Shown here one piece after another: positions 1-64,000 of a stretch of DNA of 64,000 nucleotides. Below the pieces are notes generated by a model that worked only from the letters and a program-made list of their open reading frames with translations, was not told the origin of the DNA and searched no databases. The first letter of the stretch is position 1, and each line of letters opens with the position of its first letter. The stretch is from an uncultured delta proteobacterium (lineage in GTDB: Bacteria; Desulfobacterota; Binatia; UBA9968), in contig CAVSHR010000004.1 in assembly GCA_963727625.1 (NCBI GenBank), positions 1,024,001 through 1,088,000 of the forward strand, written 5' to 3'. Both the position numbers and the translations under genes were made by a program.

Positions 1-2
1 CC

Positions 3-608
3 AATTTCATTCCCGACATCAAGAAACTGCCGCTCTACGAGTGGAAGAGCCGCGGCGGAGGCGGCACCAACGCTTTCATGGTCATGGGCGCCGGCATGAT
101 GGAGTCCCATGTGTCGCGCTTCGAATCCGGCCACTACAAAAAAGCCCACCGCCACGGACCCGGCGCGCATCTGTACATTACCGAAGGCGAAGGCTACGTG
201 CTGACGCAGCGCGGCAACGAGCCGCGCATCCGCTGCGACTGGCAAGAGGGCAGCCTCTATCTTTCCGGCGCGGGCGAAGGTCAGTGGCTGCACCAGCACT
301 TCAATGTCGGCGCCACGCCGGCGACCTACCTGGTGCTGAACCAGGGGCTGTCGAGGAAATACGCGGTCAATCGCTGGCAGGCCCATCAATCCACGGTGCT
401 GCGCAGCGGCGAAGTCAGTGGCAAGAAAGGCGGCTACCAAACCGAATACGAAGACGAAGATCCCGAGATTCACCGTCTCTTCGAGGATGAGCTGCGCAAA
501 CGCAACATCACCTGTAAAATGAAAAACATGGTACCCTGGTGCACCGGCGAGCCCGGCGCCGAGGCGGCCAAAGCGAACTTCCCCGACGAGCACGGAGCGT
601 TCGGATAA
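3..608 (+). CDS. Cupin-domain protein, 5'-truncated by the window edge
   Basis: Frame open from base 3 (NFIPDIKKLPLYEW...); cupin motifs KKAHRHGPGAHLYITEGEG and WLHQHFN. Confidence 0.8.
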   Translation, partial: NFIPDIKKLPLYEWKSRGGGGTNAFMVMGAGMMESHVSRFESGHYKKAHRHGPGAHLYITEGEGYVLTQRGNEPRIRCDWQEGSLYLSGAGEGQWLHQHFNVGATPATYLVLNQGLSRKYAVNRWQAHQSTVLRSGEVSGKKGGYQTEYEDEDPEIHRLFEDELRKRNITCKMKNMVPWCTGEPGAEAAKANFPDEHGAFG

Positions 609-619
609 ACGAAACCAAC

Positions 620-678
620 GTTCAAGCTTCCACGTTCAAGAGTTCAAGGTGTGGGACAGGGACGTTGAACCTTGAACT
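620..678. repeat. Intergenic GTTCAA/TTGAAC short-unit inverted repeat cluster
   Basis: gttcaag x3 followed by ttgaac x2; the same family recurs near 9016, 24165, 27935, 29421, 47139, 51680 and 52672. Confidence 0.6.
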
Positions 679-697
679 GACCGGTGCGAAGGAATCC

Positions 698-2209
698 ATG
701 CACGACCTGGCCCATGACCACGATCACGACGACCCAGAGTCCGGCGCTGAGGAAGAACATCCGCTGTGGAAGCTCGACACGATCACCCTCACCAGCGTTG
801 GCATCGACGTCGGCACGGCGACTTCGCAGATTATTTTCTCTCGTCTAGTGCTGCGCCGCCTCGGACGGGAATTGTCGAGCCGCTTTGCGGTGACTGAACG
901 TCGGACCCTCTACCTTTCCCCTATTCATTTCACGCCTTATGCAGCCGGCCGGGAACGGATCGACGATCAAGCGCTCGGCCGCCTGGTCGACGGCGCGTAC
1001 AGAGAAGCCGGCCTCAGTCCGGAGCAAGTAGACACCGGCGCGATCATTCTAACCGGCGAAGCGATCCGGCGTGCTAACGCTCGCGCCATCGCCGACTTAT
1101 TCGCCGCGCAGCGGGGCAATTTCGTTTGCGCCAGCGCCGGCCACAACTTCGAAGCGCTGCTTGCGGCCCATGGCTCCGGAGCGGTCGCCCTTTCCGCCGA
1201 ACGTCAATGCAGGGTTCTCAACATCGATATCGGCGGCGGCACGACCAAACTCGCTTTGGCAGAGTGCGGACAGGTCCTGAGCAGCGCGGCTTTTCACGTC
1301 GGCGGCCGGTTGCTCGCGACGGACGAGAATGGCATCGTCTTGGTTCTGGAACCCGGCGGACAGTCGCTGGCGCGCCGGGTGGGATACGATTGGAAGGCGG
1401 GCGATCACGTCAGCACAGAGGCGATGGAAAAACTCGCGAGCTACATGGCCGAAGCGGTTCTCGCCCTCGCTCAGCAAGAAAACCCTGCGCCGGAATTCGA
1501 CAGGCTTTGGCTGACCCCGCCGCTCGGTGGCGCCAAGAGCTACGACGCCGTCGTTTTTTCCGGCGGCGTGGGCGAATTCGTTTACGGCAAAGAGTCCAGC
1601 TCTTTTGGCGATCTCGGCGCGCCGCTGGGAAAAGCGCTTCGGCGCCGGATCGGCAGCGGCGCGCTGGCCTGGCCGCTCGCGCCCGCGCGAGAATGCATCC
1701 GCGCCACGGTCATGGGCGCCGCCCAGCACACGATTCAGGTGAGCGGCAACACGATTTACCGTTCCAACGATGCATTGCTGCCGCGGAAAAACCTCCAGGC
1801 GTTGCGCCCCGCCGTCGATTTGAGCACGGATATCGATCCGCCGGCGCTCGCCGAGGCGATCGCGAGTCATTTCAAATCTTTCGACTTGACTGAAGGAGAC
1901 GCCGAAGTCGCATTGGTGTTTCGTTGGGGCGGGCCGCCCGCGGCCGCGCGCATCGCCGCATTCTGCCGCGGCTTGATGGAAGGTCTGTCTCACACGATGA
2001 TGAACCAGCGGCCGATCTACCTCGTCTTCGACCAGGATTTGGCCGGGCTGGTCGGCACCATCCTGAAAAACGATTTCGATCTCAAGAACGATATCCTCGC
2101 AATTGACGGCGTCACGCTCCGCGATTTCGACTTCATCGACCTCGGCACAGTGCTCGAACCCTCGGGCACCGTCCCCGTCACCATCAAATCCCTGGTATTC
2201 CAGTTCTGA
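698..2209 (+). CDS. eutA: EutA-like ethanolamine ammonia-lyase reactivating factor (ASKHA fold)
   Basis: SVGIDVGTATSQIIFSRL, TGAIILTGEA, SAGHNFEALLAAHGSGA, NIDIGGGTTK, ECIRATVMGA, C-terminal VPVTIKSLVF; ATG at 698 after AAGGA. Confidence 0.85.
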   Translation: MHDLAHDHDHDDPESGAEEEHPLWKLDTITLTSVGIDVGTATSQIIFSRLVLRRLGRELSSRFAVTERRTLYLSPIHFTPYAAGRERIDDQALGRLVDGAYREAGLSPEQVDTGAIILTGEAIRRANARAIADLFAAQRGNFVCASAGHNFEALLAAHGSGAVALSAERQCRVLNIDIGGGTTKLALAECGQVLSSAAFHVGGRLLATDENGIVLVLEPGGQSLARRVGYDWKAGDHVSTEAMEKLASYMAEAVLALAQQENPAPEFDRLWLTPPLGGAKSYDAVVFSGGVGEFVYGKESSSFGDLGAPLGKALRRRIGSGALAWPLAPARECIRATVMGAAQHTIQVSGNTIYRSNDALLPRKNLQALRPAVDLSTDIDPPALAEAIASHFKSFDLTEGDAEVALVFRWGGPPAAARIAAFCRGLMEGLSHTMMNQRPIYLVFDQDLAGLVGTILKNDFDLKNDILAIDGVTLRDFDFIDLGTVLEPSGTVPVTIKSLVFQF

Positions 2210-2479
2210 ACCGATGATGACCGATCGAGCCGCGAACAATTCCATTTCGCTTCCTAGAATTCACGTTCGTCATTTCTCGAACGGCGTGATCGATGCCGCC
2301 GATCCATCGCGCGTCATCGCCGAGTTGGATAAGAGCTGGTTTATCAAGACCCTCTCTGTCAGCACGCCGTAGACTGGAAATGAAAATTGGGCTATGGACA
2401 ACTGGAGTGATGGACAGCATTCACCCAATATTCCACTACTCCTACATTGCATCACCCCGATCTCTACTGGGAGGACGAC

Positions 2480-3634
2480 ATGAGCAACATCAGCGGTAAG
2501 TACGCCGTCGTCGGCGTGGCCGAGACCAAAGTCGGCAAACGGCCCGATGCCAGCACCCATTCGCTCCATCTCGAATGCATCAAGGCCTGCCTGGACGACG
2601 CGGGCATCAAAGCATCCGAGGTTGACGGCTTCCTCACCAATCAGCCGCTCAACGATGCGCACCGCAGTTACGCCGTCCGCATGGCCAACATGGCGCGCAT
2701 GCAGCCGAACTACGCCACCGACCTGGCGCTCGGCGGCGCCACGCCGATCGCCATGGTGCAGAACGCGGTCATGGCCATCGAGGCCGGCATGGCGCACACT
2801 GTCCTGTGCGTGCACGCGCGCAAGCGCGCCACGCCTGATCCTTCGCCGGGAAACCCGATTCGCCACGGCGACGAGCACTGGGAAGAACCTTGGGGCCATT
2901 TCTCCGCCGTCGCCAACCACGCCTTCGCCGCCCAACGCCATAGGTATGAATTCGGCACCACCAGCGAAGATCTCGCCCACGTCGCCGTCGCCACGCGCAA
3001 GCACGCCTGCTTGAACAACAACGCCACCATGCGCAAACCGATGACCATCGCCGATCATCAGGCTTCGCGCTTTATCTGCGAACCTTTGCGCCTGTTCGAT
3101 TGCGCGCTGGAATCCGACGGCGGCGGCGCGGTGATCGTGACCAGCGCCGAGCGCGCGCGCGACTTTCCGAAAAAACCGGTGACCATACTCGGTATGGGCC
3201 AGCACCATCCCCACTTCAGTCTGATGGACGCGCCGAGCCTCACGACTCTGGGCGGTAAAAAATCCTCGGAGCTCGCCTACAGGATGGCCGGGCTTGCGCC
3301 GAAGGACATGAACTTCGCCGAGATCTACGACTGCTTCACGATCACGACGATGATCACGTTGGAAGACTACGGTTTTTGCAAAAAGGGCGAAGGCAAAGAC
3401 TTCGTCAAGAATGGCCGCATCGAAGTCGGCGGCGAGCTGCCGGTGAACACCCACGGCGGGCTGCTCTCACAGGCGCATATCGAAGGCATGCTTCACGTCA
3501 CCGAAGCCGTGCGCCAACTGCGCGGCAACGAAGTGGAACCGGAGCGTCAGGTTAAAAACGCCAACGCCGGCATCGTCAGCGGCCACGGCGGCAGCCTGTG
3601 TATGCACGCAAGCTTAATTTTGGGGGCACTATGA
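2480..3634 (+). CDS. Thiolase-family protein (SCP2/lipid-transfer type)
   Basis: AVVGVAET, LFDCALESDGGGA, AEIYDCFT, NTHGGLLSQAH; GGAGG RBS. Confidence 0.9.
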   Translation: MSNISGKYAVVGVAETKVGKRPDASTHSLHLECIKACLDDAGIKASEVDGFLTNQPLNDAHRSYAVRMANMARMQPNYATDLALGGATPIAMVQNAVMAIEAGMAHTVLCVHARKRATPDPSPGNPIRHGDEHWEEPWGHFSAVANHAFAAQRHRYEFGTTSEDLAHVAVATRKHACLNNNATMRKPMTIADHQASRFICEPLRLFDCALESDGGGAVIVTSAERARDFPKKPVTILGMGQHHPHFSLMDAPSLTTLGGKKSSELAYRMAGLAPKDMNFAEIYDCFTITTMITLEDYGFCKKGEGKDFVKNGRIEVGGELPVNTHGGLLSQAHIEGMLHVTEAVRQLRGNEVEPERQVKNANAGIVSGHGGSLCMHASLILGAL

Positions 3635-4065
3635 GCGAGACCAGCGACAACCGCGGCAGACCCGTAAGAAAAGTTCGACCCTTTCTCGAAGAGCTCGAAG
3701 CCAAGCCCTTCTGGGCCCATCTGCGCGAGCACAAGCTCACCGCCCAGCGCTGCAAAGCCTGCGGCAAGTTCTTCACGTACCCGCCGCAGGGCTCCTGCCC
3801 GCACTGCCTCTCGCCTGATTTCGAATGGGTCGAGCTCAGCGGCAAAGGCAAAGTCTACTCCTTCGTCACCTACCACCGCGCCTGGCATCCATCCTACCAA
3901 GACAAGGTGCCCTACAACGTTTCTTTGGTGGATCTCGCCGAAGGTCCGCGCTTAATCAGCAACGTCATTGACTGCGCGCCCGATCAAGTGAAGATCGGTA
4001 TGAACGTGGAAGTCCTCTACGAGGACAACGAGGAGTTTACCCTGCCAAAGTTTCGGCCGGCATAA
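3631..4065 (+). CDS. Zn-ribbon/OB-fold DUF35 thiolase partner
   Basis: QRCKACG...CPHC, VDLAEGPRLISNV, KIGMNVEV; ATGA overlap with the thiolase stop. Confidence 0.9.
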   Translation: MSETSDNRGRPVRKVRPFLEELEAKPFWAHLREHKLTAQRCKACGKFFTYPPQGSCPHCLSPDFEWVELSGKGKVYSFVTYHRAWHPSYQDKVPYNVSLVDLAEGPRLISNVIDCAPDQVKIGMNVEVLYEDNEEFTLPKFRPA

Positions 4066-4139
4066 AATCGCCGGAATGGATGCTAGTAAGAATTTCTCCC
4101 TGCGGTCGAAATGACATCACCACAGGTCGCGGATTAGCG

Positions 4140-6536
4140 TTACTTTATGGCACCTGCTTTCTTTAGTTCCTCAATCCGCTCCGCGCTCAAGCCCAAGATT
4201 TTTCCAAAGACCTGGTCATTGTTGGCACCGATCCAAGGCGCCGGGCGGGCGGCGTCGGCTTTCGAAAACGAAGGGATACCCGGCAAGCCGTGGTGCGTGA
4301 TTTTCCCCCACGGCCGAGCTTCGGTTTCGACGATGTGGCCGCGGGCGCGCAGGTGAATGTCGTAGAACAGCTCCTCACCCGACGACGGAATACCGGCTGC
4401 AACGCCGGCTTCCTGGAGCAACCGAAACACCTGCTTGACCGTATATTTGTGGGTCCACTCCGAAAGTTTTCGGTCAAGCTCGTCGCGGTGCTCTTTTCGC
4501 CCCGCTTTGGCGGCAAATTTAGCATCCGCCGCCCAGGATGACTTGCCGATTAGATTGACCATGTTTCGCCATTCGTCGTCGCCCGCGCAAGCTATGATGA
4601 TCCAGTTGTCGTCGCCCGCGCAGGGATAGCAACCGTACGGCAAATAGGGTTCGCCGAGAATCTCACCATAACCCATGGCGTCCCATTCGTTGCCATTGAC
4701 CGTGTAGTCTAGAATAGCCGGTCCCATCATCGAGCCCTGCGCTTCGAGCATTCCGGCCTCGATGAATTGCCCTCTTCCCGTACGCGTCTGATATTCGAGC
4801 GCGGCGAGCACGCCGAGCGCCATCGTCACCGAGCCGACGCGGTCCGGCCAGGCGATCTTGCAACGGGTTTCCATCGGCGAATCCGGATAGCCCCAGAGAC
4901 GCATGATCCCGGTGTAAGCGAGGAGCTGCCAACCCCAGGCGACCCAGGACTTGAGCGGACCGGTGAGTCCCCAACCAGGCATGACCGCTTGCACGATGCC
5001 GGGGTTGATTTGTTGTAAGACATCGAAACTAAAGCCGAGACGCTCCAGCACGCCGGAGCTAAAATTGTCGACGACCACATCCGACTTCGCGACCAGTTGC
5101 TTGAACAACTCCTTGCCGTCGGCATGGCGCAGGTTGATCGTACAGCCGAGCTTGGCGCGGTTCATACAGGCGTGCACCGCGGCCTCGCGCTCCTTGCTCG
5201 GCACCACCGCAGACTCGATCTTCACCACTTCCATGCCGTAGTAGGCTAGCAGCTCGGTCCCCAGCGGTCCTGCATACTGCTGCGTCAGATCGGCCATGCG
5301 CAAACCGGCGAGCATCGGACGGCGTGCCGAAACGTCATTTTTGTTTTTCGGTACATTGTTAAGCTTCCCTTGAAGTTCACCAAGAATTTCCTCTCGATGC
5401 TGATCCTGCAGCGGCGCGGCGCGGCGCACGCGCATCGGCGTGAGCGACAGCCGCATGGGCGCACCCGGCGCTTTGTACTTGCCGATCACGGGATGGTCGA
5501 TCTCTTGAAACCACTCGCGCTCTAAATTCTGCTCACAATTGACGAATTCACCGATCGTGTTGAGCGGCGCTGCGGCGAGATGGCGTGATTGCGCTTCGCT
5601 AGCAAAATCATCGGCGTTGAATTGGCCGATGAAATCGGCGAACGCCTGGGCGACATCATCGGCATGCTCGTCGCGGTATCTGGGATTTTCCCACTTGGGA
5701 CCGGCGAGAGACTTGTCGGTCATCCAATTCTGCGCGAACTCCTTCCACATATGCGGCATGTTGGTGGTGAAGTGCACGTAGCGGCCGTCCTTGCAGCGGT
5801 AGATATTCGTCCCCGCACCGCCGTAGGCTTTGCCGCCGGGACGGCGCTCGAGCCGGTTCTCGCGGCTGTAGCGCGCGATGGAGCTACTGTTGGCAAACGT
5901 AAGCGCTTCCTGCAGCGACATGTCGATGCGCTGGCCGGCGCCGGTCGCGCGCCCATGGCGAATCCCGGCAAGCGCCAGCATCGCAGCCATGGCGCCAGCC
6001 ATCTGGTAAGCGAGATGGCTCGGCGCCGTGCATTGCCCCTTGGTGTTGTCGCCCTGGCCGAAAAGAAATCCGCCGGTCGCGTTGGCGATGGCGTCGCTGC
6101 CTTTGTAACGGCGGTACGGTCCGGTCCTGCCGAACGGCGTGATCGAGACCACGACCAAATGCGAAAACTCTTCGCTGAAGCTTTGATCGGTGAAACCAAA
6201 CTGATCGAGATAGCCGAGCGCCGTCGCCTCGAGCAGAAGATTCGCCGATGCCAGCAACTTGGCGAAGATCTCGCGATCCGATGCATGCCCAAGATCGAGC
6301 GCAATACTGCGCTTGCCGGTGTTCGCATGCATGAACGTCAAACTGCGCTCGGGATGTTCGATGTTGCCGGCGAAGGGCGGCAGCAGCCGATTAGGATCAC
6401 CACCGGGCGGCTCCACTTTGATCACGTCGGCGCCGAGATCGGCGAGCCAGCGGCTCGCGTAGGAGGCCGGAATATCGCCGAGCTCGATGACCCGAAGATG
6501 ACCCAACGCCCGATCGTCGGGATGAGTATCTGCCAA
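4140..6536 (-). CDS. Family III (CaiB/BaiF) CoA-transferase with two tandem domains
   Basis: LADLGADVIKVEPPGGD and a second LAYYGMEVVKIES...NRAKLG domain; TTG start after AAAGGGGA. Confidence 0.9.
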   Translation of the reverse strand: MADTHPDDRALGHLRVIELGDIPASYASRWLADLGADVIKVEPPGGDPNRLLPPFAGNIEHPERSLTFMHANTGKRSIALDLGHASDREIFAKLLASANLLLEATALGYLDQFGFTDQSFSEEFSHLVVVSITPFGRTGPYRRYKGSDAIANATGGFLFGQGDNTKGQCTAPSHLAYQMAGAMAAMLALAGIRHGRATGAGQRIDMSLQEALTFANSSSIARYSRENRLERRPGGKAYGGAGTNIYRCKDGRYVHFTTNMPHMWKEFAQNWMTDKSLAGPKWENPRYRDEHADDVAQAFADFIGQFNADDFASEAQSRHLAAAPLNTIGEFVNCEQNLEREWFQEIDHPVIGKYKAPGAPMRLSLTPMRVRRAAPLQDQHREEILGELQGKLNNVPKNKNDVSARRPMLAGLRMADLTQQYAGPLGTELLAYYGMEVVKIESAVVPSKEREAAVHACMNRAKLGCTINLRHADGKELFKQLVAKSDVVVDNFSSGVLERLGFSFDVLQQINPGIVQAVMPGWGLTGPLKSWVAWGWQLLAYTGIMRLWGYPDSPMETRCKIAWPDRVGSVTMALGVLAALEYQTRTGRGQFIEAGMLEAQGSMMGPAILDYTVNGNEWDAMGYGEILGEPYLPYGCYPCAGDDNWIIIACAGDDEWRNMVNLIGKSSWAADAKFAAKAGRKEHRDELDRKLSEWTHKYTVKQVFRLLQEAGVAAGIPSSGEELFYDIHLRARGHIVETEARPWGKITHHGLPGIPSFSKADAARPAPWIGANNDQVFGKILGLSAERIEELKKAGAIK

Positions 6537-6664
6537 TTTATCCCCTTTCCCTTAGGTCCGAAGAATATTTATTTACCACGAAGCTCGCAAAGAGCACGAA
6601 GTTTTACGAGTTTAGACTTCCGAATACTTCTTGTGTTCTTCGTGGTGCGGTTTTTCTACCGGGT

Positions 6665-7666
6665 TTACTTGCTTAGATCGACGAGGACCCGCCCGCGTAC
6701 CGCGCCTTTGAGAATCGCGTCGATCTCCGGGTTCAATTCTTCCAGGGAGACTTCCCTGACGATGCTTGAAAGATCGATCTTCCATTCGCCGGCCAGCTTG
6801 CTCCACGCCATTTGGCGCGCGCGCATGGGAATCTCCACGGAATCGACACCGAGCAAGCTCACGCCGCGCAGGATAAACGGAAAGACGTTGACGTTGAGCT
6901 CGTGCGACATGGCATTGCCGCAGGCTGCCACCAGACCGCCATATTTGGCCGTCTTGAGCGCCGTCGCCAAAATATTGCCGCCGACGGTGTCGACGACGCC
7001 GGCCCAACGCGGCTTTTGCAGCGGACGTCCGGAAGTGTCGCTGGCTTCGTCGCGCGAGATAATCGATTTGGCTCCCAGGTTCTTGAGAAAATCATGCTCG
7101 CTCGCCTTGCCCGTCGCGGCAACGACGTTAAAGCCGAGTTTGCCGAGGATCGCCACCGCCACGCTGCCGACGCCGCCAGTGGCGCCGGTCACCAGGACCT
7201 CGCCGGAATCTTTGGTCAAGCCGCTCGCCATCAAGCGAATGAGGCACAGGGCCGCCGTGAGACCCGCAGTGCCGTAACCCATGCTGTCTTTGAGCGACAA
7301 GCCTTGCGGCAGTTTGGTCGCCCAAAGCGCCGGCACGCTGATGTACTGTCCGAAGCCGCCCGACGTGTTCATGCCGAGATCGAATCCAGTGACCGCCACC
7401 TGATCGCCGACCCCAAATAGTTTTGTCGTCGAGTCCGCCACCACGCCGGCAGCGTCGACGCCCGGCGTGTGCGGATACTTTCTCGTGACCCCCTTGTTGC
7501 CGGTGGCCGACAAGGCGTCTTTGTAATTGAGCGAAGAGTACTTCACTTCGATGATCAACTCCCCCGCCGGCAAATCGCTCAACGCTCGTTGCGTGATTTC
7601 GCGCACAAAAGTTTTTTCCGCCGTCTCCGAAACCACCATCGCCTTGAAACTCTGCGGTAAAGTCAT
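6665..7666 (-). CDS. acuI: YhdH/AcuI-family NADPH oxidoreductase (acryloyl-CoA reductase-like)
   Basis: YSSLNYKDAL, GTAGLTAAL, VTGATGGVGS, PFILRGVSLLGVDSV. Confidence 0.85.
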   Translation of the reverse strand: MTLPQSFKAMVVSETAEKTFVREITQRALSDLPAGELIIEVKYSSLNYKDALSATGNKGVTRKYPHTPGVDAAGVVADSTTKLFGVGDQVAVTGFDLGMNTSGGFGQYISVPALWATKLPQGLSLKDSMGYGTAGLTAALCLIRLMASGLTKDSGEVLVTGATGGVGSVAVAILGKLGFNVVAATGKASEHDFLKNLGAKSIISRDEASDTSGRPLQKPRWAGVVDTVGGNILATALKTAKYGGLVAACGNAMSHELNVNVFPFILRGVSLLGVDSVEIPMRARQMAWSKLAGEWKIDLSSIVREVSLEELNPEIDAILKGAVRGRVLVDLSK

Positions 7667-7890
7667 GCGTTCACTCCTAATCTTTTAAAATAATTGTTTC
7701 TTCCAGCGGTATCCAATCGAGGGGCAAACTGTCAAGGGCCGGGCCACGGATCCACTACTATTTCCGGCCTGCGCCTTGCGCGTTGATTTTGCAAAGAGGG
7801 GAAGAGGAGTTGGAATTGTTTAAACCCCAACGTTCCCGATGCTTGCAATAGCCAAACCATTCGGGGCAAATAGGTTTGGAGGAATGATCT

Positions 7891-9009
7891 ATGGCAACCG
7901 AACCAGGAGCGGGACTCGCGGGCATCATCGCCGGGCACACGGCGATCGCGACGGTCGGCAAGGAAGGCAAAGGGCTGACCTATCGCGGTTATTCGATCGA
8001 CGATCTGGCCGAGCATTCGACGTTCGAAGAAGTCGCTTACTTGCTCATCTCCGGTCGATTGCCCAAGCAAGCCGAGCTCGATGAATACAAATCGAAGCTC
8101 CGTGCTTTGCGCGGCTTGCCCGCGGCGCTGAAGACGGTTTTGGAATTGATCCCGCGCAGTACCCATCCGATGGACGTCATGCGCACCGGCTGCTCGATGC
8201 TCGGCACACTGGAACCCGAAGGACCCGGCCACGATCAGATCGCCGTGGCCAACCGGCTCACCGCCTGCTTCCCCGCGATGTTGCTTTACTGGCACCACTT
8301 CCACCAACAGGGACGCCGCGTCGATACCGAGACCGACGACGACAGCACCGCCGGCCAATTTTTGCATCTATTGCACGGCAAGAAACCCGACGAGCTGCAC
8401 CGGCGCGCCCTCGACGTGTCGCTGATTCTCTACGCCGAACATGAGTTCAATGCCTCGACGTTCACGGCGCGGACCATCGTCTCCACCCTGCCCGACTTTT
8501 ACTCGGCGGTGACCGGCGGCATCGGCGCGCTGCGCGGTCCGCTGCACGGCGGCGCCAACGAGGCCGCCATGGAGTTGATCGAGCAGTTTGCGAATCCCGA
8601 CGACGCGGAAAAAGGTCTGATGGATATGCTTGCCGCCAAACAATTGATTATGGGATTCGGCCACCGCGTGTACAAGGTCTCCGACCCGCGTTCGGATGTG
8701 ATCAAGCCCTGGTCGAAAAAACTCGGCGAAGCCCAGGACGACAAGCGACTTTTTGCGATCTCCGAGCGCATCGAGCAAGTGATGCGGCGTGAGAAAAAAA
8801 TGTTTCCCAATCTCGATTTCTATAGCGCCAGCGCGTACCATTTCTGCGGCATTCCGACGGCCATGTTCACGCCGATCTTCGTGATCTCGCGCATCACCGG
8901 GTGGTCGGCGCATATCCTCGAGCAGCGTGCCGACAATCGCTTGATCCGGCCCAACGCCGATTACGTCGGCCCAGAACCGCGCCTCTTCGTGCCGGTGGAG
9001 AAAAGATAA
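7891..9009 (+). CDS. prpC: 2-methylcitrate synthase
   Basis: [34 protein letters not shown]; adjacent to prpD and prpB. Confidence 0.92.
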
Positions 9010-9076
9010 CAGCCGTTCAAGGTTGGTTCAAAAGTTCAATCGCCCTCGTCCAACCTTGAACTCTTCGAGAAACAAA

Positions 9077-10513
9077 ATGAGCGATTCAGTTTCAAATATT
9101 CGCCCGGCACCGGACGAAATTCTCGTCGAGCTGGCGGAATATGCGGCAAATTATGTTTCGACCAGCCGCGAAGCCATCGACACCGCGCGTTACAATCTTA
9201 TGGACACGCTCGGCTGCGGCCTGCTCGCGCTTCGCTATCCTGAGTGCACCAAACTGCTGGGGCCTGTGGTTCCCGGCGCCACATTGAAAAATGGCGCCCG
9301 CGTCCCCGGCACGGCTTGGCAGCTCGATCCGGTGCAGGCCGCGTTTAATATCGGCGCGGCGATTCGCTGGCTTGACTTCAACGACGCCTGGCTCGCCGCC
9401 GAATGGGGCCACCCGTCAGACAATCTCGGCGGCATCCTGGCGCTGGCGGACTATTTAACTCGCGCCGGAGAGAAATTATTGACGGTCAACGATGTGCTGC
9501 AGTCGATGATTAAAGCACACGAGATGCAGGGAATCTTGGCATTGGAGAATAGTTTCAATCGCGTCGGTCTCGACCATGTTTTACTCGTTCGGGTTGCCAC
9601 CGCCGCCGTAACCACCGCCATGCTCGGGGGCACGCAAAAACAGATCATCAATGCGCTGTCCAACGCCTGGACCGATGGCGGCGCGCTACGCGTTTATCGC
9701 CACGCGCCCAACACCGGACCGCGCAAGTCCTGGGCTGCGGGGGATGCCACCAGTCGCGGCGTGCGCCTGGCGCTCATGGCGATGCAAGGAGAAATGGGTT
9801 ATCCGTCGGCATTGACGGCTAAGCAGTGGGGCTACTACGACGTCTTGTTCAAGGGCAAACCGTTCAGCCTTGGCCGCCCCTTCGGTTCCTATGTCATGGA
9901 AAACGTGCTGTTCAAAATTTCTTTTCCTGCCGAATTTCACGCGCAGACCGCCGTGGAGTGCGCCCTTCAGCTGTACGATCGGGTCAAAGGGCGATTGGAT
10001 GAGATCGACAAAGTCACGATCACCACGCAGGAATCCGCGATCCGGATCATCGACAAATCCGGCCCGCTGGACAATCCCGCCGACCGTGATCATTGCATCC
10101 AGTACATGACCGCCATCGGTTTGATCTTCGGCGAATTGACCGCCGACCACTACCAAGATGAAGTCGCCAAAGACTCGCGCATCGATGCCTTGCGCGCAAA
10201 AATAATCTGCGTCGAGGATCGGCAGTATTCGAGGGATTATCTCGACCCGAATAAGCGCTCCATCGCCAATGCCGTGCAGGTATTTTTTAAAGATCAATCA
10301 AGCACGGAAAAAGTTGCCGTCGAGTATCCCATCGGTCATCGACGCCGGCGCGCGGAAGGCATACCACTCCTGGTAAGAAAATTTGAAACCAACCTGGCGT
10401 CGCGCTTTGCGCCAGAGCAATGCGAAACAATCCTGCGCCTATGCGCCGATGCCGAGGCCCTTGGCGCAACCCCGATCGACAAGTTCACCGATCAGTTCGC
10501 GAAATCAGGCTAG
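9077..10513 (+). CDS. prpD: 2-methylcitrate dehydratase
   Basis: [55 protein letters not shown]. Confidence 0.95.
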
Positions 10514-10558
10514 GGCCTGGCGCGCAAAACAAAATTTAACAATAATCCGAGGTATCCC

Positions 10559-11440
10559 ATGAACCAGCGCCAGACGCTAAAAACATTGCTCCAAAGGGAG
10601 AAACTTTTGGTCGCGCCGGGCTGCTTCGACGGTCTGTCGGCGCGCCTGGTCGAACAAGCCGGCTTCGAGGCCGCCTATTTGAGCGGCGGCGCGGTAGCGC
10701 GCAGCATGGGCATACCCGACATCGGTTTGGTCACTATGTCAGAGACTATCGAACGCGCGGCCCAGGTGGTTTCCGCGGTTAAACTCCCGATCATCGCCGA
10801 TGCCGACACCGGTTACGGCAACGCAACCAATCTTGTCCGAACCGTGCGCGAGTTCGAACGGGTCGGCGTCGCGGCGATCCATATTGAAGACCAGATCACG
10901 CCCAAACGCTGCGGTCACCTCGACGGCAAGGAAGTCATCCCTTTGGCGGAGATGGAGCAGAAACTGGCGGCGGCGCTGGCCGCGCGTAGCGATAGCGAAT
11001 TCTGCATCATCGCGCGCACCGACGCGCGCGGCGTCAACGGTTTTGACGATGCCATCGAACGCGCGCGGCACTTCGCCAAACTGGGCGTCGACGCGATCTT
11101 CGTCGAAGCACCCCAATCGGAGGAAGAGCTGGCGGAAATCCCTCGCCGCCTACCCGGTATTCCGCTCCTGGTGAACGTGTTCAAAGGCGGCAAGACGCCG
11201 ATGCTGCCGATGGAGCGCTTGCAGCAAATGGGTTATCGCATCGCCATTTATCCCTCGGAAACCCAGAGGGCGGCGATTCATGCCATGCACACCGCCCTGA
11301 CCACGCTCAAGCGCGAAGGCACAACGGAATCGATCGATGCGGCGCTGACCACGTTCAAGGAACGCGACCGCGTCGTCGGTTTGGAGGAATGGCAGGAAAT
11401 CGAGAAAGCATACTTGGCCGTCGATCCGAACAGTCATTAG
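10559..11440 (+). CDS. prpB: ICL/PEP-mutase family enzyme, probably 2-methylisocitrate lyase
   Basis: ADADTGYG, HIEDQ, PKRCGH, IARTDA; follows prpC-prpD. Confidence 0.75.
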   Translation: MNQRQTLKTLLQREKLLVAPGCFDGLSARLVEQAGFEAAYLSGGAVARSMGIPDIGLVTMSETIERAAQVVSAVKLPIIADADTGYGNATNLVRTVREFERVGVAAIHIEDQITPKRCGHLDGKEVIPLAEMEQKLAAALAARSDSEFCIIARTDARGVNGFDDAIERARHFAKLGVDAIFVEAPQSEEELAEIPRRLPGIPLLVNVFKGGKTPMLPMERLQQMGYRIAIYPSETQRAAIHAMHTALTTLKREGTTESIDAALTTFKERDRVVGLEEWQEIEKAYLAVDPNSH

Positions 11441-11520
11441 CGGAGACCGAAGTTTGCTCTCATTGATCATCGATCCTTCATCCCTCCGCCTCCATCGTTA
11501 AGCAAACAGGAGATTGACCC

Positions 11521-13005
11521 ATGGATTTCAACGTCATTGAAACCACGATCGAAAACATTCACGCCGCCTACCACTCGGGCGCGCTCACCTGCCGCCGGCT
11601 GGTGCAAATGTATCTGGATCGTATCGACGCCTACGACAAGAACGGTCCATCCCTCAACGCGATCATTTCGATTAACTCCGAGGCGCTCAAAGAAGCGGAT
11701 CGCCTCGATGCTGCCTTCAAGTCCTCCGGCTTGGTCGGACCTCTGCACGGCATTCCGATCATCCTAAAAGATCAAGCCGACGTCGCCGGCATGCCGACGA
11801 CCTTGGGCTCGATTCTGTTCAAAAACTATTACCCAGACCGCGATGCTTTCGTCGTGAACAGACTCAAAAAGGCCGGAGCGATCATCCTGGCCAAGGCCAC
11901 GCTCGGCGAATTGGGCGGCGGCGATACCCATGGCTCGCTGTTTGGCTCGACCAAAAACCCCTATGACCTCGAGCGCACCGCCGGCGGCTCTTCGGGCGGC
12001 CCCGGCGCCAGCGTGTCGGCTAACTTCTGCACCGTGGCGGTCGGCCAGGAAGGCTTTGCTTCGATCCGCCGGCCATCGACCTGGAACTGTGTCGTGGGCA
12101 TGCGTCCGACCGCCGGCCTAGTCAGTCGCTCCGGAGTTTACGCCGGTTGGCCGTCGGTCAACGGATCGCTGGGACCGATGGCGCGCACGGTCACCGACTT
12201 GGGGAAGTTGTTGGACGTGATGGCGGGCTATGACCCGGACGACCCGGTGACCGCCCGGGGAGTTGGCCGTAAACCGGAGAGCTTCGCAAAGTTTCTCGAT
12301 AAAGATGGCCTCAAGGCCAAACGGATCGGCATTCTGCGCCAGTCCATGGGCTACGACGCGGAGCCGGGCTCCGATGATTTCAACAAAATCACCGAGGTCT
12401 TCGACCAAGCTGTCGCCGACTTGAAGCGCGCCGGCGCTGATATCGTCGATCCGGTCACCCTTCCCGACCTAAAATCGCTCCTGGCCAAACGCGCTACAAA
12501 TCTTCACGACGAAGAAGAGTCGTTCAAGGTTTGGATGAACCGCAGTAAAAAGCCGCCCTACCGCTCGCGCCAAGAAGCGATGAGCACACCGGAGTTTCAC
12601 GAAGTCATCAAACGCTCGCGCGACCGCTGGACCAAAGTCGCGAGCGACGAGACCCACTACGAGTATCTCAAGGCGCGCGAAGAGCTCCTGGTCAATCTGC
12701 TGCAAGTGATGGCCGACCACCGGCTCGATGCCATTGTGCACAAAGCCGTGGAGCATCAACCGACCTTGATCAAGGACGGCCTCAATCCGCCCTACGTCGA
12801 CCAGAAAGGCGCGCCGCATATCAATACATTTTTGGTTTATGTTCCGTCCATCGTGGTTCCGGCGGGCTTTACCCGGGACCAGCTGCCGGCCGGGATCACG
12901 TTTTTGGGCCGTCCCTACGACGACGCGAACCTGATCAAATTCGCTTATGCCTATGAACAATCCACTCGCCACCGCAAGCCGCCGCCGAGCGTGACGCCAT
13001 TGTGA
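11521..13005 (+). CDS. Amidase signature family protein
   Basis: GPLHGIPIILKD, GGSSGG, ASIRRP. Confidence 0.9.
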   Translation: MDFNVIETTIENIHAAYHSGALTCRRLVQMYLDRIDAYDKNGPSLNAIISINSEALKEADRLDAAFKSSGLVGPLHGIPIILKDQADVAGMPTTLGSILFKNYYPDRDAFVVNRLKKAGAIILAKATLGELGGGDTHGSLFGSTKNPYDLERTAGGSSGGPGASVSANFCTVAVGQEGFASIRRPSTWNCVVGMRPTAGLVSRSGVYAGWPSVNGSLGPMARTVTDLGKLLDVMAGYDPDDPVTARGVGRKPESFAKFLDKDGLKAKRIGILRQSMGYDAEPGSDDFNKITEVFDQAVADLKRAGADIVDPVTLPDLKSLLAKRATNLHDEEESFKVWMNRSKKPPYRSRQEAMSTPEFHEVIKRSRDRWTKVASDETHYEYLKAREELLVNLLQVMADHRLDAIVHKAVEHQPTLIKDGLNPPYVDQKGAPHINTFLVYVPSIVVPAGFTRDQLPAGITFLGRPYDDANLIKFAYAYEQSTRHRKPPPSVTPL

Positions 13006-13076
13006 CCGCGGCGATGCTGCGCTATAAAGCTGCGTGGATGGCTATTGCGCCGGCTGTCACAAATGCCGATCACGTC

Positions 13077-13382
13077 ATGATGATCAAAACTCTGCTGCTG
13101 TTCTTCTTAGCGCTTTCCTTGGCCACCCAGGGCGCCACCATTTATATTCAAATCGACAACGACCATGCCCTGACCGCCCTGGTGAACACCAACCGCGATG
13201 TTCATGTCAAAAATAACGACTTCGACGACGATCAGCGCGGCGCCAAGCCCCATGCCGCCGCGCTCTTAACTTTACCGTTCCGGCAAAGAGCCGCTGCAAA
13301 ATCTACTCGTAAGAATACCCGGGCGCCATTTTCCGCAACCCACCGGCCGCTATTTAAGCTCAAGACCGCCTTTCTCATTTAA
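13077..13382 (+). CDS. Small hypothetical protein with N-terminal signal/hydrophobic segment
   Basis: MMIKTLLLFFLALSLATQG N-terminus; C-terminus HRPLFKLKTAFLI. Confidence 0.5.
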   Translation: MMIKTLLLFFLALSLATQGATIYIQIDNDHALTALVNTNRDVHVKNNDFDDDQRGAKPHAAALLTLPFRQRAAAKSTRKNTRAPFSATHRPLFKLKTAFLI

Positions 13383-13518
13383 AAGACCCGTTTCCTAGAC
13401 GTCCTACTCGATCCAACTGTCGTCGCGGCAGCGACCCCGAGCGACCTCGGGGTCATGCTCCTCGGCATTAAAGTCATTTCAATTTGGCAAGCGCTCAGCG
13501 CTTTAAGAGGAAATAGAG

Positions 13519-13623
13519 ATGGAAGATTTTCCAATTTGGCTAAAGCTCATGATTTGGGGAACCATCGGCCTGACGGTCGGCTACGCCGTTTGGGGCATGA
13601 TCATGTCGTTCACCCAGCCGTAA
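13519..13623 (+). CDS. 34-aa single-pass membrane protein (absent from the ORF track)
   Basis: AAGAGG RBS; MEDFPIWLKLMIWGTIGLTVGYAVWGMIMSFTQP; ends TAA TAG TGA and is followed by a terminator. Confidence 0.65.
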   Translation: MEDFPIWLKLMIWGTIGLTVGYAVWGMIMSFTQP

Positions 13624-13634
13624 TAGTGACCCAC

Positions 13635-13685
13635 GCCGGAAGCGGATGTCGGCACAAGCACCGCACCGCTTCCGGTTTTCCTTTT
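13635..13685 (+). terminator. Rho-independent terminator
   Basis: CCGGAAGCGG...CCGCTTCCGG stem followed by TTTTCCTTTT. Confidence 0.65.
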
Positions 13686-13796
13686 GCAACCGCGAACACG
13701 ATCTTGCTGAATTTTTTCATCTATTCTCTCCCTGGCACGAAGCGCAAGCCAATGCTAGAGATGGGCCAATCCAAAAATCGTAGCGGAGGGAAATCC

Positions 13797-14147
13797 ATGA
13801 AGTTTTATCGACTCTACGCCGGCGCCGACGGCCAGTCTCATTTCGAGCCGCTCGACTCGAGCAAGACATCGGAATTTTTTAACCAAACTCGAGAGGCAAA
13901 GGGATTGTTGTTCAGAAACGACTTCGCGCCGCATATCGTCAACTTCCACCGAGCGCCGCACCGCCGCTGGGTGATCACCCTGGCCGGCAGCGTCGACATC
14001 GGCCTGGGCGGCGGCAGTACAATGACTTTTTGCCCCGGCGACGTATTCCTGGCCGAAGACACGGAGGGGCGGGGCCACACGGCGACGCCGCACGATTGGG
14101 TGCGAGCGTATGTCGATCTGGAGCCGGCAAAAGTCAGAAATCAGTGA
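13797..14147 (+). CDS. Small cupin-like protein
   Basis: RLYAGADGQSHFE, FHRAP..RWVITLAG, PGDVFLAEDTEGRGH; GGAGG RBS. Confidence 0.8.
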   Translation: MKFYRLYAGADGQSHFEPLDSSKTSEFFNQTREAKGLLFRNDFAPHIVNFHRAPHRRWVITLAGSVDIGLGGGSTMTFCPGDVFLAEDTEGRGHTATPHDWVRAYVDLEPAKVRNQ

Positions 14148-14160
14148 ATAAAAAACCAGG

Positions 14161-14222
14161 TTGGAGTGCTGGAGTGTTGCATTATTTTTCAAACCCAGCA
14201 CTCCAGTACTCCAATACTCCAA
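14161..14222. repeat. TGGAGT/ACTCCA palindromic intergenic repeat
   Basis: ttggagtgctggagtg...cagcactccagtactccaatactccaa; related copy at about 2395-2442. Confidence 0.6.
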
Positions 14223-14261
14223 TTCAGACGCTGATTAGCAGCACCTCGGGATCACTCGATT

Positions 14262-15755
14262 ATGAAGCAAAGCGAAACTTCCCGCCCCATCCGCTTCGTC
14301 GACACCACCCTGCGCGACGGCCACCTGAGCCTATGGGCGTCGAACATGCGCACCGCCATGATGCTGCCGGTCGCCGAACGCTTCGAGCGCGCCGGGTTCG
14401 AGGCGATCGAAATCATGTCGTCGGCTTTTTACAAAAAATGCGTGCGCGATCTCAAAGACGATCCCTGGGAGCGCATCCGGCAGCTGAGAAAACTGATTCC
14501 GCGCACGCCGCTGCGCTCGATCCGCAGCCGCTCCATGCTCGCCTTCCAGATCACGCCACCGGCGATCGCCGATCTTTGGCTCGAACGGCTGGCGGCCAAC
14601 GGCATCGACGAACTGCGAACTTCGGACCCGTCGAACACGCCGCTCTACTGGCGGGAAGCCGTCGGCGCCGCCAAGCGCGCGGGTCTGAAGACGATATTGA
14701 ACATCATCTATTCGATTTCGCCCAAACATAGCGACGAGTACTTCGTTCAAAGAGCGCGGGAAGCCGCAAAGCTCGAGGTCGCGCGCATCTGCTTCAAAGA
14801 CCCCGGCGGCTTGCTCACGCCCGAAACCACGCGCCGGCTGCTGCCTTTGATTTTGCAAGAGGCGAAAGACAAACCGGTCGAGTTCCACACCCACTGCAAC
14901 ACCGGCCTGGGGCCACTCTGTTGTCTTGAAGCGATCAAGCTCGGCATCACTTCGATCAATACGGCGATTCCGCCGCTCGCCGACGGCTCCTCCAATCCGT
15001 CGCTGTTTAACGTGGCGATGAATGCCCGGGCCCTCGGTTACCGGACCGAGGTCGACGAGGAAGTTTTGCAACCGGTGCGCGACCATTTCACCGCCATCGC
15101 GAAAAAAGCCAATCTGCCGGTCGGCAAGCCGCTCGAATACGACGCTTTCCATCCGATGCATCAAGTGCCGGGCGGAATGATTTCCAATTTTCGTTTTCAA
15201 CTGGCCAGTCTCGGCAAGCTCGATCAATTGCCGGCGGTGCTTGAAGAAGTTTCGCGAGTGCGCGCCGAGTTCGGCTACCCGATCATGGTCACGCCCTATT
15301 CGCAATTTTTCGGCGTGCAAGCCGCGATCAACGTCATGGTCGGCGCGCGCTACCGGGAAGTCACCGACGAAGTGCTGCTCTACGCCCTCGGCTTTTGGGG
15401 CGAGGAAGAAGCTCATTCCATCGACGCCAATGTCAAAGATCGGCTGGTCGGCACCGCGCGCGCACGGGAACTCGCCAAGATGAAGCCGCCGGCTCTGTCG
15501 ATTCAGGAGTTTCGCGCAAAATTCGCTGGCGCCGGTGTCAGCGACGACGATCGGTTGCTGTGCTACTTCGCGGGGGGAGACGCAGTCGTCGTCATGCGCG
15601 CAGCCGGCGCGCCGGTCGATTACCCCGGCTCGTCCACATCGCTGATCAACTTGATCGAGCAAATGACCAAGCGCAAACATACGGCCCAGGTCTACATCAA
15701 GCGCGACGGCTTCAGCTTGCGTTTGGAACGAAGGAATCCGCCCGTCGGGGCCTGA
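14262..15755 (+). CDS. Pyruvate carboxylase beta / oxaloacetate decarboxylase alpha-like carboxyltransferase without a biotin domain
   Basis: DTTLRDGH, DPWERIR, FKDPGG, FHTHCNTG, HQVPGGMISN, GYPIMVTPYSQ; no AMKM biotinyl domain. Confidence 0.85.
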   Translation: MKQSETSRPIRFVDTTLRDGHLSLWASNMRTAMMLPVAERFERAGFEAIEIMSSAFYKKCVRDLKDDPWERIRQLRKLIPRTPLRSIRSRSMLAFQITPPAIADLWLERLAANGIDELRTSDPSNTPLYWREAVGAAKRAGLKTILNIIYSISPKHSDEYFVQRAREAAKLEVARICFKDPGGLLTPETTRRLLPLILQEAKDKPVEFHTHCNTGLGPLCCLEAIKLGITSINTAIPPLADGSSNPSLFNVAMNARALGYRTEVDEEVLQPVRDHFTAIAKKANLPVGKPLEYDAFHPMHQVPGGMISNFRFQLASLGKLDQLPAVLEEVSRVRAEFGYPIMVTPYSQFFGVQAAINVMVGARYREVTDEVLLYALGFWGEEEAHSIDANVKDRLVGTARARELAKMKPPALSIQEFRAKFAGAGVSDDDRLLCYFAGGDAVVVMRAAGAPVDYPGSSTSLINLIEQMTKRKHTAQVYIKRDGFSLRLERRNPPVGA

Positions 15756-15833
15756 GCACAAACTTCATCGCCCGCTTCAAAACGAGGGTCTGACGATTTG
15801 CTTCCCGCGCGCCCACGGCGTTAGCTAAGATTC

Positions 15834-16499
15834 ATGATTTGGCCGAACGCCATCGGGCGTGCGCTTCTAGGAGTTTTTTTTCTCAGCCTGATCGCCGATG
15901 CCAGCGCAGCCCAGACCCCGGCGAGCTGGAGCTGCGCGCCCACGCAAGCGCACTGTCGTTCCATCTTCATCGTTGACAGTACCTGGCACACGGCGATTGT
16001 GCTCCGCAGGGAAGATCTCAGCGGCGTCGCCTTGCCGGAACTGGTCGACTTCCCGGCCGCCCGCTTCATTGAATTCAGCTGGGGCGACAAGGACTATTTT
16101 CCCGATCCTAACGCCGGTGTTTTGACGGCGATCAAAGCCGCCTTCTGGTCAAGCGGCAGCGTGCTTCACCTGGTTGGCTTTAGGGACAAACTCGAGACGT
16201 CCTATCACGGCGCGAAAATTATCGAGCTGCGCTTGTCGGCGCCGGCCTACGCCCGTTTGGTCGAGTATATCGCGCGAAGCTTCGCCCGGCCGAGCGCCGA
16301 TGGGCGCACGCCGGCGAGCCCGGGCTTGGTTGCCGATAGCCGCTTCTATCCTTCAAATGAAAACTTCAGCCTGACGAATACCTGCAACACCTGGGTCGCC
16401 GCCGCCCTACAGTTCGCCGGCCTGCCCGTATCGCCGGGTCTGGTCCTGACCGCGGCCCAGCTTAGCGAGCAGCTCGATGAAATCACCGGGTCCCCTTAG
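15834..16499 (+). CDS. DUF2459-family exported protein
   Basis: Signal peptide; WHTAIVL, EFSWGDKDYF, SRFYPS, NTCNTWVA. Confidence 0.75.
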   Translation: MIWPNAIGRALLGVFFLSLIADASAAQTPASWSCAPTQAHCRSIFIVDSTWHTAIVLRREDLSGVALPELVDFPAARFIEFSWGDKDYFPDPNAGVLTAIKAAFWSSGSVLHLVGFRDKLETSYHGAKIIELRLSAPAYARLVEYIARSFARPSADGRTPASPGLVADSRFYPSNENFSLTNTCNTWVAAALQFAGLPVSPGLVLTAAQLSEQLDEITGSP

Positions 16500-16685
16500 A
16501 GCGAAAAATGTTTACGCAAGACTTACCAAGCGAAAGGCCAACCGGCAAATTCCTTCCAGTTTTTCTATTAGATTCCTCAGTTCTACGGAGGATACCAACC
16601 CGACTTGCGCGGCACGAGCATTGCGGAGCAGTGAAACAATGGGCAAAATGCTGGGACCCGGTTTGGTTAGCGCGTGATTATGATC

Positions 16686-17717
16686 ATGAAAAATCTTTGT
16701 CGGCGCGAGGCTCTGATATTTCTTTTGTTTCTGTCGATCAGTGTTTTTCTACCCGCTTGCCGCTCGACGCCGGTGGCGCCTCCGACCGAGCCAACGGCGG
16801 AGATTCCAGAAAGCCAGCGGCCCGAGGACGAAGGCCCCGAGATCGCGATGCCGCCGGCTTCTCCCACCGAAACAGCGCCCAAGCCAGCGCAGGAAATGAT
16901 CGCCCGCCACCTGCCAGAATCCCGTATCGGCAAGCCGGAGAAAGATCTGGTAGCGCACCGGGTCGAATACAACACTTTGCTGACCTCTCGCGAGAACGAG
17001 CGCAGCGAAGCCGCCTGGCGATATCGCACCACGCGCCGGGGAGAAATTGTCGGCTTTGAATTTTCCAACCACGGCGGTAACCGCATTCTGCCGCTGCGCT
17101 ACGATGCCGCAAGGAACGAATTTTTCACTCGCGACTTTCAATTCCGCTTCGATGAGCGCGCCCGTCAAGACATCCACCTGATGGTCTCGGACTGGGTCGC
17201 ATCGCGCGACCGGACGTTTCGTTTGAGCGAGCTGATGAATAGCGTGCTGCTGTTTTTTCCGAGAAACTTACTGCCCGCCATCGTCGGTTCGCGGGCGCGA
17301 AACATCGTCACCCTGCCCACCGGCGAGGAAGTCGAATTCAACGGCGCAACCCATGAGATCATCGGCGGCGTGCTGTCGGAAACTCCCGTGGATCTCAATC
17401 CGGACCGCGCCGCGCGCAAGTTTCCTGGGATTCAATACCTGGGCAAAGGAGTCGTGATCCGGGCCGATGCGCGCGGTACCGACCCGAGAATGGGGACGAC
17501 CGCGACGATCAGTAACACGGCCATCCCGCAGACTTGCGACAAAGCGGTCGACTGCAATCAGTGTCGGGTGCCGGCGAAAGAACTGTGGGAGCAAAGCGGC
17601 GCGACGCGTTTCAAATTCGCCACGGATGCCGATTTCGATCGCTTTTTAATTCCACGCTGCGGCTTCGGCCTGCCGAAAGTCGGCGCCGAGTACACCATCG
17701 CGACGTCGCTGCGCTAA
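16686..17717 (+). CDS. Hypothetical lipoprotein
   Basis: Lipobox-like FLPAC followed by a Pro/Glu-rich linker; start could be 16674, 16680 or 16686. Confidence 0.65.
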   Translation: MKNLCRREALIFLLFLSISVFLPACRSTPVAPPTEPTAEIPESQRPEDEGPEIAMPPASPTETAPKPAQEMIARHLPESRIGKPEKDLVAHRVEYNTLLTSRENERSEAAWRYRTTRRGEIVGFEFSNHGGNRILPLRYDAARNEFFTRDFQFRFDERARQDIHLMVSDWVASRDRTFRLSELMNSVLLFFPRNLLPAIVGSRARNIVTLPTGEEVEFNGATHEIIGGVLSETPVDLNPDRAARKFPGIQYLGKGVVIRADARGTDPRMGTTATISNTAIPQTCDKAVDCNQCRVPAKELWEQSGATRFKFATDADFDRFLIPRCGFGLPKVGAEYTIATSLR

Positions 17718-17747
17718 TCACAGCGACGATGAATTATTATCGCTTCC

Positions 17748-18158
17748 CTAACGGGTCGACTTGGGATCGACACCGGCGGGCAAGCACCACAGGGTATATT
17801 CGTAATAGAGTTGAGTGGTTTTTGCCTGCCTGCCGCCGGACCGCTCGGCACCGGCAGACACCGACGCGCTCACGCCGTCGGCGACAATCGACTGCGACAC
17901 CGGTTCGCCCGGATACGTCGAAGCTAAGCCATCGATGAGTTTCTTATGCTCTATTCGCAGCGCGGCAATGCATTCCTTGCGCGCATCCACCGCATTGAGC
18001 AACTCCCACTTGTCGACGTTGCCTTCGGCGCTCAGACCGCGCGGCGCCCCCTCCACCCGCCGGCTCACCTTGCTATGCTGCCAGAGCAGCCAGGCTGCAT
18101 CGGCGCTGGCCGCTGTCAGGCCGATCACGATCATGGCCAAGGCGATACTTTTCTTCAT
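17748..18158 (-). CDS. Hypothetical secreted protein
   Basis: Signal peptide MKKSIALAMIVIGLTAASADA; C-terminal CLPAGVDP; GGAGAGAGG RBS. Confidence 0.7.
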   Translation of the reverse strand: MKKSIALAMIVIGLTAASADAAWLLWQHSKVSRRVEGAPRGLSAEGNVDKWELLNAVDARKECIAALRIEHKKLIDGLASTYPGEPVSQSIVADGVSASVSAGAERSGGRQAKTTQLYYEYTLWCLPAGVDPKSTR

Positions 18159-18349
18159 GCCTCTCTCCTAAATTCGCTATTCTTTGTCTGCGGCGGCCTA
18201 TCCCGATCAAACTGCTCGTCGAACGACGTCGAGTCAGTATACTCGCCGGCAGGCGGCGGAGAAAGTACGGCGGCAGATCGATCAGTTGCAATTCCCGGCG
18301 AACCCAACTAGGTAAAAGACAAAATCCGCACAAACCACAGGGAGGAATT

Positions 18350-19492
18350 ATGGCGCGAGATTTAGTGATCGATGCCGACGGCCACTGTTATGAACCGGAC
18401 AGCGAGCTCGCGAAATGGATGCCCAAAGAACTCGCCCACCTGGCGCCTAACCGCGTCACCGACAGCTCCGGTTACGCGCACTTGATGATCGAAGGCCGCC
18501 TCGCGGGGCGGCGCCGTTGGGGCGGGGGTGCCGACCGCGGCGAAGTTTTTGCGCCCCACATCGAGCGCAGCCGCCCGGGCATGACCGATCCCTTGAAGCG
18601 GCTGCCCGACATGGATGAGGAAGGCATCGACGTCGCGATTATCTTCGGCACTTCCATCGCGTTGATGGTGAACGGCATGGCGGACAAACCGCTCGCCGCC
18701 GCGGTGTGCCACGCGGTCAACCGCTGGCTGGTGGAAGAGTATCTCGCCGCCGATCCCAAGCGATTGAAGGGCGTCGGCCTGATTCCCGTGCAAGATCCGC
18801 CCGCGGCGGTCAAGGAGTTGGAGTTCCTCGCCAAGCAGCGCGCCATCGTCACGGCCATGCTGCCGACCAACGTCTATGGCATCAACCTCGGCCATCGCAT
18901 GTTCGACCCGGTCTACGCCGCGGCGCAGGAAATCGGCATGCCGCTGTCGGTTCATCCGCAGACCGAGCACGACGGCCAGTACGGAGTTTGGGGTGTCATG
19001 GGCGCCGGCAGCGAGCGCATGGAAAAGTACAGCTACGTGCACATGACTGCTTTCCCCTTCGAGCTGATGATCGCGCTCATGCATATGATCGGCGAGGGCG
19101 TGTTCGACCGTTATCCGAAGCTCAAGGTCGCCTGCATGGAAGGCGCCTGCGGCTGGGTGCCGTTCTGGGCCGAGCGCTTGGACGAGCACTTTCACAAGCT
19201 TCGCCCGCAGTGGCCGCTGCTCAAACGCAAGCCGTCGGAGATCATCAAGAGTCCCCAAGTGGCTTTCACCTGCGAACCGGAAGAAGCGATTCTCCCCTAC
19301 GTGCTCGACACCATCGGCATCACCCAGGTGATGTACGCCTCGGATTACCGACATTGGGATTCGGAATTCCCCAACTCGGTGCGCGAGGTGCGCAAGATCC
19401 CGAACATGACCGAAGACAAGCTCAGCCACGTGCTCGGCGAGAACGCGCGGAATTGGTTTGGCCTAAAGTCCGAAGATCTTCCGGCCGGATAA
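18350..19492 (+). CDS. Amidohydrolase_2 family protein
   Basis: IDADGH, DMDEEGID, LSVHP, YASDYRHWD. Confidence 0.9.
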   Translation: MARDLVIDADGHCYEPDSELAKWMPKELAHLAPNRVTDSSGYAHLMIEGRLAGRRRWGGGADRGEVFAPHIERSRPGMTDPLKRLPDMDEEGIDVAIIFGTSIALMVNGMADKPLAAAVCHAVNRWLVEEYLAADPKRLKGVGLIPVQDPPAAVKELEFLAKQRAIVTAMLPTNVYGINLGHRMFDPVYAAAQEIGMPLSVHPQTEHDGQYGVWGVMGAGSERMEKYSYVHMTAFPFELMIALMHMIGEGVFDRYPKLKVACMEGACGWVPFWAERLDEHFHKLRPQWPLLKRKPSEIIKSPQVAFTCEPEEAILPYVLDTIGITQVMYASDYRHWDSEFPNSVREVRKIPNMTEDKLSHVLGENARNWFGLKSEDLPAG

Positions 19493-19729
19493 TTTGTTAC
19501 CTGCGCGCTGCTAACAAACGGTGAGGGCGGTCAACCGCCCTTACAGTCTCGATCCCCGAACCTTGTGGATTTGTCCGCGTTGCAGCCTTCGCGGTGCGAG
19601 TTTGTTTCCCAAACCTTTGCGCCCTTGGCCGCTGCTTGCGGTTTTTTTTCTTTGGTTAATTTCCCTCCTTGCGATTAACGTTTCTCGGGACGGGTTAAAC
19701 TCCCTCGCCTTCAAATGCAGTGAAAGGTC

Positions 19730-19815
19730 GTCATGCCGGTGAACGCCGGCATCCAGGTTCGTTTTCGCTTCGGGGTCAAAGTACGGCTGCACTCAGGCTT
19801 GCGCCGCAATGCCGG
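19730..19815. repeat. REP-like paired palindrome (GTCATGCCGG...CCGGCATCCA type), degenerate
   Basis: gtcatgccggtgaacgccggcatccagg with a degenerate inverted partner ending at about 19815. Confidence 0.45.
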
Positions 19816-20197
19816 GAACAAGATTTGGCAAACGTGTCGAATTTCCCGGCCACGATTTACAATCCCGTCGCTTTTGCCGACCCGCGGGTTAGTTCTCGAA
19901 GCGTCATCGAATTTTCTATGAACCAGCTCAAGCGGGAAACCGAGAATTCAACCAGCCGGTTTCGTGATCGGTGCCGTTTTCTGTTGTCGGCGGGTGGCGG
20001 CTTTTGTCTCTTGGAGCGGTCATCTCAACATCAAAAACCGGCGACCAAGCCTTTAAACGACGCCTGTTCTTTAATCTTATGTCGTTCAATCAAGATGTTG
20101 CGCCGGTCCGCCCCCTGGCAACGGGACGGTTCGCAGGGCAGCGGCGATTTGCCGTCAGGAACATAAGAGCCTTATAATTATGAGTCAGGAGTTTGCC

Positions 20198-20575
20198 ATG
20201 AACAAAATAATGAGGATTTCTGTCGTGTTTTTGGTGTCGATCTCTTGCACAGGCTGCTTCATGACCTCTTTTCTTGTCGAGGGTGGCCTCAAGGAAGGGC
20301 GCGACGAAGTATCGGCGTCGTCCGAGCAAGAAACCATTCATGGATCCCTTTATGGTTTTGAATGGTCGAAACGCACACGGAAGAAGAGTCAGGATAATGG
20401 CCTGTACAAAGTGGAAGTCAGCACAAATGGTCTGTATTTGATTGCCTCAGTTATAACCCTTGGTTTTTATGTTCCACAGGACGTTCAATGGTGGTTGGTG
20501 CAAGAAAAAAGACCCCCAACAAACAACCCTTACGTTCCTAAAAAAAAGACAAATAATGAACCCGCTAATAAATAG
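20198..20575 (+). CDS. Bor/Iss-like lipoprotein
   Basis: Lipobox ISCTGC; KVEVSTNGLYLIASVITLGFYVP resembles the lambda Bor C-terminal TLGIYTP segment; AGGAG RBS. Confidence 0.6.
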   Translation: MNKIMRISVVFLVSISCTGCFMTSFLVEGGLKEGRDEVSASSEQETIHGSLYGFEWSKRTRKKSQDNGLYKVEVSTNGLYLIASVITLGFYVPQDVQWWLVQEKRPPTNNPYVPKKKTNNEPANK

Positions 20576-20586
20576 AGTTCTGAATA

Positions 20587-21552
20587 ATGAGTATACGAAA
20601 TTTGATCATCTGTTTTGATGGCACGTGGAATGATGCAAAAAACATGGACGGCGGCGAAAATGCCCCCACCAATGTCTACAAGTTTTATGACGCGTTGGCC
20701 TCATCTGTCCAAAACCCACCGACAACCCAAGAAAGATATTATGAGGATGGAGTTGGAACACGCCCCATGGAAGCCATTCCCGGAGGTATTTACGGCTACG
20801 GCCTCCCCAAACGTGTACAGGGTGCCTATCGATGGCTCAGCGAACAATTTAACAGCACCCGATTTCCAAGAACGGAGAACAAGGTTGTCATCATCGGTTT
20901 TAGCCGGGGTGCTTACACCGCACGCCGCCTGGCCGGCCTGATAAATTTTTGTGGCTTACCCCTGGACCCCAATGATGATGACGATGCGTGGGAGATCTAT
21001 AGCAGGAAAGACAACAACGGAGCCCAGCACATGCTGCGCTCCGGCCATTGTTATAAAATCCCGATTGAAATGGTGGGTGTTTTCGACACCGTCAAAACCA
21101 CGCTGGATGCGGATTTTAACGATTCACAATTGAGCAGCAATGTGGTTGCCGGCTTCCATGCCATGGGCATTGACGAAATGCGCGTAGACTTTCCCGTGCT
21201 GAAATGGGAACAAGACCCCAGAGTGCTGCAAAAGTGGTTTGCCGGCGTACACTGCGATGTCGGGGGCGGCTATAAACAAAAAGCCCTCTCCGATGTAGTG
21301 TTGATGTGGATGATCAATAGGGCCTACGAGCATGGTGTTCAATTCGACGGCAATTACATCGAAAAAAAAATAAAGCCCAACCCCAAGGGCAAGCTTCACA
21401 AATCCTACACAGGGATGTGGTTGGCTCGCGGCTCAAAACAACGCAAGATCGACCAGACGGATTTGTTGGATGACAGTGTGAGAATACGACTGACCACGGC
21501 CAACTATCATCCCACTAATATTCCCAAGAAACCCAGATTCACAGAGGACTAG
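20587..21552 (+). CDS. DUF2235 alpha/beta hydrolase (Tle1-like)
   Basis: ICFDGTWN, TNV, GVGT, GFSRGAYTAR, GVFDTV, WFAGVHCDVGGGY. Confidence 0.9.
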   Translation: MSIRNLIICFDGTWNDAKNMDGGENAPTNVYKFYDALASSVQNPPTTQERYYEDGVGTRPMEAIPGGIYGYGLPKRVQGAYRWLSEQFNSTRFPRTENKVVIIGFSRGAYTARRLAGLINFCGLPLDPNDDDDAWEIYSRKDNNGAQHMLRSGHCYKIPIEMVGVFDTVKTTLDADFNDSQLSSNVVAGFHAMGIDEMRVDFPVLKWEQDPRVLQKWFAGVHCDVGGGYKQKALSDVVLMWMINRAYEHGVQFDGNYIEKKIKPNPKGKLHKSYTGMWLARGSKQRKIDQTDLLDDSVRIRLTTANYHPTNIPKKPRFTED

Positions 21553-21619
21553 ATTTCATAAAATTGTCAATTCAAGAAGTTGTCTTGGACCGACCCGGCG
21601 GCTCCTCGAATATTTGAAA

Positions 21620-22759
21620 TTACGGTTCGCCGAAAAACTTGACCGCGTTGCCGTAAAGAATCTTGCGCTTTTGGGAATCGATTATGTCCTCGCGGGCAAG
21701 AATTTCTTTCGCCGCGTCGTGCCGGCCTTCGCCGTGGGGCAAGTCGGAAGAGTAGAGAATCTGATCCTCGCCAAGCAAATCGATTTCTTGCAACAGCATT
21801 CGATCGTCGGCTTCGCCGGCAATAAAAATCCGACCGGACTTTGCCTGCTCTTCGATGGTTTTTTGGGAAAGTCCGTTTTTGATCGGCATCTGACTTCGAT
21901 CAATCGGCAGATAGTGATCGAGGCGCGGCACCATGTACAAGATCCATTCCGCTCCGAACTCGAGGAACCCGACTTTCAAATTCGGATAACGGTCCAACAT
22001 GCCGTAGCCGACGATGGCGACAAAGGCCATCATCGCCGGCAGGCTCATGCCGATGCCGTGCGCGGCAAGCAACCCATCACAGACTTCCAGAAACGGCGGA
22101 TAACTCATTCCCATGTGCACGCAGAGCGGCAGACCCGAACGATGGAGCTCGTCCCATACCGGCGCGAAACTCTTGTCGCAGAGCAGGCGGTCGCCGGCGG
22201 TGCCGTAAACCACTGCGGCGGTGGCGCCGAGTCTGGTCATTTCCTCGATAGCGTCAAGCCCTTGCCGCGTATCGCGCAGAGGGAGTAAGCCGGCCCACTT
22301 CAGGCGTTTCGGAAAGCTCTGGCATTGCCGGCCAACGTAACGATTATAAGACCGCATAAGCGCCGCTTCAAAACCAGGATCCCGGGTCATGCGCGCATAC
22401 AGGGTGGTCGGATAAAGCATCTGATGGTCGACGCCCATGAAGTCCATGCTTCCCAGTCGCGCCGCCGGATCCGATAAATCGAAACTGCTCAGTGGAAACG
22501 CTTCACTGGTTGGCTTCGCGCCGAACTCTTCGAGCACTCGCGCAGGCTCGTTGCCCGGCTGGCTTCCCGCGCCTAAAGCATGAGGAATGATCTGCCCTTC
22601 GACCAACCAACCGTTGGTCCAGCGGCCCATGTCCGATTCATCGTGAACGCGCGTGGGCCGCGGTCGTCGCACCTGGTATTCGCTGGGCAGCGTCTCCCAC
22701 ATGCGCGGGCTCATCATGGTGTGGGCGTCGGCGTCAAAAAGCTTATAACCTTGAAGCAT
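21620..22759 (-). CDS. Amidohydrolase_2 family protein
   Basis: FDADAH, LYPT, LCVH, YSSDLPH; AGGAGG RBS before MLQGY. Confidence 0.9.
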   Translation of the reverse strand: MLQGYKLFDADAHTMMSPRMWETLPSEYQVRRPRPTRVHDESDMGRWTNGWLVEGQIIPHALGAGSQPGNEPARVLEEFGAKPTSEAFPLSSFDLSDPAARLGSMDFMGVDHQMLYPTTLYARMTRDPGFEAALMRSYNRYVGRQCQSFPKRLKWAGLLPLRDTRQGLDAIEEMTRLGATAAVVYGTAGDRLLCDKSFAPVWDELHRSGLPLCVHMGMSYPPFLEVCDGLLAAHGIGMSLPAMMAFVAIVGYGMLDRYPNLKVGFLEFGAEWILYMVPRLDHYLPIDRSQMPIKNGLSQKTIEEQAKSGRIFIAGEADDRMLLQEIDLLGEDQILYSSDLPHGEGRHDAAKEILAREDIIDSQKRKILYGNAVKFFGEP

Positions 22760-23098
22760 GGTCGCCTCCTTCGAATCTTCTCGCTCGCCATAATCTGCGA
22801 TCCTTTGTTCTTTCCACCTCACGATTCATTAAACCTGCGCCGATGCGATCGCAAGCCCTTTTCGTGGCGAAGAGACGACCAACAGCTGCGGTTCGTCAAC
22901 CTCGGTCAACTCGAGCCTCGAGAGATATCCAAACTCGCGACTGTCCAATGTAGAAAACAGTTGCAAACATCCCGCCTATTTGAGGACCGATTTTACCTGG
23001 CCTCTAAGATTGCCAGGAAAGACTGTCGAGACCCAAAAGTCCGCCCGGAGACGACGACCATTAAACGGGAGTGTACAAGGAGGGTACGCTCGTCTAGG

Positions 23099-24082
23099 AT
23101 GAAGGCTATGCTAGACAACTTCCTGCAGATTCTTCCAGAGGTCATTTTCGACGCCGCCGAGAAATTGGGCGGGCGTTGCACCGGCCGCTTATACGCGCTC
23201 AATGCGCTGGAAAACCGTGTGTACGACATCGAGATGGAAGAAGGCCCGCACGTCATCATCAAATTTTACCGCCCCGGCCGCTGGAGCCGCGCCACGATTC
23301 AGGCCGAGCACGATTTTCTGAAGGGCCTCGAAGAAAGCGAAATTCCCGTCGTCTGCCCGCTCACCGACGACAACGGACAAAGTATTTTCGAGATCAATGA
23401 AGTCATGTTCACCATCTTCCCAAAGCGTCCGGGGCGACTCGAGCCGGAACTGACGACCGAACAGCTCACCCGCCTGGGAAGGTTCATGGCTCGCCTTCAT
23501 AACGTCGGGGCGATGGTCAAAGCCGCCCCCCGGCTGCGGCTCGATCCGCAAACCTATGGGCGAGACCCATTGAAGTTTTTGAAAGACGGAAACCTCGTTC
23601 CGATGGAACTCGCAAGTCGCTTCGAAACGATCGTAACGCAAATTTGCGACTCAATGACTCCTCGTTTCGAGGATGTCGAGTACGTTCTGCTCCACGGCGA
23701 TTGCCACTCCGGAAATATTTTGTGGAATAGAGATGATCCGTACTTCATCGATTTCGACGACATGCTCTACGCGCCTCCCGTTCAAGACATCTGGATGCTC
23801 ACGGGCGGAGACGACGACTACGGGAAAGCGCGAAGGGAGATCCTGCTCGAAGCCTACGAACAGATCAGAACTTTCGACATGACGACGATACAGCTCATCG
23901 AGCCGTTGCGGGCGCTGCGCATGATTCACTTTTCCGCGTGGGTTGCGCGCCGCTGGGAAGACAGCGCTTTCAAACTGGCATTTCCCGACTTCGGCACCGA
24001 GCACTATTGGCAGGAGCAGATCGAAGCGCTCGCGCTGCAATTGGAAAAAGTCCGGTACGCCACGACCGAACTCTACCGTTGA
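23099..24082 (+). CDS. srkA: Stress response kinase A (RdoA/YihE family)
   Basis: ALNALENRVY, IKFYRPGRWS, LHGDCHSGNILW, FIDFDD, VQDIWML, IEPLRALR. Confidence 0.9.
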   Translation: MKAMLDNFLQILPEVIFDAAEKLGGRCTGRLYALNALENRVYDIEMEEGPHVIIKFYRPGRWSRATIQAEHDFLKGLEESEIPVVCPLTDDNGQSIFEINEVMFTIFPKRPGRLEPELTTEQLTRLGRFMARLHNVGAMVKAAPRLRLDPQTYGRDPLKFLKDGNLVPMELASRFETIVTQICDSMTPRFEDVEYVLLHGDCHSGNILWNRDDPYFIDFDDMLYAPPVQDIWMLTGGDDDYGKARREILLEAYEQIRTFDMTTIQLIEPLRALRMIHFSAWVARRWEDSAFKLAFPDFGTEHYWQEQIEALALQLEKVRYATTELYR

Positions 24083-24351
24083 GCCGCAGCCGATGCTTAA
24101 GCAAAAGCATTCAATCCCTTCGAGGTTTCGAGAATTCCCGAAGCATGAAAGGACTCCTTCGAATCCTTGAACTTTGAACTTTAAACGCTTGAACCGCCGA
24201 AGGCGCTCACGGTGCTTCCTCGACGAACTCGGAACCGCAGGGCCGTCGAGGAAGCACCGTGAGGCTTCTCCCACGGCCCCGAACCATCCAACGGTTTGAA
24301 CGATTACAGCTTGAGACTTATCCGTTTCTACTCACGCCTCATGCCCCGCGC

Positions 24352-24945
24352 CTATTCCGTGTACCATGTGGTATGGCGCTCCACGGGCAGGCGCTTGGCC
24401 ATCGTCTGCTGCTCGGAGTACCCCAAGAAAATGCACGCCACCGGCCGTTCTTTGTCTGTGAGTCCGAGAATTGGGCCAACGAAGTTTTGGTCGATCCAGT
24501 CGCCTGTGCTGGGATAGCTGCCCAGTCCTCGCGCGGTCGCGGCGACCAGCAGGTTCTCTATCGCGCACCAGCAGGCCGCATAATTCTCCTGGTCGACGAT
24601 TTTTTTCTCGTCGCCCACCATGGAAACGATGATCAGAACCGGGGACGAAAAACATTTATCCCGCGCAAATTTGAGAGCCTCTTCGCTCGCCGGCTCACCT
24701 TTTTTCTCCGCGGCCCAACGTACTGCCGCCTGTCGGGCTTCGACCAAGCGGTCGCGCCCCGCTCCGGAGAACACGTGGAAACGCCAGGGATGAGTTAATT
24801 TGTGGTTGGGCGCCCAGTGAGCGGCGTCGAGCAGCTCCTCGACCCACTCCCGGGGAATCTCGGTGGGAAGGTATTCCTTCACCGAGCGGCGCGTCTTGAT
24901 TGCGGTGAGCGCATCATCGAGAGGGCGCTCCGTTGTGGTTGCCAT
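24352..24945 (-). CDS. Nitroreductase family protein (YdjA-like)
   Basis: IKTRRSVK, AAHWAPNHKLTHPWRF, ENLLVAATARGLG. Confidence 0.9.
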   Translation of the reverse strand: MATTTERPLDDALTAIKTRRSVKEYLPTEIPREWVEELLDAAHWAPNHKLTHPWRFHVFSGAGRDRLVEARQAAVRWAAEKKGEPASEEALKFARDKCFSSPVLIIVSMVGDEKKIVDQENYAACWCAIENLLVAATARGLGSYPSTGDWIDQNFVGPILGLTDKERPVACIFLGYSEQQTMAKRLPVERHTTWYTE

Positions 24946-25004
24946 GATCCTACCTCCTGAATTTGTACCGATTATATCTAAGAAAAAAGTTTTTTCTAGC
25001 CCGA

Positions 25005-25033
25005 GCAATACCGCCACACCGCGGAGCTGTCAA
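25005..25033 (-). promoter_or_regulatory. Sigma70-type promoter, copy 1 of a triplicated motif
   Basis: TTGACA-GCTCCGCGGTGTGGCGG(17)-TATTGC upstream of the nitroreductase. Confidence 0.55.
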
Positions 25034-25226
25034 TTCCCTGTCCGTCCGATGAAAATCGTTACTTCCGCTGGCTTGGGCGGCACAGCGGTCGCTGGCGCGC
25101 AAAGTGTTCCGGAACGCGCCGCTCGCTCAAACTCAGACCGAGCGGCTCCGTCGGCATGTGGTGGCAACCGGTTTCGGCTCTCAACAAAGGCTAAACCGCT
25201 GTCAGGTAATTTTTAATTCCTAGCTG

Positions 25227-25541
25227 TCAGCTGCGCTTCAACCCGTCGCGCCAGGCGATCGCTTCGAGTTCGACCCGGACAGCGTCCATAACGGGAATCA
25301 CGGGTCGCGCCTCGAACTCAAAAGCGGGCAACATGGAGCAAAATTTGTGAACCGCCAACGGATCATCGCAATCCAACATCATATACCCACCCCAGTCACC
25401 CACTCTTATGACGAACAGCTCGATCTTGAAATTGGCCGGCGCCTTCCATTGAGTGAAAACCTCCAGTATCCGCTTCTGGGCATTCTCGTATTCCATCGGT
25501 GAACCTTGCGGGCGTTCGGACCAGGTGATCATGTATTTCAT
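25227..25541 (-). CDS. DUF3303-family protein
   Basis: MKYMITWSERPQGS...EYENAQKRIL, FEARPVIPV; GAGGAGG RBS. Confidence 0.75.
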   Translation of the reverse strand: MKYMITWSERPQGSPMEYENAQKRILEVFTQWKAPANFKIELFVIRVGDWGGYMMLDCDDPLAVHKFCSMLPAFEFEARPVIPVMDAVRVELEAIAWRDGLKRS

Positions 25542-25640
25542 CGGCATCCTCCTCATCGATTGCGTTGAAATATTCGGAACGATTGCCGTGTCGAGCGTTC
25601 GTCGGATTGGGCGCCCGTCCATCGAGCTCCGACGCGTTTT

Positions 25641-26186
25641 CTATGCCTTGAGGCGGTCCGGTGCGTCATCGGGCGGCGTGATATCGAACGCATTGGCGGT
25701 GCAGCAGGTCATCGAGAACGAGCCAACCCGAGCGACCAGAGCCACCAGCTCTTCAGTGCTAAAGGCTGCTTCGGCGGATGCATAGGTGGCATCGCTCAGC
25801 CCCTTGTCGGCGAGCAGCTCGTTGGCGATCCGATGAGCGAGCAGTTCGCGCTTGTCATCTGTGGGCAGCGCGCTGCGGGCGTTGATCGCGTCAATCTCTT
25901 TCTGCGTGAGTCCAATTTTAAGAGCGTTGCGGCACTGAACGGCCCACGGGTAGTTGGCGCCCCAGAACCGCGCCACGGTCAAGGTGACGATTTGCTGTTC
26001 GCGGGCGGACAGAGTGCTGTCGGCGATGCAGGCTCCCGTGTTCTGGACATTCTGCATCAGTTTGGGATTGCGGATATAGGCCCAGAATGGCCCGCCGTGC
26101 GGCTTGCCGTTGGCTTTGGACGCATCGATCACGGCGCGCTGTTCATCGTTCATGTCGTCGGGGGTCAGAATGGCAATGCGTGTCAT
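25641..26186 (-). CDS. Carboxymuconolactone decarboxylase/AhpD-like protein
   Basis: GGPF..RNP, LSAREQQIVTLTVAR, LSDATY, ELVALV. Confidence 0.75.
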   Translation of the reverse strand: MTRIAILTPDDMNDEQRAVIDASKANGKPHGGPFWAYIRNPKLMQNVQNTGACIADSTLSAREQQIVTLTVARFWGANYPWAVQCRNALKIGLTQKEIDAINARSALPTDDKRELLAHRIANELLADKGLSDATYASAEAAFSTEELVALVARVGSFSMTCCTANAFDITPPDDAPDRLKA

Positions 26187-26375
26187 TGGAGTTCTCCCTG
26201 TTTCTATACCGCCTGGCAGCCCTATTTACCGCAGCTCGATCCTGACCTCGACTGCCGCCGTGGCGCTCACGGAGCGATCGTCAATCGCGCGGGTCGCCCA
26301 ATTCCGGCTGGTCCAACACTATGCGAGCGAGCAATGCGTAGGGGAAATTAAAACGCCTGGTTTTCTCAGTCGCGA

Positions 26376-26404
26376 GCTATATCGCCACACCGGCGAGCGG
26401 TCAA
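26376..26404 (-). promoter_or_regulatory. Sigma70-type promoter, copy 2 of a triplicated motif
   Basis: TTGACC-GCTCGCCGGTGTGGCGA(17)-TATAGC. Confidence 0.5.
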
Positions 26405-26690
26405 GTGCAAGTGTGTTTGGTCGTTGAATTACTGCACGCATTGATCGACCGCGTGGGGAGCGCTAAGAAGGATAAGCCGCCGATCATGTGTTTTAGTTTG
26501 CTGTTGCCTGTCGTCTCTGGTCTTTTTTCATCTATTCGCTTTCATCCTTTATCCTTTTTCTCTTGCCTCAAGCCTCAGGCCTCGCGCCTATTCGAGTTGC
26601 CTATTCCGATGGCTTTTGTGCTAGGTTGTCTTGTCGTATGAGAAGTTAATTTTCCACGGTCAGCATTGACGTAATACAAAGGAGGTTTTC

Positions 26691-27125
26691 ATGGCAACGT
26701 TCAAAATCGAAGGCGTCACTCACTGGTCAATACCCGTCAACAATTTAAAGGATTCCGAAGATTTCTACGGCGGGCTGCTCGGGCTCAAACCGGTCGGGCG
26801 CCTCAGCAACAACGTGATGTCCTGCTTTAATGTCGGCGATCATAACATCCTTTTGTGCGAGCGGGAGAAACCGCAGGATAGCACCATCGTCGAAGATCGC
26901 GTGCATCATTCCTTCACGGTAAGCCCCGAAGGGTTCGTGGGGGCCTGCAAGACGCTGCACGAAAAGAAGATTCCCATCGTCGAGCTGGAATACCGCGCCA
27001 AGGGTTATTTCACCGGGCGGGAGCTCTACTTTTACGATCCCAGCGGGAACCGTCTCGAGATCCGCGACCCAAGCTGGAAGAAAGGAATGCCGGAACCGCC
27101 CTATGAAGAGATCGTAAAGTCGTAG
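26691..27125 (+). CDS. VOC/glyoxalase family protein
   Basis: THWSIPV..L..SEDFY, HHSF, YFYDPSGNRLEI. Confidence 0.9.
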   Translation: MATFKIEGVTHWSIPVNNLKDSEDFYGGLLGLKPVGRLSNNVMSCFNVGDHNILLCEREKPQDSTIVEDRVHHSFTVSPEGFVGACKTLHEKKIPIVELEYRAKGYFTGRELYFYDPSGNRLEIRDPSWKKGMPEPPYEEIVKS

Positions 27126-27216
27126 GTCTCCGACGCCACGGCCTGCTTGGACGAAGCCCGCTCAACGGGAACGTCTAGATTCGCAACTGGTCAATCAACC
27201 TCATGAGGAGACGTCA

Positions 27217-27861
27217 ATGAAACTCGCTCTTTACTACGCCCCCAACACCTGCGCGCTCGCGCCCTATATCACGCTGACCGAAGCGCGCGCCGACTTCGAG
27301 GCCCGGCCGCTCGATTTCCGCAAGCGGCAGAATTTCTCGCCCGAGTACCTGAAGATCAACCCGAAGCACAAGGTGCCTGCGCTCGTGGTCGACGGCAAGA
27401 TATTGACCGAGAATGTCGCCATCCATCAATGGGTCCATCGGACCTTCCCCGACGCGAAAATCCTGCCCGCCGATCCGTGGGAGGAGTTGCAGGCGGTCTC
27501 GCTGCATGCCTGGTGTGCCAGCGGCATCCACCCCTATCTGAGCCGGATCAACAACCCGCCCAAGGTCTGCGACACAACGGGCGCGTCCGACAGCGTGATC
27601 AAGTTCGCGACGCAAGCTCTGTTCGAGAACTTCCGGATCACCGACGATATGCTGGCCGGGCGTGAGTACTTCTTCGACCATTTCACCGCCCCGGACGCGC
27701 ATTTCTTCTGGTGTTGCCGCCGCGCCACCCAGTTGGGGGTGGACATTTCAAAATTTTCCAACGTCGCGGCGCATTTCAAGCGCATGCAGGAGCGCCCGAG
27801 CGTCAAGAAGCTGGTCGCCTTCGAGAAAGAAGTGCAGGAAGGGTTTGCCAAGACGGCCTAG
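27217..27861 (+). CDS. Glutathione S-transferase (beta-class-like)
   Basis: LYYAPNTCALAP, INPKHKVPAL, LTENVAI. Confidence 0.9.
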   Translation: MKLALYYAPNTCALAPYITLTEARADFEARPLDFRKRQNFSPEYLKINPKHKVPALVVDGKILTENVAIHQWVHRTFPDAKILPADPWEELQAVSLHAWCASGIHPYLSRINNPPKVCDTTGASDSVIKFATQALFENFRITDDMLAGREYFFDHFTAPDAHFFWCCRRATQLGVDISKFSNVAAHFKRMQERPSVKKLVAFEKEVQEGFAKTA

Positions 27862-28009
27862 CAGGCTGCCGAACCAGAAAACAACTGAAACGGAGCGGTT
27901 CTTACTGTTGCCTGATGCCTATTCGTCAACGTCTTGAACGGCTTGACCGATTTGAACGTTCATCTCTACTGTTGCCTATTGCCTCCCGCGTCGTACCGTT
28001 GAACTCCGG

Positions 28010-29149
28010 TTATTTTTGCTTCGGGATGACCTGGCTCAAAAGCTTGCCCAACGGCCTGAGATCCTTGGAGCCGGGTGCGTCGGTGTCGAAATAGGCCAGA
28101 CCGTCCCTGCGCCGCTCTTCGGGGGGAATGTGATCTTTGGGCACGTCGATACGCCGCGAGTTTTTAGCATCCCCCGGAATGCTCATAATTTTTTGGAATG
28201 CGGTCTGACCGGCCCGCGACAGGTACCAGTTGATAAAGACCTTGGCGGCGTTTGGATGGGGCGCGCGATTGACGAGCGCCAACTGGCCGAAGGCCGAGGA
28301 AATATTGATGCCTTCCTTAAAATGATAGGGCGGAAAAGATGAAACGGGAAGACCCTGATTCTTCGCCTTCACCACTGTCGAGTCCTGGCAGGGCAGACAC
28401 AAAGCGACTTTTCCGTTGGCCAGCCAATCCACGGCCTGCCGCAAGTTGCCCACCATCGTCACATCCATTTCGCCGTAAAGACGCCGGATAAACTTCTCTC
28501 CCAGCTCCGGATGGTAGTAAATAAACCCCCAAGAACCGCCGGCGCCGCGCACTTTGCGGAGGTCCAAGGAGATGATTTTTCCTTTAAGCTTTGGGCTTAG
28601 AAAGTCCCAATAGGATTTGAAGTCGCCGGGTTTTATCTGCTGGGTGTTGAAAGCCGGGTTGCCGCCCCCCGAGACGTTGCCTTCATACACGAAAATATAC
28701 TCACCCTCCTTGTCGACGTATTTATGTTTTTTCTCCCACCACTTGGAGGTGTCGAGAACTTCCGGCAAGACCAGGGCGGGCTTGATGGGATCGAGAATTT
28801 TGTTCAAGAAGAGCACCTGGTAAAGCGAGTTGCCGCCGCCGTTGTAGACATCGGCGAGAAATTTCTCGGCCCGCCTTTCCGCCGCGATACGCTTGCTGAG
28901 TTGTGTGCCCGACCCGGTGACGCTAACCACTTTGATTTTAGGATAAGCTTTTTGAAATTCCCCTGAGTCGATCACTTTCCCGTAGCCGGCGATGTAAAGC
29001 GAGACTTGTCCCTCTTCTTCGGCGGCTTTGATGGTTTTATTCCACTCAGCCCGCCACGACTCGGCCGCTTCGCTCCGAGGCAGCCAGCTCCCGATGACCA
29101 TACCGGTAACAATGAAAAAGAAAAATACCCATGCACGCGCGGCAACCAT
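28010..29149 (-). CDS. Extracellular solute-binding protein (iron/thiamine-type ABC SBP)
   Basis: Signal peptide; FQKAYPKIKV, AERRA, APHPNAAKVFINWYLS. Confidence 0.85.
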   Translation of the reverse strand: MVAARAWVFFFFIVTGMVIGSWLPRSEAAESWRAEWNKTIKAAEEEGQVSLYIAGYGKVIDSGEFQKAYPKIKVVSVTGSGTQLSKRIAAERRAEKFLADVYNGGGNSLYQVLFLNKILDPIKPALVLPEVLDTSKWWEKKHKYVDKEGEYIFVYEGNVSGGGNPAFNTQQIKPGDFKSYWDFLSPKLKGKIISLDLRKVRGAGGSWGFIYYHPELGEKFIRRLYGEMDVTMVGNLRQAVDWLANGKVALCLPCQDSTVVKAKNQGLPVSSFPPYHFKEGINISSAFGQLALVNRAPHPNAAKVFINWYLSRAGQTAFQKIMSIPGDAKNSRRIDVPKDHIPPEERRRDGLAYFDTDAPGSKDLRPLGKLLSQVIPKQK

Positions 29150-29420
29150 CTTGGCACCTCCTTGAGATCGTTGTGGAGATCTTAACGAACCGTATCCCTA
29201 AAACAACAGCGCCGCTCAAACGCATCTAGAAATCCGAACCTGATGGCGGGATGAAGCGAGAACAGCTCTATTGGAGGATCGTCCTGGCGAACTTCCCCGC
29301 CGGTGCGCTTACTTTGGTGTAGTCGTCTTCGAGGTGGGTTCTGGACGAGATTTCGAGAATTCCCAAAACGTGAAAGCTCCCGGTCTGAATCAGTCGTTAA
29401 ACTTATGAACCGCCGAAGAC

Positions 29421-29521
29421 TTGAACGATTTGAACCTGTTTCAGTATATGAAATTCTCGGCACGATGGCCTTCTACCATAGCGGCCTTCAGCGCTTCAAT
29501 CGAAAAGTAGTCTGTCCCCTT
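29421..29521. repeat. 101-bp RAYT 5'-end remnant (TTGAAC units, start codons and terminal IR)
   Basis: Same length and layout as 52672-52772; AATTCTCGGCAC is the reverse complement of the MPRI start of the RAYT at 46346; ends AAAAGTAGTCTGTCCCCTT. Confidence 0.65.
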
Positions 29522-29603
29522 CCTCCCTTTCCCCCTTTTCCCCTCCCTTGATTCACCCTCACTCTGCCTTTGCGGTCCGGTGAAAGCGGTTTAAAATGGC
29601 GTC

Positions 29604-30191
29604 ATGCATGGATTGGCGCCGCTCTTATTGCTGCTTCACGTCGTTCCAACCGCAGTCTATGGGTTCCAATTCGACATGTGGACTTCCGGGATGTCCAGTC
29701 GTGACGCATTGGCGATGGCCAGGGACAAGGATATCCCCATCGTCAGGGAAGGCCTCGTTTCCGTCGATAAACACTTCGACCCCAACGCCATCACGAAATA
29801 CCTCGACAGCGCCCACCTGTTTTATTACAGGACCGAACTCCGGGGTGAACCCGCACGAACAACCTTGATCTTTACCGCCGAGAGCAAGTTCCTATCCACG
29901 GTGCAGCTTCGGCGGGGCGGGGTTGCGAACAATGACGGTTTCGGGCAGTTCGTTTTCGAGATGCTGCAGAATAAATACGGCAGTTCCGTCAAAAAGAAAA
30001 AACAGATTTTCTTCGAAACCCTCTTCTGGACCATCGATAAAACCAACCGGGTTTCCATGCGAACCGGCTCCAATCAGATCTTGGTCGAATACCTCGACCT
30101 CACCGTCGACACGGCCGGGGAAAATGAACTCAGAGCCAGGAAAGAGCAATATCGCCGCGATGCAAAAGCCCATGCCGCCGGCAAATTTTGA
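29604..30191 (+). CDS. Hypothetical secreted protein
   Basis: Signal peptide MHGLAPLLLLLHVVPTAVYG; 195-aa ORF. Confidence 0.65.
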   Translation: MHGLAPLLLLLHVVPTAVYGFQFDMWTSGMSSRDALAMARDKDIPIVREGLVSVDKHFDPNAITKYLDSAHLFYYRTELRGEPARTTLIFTAESKFLSTVQLRRGGVANNDGFGQFVFEMLQNKYGSSVKKKKQIFFETLFWTIDKTNRVSMRTGSNQILVEYLDLTVDTAGENELRARKEQYRRDAKAHAAGKF

Positions 30192-30416
30192 AGACGTCAA
30201 CGGCAACCTACGGGAGGCAACCACTTAGCCACGGCGGAAGACGCGTTGTGTTCGGATTTAATTGCATTGAAAGCTGCGGGTTTCTTGAAGTGCAATTCGA
30301 CGGGTGCGAAATCAAGTTGCGTTTTTCCGCCCATCGGGCGTAATGGTTTCGTCGCAACAAACGGACGATCATGGGCAGTTGGACAGGCTTTTCTCTGGGA
30401 CAAGGAGGGCCAGCAG

Positions 30417-31676
30417 ATGACTTTGAATCCGTTCGCTAACCTCTGGGAACAACTGGGCCTGAGCGGCGACCGAGGTTCCCGCATTTTCGTCAGCTATCGA
30501 CGCGACGATGCGCGCGGCGACGCCGGCCGTCTCACCGACAATCTAAAAGCCCGCTTCGGCGAGAAGCAGATTTTTCGCGACATCGAAGCAATCGAGCCAG
30601 GGGTCGATTTCGTCGAGGCCATCAACCGCGCGGTGGGGGCCTCCACCGTATTGTTGGCGGTCATGGGGCCGAACTGGCTTAAGATTGCCGACGAGCGGGG
30701 GAATCGCCGGCTCGATGATCCCAGTGACTTCATTCGCCTGGAAGTCGGCGCGGCGCTGAAGCGCAACATCAGAGTCGTTCCCGTGCTCGTCGGCGACGCC
30801 TCCATGCCCAGGGCCGAACAACTGCCGCCGGACCTGGAAAGTTTTGCCCGACGCCAAGCCCACGAGCTTAGCGATCTCCGCTGGGAATTCGATGTCGCTC
30901 AGCTGATGAATACGATCGAGAAGCTCGGCATCAAACCTCTGCCGCAACGCCGCGGCAAGGGCGGCGCGAGCTGGTGGAGCAAGTACAGGCTCGCCGGAGC
31001 CGCGGGCGTTGCACTATTGGTCATCGCCGTTTACATCGCATCCGAGTTCACGGGCGACACCCAGGACTTATTGAATGAGTCCATGGAAAGCGTCTCGCCC
31101 ATGCCCGGCACAGTTACCAGAATCCCGCCGGAACCGATAGTCGTGCCAACGCTTCCCGCGCGCTCGCCGGAGTCGTTCAGTCCGACGCGCCAGGCCGTCG
31201 AGCCGCGCACGCCGGTCCGAGAGACCCCGGTGCGGTCGCAGCCCACCCAGCCGGCCCGCCCCCCGTTGTCGGATCGCGGTCTTGACGCCATAGGCGCCTA
31301 CCCCACCGTGGTCCAGGTGTTCAAGCCCGGCTGACCACCGTGCCAAGAGCTCAAGCGCGTCGTCGACGCGCTCAGACCGGAATTCTCCGACCGCATCGCC
31401 TTTGCGACCGTGGATCTGGACACGATGGAGGGGCAAACCTTCGCGTCCCATTTCGGCGTCGGCCACACGACTCTCTTGTTCTTCGATCGAGATGGCGACC
31501 TGGTCAATCAACATTACGGCACCACGACGGCGGCGCACCTCAGGAGAGTAATCGACGGGACCTTTGCCAGCGGCCGAACCCGGCAGGATGTCGTCTCGCA
31601 TCCCGAGACGCTCGAAGCCATCCGTGAGAAGTACAATCGCCAAGCAAAGGAGATCATCGACTCCATGGGACGGTGA
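30417..31676 (+). CDS. TIR domain-transmembrane-thioredoxin-fold protein, probable selenoprotein (Sec at TGA 31332-31334)
   Basis: AAGGAGG RBS; TIR_2 (IFVSYRRDD...FIRLEVGAAL); TM LAGAAGVALLVIAVYIA; Pro-rich linker; then VVQVFKPG-TGA-PPCQELKRVV continuing in frame into 31410-31676. Confidence 0.8.
31354..31372 (+). promoter_or_regulatory. Putative bacterial SECIS hairpin
   Basis: AGCGCGTC-GTC-GACGCGCT perfect 8-bp stem; G-leading loop begins 27 nt after the in-frame TGA. Confidence 0.65.
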
Positions 31677-31801
31677 GGTTGATCCTTAGGAAGTCGTGAT
31701 CTCACAGAAGGTAACAATAATCACCGACTCCGTTGCCACACGGCAGCGATGGAAACAGTACGCGCCAAGAAAGAGATTGTGCCGGTCGGACCAAGCTATG
31801 T

Positions 31802-32485
31802 TCATGCAGGATAGATGCTTTCATTCCAGAGATGAGTGTTTTCCGAGCTTAGAGCCTCAATTTCACCGGTGAATTTGCCAGCGTAAGCTTCAGGCGGCTC
31901 GCGCAGCGCATAGCTACCATCGGCTTCTATCAGATCACGATGTGCGGCTTTGACACCGAGCTGACTCTTGACGTTCTCGACAAACGCCAAGCTGCCAACC
32001 GCAATCGCTTCCGACCAGCGATCGTCGCGGACGGCCAAGCCGTTCTCCAGCCCTTGTTCGGCCCACTGGCGGCGTGCTCTTTGAAAACCCCTCGAATCCG
32101 TAATCCCGCTCAACTCGCTCAAACTCTCTAAATCGATTATGCCGTAGCGCTTGTGATCCTTATCAAAGATGATCGCTTTGTAACGGCCATGGAACAGGTG
32201 ACCGATCTTTCGGTGCTTGCGGTTAAAATATTGGGTGTAAGATTGCTGCAGCCCTTGCATAAAACGGGATAACGGCTGTGAACCGCTCTCCAACAGCAAA
32301 TGAACATGATTGGGCATCAGGCAATATGCATAGACCGTTACACCCCATCGTTTCCGATACCGGCCCAGTCTTTCCAAATAGGCCTGGTAATCGTTCGGGT
32401 TTAAAAACGTCTTCTGCCTATGGTTCCCGCGCACGATCACGTGATACAAAACTCCGGGAGCCAAGAGCCTTGGACGCCGCGCCAT
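31802..32485 (-). pseudogene. Chimeric RAYT/Y1 HUH transposase (N-half fused to the C-terminus of another RAYT-like gene)
   Basis: YHVIVRGN, YCLMPNHVHLL, GHLFHGRYK; the catalytic YIHLNP segment is missing; upstream end motif GAAAGTCTGAACCCC at 32537-32551. Confidence 0.75.
32154..32231. repeat. 78-bp direct repeat, copy 1 (copy 2 at 38188-38265)
   Basis: 75/78 identical by eye; encodes YFNRKHRKIGHLFxGRYKAIxxDKD. Confidence 0.9.
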
Positions 32486-32653
32486 GCCCTCCCCAATAAC
32501 AGCCGTGCTATGAAATTGTCTAGATTGGCTAGATTTGAAAGTCTGAACCCCTTCCCCCTAATGGTCAGGCGACTTGTTTCCTAATACAATCATCTCCCTT
32601 TCGGCCAGCGCGCGAAACCGATCAATGATTAGACAAGCAAAAAATCAAAATTA

Positions 32654-33727
32654 TTATTTTGCCCGGTTCAGTTCAAAGATTTTGTTATACTGATCGATTA
32701 ATTGATTCAGGTTGTCGCCCATCGATGAAGGCCTCACGAAGACAAACTCCTTTTCGAAGAGCTCTTGAATCCTGCCTTTCTGTTTAATCCCCTTCCGAAT
32801 GCTAATGCGGGGAATCTGGGCGAGCGTCTTCTGCCCGTCTTCAGAAAGCATCCAATCGACAAATAAAATCGCGGCATGGGGATGCGAAGATTGCCGCATC
32901 AGCGCCAAAAAGTTGGGATCACCGGCATATGGCTCCAAGATGGCAAAATCGATCGGAGCTCCCTTGTCCTTAAATTCGGTTATTCGTCTTCCACGAGCGG
33001 CAATGGCCATCGCGGATTCTCCCGCTATCATGAGCTGAACCCTCATCCTGCTGCTCGAGCCGGGCATTTGAAGGTTTTGCTTGGCAAGGGCACGCATGTA
33101 ATTTAGGCCTTTGTTTTCACCCATTGTGTCTAGCATCACGTCGAACCATTCATAATCTTCGGTCCCGAGGCTCATCTTTCCCTTCCACTTTGGCTGGAGA
33201 AGTTCCTCGTAGGATTTAGGCACTGCCGCCGCTTCAACCTGGTTAGTGTTGTACGCCAACACCAACGGCGTCACTTCAAAGGCCGACCAGTAGCCCTCAG
33301 GATCATAGGCGCCATTCGGAAAGGCTCTGCGTTCTGGAGAACGATACGGAGTCGACAGTTTCCTTTGCTTGAGTTGCCACATCTGAACGGCGGCGGTTCC
33401 AACCACATCGGCGGCAAAGCGTCCTGCTCTAGCTTCGGTATCCAGCCGAGTGTAGACTCCGGAGGGCGAGGAGCGATAGAGATCCATCTTAACGAAGGGA
33501 TATCGCTTCTCGAACGCCGCTACGATCTTGGGATTATCGGACTGACTGACCGAAGTGTACCAAACTATCTGACCCTCTTTTCTTGCCCCCTCCTCTAGAA
33601 AGCTTTTACGCTGTGCGCCCGAAAGGCTCGAAAGCGTCTGCACTACTTCTTCGGGAGTTGCGGCTGTACCGGGATTTGTCAAAAGAAGCAATACCAATGC
33701 TACTATCCATACAATCTTCGAATTCAT
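32654..33727 (-). CDS. Extracellular solute-binding protein (iron-type ABC SBP)
   Basis: Signal peptide; GARKEGQIVWYTS, FEKRYP, LLQPKWKGK, HPHAAILFVDWMLS. Confidence 0.9.
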   Translation of the reverse strand: MNSKIVWIVALVLLLLTNPGTAATPEEVVQTLSSLSGAQRKSFLEEGARKEGQIVWYTSVSQSDNPKIVAAFEKRYPFVKMDLYRSSPSGVYTRLDTEARAGRFAADVVGTAAVQMWQLKQRKLSTPYRSPERRAFPNGAYDPEGYWSAFEVTPLVLAYNTNQVEAAAVPKSYEELLQPKWKGKMSLGTEDYEWFDVMLDTMGENKGLNYMRALAKQNLQMPGSSSRMRVQLMIAGESAMAIAARGRRITEFKDKGAPIDFAILEPYAGDPNFLALMRQSSHPHAAILFVDWMLSEDGQKTLAQIPRISIRKGIKQKGRIQELFEKEFVFVRPSSMGDNLNQLIDQYNKIFELNRAK

Positions 33728-33920
33728 TCAATCCTTCCTTTCTTCAGTTCTGCGAGAAAGGCCCGTCTGCTTGGCCACATCCGGTTGCCTCGCTCCGAGT
33801 TCTGTTGACAATGATTTGCAAACGAGCGATGAACTGCCCGCGCGTGATGATCATTCAGCAGTTTGATGTGGCCCGGCTAGGGATGCCATTAGGTCCCGCC
33901 CAAAATGCCTTTTGTACGGG

Positions 33921-34298
33921 TTAGAGATCCATCCTTCTCTTTTTTCCCCAGCCGGTCGTGGAAAGATCAAATAGATTACCGTCCGGATCCATTCCGCGAG
34001 TTTCGGCATAGGTCGCCACACGTGACTTCGGAGATCCCTCCGGATAAACTTCCTGGATTCGTCGGGCGGTCTTGTCCTGATCTTCAATGTGAAATCCGAA
34101 GTGATAGAGACCGGGTTGATGACCGGGCTCTTTGGGATCGGTGGCGTTGAGTATCGCCAGGTTAACTTCTCCATCCGAGAGATGGACTGAGCCGTTCTTG
34201 GTTCGGTACATCTCCTCCATATCGAAGACTCTTTTGTAAAAATCAGCGAGTTTGTCGGGTTGATGTGTCAGAATTGCCAAATGGCGAAGCTTAGCCAT
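33921..34298 (-). CDS. VOC family protein
   Basis: LRHLAI, FYKRVF, GLYHFGF, DPDGNLFDL. Confidence 0.85.
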   Translation of the reverse strand: MAKLRHLAILTHQPDKLADFYKRVFDMEEMYRTKNGSVHLSDGEVNLAILNATDPKEPGHQPGLYHFGFHIEDQDKTARRIQEVYPEGSPKSRVATYAETRGMDPDGNLFDLSTTGWGKKRRMDL

Positions 34299-34317
34299 AG
34301 ATTTTCTCCTTTGCAGA

Positions 34318-35229
34318 TCAAATTAGACAAAACGGAATCGACGGCTGTCCGGGCAAACCGAGCTGGAGAACGAAAACCGTGGCGCCACTCGGCGACGCGG
34401 TGCCCGAGTATGGTGCACCGGCAGGAAAGTACATGCACGAAACGGTGTCAAAGTTCTCACCGTTGTAGCTGACCTCGCCCTCAATAACCAGACGCACTTG
34501 CTGAAAATCAGCTTTGCCACCGGGCGTTTGGCTTCCCGGTTCCATCCGCACCAACTTGATATTGGGGCCGCTCTCATTGAAATAGCCAAGGTGGCGCACC
34601 TGCACGCCGGGCGAACCATACAGAGGTACCCACCGGTAATTCGCAGGCCGGATAATGATATAACTACGGTAGCGTGGCGCCGGGTAGCGAACTTTTTGCC
34701 CCATCATGTATTCTTGGACCGCTTCGAACCCATCCTGCTTCCGACCGTTCGCCCAAATGAACAGACCTTTCTCGAATTTCCCAATTCCTTTTTCTCTCAT
34801 TTCCTGCTGGGCCTTCATCACTTCGGGCCACACGGGTGTGGGATGAGCGGACGGTCCGGGAAAGTGAAGCGAAATGCGAACGTTCTCTTCCTGCCCCTCG
34901 GCCGTTTGCGTGGGTCCGTAGTAAACCCCTTCGGGCACGTAGACGCAGTCCCCCTCCTCCAACACATCGCGCCCATAGCGCTCCGCCCCGCGGAAATAGA
35001 AGCGCACTGCCTCGTCGGCGTGCCTGTGTCGGGGATTGTAGCGCTCCGGCGTATAAGTGGTGATTCCGGCTCTCATCCTGATGCCGCGCTCGGCATCGAA
35101 GAATCCAAAGATCTTGCTCCTTCTGCCTCCTCCTCGATGCGTGGCACATTGATCTTGTCCCTCGCGTTCGCGAACCACGATAGGCTCGGAGAGCGGACCT
35201 TGAAATGGATCGATAGCTGACACAGACAT
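34318..35229 (-). CDS. Hypothetical bicupin-like protein
   Basis: PRHRHADEAVRF, YVPEGVYYGP, second beta-barrel QVRLVIEGEV. Confidence 0.7.
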   Translation of the reverse strand: MSVSAIDPFQGPLSEPIVVREREGQDQCATHRGGGRRSKIFGFFDAERGIRMRAGITTYTPERYNPRHRHADEAVRFYFRGAERYGRDVLEEGDCVYVPEGVYYGPTQTAEGQEENVRISLHFPGPSAHPTPVWPEVMKAQQEMREKGIGKFEKGLFIWANGRKQDGFEAVQEYMMGQKVRYPAPRYRSYIIIRPANYRWVPLYGSPGVQVRHLGYFNESGPNIKLVRMEPGSQTPGGKADFQQVRLVIEGEVSYNGENFDTVSCMYFPAGAPYSGTASPSGATVFVLQLGLPGQPSIPFCLI

Positions 35230-35565
35230 CTTGCGTTTTCTTTTTCCCTCTCCGTTTATTGCACGTCTTCACCTATCGCGACTTTGAATTGACTGTACGT
35301 TGCCAAGCGATCATCGAAACTAGCCATGAAAACCTATTTTCTGCATCAGCAACTCGTAAGCGATTTCCATGACTCTCTCATATGATCATGAATCACGTGA
35401 GTCAATACGAAAAGCGATTTTTCTCCTAGCTTTCCGTCTTGTCAAGTTGAGTTAAAAAGAGCTGGATCCCCTCGATTCTCGGTGAAAACTCGACAGTTGG
35501 AAAGTGCGCAGCCCAATGAAAGGATAAGGCCAAAGGGAAACCAGGATAAAAGCCCGGGGCGCAGG

Positions 35566-37581
35566 GTAGAGTAGAGAACAGGCGCGACCTTCGGTAGGCG
35601 GATCCTTGGCTGTAGCCGTCGTTTCCAACTTCGTGCCCGTTTAGGATCGTCCCTGGAACGCAGTCCTGTTCCCCCTCATCAAACCGTACTTGCAGGTCTT
35701 CCGCATACGGCTTTCCGATCATCTTCATCTCAAGGCATACGAACTCGCCGATAACGAGCATAGCCTGGTATGGCACATAGTCCCAACTCCTTATAGAGCC
35801 GGGATGCCGGCCATTGCATCATGCCATTGCCCTTACGCTGCCGCCGCGTTTGCAGGTACTTGCGCATACGCTGCTCTAGGAAGAACTGCTGGCGGGCAAA
35901 CACTCGCGTGCTGTTGTGCAGGTGAAAGTAATTTACCCATCCCTGCACATACCGATTCACCCTCTCGACCACCTGCTGCTGGGGTAAACAGTGGGTCCAT
36001 CGTGCTGTTAAGCTGCGCACTTCATCGCGAAAGCGTTGTTCGCTTTTCCGCGAGGGCTCAACCACAACGATCATCTTGCCGCTCTTTGAACTTCTCGGGC
36101 GCCCAAAACTAAACCCGAGAAATTCAAAGCTCTGCTGGCGCGCATCCAAGACTTGCGTCTTGTCTTCGTTTAACTTGAGCGCCAGTTCCTCCAACATCTG
36201 CTTGACCTTTTCCCCGGTCCGCTCCACTCTGCCACGCATCAAGATGACAAAATCATCGGCATAGCGGACAAGTTCGGCCGCCAAGCCCGTGGACTGACAG
36301 TATGAACGGAACATCCGGTCAAATAAGTTCAGATAGACATTGGCCAGCAACGGTGAGATCACTCCGCCCTGCGGGGTTCCCCGCTTAGGCTTGCGAGTCT
36401 GCCGCTTGCCTTCCTGGTCTTCTTCCACCACCGCCGCACTCAACCACTGCTTGATCCAGTTTAAGATGTGCCGGTCGCTGATCCGTTCGGCTATCATCTT
36501 AATCAGCTTATCGTGTGCAATGGTGTCAAAATACTGCTGAAGGTCGGCGTCGAGCACGTAGGGGTGCGCGTTGTAGAGCGCTTGTCGTACGGCTCCGACT
36601 GCTTGGTGGGCATCTTTCTTGGGCCGAAACCCATAGCTACAATCCTCGAAGTCCGCTTCAAAGATCGGCTCGATGACCAGCTTTACCGCCATTTGCGCTA
36701 CTCGATCCCGGATCGTCGGTATCCCTAACGCCCTTTTCTTTCCATCGGCCTTGGGAATATAAACCCGCCGCACCGGTTGCGCTCGGTAGCTCTTCTCCCT
36801 GAGTTCCTGCTTCAGCTTTGCCAAAAACTTCGCTTCGCCTTCTCCAGTCTCAATAGACTGGAATGTCTCCCCGTCGATGCCGGGGGCTCCCCCGTTGGCT
36901 CGCACTAACCGATAGGCGTGTTGGAGAATGTCCTCGCGCCAGACCTTGTCCGCCAACAGATAAAAGCGAAACTTCGGCTCTGTCTTGGCCTTGAGATACA
37001 GTTTGCGCTGGAGGTCTCGAATCTTATCCGGTGTTCCTAGCCTCACGGCAATCACCTCCTCCTTCCCTCGTTAACAAACTCGATGAAAGCAGGGCGCCTT
37101 CCCTCCACCGGCGTTACCCGGTCTCTTAGGTACTATTCGCCCCTCCGACTTCTCGTCTGCCGGGCTCGGACTTCGTTTCCTTATACCGAGCCCTTTGCGG
37201 CCATCACCCGCGACATACGAGTTCTCCCGCGTTTCCCAGTAAAACTTCCCTCACATCCCGTCCCGACGACCCCGGAAAGCTCATCTGCGTCCTTTTTCGG
37301 CTAGTCCCACACATAACGGCGGCCTTCCCCATCTGACCACAGGGTCGGCGCTTTCACTTTCAAGTAACGAGGCTCTATGGGTTCCTGGTTAGTACGGCCT
37401 GTGAGTTTGCGATTCTCCGTACACTCTTTTCCTTCCTCCTCCTTTCTCTTCGATTCGGAGTTTTCTCGATCCGCTCAGTCTTGAGAGTCGCCTCGCAAAA
37501 CCGGATCTTCGCTAGCGGGGTGTGCCGATAATTCCCCGCACCGGACTTTAACCGGTTAGCTTCACTGCTTCCGCGGCGCAC
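35566..37581 (-). mobile_element. Complete group II intron (2,016 nt)
   Basis: 5' GTGCG at 37581; EBS1 stem GCCGACCC...GGGGAAGGC near 37322-37349; domain V AAAGCCGTATGCGG...GTACGGTTT at 35681-35714; domain VI ending CTCTACTCTAC at 35566. Confidence 0.9.
35730..37055 (-). CDS. ltrA: Group II intron reverse transcriptase/maturase without an endonuclease domain
   Basis: APGIDG, LGIPTIRDR, SYGFRP, GTPQGGVISPLLANVYL, RYADD, FLGF, GWVNYF. Confidence 0.95.
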   Translation of the reverse strand: MIAVRLGTPDKIRDLQRKLYLKAKTEPKFRFYLLADKVWREDILQHAYRLVRANGGAPGIDGETFQSIETGEGEAKFLAKLKQELREKSYRAQPVRRVYIPKADGKKRALGIPTIRDRVAQMAVKLVIEPIFEADFEDCSYGFRPKKDAHQAVGAVRQALYNAHPYVLDADLQQYFDTIAHDKLIKMIAERISDRHILNWIKQWLSAAVVEEDQEGKRQTRKPKRGTPQGGVISPLLANVYLNLFDRMFRSYCQSTGLAAELVRYADDFVILMRGRVERTGEKVKQMLEELALKLNEDKTQVLDARQQSFEFLGFSFGRPRSSKSGKMIVVVEPSRKSEQRFRDEVRSLTARWTHCLPQQQVVERVNRYVQGWVNYFHLHNSTRVFARQQFFLEQRMRKYLQTRRQRKGNGMMQWPASRLYKELGLCAIPGYARYRRVRMP

Positions 37582-37592
37582 GATCAGACTTT

Positions 37593-38265
37593 CTATTCTT
37601 GACAATCTGCAGCCAATCGTTTCGCCCGCTTCCGCAACGCTTCCTCCCCACCCATGCGATCGGCGATGCGCGAAACTAAGGAACTCACCGTTGCCGCATC
37701 TCGCCCCAAACACCTCGCCACTTCTTTAAGTTTATAACCCAGCCGCCGGATCAACACGTAGCCGACCAGCGCCCGCAATTGAGAAATCTTCCAGCCTCGG
37801 TCCGCTCCTCCAAGCACCTCCGGCTCGACCTCCGCCGCTCGCGCCGCAGGGCGAAACGCCACGCTCAACGGCTTCTTACGCCGGGGGATCTCCTCCTCGT
37901 TGCCTTTGCGCTTGAGCTTTTCGGCAAATCCCTCTGCTCCCAAAAACCGCTGCTCCCCTGCCTGGTAATAATCCTCCCGATGCCCGTCCTTTAAACCGTC
38001 CTGGACAAAGCGCTGATATCCGGCCCCTCCGCCAACCATCTCGAGCACTCGATCGGACGTCAACACCTCGCTTACACGACCCCCCATGTAATCGCGATGG
38101 CCGCTATAGGGATACTCCTTAATCTTCTGAACCATCTTCGCCCTGAGCGGGTTGAGATGAATGTAGCGAACCAGGCTTAATAGACATTGATCCTTATCAC
38201 AGACGATCGCTTTGTAACGGCCCTGGAACAGGTGACCGATCTTTCGGTGCTTGCGGTTAAAATAT
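37593..38265 (-). pseudogene. RAYT/Y1 transposase C-terminal half with HTH
   Basis: GHLFQGRYK, VRYIHLNP, YPYSGH, YKLKEVARCLGRDAATVS; stop codon runs into the end motif AAAGTCTGATC. Confidence 0.75.
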
Positions 38266-38483
38266 ACGGTGCCGATCTCTCCGGCTAACTCAGCAGTGCA
38301 GATCGTTCCGAATCCTGGAATGGACAATAAAATCTTGGCCATCTTGGAATCCTTGGCGATTTCTTTAATCTTAGCCCTCAACGCTTTGATCTTCTCGTCG
38401 AGTTCAAGACACCGTTGCGCGTCTTCCTGGATCATTTCGCTGACCCAATCAACCCCTTCGCTGAAATGGGCTCGCTTCTGCAC
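38266..38483 (-). pseudogene. IS110-family transposase internal fragment, fused in frame to the RAYT half
   Basis: ELDEKIKAL...KILLSIPGFGTICTAELAGEIG. Confidence 0.6.
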
Positions 38484-38761
38484 TTTACGCCGGACTCGAT
38501 TTACTCAAGGCCGGCGGCCACACCCCCGGTTCGCAAATGATCGCGCTCCAAACCGCCGCAGAAAAAGCCGTCCTCTGCGGCGAAATCGCCTACACCTTGA
38601 AAAATATCCGCGATCATTACCCGGTGGGCTGGTACTACGATTTAGGCGATACCGTTGCCGCCCTCGACCGGGCGCTGGCCACGGCGGCGCGGCCCGACTT
38701 GGCTTTTCCCAATCACGATGTGGAGATCATGCAAGGCAAGAGGGTGGCGCGAGTTGTTTAA
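38483..38761 (+). pseudogene. C-terminal fragment of an MBL-fold (AHL-lactonase-like) hydrolase
   Basis: GLDLLKAGGHTPGSQ...AVLCGE...FPNHD; N-terminus absent. Confidence 0.6.
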
Positions 38762-39133
38762 AAATTTCCGGAGCTACAACGGTTACACGGTTACGTTGGT
38801 GGGACTCACTATAACCGAGGTGTTCTGAACGAGCGTAGATCGTGACCGCGATGCTTGATCAGTCAATTCCCCGGCCTATGTGCGTCATTTCTCGCTGCAC
38901 GCCACACGCCACTCTGCTTAATCTTCAGCAGCGGCGTCACGGAATCGCGACTGCTGTTTTTTATCTGTGACCGGAAAGTCGCGGCGTTACGAACTGATCC
39001 TGCCCCGTCGGTTTTGCAGCTCACGGCTCCGCGTCGCATCCAGACGAAACCCGGAACCTGGAAGATTGACATGGACACCGGCGGCGCATCGGCGTTGACA
39101 AACCTCCCTGCCGCCGTTATGCAGAGGATTCCC

Positions 39134-40858
39134 ATGCTGAAGCAGATCGAGACCGACGTCCTGGTGATTGGCGGAGGCATTGCCGGCGCCTTTGCGGCCT
39201 ACAAGGCGCGCGCCTCGGGCGCGCGCGTCTTGCTTGTCGATCGTTCCTATTTTGGCCGCAGCGGCTGCAGCGCTTTGGCTTCCGGGGTCTACCCTTCTTA
39301 CATGCCCGGCGACAAAATCGAAGATTGGATCAACGGGCTCGGTGCGGGGCCGCTGGTCAATCAGACTCTGCTCGTAAAGTCGCTTCCGGTCATGTACGAG
39401 CACCTCATGACGATGGACCGCTGGGGGGTGAAGTGGCTCAAGGAAGGCAAAGAGATCGTGCGCATGGGCGCTCCGGGCCGCACCTTCAAAAACGGCGTGT
39501 GGATGACCGAAGGCGGCCCGCAGATGATGATGGCCGTGCGCGCCGGCGTGCTCGAGAGCGGCGTCGAGGTCCTCAATCGCGTGGCGGTCACCCAGCTGTT
39601 GAGTTCCGACGGCAAGCTGCCCACCGAATCGGAGATTATCGGAGCCGCCGGTTTTCACACGCGCAGCGGCGACATCTATATCATTCACGCCAAGGCGACC
39701 ATTATGTGCACGGGACCGTACAAGTTTCCCTATCCCTGGCCCGGCAGCACTCTCGGCTACATGCCCGTGGATCTCTCCGGCGATGGCATCGCCATGATGC
39801 TGCGCGCCGGAGCGCAACTTTCGCGGCTCGAGCTCGGCGGTATCAATCTCAACCCCGACCGGCTTTTGTGCGCGCCCGGCCTGGAATCTCTGATGCCGTC
39901 AGGCGCGAAGTTCGTCGATAAGAACGGCCGCCGTTTTCTCGAGGACTACGATCCCAAGCGAATGGAGATGACCAGCCGCGCACTGCTTTACTTTGCCATC
40001 GCCCATCAGAAGGAACTGGGAAACGTGCCTTCGATGGATCTCCGCGATATTCCCTTGGAGCGCATGGAGCTATTGAAAAAGGCCATCCCCATCGTGGTGT
40101 CGAGCTACGAGGGGCTGGGATTCGACATCACCCAGGAAGCCGTGCCGTACAGTTTCCAAGTGGCCGGCACCGCCGGCATCTTCGGCGCCGGCGCGCGCGT
40201 CACGGAACTCGGTCAGACAACCATTGCCGGCCTGTTCGCCGGCGGCACCTGCACCGACCTCGCCTATCTGCCTGGAGGGCACCTGCCCTTTTGCTCGGTC
40301 ACCGGCCACTGGGCCGGCGAGACGGCCGGCGAGTTTGTCAAGCGATCCGAGCTCAAGCCTTTGGCGGCAAACCAGGTCGCGCAAGCCGTCGACGACATGG
40401 AAGCTCCGCTCAAGCGCTCCGATGAGGTTCGTTACGCGCCGGTCCACCGCCGCTTGGGCGAGCTCGTGATGGAAAAGGTCGGGCTGGTGCTGCGCGCCGA
40501 CCGCTTGCAAGCGGCGCTCGACGAGCTGATCGCGCTACGGGCAAATGAAATTTCTCGCATGCACGCCCGCGATACCCACGACCTGGCCAAAGTCTGGGGG
40601 CTTAAGCACTACACCGATGTATTGGAAGCGACCTTGCGGGCCTATCTGTATCGAACCGAAAGTCGGGTGGCGTTTATCCGCGAAGATTATCCGGTGATCG
40701 ATAACGTGAACTGGGTGAAGATGGTCGTCGTGCAGAAAAGCGGCAAAGATCTCAAGCTGTGGGACGAGCCCCTGCCCGAATCGTTTCATGTCGTTCCGGT
40801 CCGGCCGACGCAGCACAAGCATTTGGTCTTCCGCGAGAAGGACACAGCTCATGCCTAG
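39134..40858 (+). CDS. FAD-dependent oxidoreductase of the AprA/SdhA/FrdA flavoprotein family
   Basis: DVLVIGGGIAG, GRSGCS, IHAKATIMCTG, SGDGIAM, RTESR...REDYP. Confidence 0.85.
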   Translation: MLKQIETDVLVIGGGIAGAFAAYKARASGARVLLVDRSYFGRSGCSALASGVYPSYMPGDKIEDWINGLGAGPLVNQTLLVKSLPVMYEHLMTMDRWGVKWLKEGKEIVRMGAPGRTFKNGVWMTEGGPQMMMAVRAGVLESGVEVLNRVAVTQLLSSDGKLPTESEIIGAAGFHTRSGDIYIIHAKATIMCTGPYKFPYPWPGSTLGYMPVDLSGDGIAMMLRAGAQLSRLELGGINLNPDRLLCAPGLESLMPSGAKFVDKNGRRFLEDYDPKRMEMTSRALLYFAIAHQKELGNVPSMDLRDIPLERMELLKKAIPIVVSSYEGLGFDITQEAVPYSFQVAGTAGIFGAGARVTELGQTTIAGLFAGGTCTDLAYLPGGHLPFCSVTGHWAGETAGEFVKRSELKPLAANQVAQAVDDMEAPLKRSDEVRYAPVHRRLGELVMEKVGLVLRADRLQAALDELIALRANEISRMHARDTHDLAKVWGLKHYTDVLEATLRAYLYRTESRVAFIREDYPVIDNVNWVKMVVVQKSGKDLKLWDEPLPESFHVVPVRPTQHKHLVFREKDTAHA

Positions 40859-41039
40859 CGTTGAGGTCAATCGAATCGCTTGCACGGGCTGCGGGGTGTG
40901 CGTCGAAACCTGTCCGCCCGACGTGTTGCGCATGGACGAGCAAAACAAAGCGGTCGTGGTTTATCCGGACGACTGCCAGGGATGTTTTGTTTGCCAGTGG
41001 GATTGCAAGTTCGAAGCGCTGCGGGTGCGTTTGCCGTAG
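40851..41039 (+). CDS. 2x[4Fe-4S] ferredoxin (AprB-like, short)
   Basis: CTGCGVCVETCP and CQGCFVCQWDC; overlaps the flavoprotein stop. Confidence 0.9.
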   Translation: MPSVEVNRIACTGCGVCVETCPPDVLRMDEQNKAVVVYPDDCQGCFVCQWDCKFEALRVRLP

Positions 41040-41105
41040 CGGTTCGCGACGGCGTCATTTCGCCGCCGCCGTCAGGTTCGTCTTTCGGGCGGATTCGTTT
41101 TTCAA

Positions 41106-41248
41106 GTCGTTGAAAAACTCCGATTGCAGGCTGTTCAAAAAAGTCCAGATGCGAGGCGCGCAAGAAATCGACGAGCGGAGGCGTATTTACTGATACGTTG
41201 GAGCGAGGCGATCAGCGCAACGAAGCAGGTGGGCCTTTTTCAGCAGCC
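41106..41248. mobile_element. MITE-like element with TGAAAAA/TTTTTCAGCAG-type ends
   Basis: GTCGTTGAAAAA and GGCTGTTCAAAAA on the left, TTTTTCAGCAGCC on the right; lies between convergent genes. Confidence 0.55.
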
Positions 41249-41259
41249 GGTTATCGCCG

Positions 41260-42867
41260 TCATTTCGCGGCCGCGCGGGCGAGGTAACTTTCCTTGAGTT
41301 TTTTCTTGTCTATTTTGTAGCCGGAAGCGACCCGCGGCAACGCGAGGAGGGTTTCGAGGCGCTCCGGCCACTTGAAGCGCGCCAAGCCTTTTTCCTGCAG
41401 AAATGATTTGATCTCGACGAGATCGATGGTATTGCCGTCGCGGCAAACCACGAACGCGCAGACCCGTTCACCCATTTCCGGATCGGGAATGCCCGCCACC
41501 GCAACTTCGACGATCTTCGGATGCTGGCTTAACGTCGCCTCGATGTCGGCGGGAAATATATTCTGGCCGCCGCGGATGATGAGGTCGTGCTCCCGCCCCA
41601 TCAGCACGATATTTCCCCCGTCGTCGAGCCGGCCGAGCTCCTGGAGATCGAAATAGCCGTTCACTCGCCGGCTCCGATCGAGCTCGGGGTTATTGAAAAA
41701 ATGCGCTTCGCTGTGAAGCCCGCGCACCCAGAGCCTGCCTACTTCTCCGGGCGCAACATCGTGATCCTCGCCGTCGACGATGCGAATCTGGTTGCCGTCG
41801 AGCGGATGTCCCAGTGTGCCGAGGCGCACCGCCGGGGGATCGTCCCAGCCGGTCGCTGAAATGCCGCCGCAGTCCACGCTGCCGTAAGCCTGGGCGATAC
41901 GACAAGCCAATTTACTTTCAATCTCGGCGGCCCGCTCGGCCGAGAGACTTGCGCCGTGGTTGATCACCAGGCGGAGCTTGCGCAGATCGTAGGGCGACAA
42001 ATCCGCCAGAGCGAGGATCCGCGCTATCATGGTCGGTACCAGCGGGATCACGCTCACTCGCTCCGCCGCCATCAGGCGGCAAAGCTTCGCGGGTGAAGAA
42101 CGATCCGTTAGCACGACCGCGGCGCCCGAGGCACAGCCGCCGTTATACACCAGTGCGTCGGCCGTCCCGGTCACGATCGATGTCGCCGCCGCTAACCGGT
42201 CCTCGGCATGGACCCCGAAGCGCTTCAAGTGAATCCACCCGGTCAACAGCCGGGTATAAAGAGGGACGGCGACGCATTTGGGCATCCCCGTGCTGCCGCT
42301 GGTGGTGGCGATCTGGCAGATATCGAGAATCGAATAACGTGTAGCTTTGAGCCGTTCGGCATCGGCTGCGCCCGCTATCATTTCCTCAAAATCGAGCGTC
42401 CCCGCCGGCACAGCCCCGCCGGTCATGATGATCAAACTCAACGTCTCAGTGCGCGCGGCTTGGAGCAGCTCCAAGTAATCGACGCCCTGGTAAAGTTTTG
42501 GAATGATGGCCGCCTCGGGTTGGGTGAATCGAATGATCGGCCCGAGCTCCGCCAAACTGAACGTCGGCGTTACGGTGACCAGCCGGATGCCTGCTTTTTC
42601 GCAGGCTAAACGGGTCAGAAACAACTCGGCGCAATTGGGCAGCTGGACCAGGACCTTGGAATCACGCTTCAAGTCGAGCTCCAGCAGGCTCAAGGCGAGC
42701 CGGTCGGAGAGCTGTTTGACCTCGGACCAGGTGAGCCGGCGCTTGCGGTCGATCAAGGCTTCGCGCGCGCCGAACTCGGCGGCATTGCGATCACAAAAGT
42801 CCGCAGCCGTCATCGGCGGCATGAGCGCGGCGATCCTTTGCGACAAATCTGGCGTATCTCGATTCAA
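41260..42867 (-). CDS. AMP-dependent acyl-CoA synthetase/ligase
   Basis: TTSGSTGMPK, QAYGS, IIRGGQNIFP, PDPEMGERVCA, KWPE. Confidence 0.9.
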   Translation of the reverse strand: MNRDTPDLSQRIAALMPPMTAADFCDRNAAEFGAREALIDRKRRLTWSEVKQLSDRLALSLLELDLKRDSKVLVQLPNCAELFLTRLACEKAGIRLVTVTPTFSLAELGPIIRFTQPEAAIIPKLYQGVDYLELLQAARTETLSLIIMTGGAVPAGTLDFEEMIAGAADAERLKATRYSILDICQIATTSGSTGMPKCVAVPLYTRLLTGWIHLKRFGVHAEDRLAAATSIVTGTADALVYNGGCASGAAVVLTDRSSPAKLCRLMAAERVSVIPLVPTMIARILALADLSPYDLRKLRLVINHGASLSAERAAEIESKLACRIAQAYGSVDCGGISATGWDDPPAVRLGTLGHPLDGNQIRIVDGEDHDVAPGEVGRLWVRGLHSEAHFFNNPELDRSRRVNGYFDLQELGRLDDGGNIVLMGREHDLIIRGGQNIFPADIEATLSQHPKIVEVAVAGIPDPEMGERVCAFVVCRDGNTIDLVEIKSFLQEKGLARFKWPERLETLLALPRVASGYKIDKKKLKESYLARAAAK

Positions 42868-43050
42868 GAGCGCGAAACCTCAGTCGACTGAGTCACGCCG
42901 ACCATCAGTTCCCATTATCCGAGCCTCAACTACTAGAGCAACCGCGCTCGGCTGTCGATTGCGAGCGGCTCGCCGTTTTGGTTTGCGCCGAACGCCGGCC
43001 ATCATACCGCAACCCAGGGCTCCAACGCCGGTGCGCAACGGGGGCACAAT

Positions 43051-43764
43051 TCAAAGCCGAGCCAGAACTCTCTGCTTCCAGAGCTCCCAAGTCCGTCTGA
43101 TCTGGGTGGCGTCCGGTCCTGAACGGGCATTTACTTTCGCCGCTTCTTCCGGTGTCAAATAGATCAACGGTCCGCTCAGCATCGCCGCTTGCAGCTGAAG
43201 CCGAGCGTTGAGTTCGGTTTGGATCGCCCGATAGACGGCTTGCTGCACAGTCTGTCCTACCACGACGTTGCCGTGGCCGCGCAGCAGCGCCACGGCACCT
43301 TGACCCAAAGTCGCGCTGAGGGCCTTGCCAAGCTCGCCGTTGCCGATGAGCAAGTCGGTCATGCCGGCCGCTTGACGGATATCGAACACCGGAACCGAGG
43401 GAGAAAGGAATCCGGCGCCGTTAAACACCGGCTGGAGCGCTGTCCGGCTGATGCTGAATGGAATCGTGGTCGGGGAATGGCTATGAATCACCGCCATCAC
43501 ATCGGACCGCGCCTTGTACGTCTCGCCGTGGATAAAACGTTCGAGAAACAGCTCTCGGCCTTGACGCTCGACGGCGTTGGAATCCAGGTCGTATTCCATG
43601 ATGTCGGAAACCGTCACCAGAGCCGGGGCGAGGGAGCGCGACATCAGGTAACGCTGCGGATTATCCGGATGGCGCACGCTCACATGGCCGAGGCCGTCGA
43701 GGACGCCTTCGTTGGCGAGAATACGACTCGCCGCTACGAGATTCGCTATGATCTGTTCGTCCAT
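43051..43764 (-). CDS. Class II aldolase/adducin family protein
   Basis: GHVSVRHP, ERFIH, AVIHSHSP, LLRGHG; AGGAGG RBS before MDEQ. Confidence 0.9.
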   Translation of the reverse strand: MDEQIIANLVAASRILANEGVLDGLGHVSVRHPDNPQRYLMSRSLAPALVTVSDIMEYDLDSNAVERQGRELFLERFIHGETYKARSDVMAVIHSHSPTTIPFSISRTALQPVFNGAGFLSPSVPVFDIRQAAGMTDLLIGNGELGKALSATLGQGAVALLRGHGNVVVGQTVQQAVYRAIQTELNARLQLQAAMLSGPLIYLTPEEAAKVNARSGPDATQIRRTWELWKQRVLARL

Positions 43765-44019
43765 GAAGTCTCCTCCTGGACCGGTGTACGGTCGTTTCAA
43801 AATCGTCAGGCCATCGCCTGGTGCAAGCTTTAGCAAAACTCAAGAGGATTGCGAACCCTGAGCTGCATCTCGACGAGGTCGCTACAGCTCACGATGTAGG
43901 CGGTTAAAGGTGACGCAGCCGCAGTCCATTGTAGAGACTTCCATTACTGGATCAACAAGTTCCGTTTTGCCGGTACGGCTTTGTGAACGGAGCGCAGCGG
44001 TTGAACGTGCTTTCTCTTC

Positions 44020-45654
44020 CTACGGCCTAAAGCCCACCACGAGATGGGCCCGGTGGGATTCCGGGAAAGATTCTCCTTCGCACTGGAGCGTGACGATGTA
44101 GGTGCCCGCCTTGGGGATCGCCTCGGGCGGAATGGTCGTCCTGAGCTCGTCCTTCGAGATAAAGCTCGTCGGCAGCGGCTCGCCGTTCAGCAGGACACTG
44201 TGAAACGGCCACATGCCGCCCGCTCCGCGGACCGTCATGACGGTGGGACCCGAGCCCTCGATGAGAAACAGCGGCGCGATCTCGAGGTCCAGCGGCAGGG
44301 TTTGATAGGAATAGAAGGACGGGATCGGATTTTTGTATTGGGTAAATCCGCTATCGATGACCTTGCCGTCCATGACGACCATCTTGACGTTTTGCGTCAC
44401 CCAGATGTCTTGGAGCGGATCGCCCTCGACGATCGAGAGGTCGGCGACCTTGCCGGGCTCGACGCTGCCGTAGTCCTTGTCCTTCTTGAAAGTCTTGGCG
44501 GCGGTGAGCGTGGCCGCCTGGATCGCGGTCATCGGCGGCACGCCCGCCTCGACGTCCATCGCCAGGGCCTCATGCATCAGCAGGGCCGCCATGCCGCGCG
44601 GGGGATCCGAACCTTCCTTCAGAATGCCGCCCGCCTCGACGAAGCGACGGATGAACTCGTTCGCTTTCTCATAGCCGACTTTGGCGCGAGAGAGCTGCTC
44701 GGAGGAATAGCGCTTGAACAGCTTGTCGTAGGCGTTGTCGGTCACCGTGCGAACCGCGGCCGGGAGATCGGCCTTGGGGTCGTTGAGGATTTCGTTTTCC
44801 CTTTTTCTGAAGCGCTCGGCGCTGGGCGACAGCGGCCGCAGCCATTTTGCTATGGTTGGAGTCCACGCAACGCCGCGCTCGACCATGGCGCCGATCACCT
44901 CGTCGAAATTTTCGGTTTGATAGTAAGAGCCGGCGAGTTCCTGGTCGATCCTTCCTCCCAGCCGATCCTCGGCCAGTTTGCGCCTTGCCGGAACATATGG
45001 AATCGAGCTGTAGCCGACCGACCAGATATGCTCGATCGAGTCGACGCCTGTATGGACCGAGCCGACGACGTCCCAGCTGTGGCAGGCTACCGGCATGTCC
45101 AGTCGATGGGCTTCGTCGACGGCGATTTTCAGCAAATCCAAAGATAGAAACTCGTTGACCTTGAGGATGTCGCAGCCAATCTCCTTTTTCCGCCGCACCG
45201 CGTTGCGCACCTCTTCCGGCGTCGTGACGATGATGTGACCCCGGGATACTCTCGAGAGGGGTACGTCGTGCCCGGTGCCGACGGCGCCGATCGCCTGGCC
45301 TGACATCCAAATCCGCGGTCCGCGGATTTTCTCCAGATCGGTCCCCTGTTTTTGCGCGCGGGTCCATGGGCCGTCCTGGTAGGTGTCGATCGTAGCGCAG
45401 GTCGTAATTCCCAGGTGGAGATAGAGCTCGCCATGGAAATCCTCCAGGTGTCCATGACCGTCGATAAAGCCGGGCAGCACGGTCTTGCCTTTGACGTCGA
45501 TCACCTGCGCGTCGGCGGGAATGGAGACTTGCCCGCCTCGACCGACGGCTTGGAACCTGCCGCCCCGCATAACGATGACGGAATTTTCGATCGGCGGCCG
45601 GCCGGTGCCATCAATCAGTCTGCCGCCGTGCACCACGAGTGCTTCGTCTGCCAT
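44020..45654 (-). CDS. Amidohydrolase family protein with C-terminal Ig-like domain
   Basis: GGRLIDGTG, LPGFIDGHGH, EGSDP, GSVEPGKVADL. Confidence 0.85.
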   Translation of the reverse strand: MADEALVVHGGRLIDGTGRPPIENSVIVMRGGRFQAVGRGGQVSIPADAQVIDVKGKTVLPGFIDGHGHLEDFHGELYLHLGITTCATIDTYQDGPWTRAQKQGTDLEKIRGPRIWMSGQAIGAVGTGHDVPLSRVSRGHIIVTTPEEVRNAVRRKKEIGCDILKVNEFLSLDLLKIAVDEAHRLDMPVACHSWDVVGSVHTGVDSIEHIWSVGYSSIPYVPARRKLAEDRLGGRIDQELAGSYYQTENFDEVIGAMVERGVAWTPTIAKWLRPLSPSAERFRKRENEILNDPKADLPAAVRTVTDNAYDKLFKRYSSEQLSRAKVGYEKANEFIRRFVEAGGILKEGSDPPRGMAALLMHEALAMDVEAGVPPMTAIQAATLTAAKTFKKDKDYGSVEPGKVADLSIVEGDPLQDIWVTQNVKMVVMDGKVIDSGFTQYKNPIPSFYSYQTLPLDLEIAPLFLIEGSGPTVMTVRGAGGMWPFHSVLLNGEPLPTSFISKDELRTTIPPEAIPKAGTYIVTLQCEGESFPESHRAHLVVGFRP

Positions 45655-45693
45655 CTTTTGCTTTCTCCCCTCGCGTCGATCGTCAGCACGCGC

Positions 45694-46346
45694 TTAAGGG
45701 AACCGGCTACTTTTCTTCTCGTTTCGCGGCCGCCCGCGCGGGCGCAACGTGCGAGCGAGTCCGAATACCGTCGCCACTTCCGCTTGCCAATGTTTTTTTC
45801 CGAAGGGTCTTTGCCGATTCAAATATTCACGCACCGACGTTAGTTGATCGCCGTTTATCGGTTCGGTCAACAGATCGTCAGAACTCACAGGACATGGGGT
45901 CAATCAGCTCCGGCCGCCGCAGACTCGACCAAAACCATTCCTGCGCCGTGCTCGACAACCCAGCGCGAACCCGGATCTTGCAACACGTCACGCAAAGCAG
46001 CAATCAAGTGTTCATTGCGCTGAACTGAAAAACTCTTGAAGCGGCCCTGCCAAACATGTCCGCTGCCACCGAAACGTTTGTGATAATGCCGCACTTGGCT
46101 CGTCAGCAGCCACTGCATGAACTGACTCGGTGCGGCTTGACGAGCAGGTTCGAGAACGAGGTGGAAGTGATTCGGCATCAGACAGAAACCGAAAAGCTTG
46201 ATCTGATGTCGCGTCTTCGCTTCAGCCAGCAGGGATAGAAAGACTTTGTAATCTTGTGACTTGTGGAATACCGTGGCGCGCCCGTTGCCCCGGTTGACGG
46301 GATGGTAGACGTAACCGCCCTGCTGTCCTCGTGGAATTCTCGGCAC
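45694..46346 (-). pseudogene. Frameshifted RAYT/Y1 transposase
   Basis: YHPVNRGN, FCLMPNHFHL, GHVWQGRFK; the C-terminus LRPRGRPR lies in another frame (45694-45903). Confidence 0.8.
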
Positions 46347-46404
46347 GCAGCGCTGCTAACACGCGCGCAATCGAGCTTTCAATACAAAAGTAGCCGGTCC
46401 CCTT
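45696..46404 (-). mobile_element. RAYT/Y1 HUH element bounded by 19-bp inverted repeats
   Basis: AAGGGAACCGGCTACTTTT (45696-45714) and AAAAGTAGCCGGTCCCCTT (46386-46404), 18/19 complementary. Confidence 0.75.
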
Positions 46405-46419
46405 TTCCGGATCTCATGC

Positions 46420-46641
46420 TCAAGCGGCTCGAACGTCCACTCGACCAATCACCAAACCTTCTTCTTTGGGAACTTCTTGTCCCTCGTCTTTCAAACCCTG
46501 GATGTGAAGCTCAATCGCCTCCCTGACGTTGTTCATAGCCTCGTCGATCGTTTCCCCCTGGCTGAGACAGCCGGGCAGAGACGGCACATCCACCCAATAT
46601 CCGCCTTCCTCTGCACTGTGCACGACAACTGTGTATTGCAT
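46420..46641 (-). CDS. hicB: HicB-family antitoxin
   Basis: EEGGYWVDVPSLPGCLSQGETIDEAMNNVREAI. Confidence 0.9.
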   Translation of the reverse strand: MQYTVVVHSAEEGGYWVDVPSLPGCLSQGETIDEAMNNVREAIELHIQGLKDEGQEVPKEEGLVIGRVDVRAA

Positions 46642-46659
46642 GGTATGCTCCCTCAAAAC

Positions 46660-46876
46660 CAAGTCCAAAAAACTCTTCCTCGGCTAATCCCGCCTTGCGA
46701 ATAGCAGCCTTCAGCAAGCCGATTTTGAGCTCTTGGTGCAAAGGTATCGTGACGAGTTGGCCATTCGGCATCTTGATATTGGCATGATCCCCTTTACCGG
46801 CCCGACGAATCCCGCCCACCTTCGCAAAAGCCTTTGCCGCCTCGGCACCGCCAGCAGTATGGCATCCAGCGGCCAC
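46660..46876 (-). pseudogene. hicA: HicA-family toxin, apparently degenerate (no stop at the expected place)
   Basis: KAFAKVG...GKGDH...VTIPLHQELKIGLLKAAIRKAGL; frame runs on into hicB to 46511. Confidence 0.65.
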
Positions 46877-47138
46877 TTCTCTGCACTTTTCTTAGGATAC
46901 AATACCGAGAGTGAATTCGCTAAACGAAGAACCTGCCGCTCCCGTTCCGCGCGCCTCTGAGCAACAGTACAAGCCATCGGTCCCACCGTCACCGCGCAAG
47001 AACACCGCCAAATGCACTTCAGAGCCGCGCCAGATCGGACCAAGCTATCTTCTTGCCAAACCGCCAACCGCAATCGCATTCGACCAGCGCTCATCGCGCG
47101 GCCGTGAGGCCATTGGTGTTTTTGTGAAGAACAACGTC

Positions 47139-47370
47139 TTGAACGGAGCAACGCGCTTGGAAGAGCGGAACTCTCCGGTTATTTCTGTTGGCTCAAGCCT
47201 CGCGCCTATTTTACGAACGTCTTGAACGGAGCGCAGCGATTGAATCCTTCGGCTAACTCAGGATAGGCTCTTTGAACGACTGGATCGTTGAACGGTTGAA
47301 CTTTTGAACCTTTGAACAGCCCCCTGTCTCAGATCGAACCTTGAACCTTTGAACCGTTGAACTTTTGAAC
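47139..47370. repeat. Cluster of TTGAAC units with an embedded CCTTCG..CTCAGG..AGGC REP-like unit
   Basis: About ten ttgaac/tggaac units; REP-like unit at 47246-47268. Confidence 0.65.
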
Positions 47371-47388
47371 GAGACGTTTCTAACCCGG

Positions 47389-48021
47389 TCAGTAAAGCTC
47401 GGTCTTCAAACGCTCGGCATATTTCTCATTATAATCCCTGGCGTAGGCAGCATCCTTGCCGTCGCGGGCGGCGGCGAAGTCGCCGTGGCTCGGCGCCCCG
47501 TTCGGCCGCGCCGTCGCGTCCCACAGCTTCGCCCGCACGAAGGCTTTGGGACAGTGATTGAAGGCTTCTTGGACCGCGACGACAACGACCACGCGCGGCA
47601 GCTTGCCGCGCACCTCGAATCGTTTCAGCAACTCCGGGTCCGTGCTGATCGTCGCGCTGCCGGTCACGCGGTAGGTTTCGTTCGATCCCGGGACCATGAA
47701 AATGAGACCGACCTTCGGGTTGACGAGCAGGTTCCTCATCCCGTCGATGCGGTTGTTGCCCGGCCGGTCCGGGATCAGCAGTGTGCGGTCGTCGAGCAGC
47801 TGCACGAAGCCCGGCGCATCGCCCTTGGGCGAACAGTCGATGCTGGTCCCGCTCGAGGTGGCGAGCACCAGGAAAGGCGATGCCGCGATGAAGGCGCGCC
47901 CGACCTCGGTGATGTGGTCGGTTTCCTTGGTGGCGATGTGGGGCAACGGCCGGGCATAAATCTTCGCGAGATCGTCCAGCGAAGTAACGGTGTAGGCATC
48001 GTTCCGGTCTATCGTGTCCAT
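47389..48021 (-). CDS. Pyridoxamine 5'-phosphate oxidase-like FMN-binding protein (MSMEG_1061 type)
   Basis: DCSPKGDAPGFV, PDRPGNNRID, NPKVGLIFMVPG, HCPKAFVRAKLW. Confidence 0.9.
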   Translation of the reverse strand: MDTIDRNDAYTVTSLDDLAKIYARPLPHIATKETDHITEVGRAFIAASPFLVLATSSGTSIDCSPKGDAPGFVQLLDDRTLLIPDRPGNNRIDGMRNLLVNPKVGLIFMVPGSNETYRVTGSATISTDPELLKRFEVRGKLPRVVVVVAVQEAFNHCPKAFVRAKLWDATARPNGAPSHGDFAAARDGKDAAYARDYNEKYAERLKTELY

Positions 48022-48272
48022 GTCATATCCCTCTTCGGTCGGTGACGGGTAGCAGTAGTCTTCCGTCTACGCAATATCGACTGCCGACCGAGTCTTGTCA
48101 ACGTTGGAATTCGATCCAAATCATATTGCACCGGGGCATGAGGTCCCTAAATTTCAAGATTAAAGACCAGACCCCAATTTTTTGCATTGGCTTGAAAAAG
48201 CTGCCTCTAAGCCTATAAACGATGCCGTTTATGCCACCTCGTGCTGTCAAATCAAGAAGTTGCCTTGGCGGT

Positions 48273-49061
48273 TCAGCCGACCACCGATGGATCGGGAACG
48301 AGGGAGCGCTGGAGCCACTGGAACATGCGCCATCCGACCGGGTCGGGCGCGAGTGTCGACGCTGCAAGGGCAGCGGCCTCGTCGGAGATCGCTCGCCCGT
48401 TCGGCGCTTTCACGTGGACTTCGGCCACTCGTTCGGCCATCACGAACCAGCCAATCGATTCCTCCACCGAACGGCCCACCGTGAGCAGGCCGTGGTTTCG
48501 CAGGATGCAGAACTTGCGGTTACCGAGTGCTGTGGCGATGCGCTCGCCGCCATCGATCGAAAGCACCTCCACCTCCTCATCGTCGAAAAGTGCCTGGTCG
48601 AACACGAATGCACAGGCCTCCTGACTGAGCGCGCGGAACGGCTCGACGTTGGCCGACCAGGGGGTGCCGAAGGGCGTGTGGATGTGAGCTGCGCTGACGA
48701 CGTCGGGACGGGCGGCAAGCAGCGGGCGGTGGATGTTGTAGCCGGCTGTGTTGACGGCGCCGGTCACGTTGCCGTCGGCATCCTTCACTTCGCCGCCGGG
48801 CCCGACCAGCACCAGGCGCTCCACCGTCGCCGCGCCGAAGGGAACGCCCCAGTCGAGCAGCCAGAAGTGGTCGGTCAACAGAGGGTCGCGGGCCGATATA
48901 TGGCCGTCGCCGAGCATGCCCCACCGCATCGCGCCGAAGATGCGGTAGCCGAGCGCACAGATCCGTTTGCGATGCGCCCGTTCTTCGGCGATCGAACGGA
49001 CGGTGCCGTAGGGTTCGACCCCCTCAAACGGTGGATAAGGACTCGATGTCATGTTGGCCAT
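48273..49061 (-). CDS. Class II aldolase/adducin family protein
   Basis: GHISARDP, IHRP...RPDVVSAAHIHT, ILRNHGLLTVG. Confidence 0.9.
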   Translation of the reverse strand: MANMTSSPYPPFEGVEPYGTVRSIAEERAHRKRICALGYRIFGAMRWGMLGDGHISARDPLLTDHFWLLDWGVPFGAATVERLVLVGPGGEVKDADGNVTGAVNTAGYNIHRPLLAARPDVVSAAHIHTPFGTPWSANVEPFRALSQEACAFVFDQALFDDEEVEVLSIDGGERIATALGNRKFCILRNHGLLTVGRSVEESIGWFVMAERVAEVHVKAPNGRAISDEAAALAASTLAPDPVGWRMFQWLQRSLVPDPSVVG

Positions 49062-49123
49062 GCAGCGCCGCGCGATTCAGTCGGGCGTTTATCGGAAATT
49101 TCAACCGGCTTTATCTGGGGCAA

Positions 49124-49152
49124 GCCATATCGCCACACCTCGGAGCTGTCAA
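49124..49152 (-). promoter_or_regulatory. Sigma70-type promoter, copy 3 of a triplicated motif
   Basis: TTGACA-GCTCCGAGGTGTGGCGA(17)-TATGGC upstream of the aldolase. Confidence 0.55.
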
Positions 49153-49156
49153 TCGT

Positions 49157-49394
49157 CCGAGAATTTCGTGAAAATCTCCGCGATCCTTCAGCAAACTCGG
49201 CCGGCGCAACGGTCGTAAGTGCTCAAAGTCTTCCCGATCTTGCCGCTCGTGGGGGGCTCAGAAGCTGCCGCGCTATCGGCTTACGTTATCACTCGATTTC
49301 GTCTTGCAGGCGGTTTGGATCGACGCAGCTCCCGCGAGAAGTGACCGCAAAAAGTACGTCTGGACAGATTGTCATGATTTCAAATCCAGACCCT
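49157..49394 (+). repeat. About 240-bp dispersed repeat, copy 1 (uninterrupted)
   Basis: Highly similar to 54142-54366 plus 56211-56224; ends TGTCATGATTTCAAATCCAGACCC. Confidence 0.85.
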
Positions 49395-49429
49395 AAAATT
49401 TTCTCCCTTAGTTTGGCGTAACGGGCAAC

Positions 49430-51464
49430 CTAGCCCGACTTCCACAATAAGAGGGTCGAGATTTAACAATTTCGGGCACTTAGCTTCTCAAGTCGGCACT
49501 ACATTTGGCGTTCCTGAAGGGGGGCGAAGCCGCTCGGGGAGAGTCAATCCCAGACGTTGTAGGAGCAAGTCCTGTTCGCGGTGAGGTCGCACCACACAGC
49601 GAAGCCGAAGCTCGCGCTTGGAGCCGTCGGCCAGTGGCAACACGATATCGGCCGAGTGAATGCGAGAGAACTCAGTGAGAATAGTTCGAGGCGAATGCCC
49701 CAGCCCGGCACGCGACTGCCACTGCTGGAGTGTCTTCCACAGCACGTAAGCCAAAAAGCAAATCAGAATATGTGCCTTAATGCGGTCTTGTTTATGATGC
49801 CAGATCGGACGGATGCACAGATCGGATTTCTGAACCCGAAAAGCGGCCTCAGCTTCAGTGAGCTGGATGTAGGTCTTCCACAGTTGTTCGTCAGTCCAAT
49901 CGTGGATGTTGCTGCGTAGGATATAAGTACCTTCGCTCAGCCTGGCCCAATCATCCCACTCGGGGCGTGCATGCCACTTAAGCTTAATTCCCGCGGGTAC
50001 GCTCTTATCTTCTAAAAGTGAAATCGAGTAGCGGGCTGCCGCCCGGGAGTTTTGCCCCAACAGCCGCCCGATCTGGCGCTCGAGTCTCTCCGCGATCCAA
50101 GGCCTTTTTGCTTTTCGCAATGCGTCGGCTAAGCGATTGTAAACCTTCTTCAATCTGCTTGGAGAACCGTTGATGCATCGCCTTCTCTTTTTCGCTGCGA
50201 CTGGCCGAGCGGCACAGAAGGAAGGTCTCGTTTCCATCAGGTCCACAACAGATTTTGACTTCGATATCTTCCCGGATCTGATGCCAATCGGTTTTCTCAG
50301 TGATCTGTTGGGTAAAGCGGCTAAGCTCCGAACGCGCCGTTCCAATCACGTAGCGGCGCCCCGTTGCGTTAAGCCAGCTGATGTTCTCAGCACTCACCAT
50401 CCCTCGGTCCATGACCCATACCCGGTTCGCTTTCCCAAACCGCTCCTCCATCTTCTCAACAATCTGTTGGACAGTGGTGACATCGGTGGTGTTGCCGGCG
50501 AAAATCTCATAGCCCAGCGGCATACCCTCCCGGCTTACCACCAGCGCTATGTTGACCTGTACGCAATCCGCCGATGGTCGCGACTGTAACCGCGCTTGGC
50601 GATGGCAGGATCGGCGATCCCTTCGAAGTACGTGCTCGTCACATCGTAAAGCAATAGATCGTAATCCAGATCAAACAGCTCTCCCAGACGCTTGACCAGA
50701 TGCTTTTCAACAGCCTCCTTGTGCGGCAACAGCCGATCCAGCGCTCGATACAAACGCTCATCGTAAATGTCCTCCACGGCTACCCCAAGCAGATCTTCCA
50801 ACGCCGTCGTGCGATACCACTGCTCAGCCACGTGCAACTCGCTTGACGGCTCCACCAGCCGCCCAATTACCAAAATGGCGATCACTTCCGCCCATGAAAC
50901 CGTCTCGCGGCTCGCCAACAAAAACTCGCCCAATACCTCGTCGAGTTTCAACGCCCGCCACAAAATCCACCCCAGCCATACCGCGCCAAAACTGCGCGAG
51001 CGCTCCAGCCGCACCCCATCTAACTTGACCGCCACCGCACCACTCGGCTCACCCTGATCGAATAGTTGCCCCTGCCAAGTTCCCGATGCACGCCCCGCAA
51101 TACTTCGCGCGAGCGCCTGAGCTCGTGCCCGACCTTCAGCATCGAGCTCTCCCAGCTGCGCCACGGTTTGCTGCACGACTTTGCGACCGCGCCTGACCGA
51201 ACGCACCAGCCGCCAGTAAACATGGCTCTTGCCATCTTTAAATCGCCTCGTGTGTCGCAAGTACACAGCCGCACATTCTCACGGTGTGATGCTAGCTGAC
51301 AAGACACTTGGTCGGCACTACATTCGCTTTTTACCCTCTTGATGACTGAAAAGACCGGGCGGCGTAACAGCAATATTCGATTTTACAACCGCTTACTCCT
51401 ACGTGCCGGTGCCACGGCAGGTGAAAAATGTTTCTGAGTAGCGCTATTGTGGAACTTGGGCTAG
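49430..51464 (-). mobile_element. IS1634-family insertion sequence (decayed)
   Basis: IRs CTAGCCCGACTTCCACAATA / TATTGTGGAACTTGGGCTAG (18/20). Confidence 0.85.
49488..51266 (-). pseudogene. IS1634 transposase with two frameshifts
   Basis: [58 protein letters not shown], spread over three frames. Confidence 0.9.
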
Positions 51465-51679
51465 CGTCTGAAAACCATTTTCTTAGGATACAACGCCGAC
51501 CGTGCCCTCGCCAATCGAAGAAAATTCCGCCCGCGAACCCGCCGAGCCTTACCTCGGAAAGAGGACAGGCGGAGCGATCTCCCTGCCCCGCGGCATTTCA
51601 CTCCAGAGAAAAGTTCTCGGTCGTTAACTCGTTCAACAACGCGTCGCGGACCCTCCGACAAGCTCAGGCAGGCTCTTCA

Positions 51680-51728
51680 AACGTCTGGAACGCTTGGAAC
51701 CATTGGAACGTCTGGAACATTTGGAACC
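51680..51728 (+). repeat. Tandem 9-nt TGGAAC units
   Basis: ctggaacgc ttggaacca ttggaacgt ctggaacat ttggaacc. Confidence 0.7.
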
Positions 51729-51750
51729 TCTCCCGTTTTTTTAGATGTAA

Positions 51751-51779
51751 TTGACACCTTCTCCCGTCGGCGATATTTC
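51751..51779 (+). promoter_or_regulatory. Candidate sigma70 promoter
   Basis: TTGACA-17 nt-TATTTC upstream of the isochorismatase-family gene. Confidence 0.4.
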
Positions 51780-51852
51780 TTTCGCATATGTCGCCGATTC
51801 GTACCGTCGTCCTAACTCGCGGCCCGGCGCTCGCGCTCTACGGAGGAGACCC

Positions 51853-52425
51853 ATGTCCATGCTGACGCTCACAATGCCCGCCCTTCCCGACCCGGTCAAA
51901 GTCGTCCTCCAACCCGCGACCACGGCGCTGTTGGTGTTCGACATGATCGATCGTATTTGCAAGAACCAGCCGAACTGCACCGGCGTCATGTTGCCGGCCC
52001 TCGCCTCGCTGCTGGCGCGGGCAAGAAAAGCCGGCGTGTTCGTCCTGTACTCGACTCGGGAGCCGGAAAGCTCGAACTGGATGCCGGAGGTCGCTCCCGC
52101 TCCGGGCGACCCCGTCGTCAAGTCGTATGCTCAGGACCGATTCTACAACACGGATCTCGACAAAACGCTGAAGGGCAAGGGGATCACGACGGTGATTCTC
52201 ACCGGCTGGAAGGTCAGCGGCTCGGTGGTCTACACCTCGGTTGGAGCGACGGTGCGGGGGTACACGGTCGTCGTGCCCACGGATGCCAGCTCAGCCGCGA
52301 CGGACTACGAAGTGGCGATCGGCCAATTCCAGATATTGAATCAGAACAGCGCGAACGCCGCGAACGAACCGCTGAAGCCGAACGCCTCGACCCTGAGCCG
52401 CACGGATCTGATCGTCTTTCAGTAA
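51853..52425 (+). CDS. Isochorismatase/cysteine hydrolase family protein
   Basis: TALLVFD, FYNTDLDKTLKGKGITTVILTG, RGYTVVVPTDA; GGAGG RBS. Confidence 0.8.
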   Translation: MSMLTLTMPALPDPVKVVLQPATTALLVFDMIDRICKNQPNCTGVMLPALASLLARARKAGVFVLYSTREPESSNWMPEVAPAPGDPVVKSYAQDRFYNTDLDKTLKGKGITTVILTGWKVSGSVVYTSVGATVRGYTVVVPTDASSAATDYEVAIGQFQILNQNSANAANEPLKPNASTLSRTDLIVFQ

Positions 52426-52772
52426 AAAAGCGGGGCTACTTTTCTTCTCGCTCCTCGGCCTGCCACGCGGACGAAGCTACTGCCGAGTCCGAACGTCGCT
52501 GCGTTCTGTGCTTGCCCATTCAACCTTCCTAACGGTCAGTAATTGGGCATCAAGGGTTCACCGATTAGAAGATTCCCTAAAACCGGAAAGTCTCCCATCG
52601 CGCCTTGATTGATTTCAACGAGGTGAACGGAGCAGAGCGATTGATCCTTCAGCGGGCCAAGGGCAGGCTCATTGAACGATTGGAACCTGTGTCAGCATAT
52701 AAAATTCTCGGCATCGAGCGCTTCTAACACGCGCCGACTTAAACTTTCAACGGAAAAGCAGCCTGTCCCCTT
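52426..52772 (-). mobile_element. Internally deleted, non-autonomous derivative of the 45696-46404 RAYT element
   Basis: Left GGGGCTACTTTTCTTCTCG plus LRPRGRPR-coding remnant; right MPRI start remnant plus AAAAGCAGCCTGTCCCCTT. Confidence 0.7.
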
Positions 52773-52868
52773 TTCTCTCTCTTCTCTCTCGACTCTGCTG
52801 TTGACGCGACACCGATTTCTTGTCATGCAAGAGGTCTCAGGATACCTGAACTATACTGGAGAATTATC

Positions 52869-53981
52869 ATGGCCGGCGTCGTCGATGCAGATACACATAT
52901 TATCGAACATCCTGGGATGTGGGAGCTCTTTGACCCGGAACTTTATCCACGTCGACCCGTATTGGCGTCGACCACCGATAACAGTGTCTACGGACATAAC
53001 AACCAGGTCTGGTTGATCGATGGCGTGGCCGTGCCCAAGCGCTTTGGCAAAGGCAGTGCCATTGTCGCCGTGGGTGGGTCCGACGCGGAAGAGGCGCGCA
53101 CGGACATCGCCAAAGCGGTGCGCTACATCACCGACGCTACCGCGCGGGTAAGCGACATGGACAAGCGCGGCGTCGACGCTGAAGTCGTATTTCCGACCCT
53201 GTTACTGGGCTACCTGCCGGTGGAGGTCGAACTGGAGGTAGCCATCTGCGCTGCCTACAACCGCTACCTGGCAAAAGCCTGGGAACAGGGCGGCGATCGC
53301 TTGCGCTGGGTTGTCGTCCCACCGCTGCGGGACATCCAGGCTTCGGTGCGCGAGATCGAAACTGCACGTGACCACGGCGCGGTGGGCGTGTTCTTTCGCG
53401 GCGTAGAGGGGGAGCGCTCCCTGGCAGAGTCCTATTTTTTCCCGGTGTACGAGGCCGCCAACCGTCTGGGGTTGGCCATTTGCATTCATACCGGTGCCGG
53501 TGCGCCGGAAATCACTAAAGTCTTTGACCGCAGTTTCAGCCACAACTTGCCGCACGTACGCTCGCTGCCGCTGTTCGCCTTTCGGGACCTCGTGGCTCAC
53601 AAAATTCCCGAACGCTTCCCGGAACTGCGGATTGGCTTCATCGAGGCGTCGGCCTCCTGGGTGCCCTACGTGCTGCACCACCTCGAACGGTCCAGCGGCG
53701 CAAAACTCAACGCCGGCGGCGACGCCGATGCAGCCATGGAGTGGGGCCCAAAGCTATTCAGAGACTACCGGCTCTACGTTGCCGCCGAGGCGGACGAAGA
53801 CCTGGCCTATCTCCTGACTCACATTGGCGAAGACAACATGATCATGGGCTCGGATTACGGCCACCAGGATCAATCCAAAGAAGATGGTATGGTGGGTGTG
53901 ATGCGGCACAAGAAAAGCATATCGCCGGGGGTGATCGAAAAAATTCTCTGCGACAACCCGCGTCGCTTCTACGGACTGTAG
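52869..53981 (+). CDS. Amidohydrolase_2 family protein
   Basis: VDADTH, DMDKRGVD..VFPT, CIHTG, MGSDYGH. Confidence 0.9.
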   Translation: MAGVVDADTHIIEHPGMWELFDPELYPRRPVLASTTDNSVYGHNNQVWLIDGVAVPKRFGKGSAIVAVGGSDAEEARTDIAKAVRYITDATARVSDMDKRGVDAEVVFPTLLLGYLPVEVELEVAICAAYNRYLAKAWEQGGDRLRWVVVPPLRDIQASVREIETARDHGAVGVFFRGVEGERSLAESYFFPVYEAANRLGLAICIHTGAGAPEITKVFDRSFSHNLPHVRSLPLFAFRDLVAHKIPERFPELRIGFIEASASWVPYVLHHLERSSGAKLNAGGDADAAMEWGPKLFRDYRLYVAAEADEDLAYLLTHIGEDNMIMGSDYGHQDQSKEDGMVGVMRHKKSISPGVIEKILCDNPRRFYGL

Positions 53982-54141
53982 CGGCAGACCTGCCTTTTCG
54001 TCTTTGAGCGAACCGTTTGACTCTACCGTAACCACACCGGGACGTGCAGCGGACTGCCGTCATGCCACTTCACCAAGAATAACTCATGGCTGACCCCGAG
54101 TTTTGCCCCCAATCAAAAAGTAGCGTGTCTCCTTTTCTCGG

Positions 54142-54366
54142 CCGAGAATTTCGTAAAAAATGCCGCGATCCTTCAGCAAACTCGGCCGGCGCAACGGTCG
54201 GAAGTGCTCGAAGTCTTCCCGATCTTGCCGCTCGTGCGGGGCTCAGAACATGTCGTGCTATCGGCTTACGTTATCACTCGATTTCGTCTTGCAGGCGGTA
54301 TGGATCGACGCAGCTCCAGCGAGAAGTGACCGCAAAAAATAAGTTTGGACAGATTGTCATGATTTC
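54142..54366 (+). repeat. About 240-bp dispersed repeat, copy 2, interrupted by IS1182 (resumes at 56211-56224)
   Basis: Matches 49157-49381; continues AAAGCCAGACCCC after the IS. Confidence 0.85.
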
Positions 54367-56204
54367 GATTCTGCTGAAAAACCCTCTTGGTATTTCGTCA
54401 TATTAATAGAATAAATGTTGACAATGGACGGAGTGGGCCTCAAGGTTTTTCCATGAGCGTGAAACCGATCGATGCACAGAGAAGCTTTTATCACACCGAC
54501 TATCTTGCTGGAAATCTGTTCGGTCCGGCCAACCGCTACCGGCTGTTTCGGGAAAAGATTTGGCCCAAGCTTTTGGAGCTTGCGCCTAAGCTGGAAGCGC
54601 TTTACTGCGCCGAGAACGGCCGGCCGCCGATCGATCCGGTGCTACTTTGCGGGGTGACGCTTCTCCAGTTTATGGAGAAAGTGGCGGACCGGGGCGCCAG
54701 CGAGCATGTTGTCTATCATCTGGGTTGGAAGTACGCGCTGGATTTGGAACTGGACTACGGCGGGTTTCATGCCACGGTGTTGGTTTATTTTCGCAATCGG
54801 TTGGAGGAGAAAACAGCCGAGCGGCTGATTTTTGACGGGGTGGTGGATTTATTGATCGAGCTGGGGTTGGTAAAGCGCAAGGGCAAGCAGCGGCTCGATA
54901 GCACCCATATCGTGGGATACGTCAAAGCGATGAGCTGGATGGAATGCGCGCTGGAGACGCTGCGTTTGGGGTTGGAAGATTTGGAATATGAAGCAGGAAT
55001 GAAAAAGCGCCCAGAGTTTTGGGACCGACTGTGGGAGTTTTATGTCGAGAGCCATCTGGATTGGCGGTTAAGCAAAACCGAGCAAGCCAACCGCCATCGG
55101 CAATGTGGGCAGGACATCACAGAGCTGCTGGAGTGGATCGATACAGAGAATCCCCAGCTCGCTGAACGTGAGGCGGTGAAACTGTTGCGGCGAGTCTTTG
55201 ACGAGCAGTTCGCAGTGGTCGAGGGAAAGCTTGAACTGGCCACCCAGCGGCCTTCTCGCGCGGTACAGAACCCCCATGATCCCGATGCCCATTATGCCGA
55301 TAAGAAGACTAAGCAATGGATCGGCTACAAAGTGCACGTGGCTGAGACGGTCGATCCCCAACAACCGATCAAGAAAAAAGGCGAGCCCGCCGAGCATTTC
55401 ATTACCGAGATATTCACTACTGAAGCGGCCCAAGACGAGATGGCCGGCTTAACCGAGGTGCTTAAAACAGAACAACAGCACCATGAGATTACACCCCAGG
55501 CGATGTACAGCGATGCCGGTTACGTCACCGAGCACACCTTAACGCAAGCGGAACAAAACGGCATCGAGTTATTAGGGCCGACGCGTCCCGACCCGCACAA
55601 GGGAGCGTACAATAGCGATGCATTCCATGTTGATGTCGAGAAGCGTCAGGCGGTTTGTCCCCAGGGTAACTTAAGCAGTCAATGTAGCCGCATCAAAGAT
55701 AATTACCAGGGAACCGAGTACTACCGCATCGAGTGGGCCAGTCAATGCGATAGCTGTCCTGTACAAAAGCAGTGTACGCATTCCAAGAACGGCCGGAGAA
55801 CTTTAGTCGTCGGGGTGCGCCACGATCTGGTGGAGCAGCGGCGCAGAGAAATGAAACAGAGTGGGTTCTCAAAGAGCATGCATCCGCGAAACGGCATCGA
55901 AGGGACTCACAGCGAGTTGGTGCGTGGGCACGCGATGAGACGGACGAAATATCGAGGCTTAAGCCGGGTCGGTCTATCGCACTATTTCATGGGCGCCGCG
56001 TGCAATGTGAAACGATACCTAAATCTGCTCGCATTCCAGATGAGAACGCCGGTTCTGAGCCCGGCTTAAGGGCTCGGGGCCGTTCATTTTACTGGCTATG
56101 GCAGCGTTGCAGGTGAAAATTTTTTTGTCGTAACACCATTTGGGGATCGACAGCGTTTGCTAACGGCGGTCGCAATTCAAATTGACGGGTTTTTCAGCAG
56201 AATC
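54367..56204 (+). mobile_element. IS1182-family insertion sequence, intact
   Basis: Perfect IR GATTCTGCTGAAAAACCC / GGGTTTTTCAGCAGAATC; flanking duplication GATTTC (or ATTT with 19-bp IRs) confirmed by the empty site in repeat copy 1. Confidence 0.9.
54453..56069 (+). CDS. IS1182-family DDE transposase
   Basis: GRPPIDP, QRLDSTH, GYKVHVAET, DAGY, CPQG..CDSCP..C, RNGIEGTHSE, TKYRGL. Confidence 0.9.
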   Translation: MSVKPIDAQRSFYHTDYLAGNLFGPANRYRLFREKIWPKLLELAPKLEALYCAENGRPPIDPVLLCGVTLLQFMEKVADRGASEHVVYHLGWKYALDLELDYGGFHATVLVYFRNRLEEKTAERLIFDGVVDLLIELGLVKRKGKQRLDSTHIVGYVKAMSWMECALETLRLGLEDLEYEAGMKKRPEFWDRLWEFYVESHLDWRLSKTEQANRHRQCGQDITELLEWIDTENPQLAEREAVKLLRRVFDEQFAVVEGKLELATQRPSRAVQNPHDPDAHYADKKTKQWIGYKVHVAETVDPQQPIKKKGEPAEHFITEIFTTEAAQDEMAGLTEVLKTEQQHHEITPQAMYSDAGYVTEHTLTQAEQNGIELLGPTRPDPHKGAYNSDAFHVDVEKRQAVCPQGNLSSQCSRIKDNYQGTEYYRIEWASQCDSCPVQKQCTHSKNGRRTLVVGVRHDLVEQRRREMKQSGFSKSMHPRNGIEGTHSELVRGHAMRRTKYRGLSRVGLSHYFMGAACNVKRYLNLLAFQMRTPVLSPA

Positions 56205-56327
56205 GATTTCAAAGCCAGACCCCAAAGCAATTCCCCGGACCTGGCTACGTCCCGGCAGTCTCGCCAGGTTTATCCCAAAAGAAAGGGTTTCCAGCCTTAG
56301 AGCCTGGCGCAACTCCGCTCGCGCAGC

Positions 56328-57137
56328 TCAAATCAAAATCTTGCGCCGGTCCGACCCAGGGAAAAGTCTAGGATCGACATTATCAAAGACCACTTCGTCG
56401 AGATTGTTTCGGTCATTGTCGAACTTGACCGTCGGAAGCCTAAATCCGAGCTTTTGCTCCAGCACTGATCCCCAACAGGACTGTAAGAGCTTGAGAAACG
56501 TATCGGAAGCGCTTCTCCTACCCTGTACAGTTGCGGATAACCATATGCGGGCACCATCAGGAATGCCCGGCACAGTTGCGGCCACGTTAACGGAACAATA
56601 TATGATTTGATCAATGCTCGTATATCCACCGCGAAAAAGGTGGTGCAAGAAGTAAAAAACGTGGCTCGGACGAAAAAGAGCGCTTCCTTCGTTGACCAGA
56701 ATTAGCAACCCAATATCGTTTATTCTGTTAAAAGCTTTCTTGGTTTCTTTCAGCTGTTTTGCTGCTGTTTTCACAGGGGTTTGAAGTCTTCTCTTTAGAG
56801 GCTGGAGCAATTGCCACCTGGCTTCCAATGGAAGCAATTCAGAGCGGGCAAATTTCTGGGTCGAAGAGATTGGAGGTACTCGCCCAGCTTTTGCGTGCTC
56901 TTGATAAAGCGAAACGAGACGTTTGCGGAGTCGATCATCTTCGTCTGGATCGTGCTGCAGGATTTTGAGCTCCGCAAACACGCCTTCACGTTCGAAATAG
57001 TAATCAGCGTTTTCAAAGTTTCGATTCCATGGAATAAGGGAATCGACTCGGTACCCACCCGCGCGATCGACAATTTCGTCAAAGAACGGCTCAACATCGA
57101 GATAAGGAGGATTCACAATGCCAATTCCTCTAGTCAA
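56328..57137 (-). CDS. Hypothetical protein directly downstream of hsdM
   Basis: 269-aa AT-richer ORF with TTG start; NADYYF...AELK resembles a PD-(D/E)xK motif (weak). Confidence 0.6.
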   Translation of the reverse strand: MTRGIGIVNPPYLDVEPFFDEIVDRAGGYRVDSLIPWNRNFENADYYFEREGVFAELKILQHDPDEDDRLRKRLVSLYQEHAKAGRVPPISSTQKFARSELLPLEARWQLLQPLKRRLQTPVKTAAKQLKETKKAFNRINDIGLLILVNEGSALFRPSHVFYFLHHLFRGGYTSIDQIIYCSVNVAATVPGIPDGARIWLSATVQGRRSASDTFLKLLQSCWGSVLEQKLGFRLPTVKFDNDRNNLDEVVFDNVDPRLFPGSDRRKILI

Positions 57138-57155
57138 ACGTTATTTTCACAGAGA

Positions 57156-58644
57156 TTACGCTTTGGAGGCTCCAGCATTTAAATCTCCTGCAATCTCGGC
57201 AAACTGCGCTAGCGCTGCCTCCAGATCCTCCACTATCTCGGCGGCGATGATGTCGGGAGCCGGGAGATTCGCGGAGTCTTCGAGGGATTCGTCTTTGAGC
57301 CAGAAGATGTCGAGGTTGACCTTGTCGCGTTTGGCGAGGTCGTCGTAGGCGAAGCACTTGAAGCGCTCGCTCTCGGTCCGCTCGTGACGGTTCTCAGCGC
57401 TGTAGCAGGCGACGAAGTCGTCGAGGTCGGTGCGTTTAAGTTGGTTTTCCTTGAGCGTGAAGTGCTTGTTGGTCCGAAGATCGTAGATCCAGAGCTTTTC
57501 CGTCCATGGCCTTTCCTGCGCCGGTTTACGGTCGAAGAAAAGCACGTTCGCCTTTACGCCCTGGGCGTAAAAGATACCCGTCGGCAATCGCAGCAGCGTA
57601 TGCACGTCGGCCTGCTTGAGCAGTTCCCGCCTCACCGTCTCCCCCGCCCCGCCTTCGAACAGCACGTTGTCCGGCACGACGATGGCCGCTCGGCCATGCT
57701 GCTTGAGGATCGTAAATACGTGCTGGAGAAAGTTGAGCTGCTTGTTGCTTGTTGATGCCCAGAAGTCGTCGCGGTGGATCGTCAGGCTTTCCTTCTCCGC
57801 CTCGCCCTTTTCATTGACGATCGTGACGCTGCTCTTCTTGCCGAACGGCGGATTGGTCATCACCATTTCATAATTTTTGCCGCCCTGACTGCCGAGCGCA
57901 TCACGCACCTCGATCGGCACCTCGTCCGCCCCGTCCGCACTGATGCCGTGTAGCAGCATGTTCATGCAGCAAAGCCGCGCGACGCCGTCGACCAACTCGA
58001 CGCCGTAAAAGCGTATCGCTCGCCAGCTTGATCTTCTGTTCTCGGTCGAGTTGGTAATGCGCCGGATCTGAAAGATAGTTATACGCCGCCAGCAAGAACC
58101 CGCCGGTCCCGCAGGCGGGATCGCAGATGGTCATCTTCGGCTCGGGACGCATCACGTCGACGATCGCCGCGATCAACGGCCGTGGCGTAAAGTACTGTCC
58201 CGCGCCGCCCTTCACGTCCGCCGCGTTCTTCTCTAGCAGACCCTCATAAGCGTCGCCCTTCACGTCGGCGGACAACGCAGTCCACTGTTCTTTGTCAATT
58301 AGATCGACGATCAGACGGCGTAGCTTCGCCGGGTCTTGAATTTTATTCTGCGCCTTGCGAAAGATGACGCCGAGCATGCCCTTCTCCTTGCCGAGCGTCT
58401 CCAGCAGATGGCGATAATGAATTTCCAGCTCGTCGCCGTCCTTGGCTAGCAAGCTGGCCCAGTCGAAGCCTTTGGGAATGCGCGCAGGTTTGTTGAAAGG
58501 CGGCCGGCTCTGCTCATCCGCCATCTTGAGGAAAAGCAAAAACGTCAGCTGCTCGACATAGTCGCCGTACGACAGCCCGTCATCGCGCAAAATGTTGCAG
58601 TAGTTCCAGAGCTTCTGGACGAGTTGGTGAGATTGATCGGCCAT
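57156..58644 (-). pseudogene. hsdM: Type I restriction-modification methyltransferase subunit with one frameshift near 58007-58011
   Basis: LVQKLWNYC, GQYFTPR, DPACGTGGFL in one frame; (FYG)VELVDGVARLCCMN, TNPPF, VVPDNVLFE in the next frame. Confidence 0.9.
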
Positions 58645-58742
58645 GAGGACGTTACGTACTCCAGAATTTAAGCAGGGAAGTGAAAATAAATACGCGGTAC
58701 TGCCAAGAAGCCAAAAACACCAGGACGCGTAGCCCGCAATTA

Positions 58743-58970
58743 TTACGGATTCTTTTTGATGTATTCTTCCATTCGCTTACCCACGCCTATGAGTGTCAGC
58801 CCGACCACCTCCTTAGCCTTCTCGTCGTAGCGAACAATGACCCCCTCACCCACATCTACGCCCAATGCGGACTTTGGTTTGCCAAAACTGATGTAAAGGG
58901 TATCGGCTTCGCCATCATAGTCCCAATCCAAAGCAGCATTCTTTTTGTCAAACAGTTTTACCGCTTCCAT
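58743..58970 (-). CDS. DUF2283-family protein (putative antitoxin)
   Basis: DYDGEADTLYISFG...EGVIVRYD..VVGLTLIG. Confidence 0.85.
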   Translation of the reverse strand: MEAVKLFDKKNAALDWDYDGEADTLYISFGKPKSALGVDVGEGVIVRYDEKAKEVVGLTLIGVGKRMEEYIKKNP

Positions 58971-59269
58971 AAGACGTCCCTCCACTCGGCCGGCCGGCTA
59001 GCAAAGTAAGCAGTCAGAATAAAACCATCGTCTTCACTCAGCTCACGATAAACCACGCAGCAGTACTTCTCCGTGAGCGGCGTTTTCGGGTAGTGCTTAA
59101 CCGCGATCAACGTCTCCGAGTCGCCGTCCTGAACATAATCGGGCAACGATACTGTCTCGATAATGCTTTCACCTTGGCCATTCATTTCGGGATGTCGGCG
59201 CTCAATATGCTCCATTCGTTCGGGTGTTAGTCGGATTGGAACTCCTGCAATCGACTTGACGATTTGCAT
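58958..59269 (-). CDS. Putative RelE/BECR-like toxin paired with DUF2283
   Basis: IRLTPERMEHIERRHPEM, P.YVQDG, VVYRE...GFILTAY; overlaps the DUF2283 start. Confidence 0.65.
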   Translation of the reverse strand: MQIVKSIAGVPIRLTPERMEHIERRHPEMNGQGESIIETVSLPDYVQDGDSETLIAVKHYPKTPLTEKYCCVVYRELSEDDGFILTAYFASRPAEWRDVLWKR

Positions 59270-59335
59270 TATTTCACGCCGTCCTGCGGGTTGAAAGCGG
59301 CAATAGTCGCCGCCTCGCGAAAGAGTCGAGCGCGA

Positions 59336-59542
59336 TCAGTGGGACCGAGAGTACACAAGGCAGGCTTGAACGTCCTCCTTCTCCAACCATGAATATCCTT
59401 GGAGGATCGTTTCAGCCGTATCCCCAGCGGCGAGCATACTCAGGATATGTTCGACGGCTAACCGTCGCCCGCGAATTATCGGCTTACCGCCGAATATTTT
59501 GGGATTCACAGTGATCCGCTTTAGCAGCACTAGTTCATCCAT
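59336..59542 (-). CDS. DUF433-family protein (possibly C-terminally clipped, no PIN partner)
   Basis: RITVNPKIFGGKPIIRGRRLAVEHIL, EDVQACLVY. Confidence 0.8.
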   Translation of the reverse strand: MDELVLLKRITVNPKIFGGKPIIRGRRLAVEHILSMLAAGDTAETILQGYSWLEKEDVQACLVYSRSH

Positions 59543-59572
59543 AGTCGACCTCATTCTCCGTCGTCGAGCAGC

Positions 59573-59780
59573 GCAAGCAATTCCTCGATCGTTTCGTCAC
59601 CGGGCCAGTTGTTCCACACTTCTTTCAACCAGCCGGGATTCACCGAAACCACACCAGTCTCAAAATCTTCGAGAGAGAATGCCGGGGCCCCTGATCGCGT
59701 TGATTCTTCATCCTTCGTCGTGATTGACCTCGCGTTAATGCCTATTTTGCTCTCTTCGGGAGAGTTTTCCAAGTTGACCA
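59573..59780 (-). repeat. Repeat A, copy 1 (208 bp; copy 2 at 62058-62266)
   Basis: Near-identical segments encoding ...[37 protein letters not shown]. Confidence 0.9.
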
Positions 59781-59789
59781 ACAGCGCGT

Positions 59790-60114
59790 CGAGCTTGCCC
59801 TTCTCTTTGCCGAGCGTCTCCAGCAGATGGCGATAATGGATTTCCAGCTCGTCGCCGTCCTTGGCGAGCAAGCTGGCCCAATCGAAGCCTTTGGGAATGC
59901 GCGCAGGTTTATTGAACGGCGGCCGGCTCTGCTCATCCGCCATCTTGAGGAAAAGCAGAAACGTCAGCTGCTCAGACCCTGTCCTGAGCAGCGTCGAAGG
60001 ATAGTCGCCGCTTGCCTGCGCGTGGCGCGCAAGCAGGTACGACAGCCCGTCATCGCGCAGGATGTTGCAGTAGTTCCAGAGTTTTTGGACGAGTTGAGTG
60101 GACTGTTCAGGCAT
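59790..60114 (-). pseudogene. hsdM: hsdM 5' fragment with two in-frame insertions
   Basis: MPEQSTQLVQKLWNYCNILRDDGLSY...EQLTFLLFLKMADEQ...LETLGKEKG. Confidence 0.9.
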
Positions 60115-60148
60115 TAGGATGAAGCAGGAGTCTTGCAGAGAGATCGAT

Positions 60149-60376
60149 TTAGGGTTTCGATGAAAGATGGGCCGAAAGAAGTGCCGCGCTTTCCCGGTCA
60201 AACTCCCTCAAAGCGTTCTGGATGAGGTCAACCTCCCGTGCCTCAAAGAACGGTTCTCCGCATTGGGTGCACACCCATGCGGGAACCGCGTCCCAGGAGA
60301 CGTGATAGCCGTTGCGGTCCAAACTAAACGGAGCCGTTCCACGCTTCATCCGTCCTTTGCAATGAATGCATTCCAT
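60149..60376 (-). CDS. YgiT/MqsA-type zinc-finger protein
   Basis: MECIHCKG...VPAWVCTQCGEPFF. Confidence 0.85.
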   Translation of the reverse strand: MECIHCKGRMKRGTAPFSLDRNGYHVSWDAVPAWVCTQCGEPFFEAREVDLIQNALREFDRESAALLSAHLSSKP

Positions 60377-60399
60377 ATCCACCCGCTTGGGATTCCGGC

Positions 60400-60600
60400 T
60401 CATTCAGCCAGTTGAAAGTCTACGCTGCGCGTATCCGTCACACGCTTAGAAGCATCAAGAATCTCGAAGGAAATCAGGTTTCCTTGCGCATCGTAATCAA
60501 GAATAACTCCCGGCTTATCCTCGTCACTCTCATGCACGGGCGTATTGTCTTTAAGAACGACGCTCAGTGTGTCCGTTCTGGGATCGTATCTCACTTTCAT
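60400..60600 (-). CDS. DUF2283-family protein
   Basis: MKVRYDPRTDTL...ESDEDKPGVILDYDAQGNLISFEILDAS. Confidence 0.9.
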   Translation of the reverse strand: MKVRYDPRTDTLSVVLKDNTPVHESDEDKPGVILDYDAQGNLISFEILDASKRVTDTRSVDFQLAE

Positions 60601-60875
60601 ACATCGTCCCTCCAATATTTCGAAACCTTGCGGGTCCGATAAGCAGTCACCACTTCAGCCGGAGCCCGGTCCATATCCACAAAAACCCTCACGAGATATT
60701 CTGAACCGGATTTTTGAACGCGCGATTGGAGAACGACCCGATGAGGTCGAACTTCAAATCGTTGCTCCGGATTTCTGAGAACACTGTCAATGACTTCCGT
60801 GGTCAACCGTCGTCGCGTGAGCTCGATGGTCGCATGATCTGTAATAATATAGTCTGTGACCGGCTCGGCCGCCAC
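60597..60875 (-). CDS. DUF4258-family putative toxin
   Basis: ITDHA..ELTRR, VLRNPEQ, LVRVFVD, VVTAYRTRKVSKYW; ATGA overlap with DUF2283. Confidence 0.8.
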   Translation of the reverse strand: MAAEPVTDYIITDHATIELTRRRLTTEVIDSVLRNPEQRFEVRPHRVVLQSRVQKSGSEYLVRVFVDMDRAPAEVVTAYRTRKVSKYWRDDV

Positions 60876-61055
60876 ATTGATCCCCTAACGCGAACTATTC
60901 CCATCTTGCCGTTTTATGAAAACTTTGCCAAACGCTTTGATAAGGGTACAATTTGTACGTCTGAATTGACCGGATCGGTGAATTACTGCACAGATAATGT
61001 GGCCGGTGACAGCGTGGCTCCTCGTAGATGCCCGACTGCTAAGCACCCATTTCTG

Positions 61056-61358
61056 TTACTTAGCGGGCACGTACCGATAATGCGTCTCCAACTCGTCGCC
61101 GTCCAGGCGCCTCAGGCTCTGCCAATCGACGCTCTTGGGAATCGGCGACGGCTTGTTGAATGGCGCCCGGCTCTGCTCGTCCACCATCTTGAGAAACAGC
61201 CGAAACGTCAACTGCTCAGAGCCTGTCCTGACCCATGCCGAAGGATAATCGCCGCTTGCCTGCGCGCGGCGCGCAAGCAGGTACGACAGCCCGTCATCGC
61301 GCAGGATGTTGCAGTAGTTCCAGAGTTTTTGAACGAGTTGAGTGGATTGATCAGCCAT
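61056..61358 (-). pseudogene. hsdM: hsdM 5' fragment with two in-frame insertions
   Basis: MADQSTQLVQKLWNYCNILRDDGLSY...DWQSLRRLDGDELETHYR. Confidence 0.9.
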
Positions 61359-61397
61359 GGAGAAACGACATTTCTGAAAATATTTAGTGATCGGTCG

Positions 61398-61774
61398 TTA
61401 TGTTATGCGTGTCCCGCCTTGGCTTCCTTCCCGAATGCGGACTCGGTCGTCCTCCACGATCCAAAGATGGCCCACAAGTGTTTCTCGTTCCAACAAGGTG
61501 AGCCGAGTGGTCAGGCGCACGAGCGTGGTGATACTCTGTATCGTGGGTCGAAAAACAACGATGCCATGATAATCTTCCGGCGGGTAAGCCCGTATATCGG
61601 AGAAGTCGAGGTCGAGCGTAAGCAGAGCCCGGCCTTCTTTCCGGCAGACCTGAGCCACGTCAGGATCAATGCTACCGGCCATGCCCTGCTCTGCAACCGT
61701 CACCGAATCGTGTTGATACTGTACAAGCAGGTCTTTGATTTCGAGGGGCAGATGCTCGTCAATCTTACAACGCA

Positions 61775-61775
<1 letters not shown>
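61398..61775 (-). CDS. DUF5615 PIN-like putative toxin
   Basis: KIDEHLP, HDSVTVAEQG, EGRALLTLDLDFSD, HGIVVFR, RVRIR. Confidence 0.85.
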
Positions 61776-62266
<491 letters not shown>

Positions 62267-62351
62267 GCGGTCGACTATACTCCTTGTGTAATAGTTCACC
62301 TCAACAGCCGAATTACTACGCAGTGACTGAATCCAGAGGGCGATCGGAAGT

Positions 62352-62617
62352 CAGCAACTGACGTTAGTGCGTCTCCAGCTCGTCACCGTCCTTGGCTACA
62401 AGCTGGCCCAGTCGAAACCGTTGGGAATGGGAGCCGGTTTGCTAAACGGCGGCCTGCTCTGCTCATCCGCCATCTTGAGGAACAGCAGATACGTTAACTG
62501 CTCAGAGCCTGTGCTGAGCGCAGCCGAAGCATACTCGCCGTACGAAAACCCATCACCTCGGAACATGTTGCAATAATTCCAGGGTGCTTGAACGAACTGG
62601 TGAGAGGTCTCAGGCAT
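62352..62617 (-). pseudogene. hsdM: hsdM 5' fragment, the most degenerate copy, with one in-frame insertion
   Basis: MPETSHQFVQAPWNYCNMFRGDGFSYGEY...FDWASL, then a 1-nt deletion before AKDGDELETH. Confidence 0.85.
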
Positions 62618-62627
62618 AGCGGCTAAA

Positions 62628-63998
62628 CTAGTTTTTGCTCTCTTTTATCGTTTTTAATTTCTGTTCTAAAGCCGTAATTAATGAGTCGATTGGACCACGG
62701 TGATGCTGGTTCACCGCGCTTGAAGGATTACCTTCAACGAGCTCCGCAATATCGCCCTTAACTTTCATTTCAACGTTATCTGTCCACAATTTGCCTTGGT
62801 TTTTAAAAATCAGTCGCATTCTATCCGACCACTTTCGATTACCTTTGAACTGCGGCGCTTCCGTGGACACACCGTATTTATTTTTTAACAGTGGCGAATA
62901 AAGTGTCTCGTTGTACAAGTCTTCAATTTCAGACTCGGATAAGCCGTTACGGCTAGCAAAAGTCACGTCAGCTTGTGTCGCAAGTCCTTCCCGTTCAGCC
63001 TTTTTAAATGCGCCGATACCCGAATTGTCGTAATCAAGAAAACAATGTGACATGCACATCGCTTCTCGGACCTGACCTAGCATATAGGTAAGATTGTTTC
63101 CCCCGAATAACGACTGAATGGCTAGGGACCTCTGATCCAACGAAGACTTCAGAGCTGGCGAGCCATGCTTAAGAAGCGCGCTAAAAGCGCGTTTGTCATC
63201 CTCTCCCTCAACAAGAAAAATTAATTCGGCATGTTGGAGATTGTCCGAGGCCCGAACGCCAAGAATATCGCGGATTTCCTTTATGTCTTTCGCTGGTACG
63301 GCCTTTTTTTGGTTGACGATCACGTTCGACTTGATACTTGTACGATCGACAAACAAAGGGCAGTGGGTTGTCATAATAACTTGATGCTTATCAGCGATTT
63401 CAGCAAGAACTAAACGGAGCTGATGAATGGCCGAAGGATGCAAATGAGATTCCGGTTCTTCTATCGTCAATATTAACTGGCGACCGAGCGCGCCACTTTC
63501 TGACGAGTGACGCATCAGGCTAAGTGCGGCGAGACTTTGAACACCATCCCCTTTCCGAGCCAAAAGGGTTGGCGTTCCATCATCTACAACTATGTCACAT
63601 GATCGCCTCAATGCTCGATATCTCGCTTCTTCTGATATGGTCACCCTTACGTTTCGTACGTTAGGTAGAAAAACACGAAGGGTCTCCGTGATGCTTTTGG
63701 AAATTTTATCTAAAACCGGAGCTTGAATCTTCGCGACTTCAGCAAGCGCCTTCTTGTATGCCGATTCCTCCTCGACCGGCTTGAGCTCTCGATCGACAAT
63801 TCCACTGACGATCGATTCAGCTTGATCGTACGTTCTCACGGAAGGAATGTAGGTAATGTTAATTCTCTTGGAAACAAATTGCGCAATGAGTTCATCTTTT
63901 TTTGACAACGCTGGGCCACCCGGCCCCTTTTTTACAACTTTAAAACTCGGATCGCCTTTGCCGAGCGATAGTTGAATCGGCAGCGATCCATTGAGCGA
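62628..63998 (-). CDS. OLD-family ATP-dependent endonuclease (ABC ATPase + TOPRIM), 5'-truncated by the window edge
   Basis: KGDGVQS signature, IEEPESHLHP, QVIMTTH, FLVEGEDD, FLDYD, EIED; frame open to the window end. Confidence 0.85.
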   Translation of the reverse strand, partial: SLNGSLPIQLSLGKGDPSFKVVKKGPGGPALSKKDELIAQFVSKRINITYIPSVRTYDQAESIVSGIVDRELKPVEEESAYKKALAEVAKIQAPVLDKISKSITETLRVFLPNVRNVRVTISEEARYRALRRSCDIVVDDGTPTLLARKGDGVQSLAALSLMRHSSESGALGRQLILTIEEPESHLHPSAIHQLRLVLAEIADKHQVIMTTHCPLFVDRTSIKSNVIVNQKKAVPAKDIKEIRDILGVRASDNLQHAELIFLVEGEDDKRAFSALLKHGSPALKSSLDQRSLAIQSLFGGNNLTYMLGQVREAMCMSHCFLDYDNSGIGAFKKAEREGLATQADVTFASRNGLSESEIEDLYNETLYSPLLKNKYGVSTEAPQFKGNRKWSDRMRLIFKNQGKLWTDNVEMKVKGDIAELVEGNPSSAVNQHHRGPIDSLITALEQKLKTIKESKN

Positions 63999-64000
63999 AC

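Follow-up and report, generated by a model that had tools for sequence, protein, structure and literature searches.

Our proposal, to which we give a probability of about 0.8, is that a IIB-like group II intron lacking an endonuclease inserted by retrohoming into the right-hand terminal inverted repeat of a TIRtron, at a point two bases short of the outer tip of the repeat. The intron lies on the minus strand of the window, by which we mean the whole 64,000-nucleotide stretch analysed, taken from contig CAVSHR010000004.1 of an uncultured member of the Binatia. An earlier note, made from the letters of the window, had inferred that the EBS1 of an intron lineage fits the end motif of a Y1-transposase element and that the lineage homes into the ends of such elements, and this core inference is supported by folding, by the exons of related introns and by their adjacency to Y1 genes.

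The intron, its copies and its encoded protein

35566..37581, minus strand: complete group II intron, 2016 nt, GTGCGCC...CTCTAC (Rfam matches and identical second copy)
35730..37055, minus strand: reverse transcriptase/maturase encoded by the intron, 441 aa, YADD, without endonuclease domain (Pfam, NCBIfam)
35681..35713, minus strand: domain V hairpin, 2-nt bulge, 5-nt loop (Rfam alignment and fold)
35566..35680, minus strand: long domain VI, bulged A 7 nt from the 3' end (fold and Rfam Intron_gpII alignment)

Two Rfam models match the intron on the minus strand. One is group-II-D1D4-6, at 37549-37260 with 65.4 bits (cut-off 49); the other is Intron_gpII, covering DV/DVI, at 35715-35566 with 41 bits (cut-off 40). 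Its ends were set at 37581 and 35566 because a second genomic copy (G000:C3:13893-15908) is 100% identical over exactly 2016 nt and has unrelated flanks. The 5' end, GTGCG, matches the conserved 5' GUGYG of mobile bacterial group II introns. The earlier note had recognized the intron and given its span as 35566..37593, an upper limit that has to be corrected, the excess consisting of the 11-nt 5' exon and the last base of the stop codon. With two identical 2016-nt copies and one fragment in its own genome, the intron appears to have been mobile recently.

The protein, encoded in domain IV of the intron, contains RVT_1 (9.6e-39) and GIIM (maturase or X domain, 6.8e-13), no HNH domain was detected in it by the Pfam search, and it scores 400 bits against NCBIfam TIGR04416 (cut-off 300). 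Domain V folds at -14.8 kcal/mol (z -2.9), with a loop of 5 nt, and D6 extends over ~115 nt in the fold; the passages of PMC3753933 on IIE/IIF introns list a 5-nt DV loop among their features and, for IIF, a long structured D6. Judged from its sequence, the intron is an endonuclease-less, IIB-like element that matches Rfam D1D4-6 and may carry IIE/IIF-like features. The copy in the window, with an intact reverse transcriptase and all ribozyme domains, looks functional by prediction.

Contigs from three RNA-library runs and one DNA run, which are pieces of relatives only, contained no exon-exon joint across 35566-37581, and none of the sequencing runs contained as much as half of the sequence words sampled from the region. 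One contig, in X20, has a deletion joint from 35753 to 36977, with most of the reverse transcriptase ORF gone. The lack of a joint in contigs of relatives is not evidence on splicing either way.

The host element is a TIRtron

37593..38271, minus strand: TIRYT gene remnant, C-terminal two thirds with a DnaA_C-like HTH, HUH-bearing N-terminal part missing (tblastn, Pfam)
38272..38483, minus strand: foreign 5' segment continuing in frame into the TIRYT remnant (97% DNA identity to G000:C5:956783-956998)
37582..37592, minus strand: 5' exon between stop codon and intron, forming the inner portion of the tip of the right terminal repeat
35564..35565, minus strand: CC, first two bases of the 3' exon, completing the repeat tip TGATC|CC (the bar marks the insertion point)
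31802..32551, minus strand: separate TIRYT N-terminal half-gene (31802-32485) and degenerate left repeat tip (Y1_Tnp 1.1e-14)

The stop codon TAG of the neighbouring gene, at 37595-37593, is followed by AAAGTCTGATC|intron|CC, which confirms the earlier placement of the intron 11 nt past the stop, splitting AAAGTCTGATC|CC. The gene aligns with 15-plus paralogues from residue 72 on (tblastn), it resembles Bac_DnaA_C weakly (21 bits, cut-off 31.5; E 2.8e-4), and Pfam finds no Y1_Tnp within 37593-38483, the N-terminal HUH part being missing. The foreign piece at its 5' end possibly derives from an IS110-family element (Transposase_20, weak at E 0.16). From these alignments, the host transposase gene in the window is predicted to be a truncated chimera, and this copy keeps the right repeat only, with the tip TGATC|CC.

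Full-length paralogues in the same genome combine Y1_Tnp with Bac_DnaA_C (1.6e-9 to 1.5e-4 for the latter) and score 75-87 bits against REP_Tyr_transpos (cut-off 80). Inverted repeats ending in YTGAC[C/A]CC were found at both ends in 10 of the 17 paralogues examined and at one end in 5 more. The tips of the paralogues fit GGGGWSAS, and the intron splits the reverse complement of this tip, CTGACC|CC; TIRYT loci of relatives likewise carry flanking repeats with GGGGWSAS-type tips. GGGGWSAS is given as the TIRYT/TIRtron tip motif in passages of PMC3733652 and PMC6006769, according to which such repeats also occur as singles, dimers or groups. TIRtrons (Di Nocera et al. 2013), whose TIRYT proteins form subclass 2.1 of the TnpA_REP-like proteins (Quentin et al. 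2018), are described in the same passages as having a Y1 transposase with a C-terminal Bac_DnaA_C/HTH. The paralogues match published TIRtrons on every point tested; the window gene itself is a truncated remnant. On the sequence features of Y1 transposase, DnaA_C-like HTH and terminal inverted repeats, we assign the neighbour to the TIRYT/TIRtron elements.

The earlier note had spoken of RAYT/REP, and was right in that the neighbour is a Y1-transposase element; a classical palindromic REP/RAYT (REPtron) was rejected, since k-mer counts and an inverted-pair scan of the genome revealed no high-copy REP/REPIN population. Nor are the ends abundant, as the note had supposed: CTGACCCC occurs 114 times in the genome against ~320 expected from base composition, and sites are few. 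GGTCA-type inverted pairs number 98, inside the range of control cores (6 to 591). There are 6 occurrences of AAGTCTGACC, 5 of them at TIRYT repeat tips, and five perfect sites stand unoccupied.

As for the end motifs that the note had listed in the window, the one at 32541 holds: it belongs to a degenerate left repeat tip, GTCTGAACCCC (32541-32551, plus strand), that lies 56 nt upstream of the Y1_Tnp half-gene 31802-32485 (minus strand) and resembles the left repeats of paralogues. Those at 48167, 49386 and 54089 have no Y1 gene and no repeat structure and are unsupported. The 399-aa ORF between 48167 and 49386 matches no Pfam family, and 54089 reads ATG GCT GAC CCC, a possible gene start. 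A TGACCCC at 45902 was rejected as a repeat tip, as it lies inside a frameshifted Y1-like gene.

TIRYT right ends hold 2 of the 3 intron copies of the genome. Copy 2 lies antisense within an ISL3 transposase gene, at CGCCTGGCC|CA, and copy 3 is cut off by an IS5-like insertion. These two copies, together with the chimeric TIRYT gene and its foreign 5' piece, are what one would expect if mobile elements had nested by chance in insertion-sequence debris, without any target specialisation; we find this explanation hardly credible, given that dozens of independent loci with different flanks have the intron at precisely the same base of the repeat tip, and that EBS1 covaries with the insertion site.

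Exon pairing and junctions in related genomes

37332..37338, minus strand: EBS1 GGUCAGA, in hairpin loop 37331-37341 (Rfam model position, RNAalifold unpaired loop, covariation with IBS1)
37361..37365, minus strand: proposed EBS2 ACUUG, internal loop immediately 5' of the EBS1 stem (RNAalifold unpaired, exon covariation)
37588-37582, minus strand: IBS1 TCTGATC
37591-37588, minus strand: IBS2 AAGT, sharing T 37588 with IBS1

EBS1 had been assigned to GGTCAGA in the loop TGTGGTCAGAT (37338-37332), closed by the stem GCCGACCC/GGGGAAGGC. The Rfam model and RNAalifold on 22 sequences agree on this loop and do not place EBS1 elsewhere, and the loop covaries with the exon; at the window copy, the pairing of EBS1 with TCTGATC through one G-U was borne out. 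Over 56 distinct junctions with a readable loop, EBS1-IBS1 pairing averages 6.57 of 7 positions (38 junctions at 7/7, 15 at 6/7), compared with a mean of 5.80 and a maximum of 6.11 when loops were shuffled among sites 1000 times. The matched variants include GGTCAAG-CTTGACC, GGTCAGG-CCTGACC, TGTCAGA-TCTGACA and GGACATA-TGTGTCC. EBS2 pairs with IBS2 over only 4 bp in the window copy, and its covariation is seen in ACUUGC-GCAAGU (L086) and AUACUAA-UUAGUAU (L146, L199 and L213). An EBS3 was not located in the intron.

The flanks of homologous introns, which the earlier note had wanted compared, proved to share their ends. The set of 87 distinct 5' exons has TGACC at its end in 41 cases, TGACA in 11, TGTCC in 9 and TGATC in 6; in a set of 28 distinct 3' exons, 19 open with CC and 26 have C as their first base. 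The introns of L008/L084 and L102 have unrelated exons.

Many repeats contain GTCA(A)-N7-14-(T)TGAC, and one could imagine that the intron reads a DNA stem-loop at the element end, not its sequence, as IIC introns do at terminators and attC sites. The Rfam class (D1D4-6), the 7-nt EBS1 and the covarying EBS2 make this very improbable, as does the hairpin itself: its 4-bp arm is weakly enriched, at 10 of 85 sites versus 4.9% of control sites, and the window repeat folds no better than shuffles (z -0.6). For the same reasons, an assignment of the intron to class IIC was rejected. A conserved terminal hairpin was dropped as a defining feature of the sites on account of its enrichment and fold.

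The metagenome set comprises 80 junctions, 59 of which have at least 400 nt of upstream sequence. A TIRYT gene abuts 10 of these 59, in sense orientation at its C-terminus (right end) in 7 cases and antisense at its N-terminus (left end) in 3, so that the adjacent Y1 genes, which had been proposed as a check, were found at both element ends in the expected geometry. An inverted partner of the terminal 11-mer lies 65-370 nt upstream at eight loci, 7 of them without a TIRYT gene, and in L097 a TIRYT gene ends 20 nt ahead of the intron. Starting from the transposase instead (39 TIRYT matches in 5 related genomes, with 30 loci listed, a few of which overlap), we found an intron exactly at TGACC| in the repeat tip at 4 of the 30 loci.

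One related genome, G219, contains at least 39 distinct intron junctions, 5 of which abut a TIRYT gene. At least 13 of the 39 exons copy repeats that flank the TIRYT genes of that genome: 8 have an automated score of at least 15/23 identity, which 5 of 2000 null sites also attain, and a further 5, of the ATCAACCAAAGATTTGACC type, were judged by eye. When exon copies and abutting junctions are united, at least 15 of the 39 sites are associated with terminal inverted repeats. Many G219 junctions pair imperfectly at positions -6 and -7. TIRYT-plus-intron units are duplicated in this genome, for instance at C4:729 kb and C2:402 kb.

No TIRYT gene or inverted partner occurs within 1 kb of 42 of the 59 metagenome junctions and of about 24 of the 39 in G219, and the upstream neighbours of such junctions are diverse: ordinary genes, toxin-antitoxin pairs and other insertion sequences. 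We infer that these junctions are solo repeats. They could also mean that what the lineage recognises is a short, generic motif of intergenic DNA, [C/A]AAG-N-YYTGACC|C, unrelated to TIRtrons, with TIRYT ends as merely one subset, and the weak upstream similarity among sites would fit as well. We nevertheless judge a generic motif improbable: 5 of the 6 AAGTCTGACC sites in the intron's own genome are TIRYT tips, junctions occur at both TIRYT ends in exact inverted geometry, the G219 exons copy TIRYT-flanking repeats in the proportion given above, and a second intron lineage with ~46% RT identity, from Alphaproteobacteria MAGs, has the same habit, being found at TIRYT ends and at inverted pairs. 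Between-site similarity at -35..-14 is barely above that of a control region, a result that speaks neither for nor against the solo sites being repeats.

Proposed homing into TIRtron tips and comparison with known systems

Our preferred reading remains homing into the terminal repeats of TIRtrons. EBS1 GGUCAGA and EBS2 ACUUG are complementary to the inner tip of the repeat, AAGU-CUGA[C/U]C. Many TIRYT subfamilies share the GGGGWSAS tip, and each element carries it in inverted orientation at its two ends; the lineage therefore finds sites at either end, in many elements and in gene-less derivatives. Sublineages have retuned EBS1 and EBS2 to the tip variants TGACC, TGACA and TGTCC. Insertion at an extragenic site would be free of cost to the host, a copy at the right end could be expressed through read-through transcription of the transposase gene, and with sites in inverted orientation one target would always lie on the lagging-strand template, the strand that endonuclease-less introns prefer. 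Element ends may, as the earlier note put it, offer the intron a "safe haven".

The insertion point lies two bases inside the tip of the repeat, exactly where a cut by the Y1 enzyme would be expected, and tandem "tip plus flank" duplications are seen beside element ends; these duplications and the habit of the second lineage would fit a position at which DNA is cut and rejoined time and again. We consider it doubtful that intron and TIRtron are linked in function, beyond being nested. If they were, the intron might immobilise the elements that it enters and act as a genome-wide brake on TIRtrons, reminiscent of RmInt1, which is said to block ISRm2011-2; alternatively, TIRYT might mobilise repeat-plus-intron units, which would explain the many solo sites and the at least 39 sites in one genome. 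To our knowledge, mobility of TIRtrons has never been demonstrated.

Here a mobile element appears to have specialised in living inside another, with a whole lineage whose covarying EBS1 and EBS2 track the TIRtron tip, the one motif common to a little-understood family of tyrosine-transposase elements. This lineage would constitute a natural series of retargeted introns, and its junctions an independent marker of true TIRtron ends. It could also provide a tractable case of two ssDNA-dependent elements meeting at replication forks, and G219, with its many sites, would represent an unusually strong proliferation of a bacterial intron.

Group II introns are known to have specialised on terminators, attC sites, ISRm2011-2 and the repeats of ISRm17, and each documented specialisation is informative on the evolution of target choice. 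In the IStrons of Clostridioides difficile, a group I intron is fused to an IS200/IS605 element as one composite unit; the present intron likewise coexists with a Y1-transposase element, but it is a retromobile group II intron that would enter repeat tips independently. With IIC introns at terminators and attC sites, the present intron shares a specialisation for a structured DNA motif that is repeated and extragenic. In IIC introns EBS2 is absent, EBS1 is short and the target is read as a stem-loop (compare the abstract of PMC1702495), whereas the window intron has both EBS1 and EBS2 and reads sequence. In Pseudomonas putida KT2440, a group II intron is similarly linked to extragenic repeats, with only 2 of its 9 copies REP-associated (table in PMC1525189) and no claim of specialisation. 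The searchable text of PMC3733652 has no match for "intron", and the two matches in that of PMC6006769 concern intron homing and an IStron reference, without mention of group II introns. Our literature search, which covered mainly the main texts of openly accessible papers, returned no report linking group II introns to RAYT, TIRYT, TIRtron or REPIN ends.

The closest precedent is RmInt2, located in the inverted repeats of ISRm17. RmInt1, the intron of ISRm2011-2, belongs to class D; the window intron matches Rfam D1D4-6 and may have IIE/IIF-like features. Both Sinorhizobium meliloti introns are endonuclease-less and have their homing site in an insertion sequence, and the authors of the RmInt2 work argued that the targeting of repeats makes twice as many targets available, one of which is always on the lagging-strand template, and reported relaxed specificity (passages of PMC4615759 and PMC5894124). 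The Binatia lineage resembles RmInt2 in using both element ends and in its relaxed pairing in a high-copy host. It differs from both introns in that its host is a Y1 (HUH) TIRtron and not a DDE insertion sequence, and in that the targeted tip spans many TIRYT subfamilies and gene-less derivatives in many genomes, with an EBS1 that covaries.

Limits, domains and copies of the intron

The intron scored above the cut-off with both Rfam group II models, and its open reading frame (ORF) matched the corresponding protein models:

37549-37260, minus strand: domain I-IV model (group-II-D1D4-6), Rfam 65.4 bits, cut-off 49
35715-35566, minus strand: DV/DVI model (Intron_gpII), Rfam 41 bits, cut-off 40
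37055..35730, minus strand: intron-encoded ORF of 441 aa with RVT_1 and GIIM matches; TIGR04416 400 bits, cut-off 300

A domain search of the 441-aa ORF found no nuclease domain. DV forms the bulged hairpin typical of this domain, with a loop of 5 nt, and in the fold of DVI (∼115 nt) an A bulges out 7 nt from the 3' end. An excerpt of PMC3753933 names a 5-nt DV loop as characteristic of varieties IIE and IIF, and a long D6 stem as typical of IIF.

The window's own genome (G000; 15 contigs, 6.6 Mb) contains three matches to the intron, namely, the window copy (copy 1), copy 2 (C3:13893-15908), which is identical to it over exactly 2016 nt, and copy 3 (C4:186100-186920), a 3' fragment (query 1194-2014, 99%). 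The identical copies show that the intron was copied recently. Since the flanks diverge immediately outside GTGCGCC...CTCTAC, the intron corresponds to window 37581..35566. The earlier note had given 35566..37593; its lower limit stands, whereas the upper one adds the last base of a stop codon and 11 nt of 5' exon. Contigs aligned to the region, which derive from relatives, contained no exon-exon joint. Derivatives without the ORF, which have lost the RT and run from domains I-III straight into DV/DVI, were seen in two related genomes (L091, G204:C64; L092, G313:C9), and a contig of sequencing run X20 (joint 35753->36977) likewise represents an RT-deleted form; such derivatives occupy the same kind of site as the full intron.

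The neighboring transposase gene and its family

The adjacent ORF 38483..37593 (minus strand) is a chimera that matches more than 15 G000 paralogues from residue 72 onward. Full-length paralogues combine Y1_Tnp with a Bac_DnaA_C-like HTH and score 75-87 bits with NCBIfam REP_Tyr_transpos (cut-off 80), and a six-frame search located 32 loci of the family in G000. When the ends of 17 paralogues were read from inside outward, inverted repeats ending YTGAC[C/A]CC were found at both ends in 10, at one end in 5, and in none or degenerate form in 2; the identity between near-identical paralogues ends right after the repeat tip. Excerpts of PMC3733652 and PMC6006769 describe TIRYTs as RAYT-like genes which, in TIRtrons, are flanked by terminal inverted repeats sharing GGGGWSAS, and place their proteins in subclass 2.1, with Bac_DnaA_C, HTH_23 or HTH_28 tails. 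GGGGTCAG fits GGGGWSAS; in its reverse complement, the intron sits at CTGACC|CC (the bar marks the insertion point). Judged from sequence, the family of the neighbor is the arrangement published as TIRYT/TIRtron. The earlier note had proposed homing into abundant RAYT/REP ends; the ends proved to be those of TIRtrons instead. A REP system in G000 is ruled out by the scarcity of CTGACCCC (114 observed versus ∼320 expected), by inverted GGTCA-type pairs that are no commoner than control cores in this genome, and by a repeat fold no better than that of shuffled sequence.

The DNA encoding the first 70 residues of the chimera is 97% identical to C5:956783-956998, a stretch with a faint Transposase_20 match (E 0.16). 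This 216-nt piece (window 38272-38483 / G000:C5:956783-956998) adjoins TIRYT genes at two G000 loci and is possibly an IS110-family fragment. REP sequences are known targets of IS110-family elements, and TIRtron ends may therefore be targeted by a second element type as well. Window segments 31802-32485 and 37593-38271 (both minus strand) correspond, respectively, to the N-terminal half and the C-terminal two thirds of TIRYT genes; they share a strand but stand in the wrong order, with 5 kb between them, and overlap by 84 nt at 94% identity. The two are remnants of separate copies, a situation that points to rearrangement between elements. The window also contains another Y1_Tnp gene (45694-46346, minus strand, E 2e-15), apparently frameshifted, the C-terminal part of which runs on in ORF 45694-45903, and two copies of a 229-nt segment (49153-49381 and 54138-54366, 92.6% identity).

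Directly outside many TIRtron tips, we observed 2-5 tandem direct repeats, each unit comprising the whole tip or just its last bases, followed by 6-15 nt of the adjacent flank, as in TGACCCCAAATGAC-TGACCCCAAATGAC or CCGTAATAAC x4. They occur at G000 paralogue ends, at intron- or TIRYT-bearing loci elsewhere (L257, L262, L264, L266, L281; L125, L107, L118), and in the 3' exons of L020-L026. These repeats, of which we know no description, look as if the DNA had been cut and rejoined at the tip many times over, and they create extra target sites for the intron.

Pairing code and insertion sites

The loop in which the earlier note had placed EBS1, the site that pairs with the last bases of the 5' exon, was recovered by two independent approaches. 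In the Rfam alignment, the hairpin with loop TGTGGTCAGAT (37341-37331) falls on the model's loop ugUugucagaag, and RNAalifold of 22 domain I sequences keeps the EBS1 loop single-stranded (columns 264-273) on a stem formed by columns 255-263 and 274-282. Immediately 5' of this stem lies another unpaired stretch (approximately columns 235-248), and this internal loop, by its complementarity to the exon, behaves as EBS2: ACUUGC stands opposite GCAAGU at L086, AUACUAA opposite UUAGUAU in the GGACATA sublineage, and the window copy has just four pairs (ACUU with AAGU).

We assembled 98 junctions, 18 from own or related genomes and 80 from a metagenome scan with the intron 5' sequence only, which was therefore blind to the exon; 87 were distinct after removal of duplicates. 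As anticipated for homologous introns, the 5' exon ends TGACC in 41 of these, the others being TGACA (11), TGTCC (9), TGATC (6) and other pentamers (20). In the 56 distinct junctions with a readable loop, pairing between the seven EBS1 bases and the final seven bases of the 5' exon averages 6.57 positions (7/7 in 38, 6/7 in 15), compared with a mean of 5.80 and a maximum of 6.11 when loops were shuffled among sites 1000 times. Loop and exon variants are matched (GGTCAAG/CTTGACC, GGTCAGG/CCTGACC, TGTCAGA/TCTGACA, GGACATA/TGTGTCC), showing that a base-pairing code links the intron loops to the repeat tip. Insertion occurs exactly two bases from the tip. Of 28 distinct 3' exons, among them that of L107 from an unpublished genome, 26 start with C and 19 with CC; no EBS3 was located in the intron.

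In G000, copy 1 sits at a TIRYT right end, and the 3' exon of copy 3, CCATCGGTT, is the flank of a paralogue on C9 (TGACC|CCATCGGTT), with a truncated TIRYT upstream and an IS5-like DDE transposase gene replacing the intervening sequence. Copy 2 departs from this pattern: it interrupts an ISL3 transposase gene in antisense orientation at CGCCTGGCC|CA, an exon that still pairs with EBS1 via one G-U. AAGTCTGACC occurs six times in G000, five of them at TIRYT tips. At L086 (G381:C13), the intron lies inside an apparent coding sequence at AAGTCTGAC|CC, the product of which we take, from the translated flanks, to be a four-helix-bundle protein. The insertion would then be ectopic, at a sequence resembling the repeat tip.

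The expected neighboring Y1 transposase genes were found at 10 of the 59 metagenome junctions with at least 400 nt upstream, where the TIRYT gene abuts the intron by its C-terminus in sense (right end, 7) or its N-terminus in antisense (left end, 3), so that both element ends are used. At eight metagenome loci, the terminal 11-mer recurs in inverted form 65-370 nt upstream with no more than one mismatch, the estimated chance rate being ∼0.005 per locus; seven of these loci have no TIRYT gene and resemble gene-less miniature elements.

Searching five related genomes from the transposase side gave 39 TIRYT matches at 30 loci, four of which, all in G219, have the intron exactly at TGACC|; in one, the TGA is the stop codon of the gene. 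A census of G219 (7 contigs, 6.0 Mb) yielded 39 distinct junctions and at least 40 copies of the first 300 nt of the intron (40 scored out of 67 candidates), a number unusually high for a bacterial group II intron. Five junctions abut a TIRYT gene (three right ends and two left ends, one of the latter weak), and at least 13 have an exon copied from a repeat that flanks TIRYT genes in G219, eight with at least 15/23 identities in -30..-8 (5 of 2000 random TGACC sites score as high) and five of the ATCAACCAAAGATTTGACC type, judged by eye as the automatic extraction missed that repeat. The union of repeat-associated sites is at least 15 of 39. The intron occurs in two variants, with EBS1 GGTCAAG at 29 junctions and GGTCAGA at 8, and EBS1 is GGTCAGG or unreadable at 2 more; positions -6 and -7 often pair imperfectly, which suggests relaxed specificity or decay after insertion.

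Against these associations, no TIRYT gene or partner lies within 1 kb of 42 of the 59 metagenome junctions and ∼24 of the 39 G219 junctions. Upstream of those sites are ordinary genes, toxin-antitoxin pairs, IS3-type genes and others, and similarity between sites farther upstream is hardly above that of a control region. We infer that these sites are solo repeats, a plausible reading since TIRtron repeats are described as occurring singly, in dimers or in groups in an excerpt of PMC3733652.

A second intron lineage (RT ∼45-46% identical) in contigs of Alphaproteobacteria MAGs (L012-L016, L020-L026) is inserted at ...CTGTCACCGT|AAT. A TIRYT-like gene ends just upstream of it at L013, a TIRYT start lies antisense ∼54 nt upstream at L014, and an inverted partner GGTGACAGTGCA is found 50-70 nt upstream at L015, L020, L024 and L025; the tip-homing habit may thus be older or convergent.

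Possible advantages of the site and precedents

By analogy with the endonuclease-less introns RmInt1 and RmInt2, as described in excerpts of PMC5894124 and PMC4615759, inverted repeats would double the number of targets and guarantee one in the favored orientation, the extragenic location would be harmless, and right-end copies could benefit from read-through transcription from the transposase gene. In the literature searched, we found no report of an association between group II introns and TIRtrons nor, apart from Pseudomonas putida KT2440, in which a table of PMC1525189 links 2 of 9 group II intron copies to extragenic repeats, any earlier link to extragenic repeats. The nearest precedent is RmInt2, all copies of which lie in the inverted repeats of ISRm17 according to an excerpt of PMC4615759. 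The host of RmInt2 is a DDE insertion sequence, whereas that of the Binatia intron is a Y1 TIRtron. Furthermore, the Binatia intron targets a tip motif that many subfamilies share, and its EBS variants follow the tip variants. The scale is also larger, extending over numerous contigs of soil and sediment metagenomes and several genomes of Binatia, with at least 39 sites in a single genome.
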